DNA of 32,000 bases from contig BA000021.3 in assembly GCA_000008885.1 (NCBI GenBank), positions 450,001 through 482,000 on the forward strand, written 5' to 3'. The stretch is from Wigglesworthia glossinidia endosymbiont of Glossina brevipalpis. Lineage in GTDB: Bacteria; Pseudomonadota; Gammaproteobacteria; Enterobacterales; Enterobacteriaceae. The notes beneath the pieces were generated by a model, which saw only the letters and a list, made by a program, of their open reading frames with translations, had not been told where the DNA came from and ran no database searches. A program made the translations under genes and the position numbers. Of the stretch, positions 1-32,000 are shown piece by piece; within the stretch, counting starts at the first letter, position 1, and each line of letters begins with the position of its first letter.

Positions 1-160
1 TATTGTGTTTTATTTTACATATATTGCTCCATTCCCAAATAGATGTAGCAAATATTGCAACTATAAAATATAAAAAAACATTATTATTAAAATAAAATAA
101 AATAGATATAATGCATATAAATAAAAACAATGTGCTAATTAATCGAATTTTCAGAAGCAT
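1..160 (-). CDS. cdsA: phosphatidate cytidylyltransferase (CDP-diglyceride synthase), N-terminal fragment running off the window edge
   Basis: Absent from the ORF track because it is short. A minus-strand ATG at 160..158 opens a frame reading MLLKIRLISTLFLFICIISILFYFNNNVFLYFIVAIFATSIWEWSNICKIKHN down to position 1. This resembles the E. coli CdsA N-terminus as recalled (MLKYRLISAFVL...AAWEWGQL). It lies directly downstream of uppS, as in E. coli, and overlaps the uppS 3' end by 26 nt. Confidence 0.6.
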   Translation of the reverse strand, partial: MLLKIRLISTLFLFICIISILFYFNNNVFLYFIVAIFATSIWEWSNICKIKHN

Positions 161-917
161 CTCCTGTTTTTAAATAAATTTTGCTACATTTAGAATTTAT
201 TTTACCGAATCTACGTTCTCTTTTGGCAAAAGAATTTATTGCATTTGAAAAAATCACATGATCAAAGTCTGGCCATAATACATCTGTAAAAAAAAGCTCA
301 GAATATGCAATTTGCCAAAGCAAAAAATTACTAATTCTATGTTCTCCTCCTGTTCTAATAACCAAGTCTACTGGAACTAATTCATTCATACAAATAAATC
401 TGCAGAAATTAGATTCATTTATTTGATCTGGATATATAATTCCTTTTTTGACTTGTTTGGCAATTTTTTTTACACCTTGTATAATATCCCATCTTCCTCC
501 ATAATTTGCAGCTATATTTAAATTCAAACCATTATTTTTGTAAGTGATTTTTTCAGATTTTTTTATATATTTTTGTAACTTCAAATTAAATTTAGATATA
601 TCTCCTATGATTTTTAATCTGATATTATTTTTTTTAAAGCTATCTATAGCATTGTTTAAAACACTTGAAAACAATTCCATTAAATCTGAAACTTCTTGTA
701 TTGGTCTTTTCCAATTTTCGCTGCTAAAAGCATATAATGTAAGAGCGTTTAAATGATTATTTATTGCAAATTTTATTGCTTTTTTTGCAGATTCAACACC
801 AGCTTTATGACCAAATATCCTTAACTTGCCTCTGTTTTTTGCCCAACGACCATTTCCATCCATAATAATAGCAATATGACGTGGTTTGTTTATGTGTTTG
901 ATTTTTGTTAATGACAT
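135..917 (-). CDS. uppS: ditrans,polycis-undecaprenyl-diphosphate synthase
   Basis: 260-aa ORF with the cis-prenyltransferase motifs HIAIIMDGNGRWA, LTLYAFSSENW and RTGGEHRISNFLLWQ. Colinear with E. coli UppS. Sits in the conserved dxr-uppS-cdsA order. Confidence 0.95.
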   Translation of the reverse strand: MSLTKIKHINKPRHIAIIMDGNGRWAKNRGKLRIFGHKAGVESAKKAIKFAINNHLNALTLYAFSSENWKRPIQEVSDLMELFSSVLNNAIDSFKKNNIRLKIIGDISKFNLKLQKYIKKSEKITYKNNGLNLNIAANYGGRWDIIQGVKKIAKQVKKGIIYPDQINESNFCRFICMNELVPVDLVIRTGGEHRISNFLLWQIAYSELFFTDVLWPDFDHVIFSNAINSFAKRERRFGKINSKCSKIYLKTGDASENSIN

Positions 918-1108
918 TAAAATAATTTTTTATAAATTATATTTATTTTAATTTGTATTAATTTTTTTTATTATACATTTTAAAATAAATATTCTTTAAT
1001 CTAATATTAATAAATAATATTATATAGTTTATTTTTTTAACCAATAAATATATTATAATTATTTAGTTTAAATTAATCAATATTTATATTTATACAAAAT
1101 ATATAATA

Positions 1109-2302
1109 TTAATAACATTTAATAAATTTTTTTGCTAAATTTCTAGCTTTACTGTCAAGTAATAAAATTTCTTCTATGCTAGATGGTTCAAAAATATCAA
1201 GTTTATCCAACACCTTTTTATTAATTATTGCAATATCTGTGAAATAAATTTTTTTTGATAAAAAAGCAGATACGGATATTTCGTTTGCTGAATTTAGAAC
1301 TGTAGTCGCTCCTTGCCCATTATAGCTTGCTTGAATTGCTAAATTTAGGCATGGATATCTATTATAATCTATTGATTCAAAAGTCAATTTATTGTTTTTG
1401 TAAAAATCTAAATATTTGTTTTTTATTTTAATTCTTTTTGGATACCCTAATCCATATGAAATAGAAGATTGCATATCAGGTAAGCTCATGTTAGCAATTA
1501 CTGTTCCATCTATATATCTAATCATAGAATGTATAATAGATTGATGATGAATAATTAATTCTATTTGATCTTTGCAAACATTAAATAACCATTTAGCCAC
1601 AATATATTCAAATCCTTTATTCATCATAGTTGCTGAATCTATTGATATTTTTTTTCCCATTTTCCAGTTTGGATGATTACAAGCTTGATCAGGAGATACT
1701 TTTTTCAAATCTCTTAATTCAACATTTCTAAATGGACCTCCAGATCCAGTTAAAATTAATTTGTAAATTCCATATTTATTAATAGACGCAATTCCTAATT
1801 TTTTTTGAAAATCTAAAGGCAGACTTTGAAAAATAGCATTATGTTCGCTATCTATAGGAATTATTATTGATTTATATTTTTCTACTTGTTTCATAAAAAA
1901 ATGACCACAAGAAACTAATATTTCTTTGTTTGCTAATAGTATTTTTTTACCAGATTTAATCGCAGAAAATAAAAAAAATATTCCAGATAATCCTACTGTG
2001 GCAGATATTACAATATCTACTTCTTTTGAAGAAGATAAATTGCATATATCATTAGATCCAAATAAAACAGATGTTTTGCATTTATTTTTTAATAAACCTT
2101 GTTTAAGATCTAATAATTTTTTTTTGTTCATAATACATACATAATTCGGCTTATATTTTATGCATTGACTTATTAATACATTGATATTATTTCCGTATGC
2201 AACCAAAGAATAGACAGAAAATTTATCTAAATTATTACTTATTATCTTTAATGTATTTTTTCCAATAGATCCTGTACTTCCTAATATCGTTATTTTTTTC
2301 AT
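1109..2302 (-). CDS. dxr: 1-deoxy-D-xylulose 5-phosphate reductoisomerase
   Basis: 397-aa ORF (E. coli Dxr about 398 aa). Has the N-terminal NADPH-binding ILGSTGSIG, then LANKE and IDSEHNAIFQ motifs. Sits between frr and uppS, as in E. coli. Confidence 0.95.
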   Translation of the reverse strand: MKKITILGSTGSIGKNTLKIISNNLDKFSVYSLVAYGNNINVLISQCIKYKPNYVCIMNKKKLLDLKQGLLKNKCKTSVLFGSNDICNLSSSKEVDIVISATVGLSGIFFLFSAIKSGKKILLANKEILVSCGHFFMKQVEKYKSIIIPIDSEHNAIFQSLPLDFQKKLGIASINKYGIYKLILTGSGGPFRNVELRDLKKVSPDQACNHPNWKMGKKISIDSATMMNKGFEYIVAKWLFNVCKDQIELIIHHQSIIHSMIRYIDGTVIANMSLPDMQSSISYGLGYPKRIKIKNKYLDFYKNNKLTFESIDYNRYPCLNLAIQASYNGQGATTVLNSANEISVSAFLSKKIYFTDIAIINKKVLDKLDIFEPSSIEEILLLDSKARNLAKKFIKCY

Positions 2303-2410
2303 TTTTTATTTTATTTAATATATTAAATTTTTATTTTTAATATTTTATTAATACTATATATTTTATCTTTAATATTAAATAAATAATAATATTAATTTAA
2401 TTTTTAAAAA

Positions 2411-2968
2411 TTAAATTTTTTTAATTTCTTTCTCTTTTAACTTCAATATTTTTTTTGTATCTTCAATTCTAGAATTTGTTAGATTTTGTATTACTTCTTG
2501 AAATTTTTTATCTTCATCTTTTCCTATGGTTTTTGCTTTTATTAATTTCTTTATTTTTTCGTTGGCATCTCTTCTTATGTTTCTAATAGATATTATGTTT
2601 TGCTCTGCTTCTTTATTTATTAATTTAATTAATTCAAATCTACGAGCTTCTGTTAGTTTTGGGAATTCTATTCTAATATAATTTTCTTGTATTTGCGGAT
2701 TGACTCCTAAATCAGAAGATAAAATAGCTTGTTCTATTTTTTTTATTATATTATTATCAAATACATTTATTTTAAGTATATTTGATTTTTCTGACAAAAT
2801 ATTTGATAATTTACTTAACGGAACAGATGTACCATAACAATTAATATAAATATTTTCTATTAAACTAGGAGATACTCTATTTGTACGAATCTTAGAGATA
2901 TTTTTTTTAAAAAAATCAATTGATTTTTTCATTCTTGAATTTGAATTTTCATAAATTTCATTAATCAT
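2411..2968 (-). CDS. frr: ribosome recycling factor
   Basis: 185-aa ORF, the same length as E. coli Frr. Colinear similarity includes ISKIRTNRVSPSLIENI, LKINVFD and IRNIRRDAN. Lies downstream of pyrH. Confidence 0.95.
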   Translation of the reverse strand: MINEIYENSNSRMKKSIDFFKKNISKIRTNRVSPSLIENIYINCYGTSVPLSKLSNILSEKSNILKINVFDNNIIKKIEQAILSSDLGVNPQIQENYIRIEFPKLTEARRFELIKLINKEAEQNIISIRNIRRDANEKIKKLIKAKTIGKDEDKKFQEVIQNLTNSRIEDTKKILKLKEKEIKKI

Positions 2969-3029
2969 TTTTTCACCTTAATTATTCATGCGTTATTTAA
3001 TTCAAATAATAAAAAATTAAAATTTTTAT

Positions 3030-3754
3030 CTAATTAATTAACGTACCTATATCTTTTCCTATTATTGCTTTATATAAAGAATTAGGCTCTTTTATATTAA
3101 ATATTCTAATTGGTAATTTATGTTCTTTAGCTATAGCAAATGCAGTAAAATCCATTATTTTTAAATTTTTTTTCAATGCATAATCATAACTTATTTTTTT
3201 ATATAAAGTTGCGTTTGGATTTTTAGCAGGATCTTCAGAAAAAACACCATCAACATTAGTAATTTTTAATAATAAATTTGCATCAATTTCTATTGCCTTC
3301 AAACATGCTGCTGAATCTGTAGTAAACAAAGTATGTCCAATTCCAAAACAAAAAATTACTATTTTTTTTTTAAAATTTTATTTATTCTAAAAATATTATA
3401 AGATTCACATATTCCATTTATATTAAATGGAAATGGTGATATTAATTGCGATTTAATATTTAAACGTTCAAAATGATTATAAATAAACAATCCATTTATT
3501 AATGTAGACATCATTCCTATATGATCTCCTATATTTCTTTTAATTCCATGTATTTTTAACTGACTTCCTCTAAATAGATTTCCTCCTCCAATTACTATTC
3601 CTATTTGTATACCTAGATTAAATAAATTTTTTATTTCATTTGTTATTTTGTTTAAAATATCAAAATCAACTAAATTTTTTTTTCCTTTTTTTAAACATTC
3701 TCCGCTTAATTTTAATAAAATTTTTTTATTAATATATATTTTATTATTTTTCAT
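3030..3754 (-). pseudogene. pyrH: UMP kinase, reading frame broken by a 1-nt frameshift in a coding-strand A10 run; possibly still expressed via slippage
   Basis: Two ORFs cover the N-terminal part (3359..3775: ILLKLSGE, GGGNLFRG) and the C-terminal part (3030..3329: [26 protein letters not shown]) of PyrH. The frames meet at T10 on the plus strand (3362..3371). One extra A restores [20 protein letters not shown] and gives a 241-aa product. The likely true start is the ATG at 3754, preceded by GGAGA with a 5-nt spacer, rather than 3775. Confidence 0.85.
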
Positions 3755-3792
3755 ATTTTCTCCACAGACAGGCATATTCTTTTATAAGAATT

Positions 3793-4605
3793 TCAAATAA
3801 CAGGATAAAAATTTTCTCCTACTTCAAACCTAATAAATTTTTTAATATAAATATTTCTTTCATTTATTATATTTTTGATTTTTTTTGTATCATCAAATAT
3901 GAAAAATTGCTCTTCTAAAGCAATTTTTTCAAAAAATTTTTTCATTTTTCCATTTGAAATTTTTTCAGCAATTTCTTTTGTTTTTCCATTTTTTAATGCA
4001 GACTTAATGTATATCATTTTTTCATTTTCTTTTATAATATTTGGAATGGATTTAACGCTAATATATTTTGGATTGCTAGCTGCAATATGCATAGCTATTT
4101 TTTTTGACATATCTTCTGTAGAATTTTTTATATCTACAATTACTCCTATACGTTTTAAATGAATATAATTAAATAAATTTTTTCCATAAAATAATTTTAT
4201 TCTTTTTATATTTATTTTTTCTTTAAATGTTAAAGAAAAATATGATATTTTTTCTTTCATAAATTTTCTCAAAATATCTATATCTGAAATTTTTTCTTTT
4301 AAAATAATTGAAATAATTTCTTTTCCAAAGTTTTGGAATTGTTTATTTTTTGCAACAAAATCAGTTTCGCTGTTTAATTCAATTAAAGCTCCATATTTTT
4401 TTTCTTTTTTTACTTTAGCTAAAACAATTCCATTTGATAAATTATTAACATTTTTTTCTATGTTTAATGTTCCTGATTTTTTTATAAATTGTATCGCTAG
4501 TTCTATATTTTCATTATTTTCTAAAAGAGCTTTTTTGCATTCTAAAATTCCTAAATTAGTACGATTTCTCATTTCTTTTATAAGATTAGATAATTTATTT
4601 ACCAT
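3793..4605 (-). CDS. tsf: translation elongation factor Ts
   Basis: 270-aa ORF. N-terminal UBA-like region IKEMRNRTNLGILECKKALLENNENIELAIQFIKKSG matches the EF-Ts N-terminus. Lies immediately downstream of rpsB. Confidence 0.93.
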   Translation of the reverse strand: MVNKLSNLIKEMRNRTNLGILECKKALLENNENIELAIQFIKKSGTLNIEKNVNNLSNGIVLAKVKKEKKYGALIELNSETDFVAKNKQFQNFGKEIISIILKEKISDIDILRKFMKEKISYFSLTFKEKINIKRIKLFYGKNLFNYIHLKRIGVIVDIKNSTEDMSKKIAMHIAASNPKYISVKSIPNIIKENEKMIYIKSALKNGKTKEIAEKISNGKMKKFFEKIALEEQFFIFDDTKKIKNIINERNIYIKKFIRFEVGENFYPVI

Positions 4606-4649
4606 TATTATGATCCTGATTTTTAAAAAAATTTTAGTTAATAAAATTT

Positions 4650-5372
4650 TTAATTATTCTTTATAATTATTTTTTTATTTATTTCTTTATTAGATATTTT
4701 ACTATTTTTAATTGTTTCTGAAACAGTTTTTAAATATAAATCAATAGCCCTTATTGAATCATCATTTCCCGGTATGACAAATTTAATATCTTTTGGGTTA
4801 GAATTAGTATCTACTATTGCAAAAATAGGAATGCCTAGTTTATTTGCTTCTTTTATTGATGTTTTTTCGTGTTCTACATCAATAACAAATATAGCATCTG
4901 GTAATCCACCCATGTTTTTTATTCCACCTAAACTATTTTCTAATTTATTTAGAGTTCTAGTTCTTATTAAGGCTTCTTTTTTTGTTAATTTTTTAAATGT
5001 TCCATCTTTTGATTGTGATTCTAGTTCTTTTAATCTTTTTATAGATTGTCTTACTGTTTTCCAGTTAGTTAGCATTCCTCCTAACCACCTATAATTTACA
5101 AAAAATTGATTGCAATTTATTGCAGAATTTTTAATGGCTTCTGAAGCTGCTCTTTTCGTTCCAATAAATAAAATTTTTCCGTCTCTTTTGGATATTTTAG
5201 ATAATTCATTCATTGCTATTTCAAACATTATTAATGTTTTTTCTAAATTAATAATATGCACTTTATTTTTTTTACAAAAAATAAAAGGCTTCATATTAGG
5301 ATTCCAATATCTTGTTTGATGTCCAAAATGGACTCCAGATTGGATCATATCTTTCATAGATAAATTTAACAT
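4650..5372 (-). CDS. rpsB: 30S ribosomal protein S2
   Basis: 240-aa ORF with very high similarity to E. coli S2: [49 protein letters not shown] and [10 protein letters not shown]. Confidence 0.97.
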
Positions 5373-5619
5373 GTTTTTACCCGTAATTTAATAAAATTAA
5401 TTAAACATATATGAAAATTAAAATATTCAATAAATATTTATAATAAATTATTATATTTTAAATAAATAATAATATAAATATAAAAATTTTTATTTAATTT
5501 TTAATTAAATATGTTAAATTTTTTAATAAAATTTGCTAAAAATATTTTTATTATTAATTGAATAAATTTTAAATCAAAAAATTTTTATAAATAAATATAA
5601 TAACCACTTGGATATAATA

Positions 5620-6399
5620 ATGTCTATTGATATCAAATCTACAAATGAAATAATTAAAATAAGAAAATCTTGTAAAATAGCTTCAGAAGTATTAACTATG
5701 ATTGAAAATTACATAGAACCAGGAATTAGCACAGAAAAATTAAATAAAATATGTCATGAATATATAGTAAAAAAAAAACATGCTTTTCCCGCATCTTTAG
5801 GATATTGCGGGTTTCCAAAATCTGTTTGCATTTCTATTAATGATGTTGTTTGTCACGGAATTCCAAATAAAAAAATAATTCTTAAAGATGGAGATATTTT
5901 AAATATTGATGTTGCTGTTATAAAAGATGAATATTATGGAGATACTTCTAAAATGTTTTTTGTAAAAGACGTAAAAAAAGAAGCCATAGATCTTTGTAAA
6001 TCAACACAGAAAAGTTTGTATTTAGCTATAAAAAAAATACATCCAGGAATGCGACTCAGAAAAATAGGAAGTATTATTCAAAAATATATAGAATCTAAAA
6101 ACTATTCAATAGTAAGAGAATATTGTGGCCATGGAATAGGAAAATGTTTTCATGAAGAACCTCAAATATTACATTATGATGCTTATGACAAAGAGATAAA
6201 ATTAAAACCAGGAATGATATTTACTATAGAACCTATGGTTAATATAGGTTCAAAAAATGTATATACAGGTAAAGATGGATGGACTGTAAAAACTAAAGAT
6301 AAATCGTTATCCGCTCAGTATGAACATACAATTTTAATAACTAATTATGGATGTGAAGTTATGACTTTGCGCGAAGAAGAATTATTATTAAAACAATAA
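5620..6399 (+). CDS. map: type I methionine aminopeptidase
   Basis: The ORF track starts at TTG 5608. The ATG at 5620 gives MSIDIKSTNEIIKIR, aligning with E. coli MAISIKTPEDIEKMR. Metal-binding context is conserved (VCHGIP, DILNIDV, GHGIG, TIEPM, EHT). Divergent from rpsB, as in E. coli. Confidence 0.95.
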   Translation: MSIDIKSTNEIIKIRKSCKIASEVLTMIENYIEPGISTEKLNKICHEYIVKKKHAFPASLGYCGFPKSVCISINDVVCHGIPNKKIILKDGDILNIDVAVIKDEYYGDTSKMFFVKDVKKEAIDLCKSTQKSLYLAIKKIHPGMRLRKIGSIIQKYIESKNYSIVREYCGHGIGKCFHEEPQILHYDAYDKEIKLKPGMIFTIEPMVNIGSKNVYTGKDGWTVKTKDKSLSAQYEHTILITNYGCEVMTLREEELLLKQ

Positions 6400-6534
6400 A
6401 ACATAATTTGTTAAAAATTAATTTTATCAATTAAAATATATTTTTAGTATTAATAAAAATTATATTTTTTATATTAAACTTGAAATTTATCTGATAAAAT
6501 TAGCATTTTATTTATATTCGAAATTTTATAATAC

Positions 6535-7359
6535 ATGATAAATAAATTTAAAAAAACAATTGAAACTTCGTTTGAAAAAAAAGAACATTTAAAAAAATGT
6601 GTTGATCCTTTATTAAAAAATACAATAATATCTATTATTAATTTATTAGATAAAGGAAAAATTAGAGTTGCAGAGAAAAAAAATGGTACTTGGATTACTA
6701 ATCAATGGATAAAAAAATCAATATTAATATATTTTTGTATATTTAAAAATAAATTAATTATTTCAGAAAATATGAATTTTTTTGATAAAATTAGTATGAA
6801 ATTTGAAAAATGGGACCATGATGATTTTTGTAAACATAAAATAAGAGCTGTTCCTTGTTCATTTGTTAGGAAAGGATCTTTTATTGCTAAAAATAGCGTA
6901 ATAATGCCATCTTATATAAATATAGGAGCATATATAGGAGAAAATTCTACAATAGATACATGGTCTACAATAGGATCTTGTGCACAAATTGGAAAAAATG
7001 TTCATATTTCTGGCGGAGTGGGCATAGGAGGGGTTTTAGAACCAGTACAAAATAATCCAACTATAATAGAAGATAACTGTTTTATTGGAGCAAGATCTGA
7101 GATAGTAGAAGGAGTTGTAGTTGAATCAGGATCAGTGATTTCAATGGGAGTATTTATAGGAAAGAGCACAAAGATTTATGATTCTATAAATAATAAAATT
7201 TATTATGGCAGAATACCTAAAAAATCAGTAGTAATACCGGGAAGTTTACCTTCAAAAAATAATAGATTTAATATAAACTGTGCTATTATAATTAAGAAAC
7301 CTGATCATGAAACCAAAAGAAAAATAAAAATGAATAGCATATTACATTTAAATAATTAA
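6535..7359 (+). CDS. dapD: 2,3,4,5-tetrahydropyridine-2,6-dicarboxylate N-succinyltransferase
   Basis: 274-aa ORF, the same length as E. coli DapD. Long identical stretches include MPSYINIGAY, GSCAQIGKNVHISGGVGIGGVLEP and NPTIIEDNCFIGARSE. Follows map; the glnD that separates them in E. coli is absent. Confidence 0.95.
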   Translation: MINKFKKTIETSFEKKEHLKKCVDPLLKNTIISIINLLDKGKIRVAEKKNGTWITNQWIKKSILIYFCIFKNKLIISENMNFFDKISMKFEKWDHDDFCKHKIRAVPCSFVRKGSFIAKNSVIMPSYINIGAYIGENSTIDTWSTIGSCAQIGKNVHISGGVGIGGVLEPVQNNPTIIEDNCFIGARSEIVEGVVVESGSVISMGVFIGKSTKIYDSINNKIYYGRIPKKSVVIPGSLPSKNNRFNINCAIIIKKPDHETKRKIKMNSILHLNN

Positions 7360-7677
7360 ATTAACTAACAAATTTATTAAATTAAAATTTACCTTAAATT
7401 AAAAAAATAATATAAATTATCGATAATATCATTAAATTTTAAAACTTTATAAAAATTTTTAAAAAAATAATAATTTTTATTTATATACTTTTATGATTCA
7501 TGTAAATGAATTTGTAAATTAAAATTTTTTATTTGTAAAAATAAAAATTTTATATAATTAAAAATTTAATTAAACTTTTTAGATATGAAAATATTTATAA
7601 ATTAATATATATTAATTGCTATATTTTTTATATATAAAAAAAATATTTTTATACATTTTATATTTTATGTAATTTTT

Positions 7678-7710
7678 TAAAGATTTATTAATTAAATTAA
7701 TAAATCTTTA
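7678..7710. repeat. perfect 15-bp inverted repeat with a 3-nt loop in the dapD-aspA spacer
   Basis: taaagatttattaat (7678..7692) and attaataaatcttta (7696..7710) are exact reverse complements, each including a G/C position. No flanking T-run. Function unknown. Confidence 0.5.
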
Positions 7711-7956
7711 TACTTAATATCTTTTTAATATTTAAAGATTGTTGATTATTTAAATTATTTAATAAAATTAATTATATATATTTTATAAAAATAAAAATCA
7801 AACTCTAATTTCTTTAAAGTTAAATAATAAATTTAAATATTAAATAAAATTAAAATATTTATATTAGATATAATAATTTTTTTTAAAATATAATACGTAA
7901 AGATATATCTGTGTTTTTAAAGAAAAATCAATATATAGTTAACATGAGGAATAATT

Positions 7957-9396
7957 ATGTTAAATTCTATTCGAATCGAACAAGATATGATTGGAATACG
8001 TGAAATTTCAAATGAATTTTATTATGGCATTCATACTCTTAGAGCTATAGAAAATTTCAAAATTAGTAAAAATACTATTAACGATTATCCTGAATTAATC
8101 AAGGGAATGGTGATGGTGAAAAAAGCATCTGCTCTTGCAAACAAACATTTAAAAGTTTTATCAGAAAAAAACGCAAAAATTATAGTAAGAGCTTGTGATT
8201 GTATTTTAAAAAAACAAAATATTTATCTTGATCAATTTCCAGTAGACGCTTTTCAAGGAGGAGCTGGAACATCTGTAAATATGAATGTTAATGAAGTTTT
8301 GACTAATATTGGATTAGAAATAATGGGTAAGAAAAAAGGAGATTATAAGTTTCTTAATCCAAATGATCATTTAAATTTAAGTCAATCCACAAACGATGCA
8401 TATCCAACTGGACTTCGTTTATCAATATATAAATCTATATACAAATTAATTAAATCAATCATATTAATTGAAGATAGTTTTTATAAAAAATCAAAAGAAT
8501 TTTCTAAAATAATAAAAATGGGTAGAACGCAATTACAAGATGCTGTCCCAATGACATTGGGTCAAGAATTTTATGCTTTTAAAACATCTTTAAAAAAAGA
8601 AAGAATAAATTTAATTAATACATCTAAATTATTATTAGATATTAATCTTGGAGGAACAGCAATAGGAACTAAATTAAATACTCCTAAAGGATATCAAAAA
8701 GTAGTTGTAAAACAATTATCAATTGTTAGCGGAATACAGTTCAATCCAGTAAAAGATCTTATAGAATCTACATATGATTGTGGAATATATACTATTGTGC
8801 ATGGAAATTTAAAAAATTTAGCTATTAGATTATCTAAAATTTGTAATGATTTAAGATTATTGTCATCTGGGCCAAGAGCTGGGTTAAATGAAATAAATTT
8901 ACCTGAACTTCAAGCTGGATCTTCGATAATGCCTGCTAAAGTTAACCCAGTTTTACCAGAAGTAGTTAATCAGGTATGTTTTAAGGTATGTGGAAATGAT
9001 ATTTGCGTAATGATGGCAGCAGAGTCAGGTCAATTACAATTAAATGCTATGGAACCAGTAATAAGTCAATCTATATTTGAATCAATAAATATTCTCAAAA
9101 ATGCTATTTTATCTTTAAAAGAAAAATGTATAGATGGAATCACAGCAAATAAAAAAATTTGTGAATCTTATGTATTAAATTCTATAGGAATAGTTGCATA
9201 TTTAAATCCTTTTATTGGTCATCATAACGGAGATATAATCGGAAAAATTTGTTCTAAAAGCGGTAGAAGTGTAAAAGAAGTTGTATTGGAAAAAGGATTT
9301 TTAACAGAAAAAGAACTTAATGATATTTTTTCATTTAATAATTTAATACATCCAAAATATAAAAATAAAAATAGTTCTGAAGATTTATCAATCTAA
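7957..9396 (+). CDS. aspA: aspartate ammonia-lyase
   Basis: 479-aa ORF colinear with E. coli AspA (about 478 aa). Has the fumarate-lyase signature [11 protein letters not shown] plus AspA-specific stretches [27 protein letters not shown] and [15 protein letters not shown] Shine-Dalgarno at 7946..7950. Confidence 0.95.
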
Positions 9397-9440
9397 ATTT
9401 TTTATTTTATTAAATACGTATAAAACTTGATAAGTATAAT

Positions 9441-9812
9441 ATGAAAAATTTATCTAATATCACAAAAAATAACTTTTTAAATGAAAAATATTTTTGCGTA
9501 ATATTATGCACTATTCCAGATAATGATTCAGCAAATTATATTATAAAACAAATTTTAAAAAAAAAATTGGCAGCTTGTGTTACAAAAATACCAGAAGTAA
9601 TATCTTTCTATTATTGGAATAAAATATTAGAAGAGAAAAAAGAAGTACAAATTTTAATTAAAAGTCATATAAAATTAAGAAAAAAAGTTTTTTCGTTAAT
9701 TAAAAATATTCATCCATATAAAATACCAGAAATAATTTCAATTTCTACAAATAAAATAGAAAAGTATTATAAAAACTGGATAGTAAACAATATATCAATT
9801 TTAAAAAATTAA
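9441..9812 (+). CDS. cutA: divalent-cation tolerance protein CutA
   Basis: 123-aa ORF. KKLAACV...YYWNKILEEKKEVQILIKS...HPYKIPEII matches the CutA1 pattern recalled from E. coli (KLAACA..YYWEGKLEQEYEVQMILKT..HPYQTPELL). The aspA-cutA-tRNA-Phe order mirrors E. coli aspA-dcuA-cutA-dsbD-yjdC-pheU. Confidence 0.85.
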   Translation: MKNLSNITKNNFLNEKYFCVILCTIPDNDSANYIIKQILKKKLAACVTKIPEVISFYYWNKILEEKKEVQILIKSHIKLRKKVFSLIKNIHPYKIPEIISISTNKIEKYYKNWIVNNISILKN

Positions 9813-9939
9813 AATATAATTATATTTTATATATAAAATTTGAAAAAATAGATTCTAAAATATGATATAATAAGATCATATTTGTATATATTTGTTTTTT
9901 AATAAATTTAAAATTATTAAAATATAATAATAAAATTTC

Positions 9940-10012
9940 GCCCGAATAGCTCAGTTGGAAGAGCATAGGACTGAAAATCCTTGTGTCGGTGGTTCGATTC
10001 CACCTTCGGGCA
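9940..10012 (+). tRNA. tRNA-Phe (anticodon GAA)
   Basis: 73-nt cloverleaf. Acceptor GCCCGAA pairs with TTCGGGC, with discriminator A. D arm GCTC/GAGC. Anticodon loop is CTGAAAA. T arm GGTGG-TTCGATT-CCACC. CCA is not encoded. Close to E. coli tRNA-Phe. Confidence 0.95.
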
Positions 10013-10615
10013 AAATTAAAAATAATTATTGTTGTTATTAAATTAAAATAATAAATTTAATTTATTTATTTAAAAATAAATAACATAATCAATATATTTC
10101 ATTTCATTAGTTTCATTTAAAATTTTACTTAATAATATTTTATTTTTTTATTATAAAGTGTATTAAAAATATTACATTTTTAATTTTAATAAAAATATTT
10201 TTATTAATAATTTTATAAAATTTAAATTAATATATTTTTATTTTATTACAAACTCATTCTAATATTAATAATATTATATGTATTTCTTTATAATTCTATT
10301 TTATATTTTTTGTAGTAATTTTTAATTTTAAAAATCTAATATTTAAAGTTATTTAAAAAAAAAAGACAAATATACTTCTCTTTTAACGAAAGATATTAAT
10401 TAATATATAATATAATTATTTTGTTTAAACTAAAAATTTATATTAATTAAATTAAAATATAAAAATGAAATAGAATTATATATTAAATTTTAATTTTTAT
10501 AAAAATTAAACAAATCTTATGTAACAATATTAATTGATACAAATTAAAATATTTTATTTATTTTTTAATAAAAATAATTAAAAAAAGCATAAATTATCTA
10601 GGAGAAGTAGTGTTT

Positions 10616-11284
10616 ATGTTTGAATTATTTAAAGCGGTTGGTTTAGGTTTAATGGTGCTTCTGCCGTTAGTAAATCCATTGACAACAGTAGCTTTGTTTT
10701 TAAGCTTAAGCAAAAATATGACATCAGATGAAAGAAACCAACAAGCAAGAATGGCATCAATATATGTTTTTTCTATTATGATGGTTACTTTTTACGCTGG
10801 AACAGTTGTGATGAGTACTTTCGGAATTTCTATACCAGGCTTAAGAATTGCTGGCGGTTTAATTGTATCCTTTATAGGATTTAGAATGTTATTTTCTATA
10901 TCTTCAGAAGAAGAGCCTAATTTTAAAAAGGGACAAATTATAAAAAATTTTAAAAATAAAACAGCAAATATTGCTTTTATTCCATTAGCAATGCCAAGTA
11001 CAGCTGGCCCTGGAACAATTGCTATGATCATAAGTTGGGTTTCTACTGTAAATGAAGATGTTTATTTTTCTTCTTGGATTACAGACCTAGCCCCGATTTT
11101 AGTATTTTTAACCATTAGCATAATAGTTTGGATTGCTTTGCGTAGTTCAAGTGCTATTATGCATGTAATAGGTTCTAGCGGAATTGAAGCTATTTCTAGA
11201 CTTATGGGTTTCTTGTTGGTTTGCATGGGAGTTCAATTTGTTATTAATGGAGTGATAGAAGTAATTTCAGATTATGGTGTTTAA
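10616..11284 (+). CDS. marC: MarC-family (UPF0056) integral inner-membrane protein
   Basis: Very high similarity to E. coli MarC as recalled: [73 protein letters not shown] and [20 protein letters not shown]. The ORF track starts at GTG 10610. ATG 10616 fits the homologue N-terminus. AGGAG at 10600..10604 is compatible with either start. Confidence 0.85.
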
Positions 11285-11468
11285 TTTTTGAGTTTAAAAA
11301 TTTTTTACAATAAATTTGATGTATTTGTTTTTATTAAATATTATAATGATTAAATAAGATTTAAAAATTATTCAAAATAAAAAATATTTTATTTTTAATA
11401 TTTTTTAGTATTTAATTTTATTAATTCAAAAATATGAATTTAATAAAATATTTATAAGGTTAAAATAA

Positions 11469-13511
11469 ATGATAAATTTTTTAAAAAAAAACGACTTACC
11501 TAAATTTTCTTTAATCAAAGAGAATGATATAATTAAAATTATTGAAAGCGCAATAAAGAAATGTAAAAACTCTATTAATACAATTGTTTCTAAAAACAAT
11601 TTATTTTCTTGGGATAATTTATGTCAACCAATATCAGAATTAGATAATTATTTAAACAAAATTTGGTCTCCAATATCTAATTTGTATTTAACTTGTAATA
11701 CAATAGATTTAAGAAAATCATACGAAAAAAGTTTAATTTTAATATCAGAATATAGCACTTGGGTAGGTCAAAATAAAAAATTATATAAAGCTTTTTGTTC
11801 ATTAAAAAAAAGTAGTAATTATTTAAATTTAAATATAGATCAAAAAAAACATATAGATAATATTATATTGGATTTTAAATTATCTGGAATTAATTTAGAA
11901 AAAGACGAAAAAATACAATATTCTAATATAATAAAAGAATTATCTTCTATTAGCACAAATTTTAATAATAATATATTAGATTCTAACAAAATATGGAACA
12001 AACACATTACATGTAAAGAAGAATTAAATGGGATTCCTAAAGATGTTGTTGATTTAGCCAGAGAAAATGCAAAAAAAAATGGAAAAAAAGGATGGATATT
12101 TAATTTAGATTACAATACATATTCATCAATAATTAATTATTGTGAAAATGAAAATTTAAGAAAAGAAATATATTATGCATATCATACTAGAGCTTCAGAT
12201 CAAAATAAATTTTTTAAAAATCTAAACAATGGGCCATTGATACAAAGAATACTATTATTAAAATCTAAATTGTCTAAATTGTTAGGTTTTAAAAATTATG
12301 CAGAAAAATCTTTAGTAAATAAAATGGCTGAATCTATAGATTCAGTAGAACAATTTATATATAACTTATATGAATGTGTAAAAAAATCTGGATTAAAAGA
12401 AATAAAAAATTTACACAAATTTGCAAAAGAAAAATATAATTTTAAAAAATTAAATCCGTGGGATATGTCTTTTTTTAGCGAAAAACAAAAAAAATTTTAT
12501 TTTTTTATAAATGAAGAAAAATTAAGAGAGTTTTTCCCAGAAGATCAAGTTTTAATAGGACTATTTAATATAGTAAATTGTATTTATGGTATTGAAATTA
12601 TAGAAAATAAAAACATAGAAGTATGGAATCCAGAAGTAAAATTTTTTGAAATTTATGATAAAAACAAAAACTATATTGGAGGATTTTATTTAGATTTGTA
12701 TTCTAGAAAAAACAAAAAAGACGGAGCATGGATGGATTCTTATTCTAGCAGAATGTTATTGTCTAATGGAGAAATAGAAAAACCAATATCTTATATTATA
12801 TGTAATTTTAGAAAAATAAAAAAATTTAATAAAAATTTATTATTACACAGAGAAGTATTAACTCTTTTCCATGAGTTTGGCCATAATCTTCATCATGTTT
12901 TAACTAGAATAAATTCTTTTGGAGTATCTGGAATAAATGGTGTTCCTTGGGATGTAGTAGAATTTCCTAGCCAATTAATGGAAAATTATTGTTGGGACAA
13001 AAAATCTATTAAATTAATTTCAAAGCATTATAAAAGCGAAAAGTCGTTGACAGATGAAACAATTCAAAACCTTATAAAAACAAAAAATTATCAATTTAGT
13101 TTATTTGTATTACGGCAAATTGAATTTTCTTTGTTTGATTTAAAAATACATACTTTACCATATGATGAAATAAAAAATAAAAATAAAATATTAGATGTTC
13201 TTGATAAAATAAGAAAAGAAATATCAGTATTTCCAAGATGTAATTGGGAAAGATTTCCTAATACCTTTAGTCATATATTTTCTGGAGGATATTCTGCTGG
13301 GTATTATAGTTATTTATGGTCTAGCACTATGGCAATAGATGCTTGGTCAAAATTTAAAGAAATTGGAATATTAAACGAAAAAGTAGGAAAATTATTTTTA
13401 GATAACATTTTATCTAAAGGTGGATCAGAAGATCCTTTAGTATTGTTTTCTAGGTTCAGAGGAAGAAAACCTAAAATATCTCATTTTATTAAATATTATG
13501 GAATAAGATAA
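11469..13511 (+). CDS. prlC: oligopeptidase A (M3 zinc metallopeptidase)
   Basis: 680-aa ORF, the same length as E. coli PrlC. Zinc motif HEFGHNLHH. Conserved GVPWDVVEFPSQLMEN, FSHIFSGGYSAGYYSY and GGSEDP. Confidence 0.93.
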   Translation: MINFLKKNDLPKFSLIKENDIIKIIESAIKKCKNSINTIVSKNNLFSWDNLCQPISELDNYLNKIWSPISNLYLTCNTIDLRKSYEKSLILISEYSTWVGQNKKLYKAFCSLKKSSNYLNLNIDQKKHIDNIILDFKLSGINLEKDEKIQYSNIIKELSSISTNFNNNILDSNKIWNKHITCKEELNGIPKDVVDLARENAKKNGKKGWIFNLDYNTYSSIINYCENENLRKEIYYAYHTRASDQNKFFKNLNNGPLIQRILLLKSKLSKLLGFKNYAEKSLVNKMAESIDSVEQFIYNLYECVKKSGLKEIKNLHKFAKEKYNFKKLNPWDMSFFSEKQKKFYFFINEEKLREFFPEDQVLIGLFNIVNCIYGIEIIENKNIEVWNPEVKFFEIYDKNKNYIGGFYLDLYSRKNKKDGAWMDSYSSRMLLSNGEIEKPISYIICNFRKIKKFNKNLLLHREVLTLFHEFGHNLHHVLTRINSFGVSGINGVPWDVVEFPSQLMENYCWDKKSIKLISKHYKSEKSLTDETIQNLIKTKNYQFSLFVLRQIEFSLFDLKIHTLPYDEIKNKNKILDVLDKIRKEISVFPRCNWERFPNTFSHIFSGGYSAGYYSYLWSSTMAIDAWSKFKEIGILNEKVGKLFLDNILSKGGSEDPLVLFSRFRGRKPKISHFIKYYGIR

Positions 13512-13526
13512 ATATTTTTTAATATT

Positions 13527-15016
13527 TTATTTATTTTTTTTCCAATATATCAATAAAGCTCTACAATTTAATTTTATTTTTCCTAAATAAGAAACAAAAA
13601 CTCCTAATGCAGAAATGAAATTTTTGTTATAAAACAGCAAAGGAGTTCTTTTCCTTTCCCAAGGAGGAACAGAAAATTCTTTGAATAATTTTTTAATTGT
13701 TTTTCTTTTAGAAAATTTATTAACTCTAATTAAGTCAGTAAAATATTTAAATCTAAATGATAAATCATCATTTTTATTAGGCATATTAACTATAGTTATA
13801 GATATTTTTTTTTCTAACAAATAAATAATATCCATAGTTTTACTGTAAAACTCATCTTTTTCATATAATTTAAATTTATTAAAAAAATAAATTTTTTTTT
13901 ATTGTTGTAATAAAAAAAATTTATTTTTTTAATAAAATTTTCATTAATCATAATAGGCTTTGTAATTAAAGTTCCTAAATCATATGGTAAAACAATTTTT
14001 TTAGAATGATTCAAAGATGTTTTAAAAATTATATTTTTTAGATGATTTTTTGAATAAATAGGGATAAAATATAAATTTTTTTTAAACCTTTTAATTATAT
14101 TGTTATTTATTTTTATTTCTGCTTTAGAATCTTTTTTACTAATTATAACATTTTTCCAAATATGTTTTAATTGGCTTAAAGATGGCATTTTAAAATTATT
14201 TAAACAAAACCATTTTCTTAAAATAGCAAATCTTTTTATCTCACTCATTTTAAATAGTTCAATAAATTTAAGAGATTTATCTTTTTCAACTAAACTATTT
14301 AAAGTATCTTTTAAAAGTTCATTTAATAATTTTTCTTGATCAAAACACAATTTTGCACTTCTAGATATAGTATTTCCTATGTTAGGCCAACGTTTTTTTA
14401 ACAAAGGAATTATCTCAGATCGTAAGAAATTTCTATCAAATTTAATATTTAAATTACTTTTATCATCTATCCAATTTAAATTATGTTTAATAGCATATAA
14501 TTTGATATCCTCTTTTTTACAATGTAAAAGCGGCCTTTTTATTATATGAGAATCAAACTTTTTAATTGATTGCATCCCAGAAATCCCTCTAGGCCCACTT
14601 CCTCTTTTTAAAGATAATAATATAGTTTCTATTTGATCATCTTGATGATGTGCCGTAATAAGAACTTCTTCAGGATTTAAATCAGAAAATAAAGCTTTAT
14701 ACCTTTCTCTCCTTGCAGAAGATTCTATCCCTTCAGAAAAATCAGAAATAAAAATATTAATAGATTTAAAAAAAACTTTATATTTTAAACATTGATCATG
14801 ACAATGATTAGACCAATACTTAGATTCTTTGCAAATATTATGATTTATATAAACAGCTCTAAATTTAAAAATTTTTTTAAAAAAATTATTGTTGTTCTTA
14901 ATTTTTTTTATATATAATGATATCATATGTAATAAAACAGTAGAATCTAATCCTCCACTAAAAGCCAACACATAAGATTTTTTATATGAAATCTCTTTAA
15001 AAAATTTTTTTAACAT
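13527..15016 (-). pseudogene. tilS: tRNA(Ile)-lysidine synthase, reading frame broken by a 1-nt frameshift (candidate site is a coding-strand A9 run); possibly still expressed via slippage
   Basis: The 400-aa ORF (13814..15016) carries the PP-loop SGGLDS, HHQDDQIET, LKRGSG and DRNFLR motifs. The 102-aa ORF (13527..13835), in another frame, carries the TilS C-terminal domain (KKLFKEFSVPPWERKRTPLLFYNKNFISALGVFV). Both frames are open only between about 13817 and 13898. T9 on the plus strand at 13892..13900 is the obvious slip site. Confidence 0.85.
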
Positions 15017-15090
15017 AATTAAAATTAATTTATATAATAAAGTTAATTAAAATAAAATAATTTATTTTAAAACTTAAAATTATGGATGAT

Positions 15091-15744
15091 ATGAAAAATT
15101 ATAAATATGAATTTATTAAATATGCAATAAAAAATCAAGCATTAAAGTTTGGTAAATTCAAATTAAAATCTGGAAGAATTAGTCCATATTTTTTCGATAT
15201 GGGAAGTTTTAACAATGGAAAGGATTTATTATTTTTAGGAAAAATATATTCATATATTTTATCAAAAAAAGAACTTTGTTTTGACATGATATTTGGACTT
15301 TCCTATAAAGGAATTTCTATCGCAATATCAAGTGTAATATTTTTAAAAAATTTTTATAATAAAAATATTTCTTTTTGTTTTAATAGAAAAGAACATAAAA
15401 ACTATGGAGAAAAAGGTTTAATTATAGGAAAAAAACCATCAGGAAATATAATTTTAATGGATGATGTAATTACATCTGGTTCAACTATTTATGAAATTGA
15501 AAAAATAATAGATTGTAAAAAGGTTAATATAAAAGGAGTAGTAATTGCATTAGACAGGGAGGAAAAGGGTTTAGGAGATATATCTGCAACAAAAAATATA
15601 GAAAATTATTTTAACTTTAAAGTTATATCTATAATAACAGTTACTGATATAATTAATTTTTTGATAAAAAAAGAAAATATTTTAGAAAAAAAATCAAATT
15701 TGATAAAATCAATTAAATCTTACAAGAAATATTACGGAATTTAA
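15091..15744 (+). CDS. pyrE: orotate phosphoribosyltransferase
   Basis: The ORF opens at ATG 15082. ATG 15091 (MKNYKYEFIKYAI) aligns with E. coli MKPYQRQFIEFAL. Has FKLKSGRISPYFF and the PRPP-binding motif ILMDDVITSGST. Confidence 0.93.
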   Translation: MKNYKYEFIKYAIKNQALKFGKFKLKSGRISPYFFDMGSFNNGKDLLFLGKIYSYILSKKELCFDMIFGLSYKGISIAISSVIFLKNFYNKNISFCFNRKEHKNYGEKGLIIGKKPSGNIILMDDVITSGSTIYEIEKIIDCKKVNIKGVVIALDREEKGLGDISATKNIENYFNFKVISIITVTDIINFLIKKENILEKKSNLIKSIKSYKKYYGI

Positions 15745-16202
15745 TTTTTACCAGAGTGACCAAATCCCATATCTTTTCTATTAGTAATTTTAACAAATTT
15801 ATTTACTATATTCCATTCAATTTGAATTAATGGAACAAAAATTATTTGTGCTATTCTATCTCCTATTGATATTAAAAAGTTCTTATTACTTCTATTTAGC
15901 ATAGATATCATAATAGGACCTTGATAGTCTGAATCAATCAATCCAATTGTATTGCTTAGTATTATTCCATATTTATGAGACAACCCCGATCTTGGTAAAA
16001 TTAAACCAGAAATTTTCTGATCTGAAATATCTATAGATACTCCAGTAGAAATTAATACAGTTTCATTAGGATTTAAATTTATTTCTTTATCAATGCATGC
16101 TCTAAGATCCATTCCTGAAGAACCATCAGTGAAATATTTTGGTAAAAAAAATTCTTTACCAAATCTTTTGTCTAAAATTCTTATATTAACTTTTTTTTTC
16201 AT
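15741..16202 (-). CDS. dut: dUTP diphosphatase
   Basis: The ORF track starts at 16238. The ATG at 16202 (MKKKVNIRILDKRFGKEF) aligns with E. coli MMKKIDVKILDPRVGKEF. Motifs SGMDLRA, PRSGL, GLIDSDYQG and GFGHSG. Lies downstream of coaBC, as in E. coli. Confidence 0.93.
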   Translation of the reverse strand: MKKKVNIRILDKRFGKEFFLPKYFTDGSSGMDLRACIDKEINLNPNETVLISTGVSIDISDQKISGLILPRSGLSHKYGIILSNTIGLIDSDYQGPIMISMLNRSNKNFLISIGDRIAQIIFVPLIQIEWNIVNKFVKITNRKDMGFGHSGKN

Positions 16203-17400
16203 AAAAAATAATAATTTGATGTAATAATTTTTTTGCAAGAGATAACTTGTTATTTATAGACAACATCATACTTCCTGTTTTCCAAAATAAATGAAGAGCG
16301 TTATAGTTGCTATTAAATCCTTGATTTGGTTTTGACACATCATTAGCACAAATCAGATCTATATTCTTTTTTATCCTTTTTTCTTTAGCATATTTTCCTA
16401 TCTTTTCCGTATCAGCAGAAAAACCCACTATATATGGCCTATTCTTTTTTAAAGAAGCTACTTCGGATATAATATCAGGATTTTTTACTAATTTTAAGCA
16501 TAATTTGTTATTTTTTTGTTTTTTAATTTTCTTTCTAGATATTTTTTCTAATCTATAATCAGTAATTGCTGCACAACAAATAAAAATATCTTGATTTTTT
16601 ACTAACGACATTACTGCATCTTTCATTTCTATTGCACTTTTTATATTGATTTTTTTAAAAATTCCATCTGGAGTAGATATTTTAACTGGGCCAGATATTA
16701 ATGTAACTTGATATCCTACATCTATTGCAGCTTTAACTATAGCAAATCCCATTTTCCCTGAACTATAATTACTAATAAATCTAACTGGATCTATTAATTC
16801 TATAGTTGGTCCTGCTGTAACCATGATTTTTAAATTTTTAACATTATTAAAACCTGATTTAAAATAATTTGTTATAAGTTTAACTAATTTACTTATTTTA
16901 ATCATTCTCCCAAAGCCTTTGTCTCCACATATTTGATTTCCATAATCTGGACCCCAAAATATAACACCTCTATTATTTAGTTTTTTTAAGTTATCCTGAG
17001 TAGACGGTGCTAAATACATATTTTTATTCATCACTGGAGATATAGCTATAGGAGACGATGTTGCTAAACAAATAGCGCTTAATAAATCATTAGTAATTCC
17101 AGAAGATAATTTTGCTAATAAATTTGCAGTTGCTGGAGCTAAAACTATTATATCTGGCCATTTAGAAATTTTAATATGATCAATCATTTTGTTATATAAA
17201 AAATCAGAATCAATAAATACTTGATGTCCAGATATTATTTTTAAACTCAAAGGGGTAACGAACGCTTGTGCAGATTTAGTCATAACAACACGTACTATTG
17301 CTCCTTTTTTTTTCAGTTGTTGTATTAACTCTAATGACTTATACGCAGCAATGCTTCCGCTAATCCCTAAAAGAATATTTTTATTAAATAGTTCTTTCAT
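16186..17400 (-). CDS. coaBC: bifunctional phosphopantothenoylcysteine decarboxylase / phosphopantothenate-cysteine ligase
   Basis: 404-aa ORF (E. coli Dfp about 406 aa). Motifs GISGSIAAYK, LAPATANLLAKL, ITAGPT.E.IDPVR.ISN.SSGKMGFA and LICANDVS. Its stop overlaps the dut start by 17 nt. Confidence 0.93.
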   Translation of the reverse strand: MKELFNKNILLGISGSIAAYKSLELIQQLKKKGAIVRVVMTKSAQAFVTPLSLKIISGHQVFIDSDFLYNKMIDHIKISKWPDIIVLAPATANLLAKLSSGITNDLLSAICLATSSPIAISPVMNKNMYLAPSTQDNLKKLNNRGVIFWGPDYGNQICGDKGFGRMIKISKLVKLITNYFKSGFNNVKNLKIMVTAGPTIELIDPVRFISNYSSGKMGFAIVKAAIDVGYQVTLISGPVKISTPDGIFKKINIKSAIEMKDAVMSLVKNQDIFICCAAITDYRLEKISRKKIKKQKNNKLCLKLVKNPDIISEVASLKKNRPYIVGFSADTEKIGKYAKEKRIKKNIDLICANDVSKPNQGFNSNYNALHLFWKTGSMMLSINNKLSLAKKLLHQIIIFYEKKS

Positions 17401-17679
17401 TTATAAATTTTAATAATATGTTGTATTTTTATGATAAAATTAATAAAATTTATTTTATTAAGAAATTAAAAATTTAATTTTTTTATGAAATAAAATAAAT
17501 ATTTTTTTAAACATAATTATTTTTTATTAAATAAAAAAAATATTTAAAAATTTTATCATTATTTACAATAAATAAATTTTTATTTTATAACAAATTAAAT
17601 TTTTTATAAAATTAAAAACAACATAATAACATATGTTTTTTTTATAAAAATTATTTAATTTAAACAAAAGGTGTACACT

Positions 17680-17916
17680 ATGTCTAGAATTTGCCAAATA
17701 ACTGGGAAAAAACCGCTAAGCGGAAATAAAAGATCTCATTCTATGAATGCAAAAAAAAGAAAATTTTTTCCTAATTTGCATAATCATAGATTTTGGTTAG
17801 ATAAGGAAAAAAAATTTATTAACCTTCGTATATCTAAACAAGGTTTGCGATTAATAGATAAATATGGTATAAAGAAAGTAATGGAAAAAATAAAAATAAA
17901 ATATAAAAATGTCTAA
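17680..17916 (+). CDS. rpmB: 50S ribosomal protein L28
   Basis: The ORF track starts at GTG 17671. ATG 17680 gives [39 protein letters not shown], nearly identical in pattern to E. coli L28. AAGG Shine-Dalgarno lies about 8 nt upstream. Confidence 0.95.
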
Positions 17917-18076
17917 ATCTAAAAGAGAAGTTATAAAATTAATATCTTCAGCAGGTACAAAACATTTCTACACTACGACTAAAAACAAAAGCCATAATTT
18001 AAAAAAAATAAAACTAAAAAAATTTGACCCAGTAATAAAGAAACATGTAATTTATAATGAAGCAAAATTAAAATAA
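17909..18076 (+). CDS. rpmG: 50S ribosomal protein L33
   Basis: Absent from the ORF track (55 aa). My translation is [55 protein letters not shown]. This matches E. coli L33 (..[21 protein letters not shown]...[20 protein letters not shown]). Its ATG overlaps the rpmB stop by 8 nt. Confidence 0.9.
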
Positions 18077-18086
18077 AATTTTTTTA

Positions 18087-18275
18087 TTATTGTTTTTCTA
18101 TAAGACCCTGCTCTATTTCTCTTAAAGCAATTACTGTATATTTGTCGTTTTCTTTATCTACCATCGGTGATTTACCAAAAATTTGCATTTCTCTTGCTCT
18201 TTGAGATGCAACTAATACTAAATCAAATCTATTTCCAATTTTTTCTACAGCATCTTGAACTGTAATTCTTGCCAT
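18087..18275 (-). CDS. rpoZ: DNA-directed RNA polymerase subunit omega (C-terminally short form)
   Basis: 62-aa [34 protein letters not shown]...[12 protein letters not shown] is almost identical to the first ~60 residues of E. coli omega (91 aa). Lies downstream of gmk, as in E. coli. Confidence 0.9.
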
Positions 18276-18325
18276 ATAAAATAATTTATTTGAAATAACT
18301 ATAATTAAAATTTATATTAATTTAA

Positions 18326-18949
18326 TTATTTTTTCAATAGTTTTTTTATGGTTTCGTTTATTTTATCAATTTGATTTATTGCTTTTTTGTTTTTTGAAAT
18401 AATAATTGTTTTTATTTTATTTAATGTATTATTAAAATCTCTATTTATTAAAATGAAATCGTATTTATTGTAGTTTAAAATATCTTTTTTGTATTTATAA
18501 AATCTTTTGTTTAGTTCAAATTCATTTGAATTATATCTATTATATAATCTTTTTAATAAATCTAATTTAGAAGGAGGAAGTATAAAAATACTTATTAATT
18601 TTGGAATAAACTCTTTTATTTTTTTTACACCTTTATAATTAACATCAAAAAACAAACTAAAATTACTTTTTATTTTATTTTTTACTTCTTTAAATGAAGT
18701 ACCATAATAATTATTAAAAGAATATGTATATTCAATAAATTTTTTTTCAAAAATCATTTTTTTAAATTTTTCTTTTGATATAAAAAAATAATCTTTTCCT
18801 TCAATTTCTTCTGATCTAATATTACGAGTAGTATGTGATATTGATAATCTAAAATTCATTCCCAAATTAGTATTTAAAAAAGTTTTAATTAAGCTGGATT
18901 TTCCAGTTCCGCTCGGAGCAGATATTGCATAATACATGTTTTTTTTCAT
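18326..18949 (-). CDS. gmk: guanylate kinase
   Basis: 207-aa ORF, the same length as E. coli Gmk. P-loop SAPSGTGKSSL. Also SHTTR, YYGTS and IFILPPS. Confidence 0.9.
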   Translation of the reverse strand: MKKNMYYAISAPSGTGKSSLIKTFLNTNLGMNFRLSISHTTRNIRSEEIEGKDYFFISKEKFKKMIFEKKFIEYTYSFNNYYGTSFKEVKNKIKSNFSLFFDVNYKGVKKIKEFIPKLISIFILPPSKLDLLKRLYNRYNSNEFELNKRFYKYKKDILNYNKYDFILINRDFNNTLNKIKTIIISKNKKAINQIDKINETIKKLLKK

Positions 18950-19018
18950 ATATGAAATTGATTTATGTAAAAATTTTTATTTTAATTATTTTTTTATAAA
19001 TTTTTTATATTTAATTTT

Positions 19019-19054
19019 TACGAGCGTTCATGCGTTACAACATTACCGCTCGTA
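19019..19054. other. isolated G+C-rich hairpin (8-bp perfect stem, 20-nt loop) in an AT-only spacer; function unknown
   Basis: TACGAGCG (19019..19026) and CGCTCGTA (19047..19054) are exact reverse complements. The core 19021..19052 is 17/32 G+C, while the flanking spacer has almost no G/C. No U-tract follows on either strand, so it is not a canonical intrinsic terminator. Confidence 0.5.
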
Positions 19055-19162
19055 TATATTAAAACAAGAAAAGCATTTTTAAGTAAAATTAAAAATTTTT
19101 TAAAAAAATATAAATAAATTGAATTTTTATAAAAAATATTAAATTTTAATTTTTTTAAATAA

Positions 19163-19588
19163 TTATTGCTTTATAGATTCTAAAGTATTGCATACTTCTT
19201 TAAATTGTTCTAGTTGAATTGAAGATAATGGAGAAAAAATACGATCTAAGATTATTTTATGCGCATGTTCAGCAATTTTTAGTTTTTCTAATCCTTTTTC
19301 TGTAATATATACATATTTTACTCTTCTATCTGTTGGGCTTTGTTGTCTTTTTAACATCTCTTCTTTTTCTAATGCATCCAAAACAGTTACTACTGTACGA
19401 GATGAAAATCCCATATAGTTTTTAATGTCAGTAGCGCTAGTTTTTCCAGTTGTAATAAGATGCAGTATTTTCATTTTAGACATTGATAAACCTTCTGTAA
19501 CTAACTGTCCATTTACTTCTTTTCTTAAGCGATGATAAATACGTGATAAAGATTCTACCATAACTGATATATCGGTTAATTTATTCAT
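19163..19588 (-). CDS. MarR-family winged-helix transcriptional regulator
   Basis: 141-aa ORF with MarR/SlyA-type architecture: a central wHTH (TSATDIKNYMGFSSRTVVTVLDALEKEEMLKR), a wing with the DRR motif (SPTDRRVKYVYITEKG), and a C-terminal dimerisation helix. Only loose similarity to E. coli SlyA or MarR from memory, so no orthologue is assigned. Confidence 0.75.
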   Translation of the reverse strand: MNKLTDISVMVESLSRIYHRLRKEVNGQLVTEGLSMSKMKILHLITTGKTSATDIKNYMGFSSRTVVTVLDALEKEEMLKRQQSPTDRRVKYVYITEKGLEKLKIAEHAHKIILDRIFSPLSSIQLEQFKEVCNTLESIKQ

Positions 19589-20321
19589 TTTTTAATCTCT
19601 TTTTTAAAAGAATTTTTAGTTAAAATTAAATTTTATTTAATTTTGTTTTATATTAAAAATAATTAAGAAGATTAATCGTAATTATTAAATTTAAATTATT
19701 AATAATTTAATTTAAAAATTTATTAAATTTAATGTTTTATGTTTATATTAAAAAATATTAAATTTTTAAAATTTAATATTAATATATATTAACATTTTTA
19801 TTAAAAAATAATTATATTAAAAAATTTTAATTTAAAACTTTTAAAATCATTATATATATTTATTTATATTTTGGATATATTAATAAATTTAATATTAAGT
19901 TATTTAATAAAATATTTGTATTTTATGCAATTTATATCTTATATATATTTTTATTATTAATAAATAAGTTAAATAATAAAATAATGTTTTTTAAAAAAAT
20001 TATTTAATTCTATTAAAAATAAAAAATAAACTATTTTTTATTTTATTTATTTTTTTTATATATTATATAAATATAAAAAAAATAAAAAATATAAATTTTA
20101 TTTTAAAAAATTTTAAATTAAATTTAGTATTTATAAATTAATTGATTTAATGAAGTTTAAATTTTAATTTATTTAAAATAAATATATATTTAGTATTTAT
20201 TTAAAAAATTTAAAAAAAATATTTTTTTTGTAAGAATTTTTTAATTAATTTGAAATTTTTAATAAAAATAAAAATATTTAATAAATAAAATATTGTAAAA
20301 CTTTTATTTATTAATAATAAT

Positions 20322-21545
20322 TTAATTATTATATTTTTTTAAAATCAAAGTCGCATTTGTTCCTCCAAATCCAAAACTATTACTCATAACATAATTCAAA
20401 TCGTATTTAGTATATTTTGTAATTATTTTCATATCTAAATCTTTAGCCTTTTTATCTAAATTTTCTATATTTATGCTAGGAGCTATAAAATTATTATTTA
20501 ACATTAATATGGAAAATATTATTTCATGAACTCCAGCTGCTCCTAATGCATGACCAGTCATAGATTTTGTTGAAGATATCATTGGACTATTTTCACCAAA
20601 AGTTTCTTTAATAGCATTAAGTTCTTTTATATCTCCAATACTTGTAGAAGTTCCATGTACATTTAAATAATCTATTGAACTAACGTCTAAATTCTCTAAA
20701 GCCATCTTCATACATCTAACTGCTCCTTCTCCAGAAGGTATAACCATATCTGAACCATCAGAAGTAGCTCCATAACCTATTATTTCTGCATATATAAATG
20801 CATTTCTAGATAAAGCGTGTTTTAGTTCTTCTAATACTATTATTCCACCTCCTCCTGAAATAACAAATCCATCTCTATTAGAATCATAAGCTCTAGAAGC
20901 TTTTTGAGGAAAATTATTATAACTAGTAGATAAAGCACCCATAGCATCAAATTCACATGCCATTTCCCAACATAATTCTTCTCCACCTCCAGCAAACATT
21001 ACATCTTGTTTTCCAAATTTTATCATTTCCATTGCATTCCCTATACAATGAGCTGAAGTTGAACAAGCAGATGTGATTGAGTAATTAATACCTCTAATTT
21101 TAAAAGGAGTTGACAAACAAGCTGATATTCCTGAAGCCATTGCTTTTGTTACAATATATGGTCCAACGCCTCTTAATCCACGATATCTCATAGCGTCTGA
21201 TCCGTAAACTTGATTTTTTGGAGATCCACCTCCAGAACCTACTATTAGACCTGTTCTATTATTAGAAATAATATTAAAATTTAATTTTGCATCAAAAATA
21301 GCTTGCTCCATGGATAGATATGCATAAATTGAAGCATCGCTCATAAATCTTGATGTTTTTCTGCTAATAATACCAGAAACGTCTGTTTTAATATTTCCCC
21401 AAATTTGACTACGCATCCCAGAATCTTTTAATTCTTGAGAAAAATTTATTCCTGATTTTCCTGATTTTAAAGAATTTAATACTTCTTCTTTGTTATTACC
21501 AATACTTGATAATAGTCCTAATCCTGTTATTACGACTCTTCTCAT
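20322..21545 (-). CDS. fabB: 3-oxoacyl-[acyl-carrier-protein] synthase I
   Basis: 407-aa ORF colinear with E. coli FabB (406 aa). Motifs VITGLG..SSIGNN, NYSI.SAC.TSAHCIGNA (active-site Cys), GGGEELCWEMACEFDAMGALS, HGTST and NSFGFGGTNATL. AAGGA Shine-Dalgarno lies 6 nt upstream. Confidence 0.95.
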   Translation of the reverse strand: MRRVVITGLGLLSSIGNNKEEVLNSLKSGKSGINFSQELKDSGMRSQIWGNIKTDVSGIISRKTSRFMSDASIYAYLSMEQAIFDAKLNFNIISNNRTGLIVGSGGGSPKNQVYGSDAMRYRGLRGVGPYIVTKAMASGISACLSTPFKIRGINYSITSACSTSAHCIGNAMEMIKFGKQDVMFAGGGEELCWEMACEFDAMGALSTSYNNFPQKASRAYDSNRDGFVISGGGGIIVLEELKHALSRNAFIYAEIIGYGATSDGSDMVIPSGEGAVRCMKMALENLDVSSIDYLNVHGTSTSIGDIKELNAIKETFGENSPMISSTKSMTGHALGAAGVHEIIFSILMLNNNFIAPSINIENLDKKAKDLDMKIITKYTKYDLNYVMSNSFGFGGTNATLILKKYNN

Positions 21546-22133
21546 GTAATTCCTTTTATTAATTTTAAAATATTTTTAAAAAAATTATTTGTATAAATTA
21601 ATTTTTTAAATTTAAAATATAATTTATTATTATAAATAAATTTTGATACAATATATTACTAAAAATAAAAAATTTATGATTAAATATTTATTTATTAATA
21701 AAAATTTTATTTTATTTACTATCTAACAATAAATATGAGTAATATATAAGTTGATATTATATATTCAATATTATTAAATTAAATTTATATTAATAAATAT
21801 ATTTTTATTTATTTATATTTTTTGTTTTATATATTTAAATTAAATCAATTTTTGTATAAAAATTTTAAAATGTTTATAAAATAAATATTTAAACTATATT
21901 ATAATTATTAGTATAAATTTAAAATAATTACTATAAATCATAAATTAATTTACTTTTTTAAAAAAACAAAAAAATAAATAATTTCAATAATTATTAATTT
22001 TATTAAAAATAAATTGAAATGATAAACTTTTATAAAAAAATTAATTTTTTAAAAATTCAAAAAAATTTTTTAAAAGATATTATTTTATATTAATGAATTA
22101 TATTAATCAAATTAAATAAATTACTTAAAAAGT

Positions 22134-23057
22134 TTATTTTAACATTAATAAATTTTTCTTATTTATCATAAATACTCCTAATGATTCATCTATACAATCT
22201 ATCCATATAAAAGGGGCGTTTGAATATTCTTGCGATATGATGGACATATTTTCTCCAACTTCACAAACCAATACTCCATTGTCAGACAAAAAATTTGCAG
22301 ATTCATTTAAAATTTTTCTAATCAAAACTAATCCATCATTTCCTCCAAATAGACCAATTTCAGGTTCATGCAAAAATTCTTTAGGCAAAGAATTCATTAC
22401 TGTTTTATTTACATAAGGAGGATTAATTATTATTAAATCGTATTTTTTTGATTTAAAATAAATATTAGAAAATAAATCGGATAAAACTAAATTAATTCTG
22501 TTTTGTAAATTATATTTCTTTATGTTAAATTTAGCTACATTCAAAGCTCCTTCAGAAATATCCGATGCATCTATAAACGCTTCAGAATATACTTCAGCAG
22601 CAATAATAGATAAACATCCACTTCCAGTACATACATCTAAAATATTTTTTGGTTTGAATTTTATTAAATCTCTAAAATTGTCTGTAATTATTTCTCCTAT
22701 TGGAGAACGAGGAATTACAACTCTTTCATCAACATAAAATTCTAAACTACATAACCATGCTTTATTTATCAAGTAAGATGTTGGTATTCTTTCTTTTACT
22801 CTTTTTTTTATGTTATTTATTACAATTTTTTTTTCTTTTTTAGTTAATTTAGAATCCAATAATTCTTTAGAATAATTTGTTGATAATTTTAAACTTGAAA
22901 ATATTAATTGCAATGCCTCGTCTAATTCGTTATTTGTTCCTTGGCCATAACAGATGTTGTTAGTATTAAATTGAGTTATAGCCCATCTTAATAAGTCTCT
23001 TATAGATGATAATATATAAATATCTTTAGGCAAAATAAACGATTGTTTTTTTTTCAT
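22134..23057 (-). CDS. prmB: 50S ribosomal protein L3 glutamine N5-methyltransferase
   Basis: 307-aa ORF colinear with E. coli PrmB/YfcB (about 310 aa). Motifs ERIP.SYL.NKAW, FYVDERV..PRSPIGE, DVCTGSGC and the catalytic NPPY (IINPPYV). Confidence 0.88.
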   Translation of the reverse strand: MKKKQSFILPKDIYILSSIRDLLRWAITQFNTNNICYGQGTNNELDEALQLIFSSLKLSTNYSKELLDSKLTKKEKKIVINNIKKRVKERIPTSYLINKAWLCSLEFYVDERVVIPRSPIGEIITDNFRDLIKFKPKNILDVCTGSGCLSIIAAEVYSEAFIDASDISEGALNVAKFNIKKYNLQNRINLVLSDLFSNIYFKSKKYDLIIINPPYVNKTVMNSLPKEFLHEPEIGLFGGNDGLVLIRKILNESANFLSDNGVLVCEVGENMSIISQEYSNAPFIWIDCIDESLGVFMINKKNLLMLK

Positions 23058-23154
23058 TAACTAAATGTTTAAAAATATTATTAATATTTAATTAAAAATA
23101 TATTTAATTATATAAAAAAATATTTAAATATTTTAATATTAAATTTTTTAAAAA

Positions 23155-23227
23155 TGGGTCGTGCAGGATTCGAACCTGCGACCAATTGATTAAAAGTCAA
23201 CTGCTCTACCTACTGAGCTAACGACCC
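23155..23227 (-). tRNA. tRNA-Lys (anticodon UUU)
   Basis: The reverse complement is GGGTCGTTAGCTCAGTAGGTAGAGCAGTTGACTTTTAATCAATTGGTCGCAGGTTCGAATCCTGCACGACCCA, nearly identical to E. coli tRNA-Lys. Anticodon loop is CTTTTAA. CCA is not encoded. It lies just after cpoB, like lysT in E. coli. Confidence 0.95.
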
Positions 23228-23308
23228 TTTGTAAATATAAAATATAATAAAAAATTTTTTTAAAAAATTAAAATAAATTATATATTAATTTAATTAAAAA
23301 ATCTTCAA

Positions 23309-24064
23309 TTACAAACTATTTAATCTTTTTTTAGCTTCATTTGAAGCTTTATCATGTGGATAAAAATTAATGATTTTTTTATAAATTTTTTTTGCTTTTT
23401 CTATATCTTTATTTTTTTGCATTAATATTGCTATTTTTAAAAGAGCATCTGGAGTTTTCTGAAAATTTGGAAATTCTTTTATCATAGAAGCAAAATAATA
23501 TATAGAATCGTCACTTTTGCCTTTTATATAATATAATTGACCCAACCAATATTTTGCATTAGGTGTATAAATAGATTTAGGATATTTTTTAATAAAATTT
23601 TTAAATTTTTCAATTGCTTTATCGTGATTCTTATTGCCAAGAACTAATTTAATATGTTTATTATATTCTAATTTATCTTCATAATTTTCATTAATAGAAG
23701 AATTTTTTTTAAAATTATTATTATTTTTAACATATGATAATTTTAATTTTTCATAATTATTTATAAAAATTTTTAATTTATCTTGAAATTCGTTTTGATT
23801 TTTAATTAATTTATGCAATTCATGTTGATTGAATTGTACTTGAGACCTAATATTTTCTAAATCATTTTGATTTTCATGTATTTTATTCTGTATTTGATTA
23901 AGTAATTGCGAATGAGATTTAAAAAGTCTATTTATTTTTGTTATTCTATCTTCTATTGCAGGAATTGCTTTTTTTACTTGTATTTTTGCAGTAGCAGTCT
24001 TTAGACTAGCTACTGCAATTAAAAATATGCAATATACAATTTTGTTATTTAATATAATCATCAA
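23309..24064 (-). CDS. cpoB: cell-division coordinator CpoB (YbgF), periplasmic TPR protein
   Basis: 251-aa ORF with an N-terminal signal peptide (..IAVASLKTATA), a coiled-coil N-domain and C-terminal TPR-like repeats (YPKSIYTPNAKYWLGQLYY, FPNFQKTPDALLKIA). Lies directly downstream of pal, as in E. coli. Confidence 0.75.
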   Translation of the reverse strand: MMIILNNKIVYCIFLIAVASLKTATAKIQVKKAIPAIEDRITKINRLFKSHSQLLNQIQNKIHENQNDLENIRSQVQFNQHELHKLIKNQNEFQDKLKIFINNYEKLKLSYVKNNNNFKKNSSINENYEDKLEYNKHIKLVLGNKNHDKAIEKFKNFIKKYPKSIYTPNAKYWLGQLYYIKGKSDDSIYYFASMIKEFPNFQKTPDALLKIAILMQKNKDIEKAKKIYKKIINFYPHDKASNEAKKRLNSL

Positions 24065-24081
24065 TATTTTAATAAATATAT

Positions 24082-24594
24082 TTAATATGTTAATACTACT
24101 CTGCGATTTTTTGCATAGGTTGTCTCGTCATGACCTAGTATTGCGGGTTTTTCCTTTCCATAAGATATTACTTTCATTTGATCATCTAATACACCCTTGC
24201 TTTGAAGATAAATTTTTACAGATTTTGCCCTACGCTCTCCAAGAGCTATATTATATTCAGATGTTCCTCTTTCGTCTGCATGACCTTCAATAACTATTTT
24301 ATAAGAAGGATTATTTTTTAAAAAATCTGAATGAGCATCTAATATTTGAGTAAATTCATCTTTAACTACATATTTGTCTAAATCAAAATAAACAATATTG
24401 TTTTGTTGTAATTCTTGAGAATTTGATAACTCTGATCCTTCAGGCATTATGTTGTTTACATTAGAATCTGTATTTTCTGAAGAACTAATTACTGGTTCAT
24501 CAATATTTTTAACTTGTTTTTTAGAAGTACAAGAAATCATAGATATTAATGGAATTGATAACACGATGCTTTTTAAAAATAAATTTAATTTCAT
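24082..24594 (-). CDS. pal: peptidoglycan-associated lipoprotein Pal
   Basis: 170-aa ORF with a lipoprotein signal ending ..MISC. OmpA-like C-domain: [30 protein letters not shown] and NRRVVL. Confidence 0.9.
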
Positions 24595-24634
24595 TTTTTT
24601 TCCTTATTAATTATATAATTCATTCAAAAAAATT

Positions 24635-25930
24635 TTATATCTTTTGAGACCAAGCAGGAAATTTTATTTGCCCATTAATCTTTAGAATAGATGTTTTGAA
24701 TCTACCGTTAGTAGAAATTAATTCTATTACAGAACTATCTCCATATGATGATGTATATATTATCATAACATTGTTTGGAGAAATGCTAGGAGCTTCATCT
24801 AAAAAAGTTTCTGTAATAATTTTAGCATTATCCATGTTTATATCAAAAAGAGCAATATGTTGTGATTTTTTTTCAGAATTTACCATAGCTATAAATTTAC
24901 CATCTGGACTAACATTTGCGTTTTGATTTTTTGATCCTAACCATGATAATCTATTAAATTTTCCATTGCTAATATTTATTTTATAAATTTGAGGAGTTCC
25001 GCTTTGATCTGATGTATACGCTAAAGAATTATTATCTGGAAACCAACTAGGTTCAGTATTATTGCTATTTCCATGTGTTATTTGTTTTATATAACCATTT
25101 TTTAAATTCATAACGTATAAATTCAAACTACCTGTTTTTGATAAAGCGAACGCCAAATTTTCTCCATTTGGAGAAAAAGCAGGAGCTCCGTTATGATATG
25201 GAAAGCTAGATATATGTTTTATTGATCCAGTTTTTATATCCTTTATTTTTATTTCTGAACTTCCTTTTTCAAAAGTTACATATGCTATTTTTTTACCATC
25301 TGGAGACCAAGATGGAGACATTAATGGCATATTTGATTGATGAATAATATTTTGATTATATCCATCGTAATCTGAAATACATAATTTATATTTATATTCA
25401 TTATTTTTGTTATACAATATGTATGCAATTCTAGTATGAAAAACTCCTTGTATTCCAGTTAATTTTTTAAAAATTTCATTACTTATTTCATGAGCTACTT
25501 TTCTAAAAGATTGCAAATGCACAGTTCTATAACCACTCAATAAAATTTTTCCCGGATAATTTACAAGATCTATTAATTTGTATGAAATTAAATATTCACC
25601 GTTATAATTCAATGATATTTTCCCAGTTAATATTGTATTAATATTCAGTTTATTCAAATTTATAGAATTATTTTTTATTTGTTTTTCTATTGATTTATTA
25701 CTTTCTTTGTATATTTCTATTGGAGAAAATTTTCCACTATTTTGTAAATCACATGAAATAATTTTACTTATATTTTCATAATTATTATTCTCATTTACTT
25801 CAACCCATTCAAAAGAAGAAATTCCTATAGGAGTCGATATATCAATTCCTTTATTGATGCTAATATCAACATTTGAATAAGAAGTTTTAGAAAAAAATAC
25901 ACAAATTAAAAAAAACAATAATCTTTTCAT
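24635..25930 (-). CDS. tolB: Tol-Pal system beta-propeller periplasmic protein TolB
   Basis: 431-aa ORF (E. coli about 430 aa) with a signal peptide. Repeated propeller blades carry PSWSPDGKKIAY, PAFSPNG, PSWFPD and ISPNN. Sits between tolA and pal. Confidence 0.9.
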   Translation of the reverse strand: MKRLLFFLICVFFSKTSYSNVDISINKGIDISTPIGISSFEWVEVNENNNYENISKIISCDLQNSGKFSPIEIYKESNKSIEKQIKNNSINLNKLNINTILTGKISLNYNGEYLISYKLIDLVNYPGKILLSGYRTVHLQSFRKVAHEISNEIFKKLTGIQGVFHTRIAYILYNKNNEYKYKLCISDYDGYNQNIIHQSNMPLMSPSWSPDGKKIAYVTFEKGSSEIKIKDIKTGSIKHISSFPYHNGAPAFSPNGENLAFALSKTGSLNLYVMNLKNGYIKQITHGNSNNTEPSWFPDNNSLAYTSDQSGTPQIYKINISNGKFNRLSWLGSKNQNANVSPDGKFIAMVNSEKKSQHIALFDINMDNAKIITETFLDEAPSISPNNVMIIYTSSYGDSSVIELISTNGRFKTSILKINGQIKFPAWSQKI

Positions 25931-25984
25931 TTTTATTTAAAATATTTAAAAATTTATTTTACATTTATTTTTTAAAATAAAAAA

Positions 25985-26740
25985 TTATTCTGGATTAAAT
26001 TTCAATTTAATCTTTTTAACTATTTCATAAACAGTAATGTTTGGAGGTGGAGGTATTTTTGCTGATTTTGCAGAAGATATTGCAGCATGACATAATTCCT
26101 CGCTTCCATTTATCATATAAATTGACTTTATTGATCCATTTGAATAAATCTCAATATTTATTTCGCATGTTTTTCCTTTAAAAGTAGTATAATCATATAA
26201 TTTATTTTTAATTGCTTGTTGTATTATGGATTTATAATTTTCTACTTCATGGGATAATTTTTTTTCTTTAAAATCATTAATTTTTTTATTTTTTATTTCT
26301 TTTGATTTATTTAAATCTTCAATAAGATTGTATACAATTTTTTTTGATTTATTAGAAATATTACTTTTATAACTATTTTCTTCAATTTCATTTGAATTAT
26401 CTTTAATATTTTTTTTAATTTGTTCTATATTATATGTTTTTTTTTGTTTTATCTCATTTTTATTTTTTGTGAAATTTAAATTTTTTTTATTGTTTACAAT
26501 TTCTGAAGAACTATTAATATTGTTTTTGTTTGTTTTATTTTTTTTATTATATATATCTAAATAATTAGAATTAAATTCTAAATTTATTTTAATTGGATCT
26601 AAAGATGAAATTAAATTATCCAAATAATTTTTTTTTCTCTGAAAATTAATTTTATAATTTAAAAAAAAAATAAAAATTATATGTAAAATTATTGATGCAA
26701 ATATTGATATTTTAATATATTTTTTTTTGTTAATATACAT
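25985..26740 (-). CDS. tolA: Tol-Pal system protein TolA (shortened, low-complexity central domain)
   Basis: 251-aa ORF with an N-terminal TM helix (ISIFASIILHIIFIFFL). The C-terminal domain resembles TolA domain III (IQQAIKNKLYDYTTFKGKTCEINIEIYSNGSI...CHAAISSAKSAKIPPPP). Sits between tolR and tolB. The middle is N/K/I/E-rich. Confidence 0.7.
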   Translation of the reverse strand: MYINKKKYIKISIFASIILHIIFIFFLNYKINFQRKKNYLDNLISSLDPIKINLEFNSNYLDIYNKKNKTNKNNINSSSEIVNNKKNLNFTKNKNEIKQKKTYNIEQIKKNIKDNSNEIEENSYKSNISNKSKKIVYNLIEDLNKSKEIKNKKINDFKEKKLSHEVENYKSIIQQAIKNKLYDYTTFKGKTCEINIEIYSNGSIKSIYMINGSEELCHAAISSAKSAKIPPPPNITVYEIVKKIKLKFNPE

Positions 26741-26775
26741 TATTTTGATTAATTTATATTGGAAAAATTAAAATT

Positions 26776-27189
26776 TCAATTTGATTTAGTAGCTAATCCT
26801 ATTGATTTAACTCCTGTTTTTTTTAAAAAATTTATTATTTTTATAATTTCTTCATAATATATATTTTTGTCTCCTCCAATTAAAAATGAAGAATTTGAAT
26901 TTAAAATTAAGCAATTATTAATTTCTTTTTTTAATTTATCAAAATTTAAATTTTCTTTTTTTATTTTATTAGTAATTAAGTTAAATTCTTTTGTTATCAA
27001 AACTTCTATTATAATAATAGACTTATCTTTTTCATTATTAAAAGTATTAGAATTTGGTAAATTTACATTAATTTTTTGAAACGGTTGATTAGAAAAAACC
27101 ATAAAAATTAACATCAATATTAATAATATATCCACTAATGGTATTACATTGATTTCATATTTAATATTTTTATATAATTTATATCTCAT
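26776..27189 (-). CDS. tolR: Tol-Pal system protein TolR (ExbD/TolR family)
   Basis: 137-aa ORF. INVIPLVDILLILMLIFM (TM with conserved Asp) and FLIGGDKNIYYEEIIKIINFLKKTGVKSIGLAT match E. coli TolR. Overlaps the tolQ stop by 11 nt. Confidence 0.85.
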   Translation of the reverse strand: MRYKLYKNIKYEINVIPLVDILLILMLIFMVFSNQPFQKINVNLPNSNTFNNEKDKSIIIIEVLITKEFNLITNKIKKENLNFDKLKKEINNCLILNSNSSFLIGGDKNIYYEEIIKIINFLKKTGVKSIGLATKSN

Positions 27190-27886
27190 ATTTATTATTA
27201 TGAATAGTTTTTTTTGAAAATATTTTCCGATGCAAAATAGCAGAAAGTTCCTCAGAAAAATTTAAATAATTCTGAGAAATTATGTTAGACTTAACATTTA
27301 ATTTATTAAATGCTATTAATGCTGGAATAGCGACAAATAAACTTATTGCAGTAGTACTTAAAGCTTCAGATATTTCTGGAGCAATATTTTGTATTGTAAT
27401 ATTTTCTGAATAACCACCAATTTTATAAAAAGTATTCATAATGCTCCATACAGTTCCCAATAAACCAACGTATGGACTTACAGAACTAATACTTCCTAGA
27501 GTAGATAAATTAAATTCAATAAATTCAATTTCTCTATTAGTGATAATATTCATTGCTCGTTTTGTGCCATTAATAACAGATTGTGGATCATTAACTTCTT
27601 CATGATTCAATTTAGAAAACTCTTTAAATCCATAAAAAAAAATTTGTTCACATCCTGTTAGTTCTTTTTTATTAAATGAAATATCATTATATATATTTGA
27701 TATATTTTTTTTAGACCAAAATTTTTTTTCAAAAATTTCCATTTTTTTTTCTAATTTTCTTAAAATAAAAAATTTATAAAAAATTATCATCCAAGATGTA
27801 ATAGAGCAAAAAAACAAAAATAAAAAAATAATTTTTAAAATAAGATCTGATTTTAAAAATAAATCAAAAATATTAGTATTAATCAT
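27179..27886 (-). CDS. tolQ: Tol-Pal system protein TolQ (MotA/TolQ/ExbB proton channel)
   Basis: 235-aa ORF colinear with E. coli TolQ (230 aa). Motifs NIFDLFLKS, FEKKFWS, LTGCEQIFFYGFKEF, LGSISSVSPYVGLLGTVWSIM and IAPEISEAL.TTAISLF.AIPA. Confidence 0.9.
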   Translation of the reverse strand: MINTNIFDLFLKSDLILKIIFLFLFFCSITSWMIIFYKFFILRKLEKKMEIFEKKFWSKKNISNIYNDISFNKKELTGCEQIFFYGFKEFSKLNHEEVNDPQSVINGTKRAMNIITNREIEFIEFNLSTLGSISSVSPYVGLLGTVWSIMNTFYKIGGYSENITIQNIAPEISEALSTTAISLFVAIPALIAFNKLNVKSNIISQNYLNFSEELSAILHRKIFSKKTIHNNKYEI

Positions 27887-28017
27887 GTTTTAATCTCTAA
27901 GAAAATTCAATATACAAATAAAATAATATTAAATTAATTATATTAATTTAAAAAATATAATTTTTATTTTTTATATAAGAAATAAAAATAAATTTTTTTA
28001 AAAATAAAAGTATTAAA

Positions 28018-28893
28018 TTAATTTATGTCTAAATTTTCCTTTATACATAAACCGATTTTAGATAAATTATCAATTATTTTAACTCCTGCATTTTTTAAAG
28101 ATGTAATTTTTGATATAGCTGTTCCCTGTCCATTAGAAATTATTGCTCCTGCATGACCCATTCTTTTTCCTATAGGAGCTGTTATACCTGAAATATAAGC
28201 AAAAATTGGTTTTTTTACATTATTTTTAATAAATTTAGCCGCTGATTCTTCAGAATCACCGCCTATTTCTCCTATAATTAAAATTGCATGTGTATTTTCG
28301 TCAAAATTAAATAATTTTATTATATCTTTAAAATCAGATCCAATAATTGGATCTCCACCAATTCCTACGCAAGTAGATTGCCCTAGTCCAACATCTGTTA
28401 TTTGTTTTACTGCTTCATATGTCAAAGTTCCAGACCTAGATATTATTCCAATATTTCCTGGAGTATGTATATTTTCTGGCATAATTCCAATTTTACATTG
28501 TTTAGGAGTAATTACTCCTGGACAATTTGGGCCTATCATTATAGTATTACTTCTCTTTAATTTATTTTTTACAAAAATCATATCTGATATTGGAATTCCT
28601 TCAGTTATGCAAACTATCAAATTTATATTACTATCAATGGATTCTAGTATAGAATCTTTACAAAATTGAGCAGGAACGTAAATCACGGAAGCATTAGCTC
28701 CAGTATTGTTCACTGCTTCTTCCATTGTATTAAAAACAGGAATACCAATATGATTGGTTCCACCTTTTCCTGGGGTTACTCCTGCTACTATTTTTGTTCC
28801 TCCTTCTAAAGATAACTTGCAATGAAATGTCCCTTGTTTTCCAGTTAATCCTTGACAAATTACTTTTGTATTTTTATCTATTAAAATCGACAT
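28018..28893 (-). CDS. sucD: succinyl-CoA synthetase subunit alpha
   Basis: The ORF track starts at TTG 28908. The ATG at 28893 gives [18 protein letters not shown], identical to the E. coli SucD N-terminus for the first 15 residues. Motifs [19 protein letters not shown] and the phosphohistidine loop MGHAGAII. Overlaps the sucC 3' end by 20 nt. Confidence 0.95.
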
Positions 28894-30064
28894 AATTATG
28901 TTTCCCAATAGAATTTTTAATAGCTTTTTTTACTGCATCATTTAGACTATTTGCTGCTATAATATTTAAATTACTTTTTTTTAAGGCTTTTATTCCATTA
29001 ATTGAATTATTTCCTTCTAATCTAACTATAATTGGTATTTTTATTTTTAAATTAATAACTGAATTTATAATTCCATTCGATATCAAATCACACCTTACAA
29101 TTCCTCCAAAAATATTAACTAGTATTACTTTAACATTAGAATCTAGTAAAATTATTTTAAAGGCTTTTTCTACTTTTTCTACTGTAGTATTTCCTCCAAC
29201 ATCTAAAAAATTTGCTGGATTGCCTCCATGAAATTTAATAAGATCCATTGTCCCCATTGCAAGACCGGCTCCATTAACCATACACCCTATATTTCCATCT
29301 AAAGGAATATAATTTAAATTATCATTTGCAGCATATACTTCTCTTTTATCTAATTGACTGTTATCATGTTCTTCATATAAAGAATAATTTCTATATATAG
29401 CATTATCGTCTATAATAATTTTTCCATCTAAGCAAATTAAATTATTCTTATCATCAATAACGATAGGATTAATCTCTAATGTAGTGAGATCATTTTCTAA
29501 AAATAACAAAGATAATTTATTACATATTTTAACAAATTGATTAATTTGATTGCCTTGTAGGCCTAATTTAAATGCAATTTTTCTTGATTGAAAATCTTGA
29601 ATTAAATAACATGATTCTAAAATTTCTTTATAAATATTATTTGATTTTTTTTTAAAAATATTTTCAATATCTACTCCTCCTGAATCAGAGGATATTAGCA
29701 TTATACTTGATTTTTTTCTATTAATAACAAAGCTTAAATATAGTTCTTTCTTAATTATCGTTTTTTTTTCTATTAATAAGTAATTTACTTTTTGACCGTT
29801 TTTATCTGTTTGATATGTTATTAATTTATTTCCTAACCATTTTTTAGCAAATTCATGTATTTCTTTTTTTGAATTAGTTATTTTAATACCTCCAGATTTT
29901 CCTCTTCCTCCAGCATGTATTTGGCATTTTATTACCCATGGACCAGTACTGAGATTTGAGATTGTTTTTTCTATTTCATCAAGTTCTTTAATACAATATC
30001 CTTTAGGTATTGGTATCTCATATTTATTAAATAATTTTTTTGCCTGATATTCATGTAAGTTCAT
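28874..30064 (-). CDS. sucC: succinyl-CoA synthetase subunit beta
   Basis: 396-aa [51 protein letters not shown] and [11 protein letters not shown] are all close to E. coli SucC. Confidence 0.95.
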
Positions 30065-30133
30065 TTTTATTTCCGAATAAAGTTAAATTCAATTTTTTAA
30101 TAAAAACAAAATTTTTAATTTAAATTAATTATA

Positions 30134-31375
30134 TTAAATATCCAATAACATTCTAATTGGATTTTCTAACATATCTTTTATATTTGATAAAAAACTAGCA
30201 GATTCTTTTCCGTCAATTAATCTATGGTCATAAGATAATGCTAAATAAGTCATAGGATTAATAGAAATTTTTTTATTTATAGAAATTACTCTATCCTTAA
30301 TAGCATGTATTCCTAATATTGCACTTTGAGGAGGATTTATAATTGGAGTGGACATCATAGATCCAAAAATTCCACCATTAGTTATGGTAAAACTACCACA
30401 TTGAAGGTCTTCAACTTTTAATTTTCCATTTTTTCCTAGAAAAGCAAGGTTTTTAATTCTTTTTTCTATTTCTGACATATTCATTTTATCTACATTTCTT
30501 AATATTGGAGTAACTAATCCTCGTTCAGTAGATATTGCTATGTTAATATCAAAATAATTATTATATACTATGTCGTCTCCATCTATGTATGCATGAATTT
30601 CTGGAAATTTTTTTAATCCTTTTACTACTGCTAAAACAAAAAAAGACATATATCCTAATCTTATCCCATGAAGTTTTTCAAAAATATCTCCATATGATTT
30701 TCTTAAATCATGTATAGATTTCATATTAACTTCGTTGAAAGTAGTTAATGAAGCAGTTGTGTTTTTAGAATATAATAAACGTTCTGCTATACATTTTCTT
30801 AATCTAGTCATTTTTATTCTATTTTCTCTTGGAGAGCTTTTTTCATAAGCTGAACTATCTTTTATATTGTTTTCATTTTTTTCTTTTTCTTTTGTTAAAT
30901 AATTATTTTCATTTAATTCATTTTCAATATTATTTTTGATATCAAAATTTTTATTAATATCATTTTTATTTAAATTATGTTTTAATATTGATCTGCGAAT
31001 AGATGGAGATAAATTAATATCATCAGCATGTTTTGTTTCTTTCTCTTTATTGTTTTCTGAACATTCATAATTATGTTCTTTTTGAGAAAAATTTATTTCT
31101 TTTATTTTATTTTCTTCTTTTTTTTGATCATAATTATTAATATTTAAACTTGCTATTTTTTGTTTTGATACTACAATAGACGAATTTTTTTGAAAAATTT
31201 CTATAATTTTTCCAGAATTTGGAGATGGAACCTCTAGCACAACTTTATCTGTTTCTAAATCAACCAGAATTTCTCCAGATTTTACATATTCTCCTGGTTT
31301 TTTTCTCCAATTAGATACCACTGCATCTGTTACTGATTCTGGAAGATCAGGAACTAATATATCTATAATATTCAT
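30134..31375 (-). CDS. sucB: dihydrolipoyllysine-residue succinyltransferase (E2o of 2-oxoglutarate dehydrogenase)
   Basis: 413-aa ORF. Lipoyl domain [14 protein letters not shown]...[12 protein letters not shown]. Catalytic domain [17 protein letters not shown]-like [19 protein letters not shown] and the active site SYDHRLIDG. The linker and E3-binding region is N/K/E-rich. Confidence 0.93.
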
Positions 31376-31387
31376 TTTCCTTATCTC

Positions 31388-32000
31388 TTATTTAATATTA
31401 AAAACTGAATTTATTATTTTTTCTTGTTCAATTTGATGAATATGAAAATGTCCTGTAGCTGTTGAAGCGGAAGAAGGACGTCCAGAATAAATTAATTCAA
31501 TTTCTTTAGAAAGAATATCTTTAATTTTATAATTTATCCAATTCCAAGCTCCTTGATTTTTTGGTTCTTCTTGACACCAAATTATCTTATTTATATTTTT
31601 ATAATTATTTAATGTTTCTATTATAATTGATTTAGGAAATGGATAAAGTTGTTCTATTCTAATTATATGAGTATTAGAAATATTATGTTTTTTGCTAGCG
31701 GATATCAAATCATAAAATATTTTTCCAGAACATAAAATTATTATTGTTATTTCATTTAAATTTTTTATATTATTTTGATCAATAATCACTTCTCTGAATT
31801 CAAAATTTGCTATATCTTCAAAAGAAGAAGTAGACAAATGGTGTCTAAGTAATGATTTAGGAGATAATACAATTAAAGGTTTTTTTATATTACAAACAAC
31901 TTGTCTAAATAACAAATTATATAGTTGAGCAGGAGTAGAAGGAATACATACTTGTATATTGTTTTGAGCACATAATTGCAAATAACGCTCTAACCTGGCA
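31388..32000 (-). CDS. sucA: 2-oxoglutarate dehydrogenase E1 component, C-terminal part (gene continues beyond the window)
   Basis: The frame stays open to position 32000 (..ARLERYLQLCAQNNIQVCIPSTPAQ...). It matches the E. coli SucA C-terminus (ARLERYLQLCAEQNMQVCVPSTPAQ, RIEQLYPFP, WCQEEP.NQGAW). The internal TTG 'start' at 31981 in the ORF track is an artefact. Confidence 0.9.
   Translation of the reverse strand, partial: ARLERYLQLCAQNNIQVCIPSTPAQLYNLLFRQVVCNIKKPLIVLSPKSLLRHHLSTSSFEDIANFEFREVIIDQNNIKNLNEITIIILCSGKIFYDLISASKKHNISNTHIIRIEQLYPFPKSIIIETLNNYKNINKIIWCQEEPKNQGAWNWINYKIKDILSKEIELIYSGRPSSASTATGHFHIHQIEQEKIINSVFNIK

What the first reader, a model, noticed from the sequence alone, without database searches (positions are those of the whole stretch)
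13814..13901. Essential tilS is also split, with an A9 run at the edge of the only interval where both frames are open; again +1 A repairs it
The 400-aa PP-loop ORF ends ..YYNNKKK FIFLINLNYMKKMSFTVKLWILFIC-TAG at 13814. The conserved TilS C-terminal domain (..FSVPPWERKRTPLLFYNKNFISALGVFV) lies in a different frame, open from 13898 downward.

On the coding strand the text is AAT AAA AAA AAA TTT (T9 at 13892..13900 on the plus strand). With ten A it becomes AAT AAA AAA AAA ATT TAT TTT TTT AAT AAA.. and runs uninterrupted through IYFFNKFKLYEKDEFYSKTMDIIY.. to the native stop at 13527.

The direction of the defect, one A short, is the same as in pyrH. Lysidine synthase is needed to read AUA as Ile, and ATA is plainly a heavily used codon in this window, so loss should be severe.

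The repaired product would be about 496 aa, against about 432 aa in E. coli. The excess is roughly 50-60 residues of N/K/F/Y-rich insertion between ..LPYDLGTLIT.. and ..LSFRFKY... The exact slip site within 13817..13898 is therefore not certain.
Basis: partly seen in the sequence, partly recalled or inferred. Interest (0 to 1): 0.65.

Follow-up and report, generated by a model that had tools for sequence, protein, structure and literature searches.

The report
Frameshifted tilS at a poly(A) run
In this tsetse-symbiont-like genome, the essential gene for reading the AUA codon is broken by one missing A in a run of nine; everything else about the gene looks healthy, so it is probably rescued by polymerase or ribosome slippage, as known in related insect symbionts, unless the missing A is a sequencing error.

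Summary
On the minus strand, a 400-aa ORF (13814..15016) carries the TilS PP-loop and substrate-binding domains. The TilS C-terminal domain lies in the -1 frame, open from 13898 to the stop at 13527. An A9 run (13892..13900) sits at the start of the only 82-nt interval where a frame switch gives an open product. One extra A yields a 496-aa protein.

That protein aligns without gaps across the junction to three intact Wigglesworthia TilS proteins. It keeps every family-invariant residue. It scores higher against the TilS profile than its intact relatives do. It folds confidently, except for a loop that begins right at the junction. The 50-60-aa "excess" is a lineage-wide linker insertion, not decay.

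Relatives have only A6-A7 at this spot and are in frame, so the defect is specific to this lineage. pyrH in the same window has the same defect at an A10 run.

The best reading is a real 1-nt contraction of a poly(A) tract in a gene that still works. Full-length protein would come from RNA polymerase slippage, possibly with -1 ribosomal slippage on A_AAA_AAA. This is documented in Buchnera and Blochmannia. A sequencing error could not be excluded, because no independent assembly was found. It is a new member of a known kind and of modest interest.

The parts
13814..15016 (-). tilS 5' ORF: 400 aa, with the PP-loop ATPase domain (SGGLDS at residues 20-25), the CTD1 substrate-binding domain, the first part of the lineage-specific linker, and a 27-codon out-of-frame tail ending at TAG 13814..13816
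   Evidence: Pfam PF01171 6e-49 and PF09179 5e-8; NCBIfam TilS profile positions 7-346
13892..13900 (-). A9 run on the coding strand (AAT AAA AAA AAA TTT). This is the proposed slip site. In frame it also forms the -1 slippery heptamer A_AAA_AAA. A10 would restore the frame.
   Evidence: the highest-scoring junctions are 373-375
13817..13898 (-). The only interval in which a switch from the ORF1 frame to the -1 frame gives an uninterrupted product
   Evidence: junction scan; translations
13527..13898 (-). tilS 3' part in the -1 frame: 123 codons plus the stop. It holds the rest of the linker and CTD2 (TilS_C) with an intact PxxxRxxxP motif (P451..R455..P459 of the repaired protein).
   Evidence: PF11734 8e-16; TIGR02433 42.3 bits against a cut-off of 20.2; invariant residues kept
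13881..13887 (-). T7 run on the coding strand. It is an alternative, shorter slip site that would also restore the frame with one extra T.
   Evidence: junction k=378 scores 601.3, against 601.8 at the A9 run
13833..13835 (-). The only ATG in the 3' frame upstream of CTD2. It lies 19 nt before the ORF1 stop and has no Shine-Dalgarno-like sequence. It would be the start of a 102-aa stand-alone CTD2 under the split-protein rival.
13805..13813 (-). A second A9 run, in frame in the 3' part (TTA GAA AAA AAA ATA), immediately 3' of the ORF1 TAG. The relative L002 has an in-frame A9 at the homologous place.

Best explanation
This is a genuine single-base contraction (A10 to A9) of a poly(A) tract inside a tilS gene that still works, in a Wigglesworthia-type tsetse endosymbiont.

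The DNA encodes a truncated 400-aa product. A fraction of mRNAs gains one extra A when RNA polymerase slips backward on the A9/T9 hybrid. Ribosomes slipping -1 on A_AAA_AAA may add to this and would give the same peptide. Those messages are translated into a 496-aa type I TilS: PP-loop domain, CTD1, a 64-aa linker, and CTD2. That enzyme makes lysidine on tRNA-Ile2 so that AUA, the most used Ile codon here, is read as Ile.

Shown here: the anatomy, the intactness of both halves, the restriction to this lineage, and the position of the break in a tolerant loop.

Inferred from work on Buchnera and Blochmannia: the slippage itself, and that the genomic run is truly A9.
For: 1. One extra A gives a product colinear and gap-free across the junction with three intact Wigglesworthia TilS.

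2. All family-invariant positions in the 3' part are kept (F423, W453, R455 and P459 in 72 sequences; 14 positions). These include the CTD2 PxxxRxxxP motif that PMC11947777 shows to be critical.

3. There is no excess divergence of the 3' part. The distance ratio, window-P0002 over P0002-P0004, is 1.27 for the 5' part and 1.34 for CTD2. The repaired product scores 419 bits on the TilS profile, against 399 and 389 for intact relatives.

4. The AlphaFold model has pLDDT 88.9 and pTM 0.81. Its only segment below 50 is residues 374-386, directly after the A9-encoded lysines 371-373, so junction variants should be tolerated.

5. The homology score is maximal for junctions inside the A9 run.

6. The association with a run is unlikely by chance, about 0.07. 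It recurs at pyrH with an A10 run, and both genes need one extra A. They are the only 2 split genes among about 32 in the window.

7. Literature:
- Single-nucleotide insertions dominate transcription errors in A/T runs of Buchnera and rise exponentially with run length (PMC5574713).
- Runs of 9 A/T suffice for slippage, and 12-50% of transcripts are corrected in Buchnera and Blochmannia frameshifted genes (PMC5009743).
- Essential genes such as dnaX, dnaG and pth are frameshifted in homopolymers in Blochmannia vafer (PMC3017870).
- Rio et al. invoke the same idea for Wigglesworthia morsitans pseudogenes (PMC3280448).

8. ATA makes up 50% of Ile codons, 66 per 1000 codons, so lysidine or an equivalent is needed.
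Against: - There is no read-level or independent-assembly confirmation that the genome has A9 rather than A10.
- No transcript or protein data exist for this organism.
- Baranov et al. 2005 inferred from run statistics that slippage may not operate in W. glossinidia (PMC1088944).
- Traverse and Ochman saw no frame-restoring event in their Buchnera data.
- The frameshift is not conserved in other Wigglesworthia species, which have A7 or A6 and are in frame. So there is no evidence that selection maintains it, and it could simply be very recent.
- No stimulatory RNA structure (z = -1.27) or Shine-Dalgarno-like element supports efficient ribosomal frameshifting.
- The second A9, 89 nt downstream, would again scramble part of the corrected messages.
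Confidence: 0.5

Rival explanations
1. Sequencing or assembly artefact: the real genome has A10 (and A11 in pyrH), and tilS is an ordinary intact gene.
For: - Both halves are perfectly intact, with no sign of decay.
- Both defects in the window are the same kind of homopolymer under-call.
- The apparent source is a single early-2000s assembly (a 697,724-bp contig; Rio et al. table).
- No second assembly was found.
Against: - Real frameshifts of exactly this kind have been verified in sister endosymbionts (PMC3017870, PMC5009743).
- 17 other sense-strand A9/A10 runs in the window are in frame, so there is no general tendency to under-call.
- Homopolymers of 9-10 are normally resolved by Sanger reads (general knowledge, not tested).
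Confidence: 0.2
2. The truncated or split enzyme suffices. Either the 400-aa product works as a type II-like TilS without CTD2, or CTD2 is made separately from ATG 13835 by termination-reinitiation and acts in trans. No slippage is needed.
For: - The break lies in a low-confidence loop of the linker between CTD1 and CTD2.
- A deltaCTD2 version of a type I TilS keeps weak activity (PMC11947777).
- Natural type II TilS enzymes lack CTD2 (1wy5).
- An ATG lies 19 nt upstream of the ORF1 stop.
Against: - The deltaCTD2 enzyme is dramatically less active and loses acceptor-stem discrimination.
- If CTD2 were dispensable, its 123 codons should be decaying in a 21% GC genome, yet they are open and keep all invariant residues.
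- There is no Shine-Dalgarno-like sequence before ATG 13835.
- No trans-acting CTD2 has been reported (0 hits for 'in trans').
- ORF1 carries a 27-residue hydrophobic nonsense tail.
Confidence: 0.12
3. Genomic heteroplasmy. The polyploid symbiont population carries a mix of A9 and A10 alleles produced by replication slippage. The intact copies supply TilS, and the consensus happened to be called A9.
For: - Poly(A) tracts are hotspots of replication slippage in these genomes (PMC3017870; PMC5574713 discussion).
- No run in the window exceeds 10, which suggests that long runs contract.
Against: There are no data on allele mixtures. The same explanation would be needed for pyrH. In the Blochmannia and Buchnera cases the frameshifts were fixed.
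Confidence: 0.08
4. A very recent true pseudogene. tilS has just been inactivated, and AUA is decoded some other way, for example by an unmodified or differently modified tRNA-Ile as in Mycoplasma mobile.
For: - Some bacteria live without tilS (PMC3575796).
- The frameshift is specific to this lineage.
Against: - ATA is the top Ile codon.
- No second lesion of any kind occurs in 496 codons.
- The profile score is higher than in intact relatives.
- A simultaneous recent loss of essential pyrH would also have to be assumed.
- The rest of the genome could not be searched for a tRNA-Ile(UAU); only 2 tRNAs lie in the window.
Confidence: 0.05

Closest known systems
Poly(A)-tract frameshifted genes of Buchnera aphidicola and Blochmannia, rescued by transcriptional slippage (Tamas et al. 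2008; Wernegreen et al. 2010; Williams and Wernegreen 2010)
   Same: - An AT-rich insect endosymbiont of the same enterobacterial radiation.
- A single 1-nt indel inside a sense-strand A run of about 9-12.
- The gene is otherwise intact and conserved.
- Essential information-processing genes are affected.
- The correction needed is a 1-nt insertion, the commonest slippage product.
   Different: - The slippage was not demonstrated here.
- The run is at the short end of the range (A9).
- The frameshift is not shared with other Wigglesworthia species, whereas several Blochmannia frameshifts are conserved between species.
- As far as I could find, tilS has not been reported as a target.
dnaX-type programmed -1 ribosomal frameshifting (A_AAA_AAG in E. 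coli) and Thermus thermophilus dnaX A9 transcriptional slippage
   Same: An in-frame slippery A_AAA_AAA heptamer decoded by tRNA-Lys. An A9 run is the length used for slippage in Thermus dnaX.
   Different: - There is no upstream Shine-Dalgarno-like or downstream hairpin stimulator.
- The site is not conserved in relatives.
- Here the shifted product is the only functional one, rather than a second isoform.
Type I TilS (E. coli MesJ/TilS 1NI5; Geobacillus kaustophilus 3A2K)
   Same: The same three-domain architecture and motifs: SGGxDS in the PP-loop, CTD1, and CTD2 with PxxxRxxxP. E = 1e-77 to 1NI5.
   Different: - It is encoded in two frames.
- The CTD1-CTD2 linker is 64 aa instead of 13-16 aa, a feature shared with Wigglesworthia, Blochmannia, Westeberhardia and Sodalis-type TilS.
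Type II TilS (Aquifex aeolicus 1WY5), which naturally lacks CTD2
   Same: The 400-aa ORF1 product would resemble it in domain content.
   Different: ORF1 derives from a type I enzyme. It keeps a nonsense tail and is followed by an intact CTD2 coding region.

Membership tests
TilS, tRNA(Ile)-lysidine synthetase, type I | N-terminal PP-loop ATP pyrophosphatase domain with the SGGxDS motif | tested here: met
   SGGLDS at residues 20-25. PF01171 6e-49. TIGR02432 184 bits against a cut-off of 93.6.
TilS, tRNA(Ile)-lysidine synthetase, type I | CTD1, the TilS substrate-binding domain | tested here: met
   PF09179 33.6 bits against a cut-off of 21, residues 253-316.
TilS, tRNA(Ile)-lysidine synthetase, type I | CTD2 (TilS_C) with the PxxxRxxxP helix | tested here: met
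   PF11734 57.6 bits against 22, and TIGR02433 42.3 bits against 20.2. The motif P451-R455-P459 is present. The domain is encoded in the -1 frame.
TilS, tRNA(Ile)-lysidine synthetase, type I | All domains in one uninterrupted reading frame | tested here: not met
   The frame breaks between 13817 and 13898.
TilS, tRNA(Ile)-lysidine synthetase, type I | Passes the NCBIfam equivalog cut-off (NF007942, 606 bits) | tested here: not met
   The repaired product scores 419 bits, and intact Wigglesworthia orthologs score 399 and 389 bits. The cut-off is not reached by any member of this fast-evolving clade, so the test says nothing about decay.
TilS, tRNA(Ile)-lysidine synthetase, type I | Lysidine formation on tRNA-Ile2(CAU) | not testable with these tools
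   This needs biochemistry or tRNA mass spectrometry. The tRNA-Ile2 gene is not in the window.
Endosymbiont genes frameshifted in poly(A) tracts and rescued by transcriptional slippage | A single indel located within a long sense-strand A (or T) homopolymer | tested here: met
   The A9 run lies at the edge of the permitted interval, and the junction score is best there. A T7 alternative is not excluded.
Endosymbiont genes frameshifted in poly(A) tracts and rescued by transcriptional slippage | The gene is otherwise intact, with no accelerated decay | tested here: met
Endosymbiont genes frameshifted in poly(A) tracts and rescued by transcriptional slippage | The frameshift is verified in genomic DNA | not testable with these tools
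   No independent assembly or reads could be found.
Endosymbiont genes frameshifted in poly(A) tracts and rescued by transcriptional slippage | A mixed mRNA pool containing frame-restored transcripts | not testable with these tools
   No transcript data are available.
Endosymbiont genes frameshifted in poly(A) tracts and rescued by transcriptional slippage | The frameshift is conserved across strains or species (the 'maintained by selection' subclass) | tested here: not met
   L001 and L002 (other Wigglesworthia) are in frame with A7 and A6 at the site. P0003 is also intact. No same-species strain was available.
Programmed -1 ribosomal frameshift (dnaX type) | An X_XXY_YYZ slippery heptamer in the zero frame | tested here: met
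   AA[A AAA AAA]TTT in the ORF1 frame.
Programmed -1 ribosomal frameshift (dnaX type) | Stimulatory elements: an upstream Shine-Dalgarno-like sequence and/or a downstream stem-loop or pseudoknot | tested here: not met
   The upstream sequence is pure A/T/C. The downstream 102 nt fold at -13.2 kcal/mol with z = -1.27.
Programmed -1 ribosomal frameshift (dnaX type) | Phylogenetic conservation of the site | tested here: not met
   Relatives are in frame.

The most novel reading that the evidence does not exclude
Wigglesworthia of G. brevipalpis may have become obligately dependent on decoding errors at short poly(A) runs to make at least two essential enzymes, TilS and UMP kinase. The frameshift in tilS would then be kept as a throttle on lysidine supply, and so on translation of the 6.6% of codons that are AUA. 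Alternatively, TilS may work as a two-piece enzyme, with CTD2 supplied in trans by termination-reinitiation.
Probability: 0.07. Interest if true: 0.65.

Novelty: new member of a known kind. Interest (0 to 1): 0.33.

Why it matters
If the A9 run is real, an enzyme that every AUA codon depends on is made only through slippage. AUA accounts for half of all Ile codons here. Translation capacity of this obligate tsetse symbiont would then be tied to the error rate of its RNA polymerase or ribosome.

That would extend the Buchnera and Blochmannia "impaired and rescued" phenomenon to Wigglesworthia. It would also extend it to a tRNA-modification gene and to a run as short as nine. It would contradict an earlier statistical inference that slippage does not operate in this species (PMC1088944).

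On the practical side, tilS and pyrH in this genome should be annotated as frameshifted but probably functional, not as truncated proteins or pseudogenes. If the missing A is a sequencing error, the reference sequence needs two corrections.

Tried and rejected
1. Independent assemblies of the same genome. Exact-product look-ups returned nothing for the two tilS ORFs (the 400-aa P0001 and the 102-aa ORF), pyrE, prlC and frr. A run-length-tolerant DNA pattern found nothing in metagenome contigs. The protein search shows no near-identical 496-aa or second 400-aa copy. The artefact question therefore stays open.

It returned no Wigglesworthia locus and gave nothing for the question.

3. DNA for W. 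morsitans-type P0003 was not on record. Only L001 and L002 could be compared at the nucleotide level.

4. dN/dS on the 3' part was not attempted. Relatives are only about 50% identical in protein, so synonymous sites are saturated. I used relative divergence, invariant residues and profile scores instead.

5. Ribosomal-frameshift stimulators were searched for and not found. The promoter and terminator scan shows nothing special inside the gene.

6. Tamas 2008 and Wernegreen 2010 are not held in the library, and neither are the Rio 2012 supplements. Their results are cited through papers that summarise them. I could not check whether tilS is among the 8 W. brevipalpis pseudogenes counted by Rio et al.

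7. The idea that the N/K/F/Y-rich extra 50-60 aa is degenerate junk was rejected. It is a clade-wide linker of 48-73 aa, partly helical in the model.
Full report
**1. What is in the sequence**

The window is 21.3% G+C. On the minus strand, an ATG-started ORF runs from 15016 to a TAG at 13814..13816 and encodes 400 aa. Its coding strand reads ...TAC AAC AAT AAA AAA AAA TTT ATT TTT TTA ATA AAT... The A9 run is T9 at 13892..13900 on the plus strand.

The -1 frame is closed by a TAA at 13899..13901 and is then open for 123 codons to the TAA at 13527..13529. It reads KKIYFFNKFKLYEKDEFYSKTMDIIYLLEKK...FSVPPWERKRTPLLFYNKNFISALGVFV.... The third frame is full of stops.

Pfam and NCBIfam put the PP-loop domain (residues 15-200), the TilS substrate-binding domain (253-316) and positions 7-346 of the enterobacterial TilS profile in the first ORF. 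TilS_C and profile positions 352-437 fall in the second frame.

I built every possible -1 hybrid. Only switches after ORF1 codons 373 to 400 (window 13898..13817) give an open product.

**2. Is the A9 run more than coincidence?**

The window has 22 A/T runs of 9 or more, and none is longer than 10. Of these, 21 lie in genes and 19 are A runs on the sense strand. Seventeen of those 19 are in frame in intact genes. The other two sit exactly at the two frameshifts of the window.

About 0.07 such runs would be expected to touch an 82-nt interval. The second case is pyrH:
- ORF 3359..3775 matches UMP-kinase profile positions 1-120.
- ORF 3030..3329 matches positions 135-233.
- An A10 run lies at 3362..3371.
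- One extra A gives ...ILKKKIVIFCFGIGHTLFTTDSAACL..., the conserved kinase core.

All other genes that I annotated match their family profiles end to end (apart from sucA, which is cut by the window edge). These are uppS, dxr, frr, tsf, rpsB, map, dapD, aspA, cutA, marC, prlC, pyrE, dut, coaBC, rpmB, gmk, a MarR-like gene, fabB, prmB, cpoB, pal, tolBARQ and sucDCBA.

**3. Source and relatives**

The window's own 400-aa protein sits on a 697,724-bp contig. The closest intact homologues are named Wigglesworthia glossinidia: P0003 (476 aa, on a 719,535-bp contig) and P0004 (495 aa). An unnamed Logan protein, P0002 (495 aa), is also close. All are 47-50% identical and cover 97-100% of the repaired query.

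Rio et al. list W. brevipalpis at 697,742 bp and 22.5% G+C, and W. morsitans at 719,535 bp. I therefore infer that the window is from the G. brevipalpis symbiont.

Synteny is identical in the two relatives whose DNA I could fetch: rpmB, coaBC, dut, pyrE, tilS, prlC, marC.

**4. Is the gene decaying?**

No sign of it.
- The repaired 496-aa product aligns without a gap across the junction to the three Wigglesworthia proteins.
- It keeps every column that is invariant in a 14-sequence alignment and in a 72-sequence alignment. These include F423, W453, R455 and P459 in the second frame.
- P451-x3-R455-x3-P459 is the PxxxRxxxP helix of CTD2, which biochemical work shows to be critical for type I TilS (PMC11947777).
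- The distance ratio, window-P0002 over P0002-P0004, is 1.27 for the part upstream of the run and 1.34 for CTD2.
- The repaired product scores 419 bits on the TilS profile, against 399 and 389 bits for the intact P0002 and P0004.

The "excess" of 50-60 residues is not junk. The stretch between G348 and P413 is 64 aa here and 62-63 aa in other Wigglesworthia. It is 48-73 aa in Blochmannia, Westeberhardia and Sodalis-type proteins, and 13-16 aa in ordinary Enterobacterales.

An AlphaFold2 model built on the 72-sequence alignment is confident, with mean pLDDT 88.9 and pTM 0.81. Its only segment below pLDDT 50 is residues 374-386. That is the loop beginning immediately after the three lysines encoded by the A9 run. 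So the break lies in the most tolerant place of the protein, between CTD1 and CTD2.

**5. Where exactly is the switch?**

Profiles built from the relatives score highest for junctions 373-375, which lie inside the A9 run. The score is almost flat to about codon 387 (13856) and drops by 3-10 bits for later junctions. Homology alone therefore limits the switch to roughly 13856..13898.

Within that span, the A9 run is the longest homopolymer. A T7 at 13881..13887 is the only other candidate.

At the homologous place, the relatives read GAA AAA AAT TTT TTA (A7, L001) and ATA AAA AAT AAA AAT (A6, L002), both in frame. The tract therefore lengthened in this lineage, and the frameshift is specific to it.

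A second A9 (13805..13813) is in frame in the 3' part. L002 has an in-frame A9 at the same spot.

**6. Mechanism**

The downstream frame is the -1 frame. It can be reached in two ways that give the same peptide, NNKKK-IYFFNK...:
- an mRNA with one extra A, or
- a -1 ribosomal slip on A_AAA_AAA.

The precedent for the first is strong in the nearest endosymbiont lineages.
- Frameshifted genes of Buchnera and Blochmannia yield 12-50% corrected transcripts by slippage at long poly(A) runs. Runs of nine A/T suffice for slippage in bacteria (PMC5009743).
- Eight Blochmannia vafer genes, including dnaX, dnaG and pth, carry such frameshifts and are treated as functional (PMC3017870).
- Transcriptome-wide data from Buchnera show that single-nucleotide insertions of the repeated base dominate in A/T runs and rise exponentially with run length (PMC5574713). 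This fits the fact that both tilS and pyrH need an insertion.
- Rio et al. suggested the same for W. morsitans pseudogenes.

For a programmed ribosomal shift, I found no stimulators. Upstream there are no purine-rich Shine-Dalgarno-like bases. The downstream 102 nt fold no better than shuffles, with z = -1.27.

I therefore favour RNA polymerase slippage, with an unstimulated ribosomal contribution possible.

Need for the product is plausible. ATA accounts for 576 of 1144 Ile codons, or 66 per 1000 codons.

**7. What speaks against this, and the rivals**

*Sequencing error.* Nothing I could reach tells whether the genome truly has A9. No second assembly or protein copy exists in the collections. 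A sequencing error explains the perfect state of both halves equally well. I give it about 0.2.

*Doubts about slippage in this species.* Baranov et al. inferred from run statistics that slippage might not operate in W. glossinidia. Traverse and Ochman saw no restoring event in Buchnera.

*Truncated or split enzyme.* The break is at a domain boundary, and a deltaCTD2 type I TilS keeps weak, less specific activity. A truncated or two-piece enzyme is therefore conceivable, with ATG 13835 lying 19 nt before the ORF1 stop. However, a dispensable CTD2 should not remain flawless. There is also no ribosome-binding site before that ATG.

*Other rivals.* Heteroplasmy of A9 and A10 alleles, and a very recent pseudogene, are minor alternatives.

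**8. Comparison and novelty**

The gene is a type I TilS by all domain tests, and it is 1e-77 to E. coli 1NI5. It fails only the single-frame criterion.

As a phenomenon, it matches the poly(A)-tract "impaired and rescued" genes of Buchnera and Blochmannia in anatomy. Two defining features, genomic verification and mixed transcripts, could not be tested. A third, conservation of the frameshift across species, was tested and not met.

It is therefore best filed as a probable new member of a known kind: a new host lineage (W. brevipalpis), a new target gene (tilS), and a run at the short end of the range.

**9. Verdict**

- Best explanation (about 0.5): a real A10-to-A9 contraction in a functional tilS, expressed through slippage.
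- Main rival (about 0.2): a homopolymer miscall.

Interest is modest at 0.33. The case is not surprising to endosymbiont specialists. It is directly testable, and it has some bite because an enzyme needed for 6.6% of all codons would depend on decoding errors.

Noticed in passing
window 3030..3775 (-), A10 at 3362..3371: pyrH (UMP kinase) is split in the same way. The N-terminal ORF ends at a TAG right after an A10 run, and one extra A joins it to the C-terminal ORF (...ILKKKIVIFCFGIGHTLFTTDSAACL...). The restored state would be A11, longer than any run present in the window.
   Followed up: partly
whole window: A/T homopolymers stop at length 10: 17 runs of 9, 5 runs of 10 and none of 11 or more. 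19 of the 21 genic runs of 9 or more are A on the sense strand. This suggests an upper limit set by contraction or selection, and a strong strand asymmetry (Lys AAA codons).
   Followed up: partly
repaired TilS residues 349-412 (window about 13780..13972): The CTD1-CTD2 linker is expanded to 48-73 aa in Wigglesworthia, Blochmannia, Westeberhardia and several Sodalis-type TilS, against 13-16 aa in other Enterobacterales. The model predicts three helices in it. Its function is unknown.
   Followed up: partly
window 13805..13813 and L002 codon 403: A second A9 lies 89 nt downstream of the first, in frame. An in-frame A9 occurs at the homologous position in another Wigglesworthia tilS, so this gene carries recurrent poly(A) hotspots.
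   Followed up: partly
window 16186..16238: The dut and coaBC ORFs overlap around an A9 (16191..16199). The dUTPase profile match starts at residue 15 of the listed TTG-started ORF, so the real dut start is probably the ATG just before the A9 (MKKKVNIR...).
   Followed up: no
window 10355..10364: The only long run (A10) outside a gene lies in the tRNA-Phe to marC spacer. Only two tRNA genes are in the window, Phe-GAA at 9940..10012 and Lys-UUU at 23155..23227.
   Followed up: no
PMC3280448 Table 1, compared: The paper lists the W. brevipalpis chromosome as 697,742 bp, while the contig carrying the window's protein is 697,724 bp. This is probably a digit transposition in the paper.
   Followed up: no
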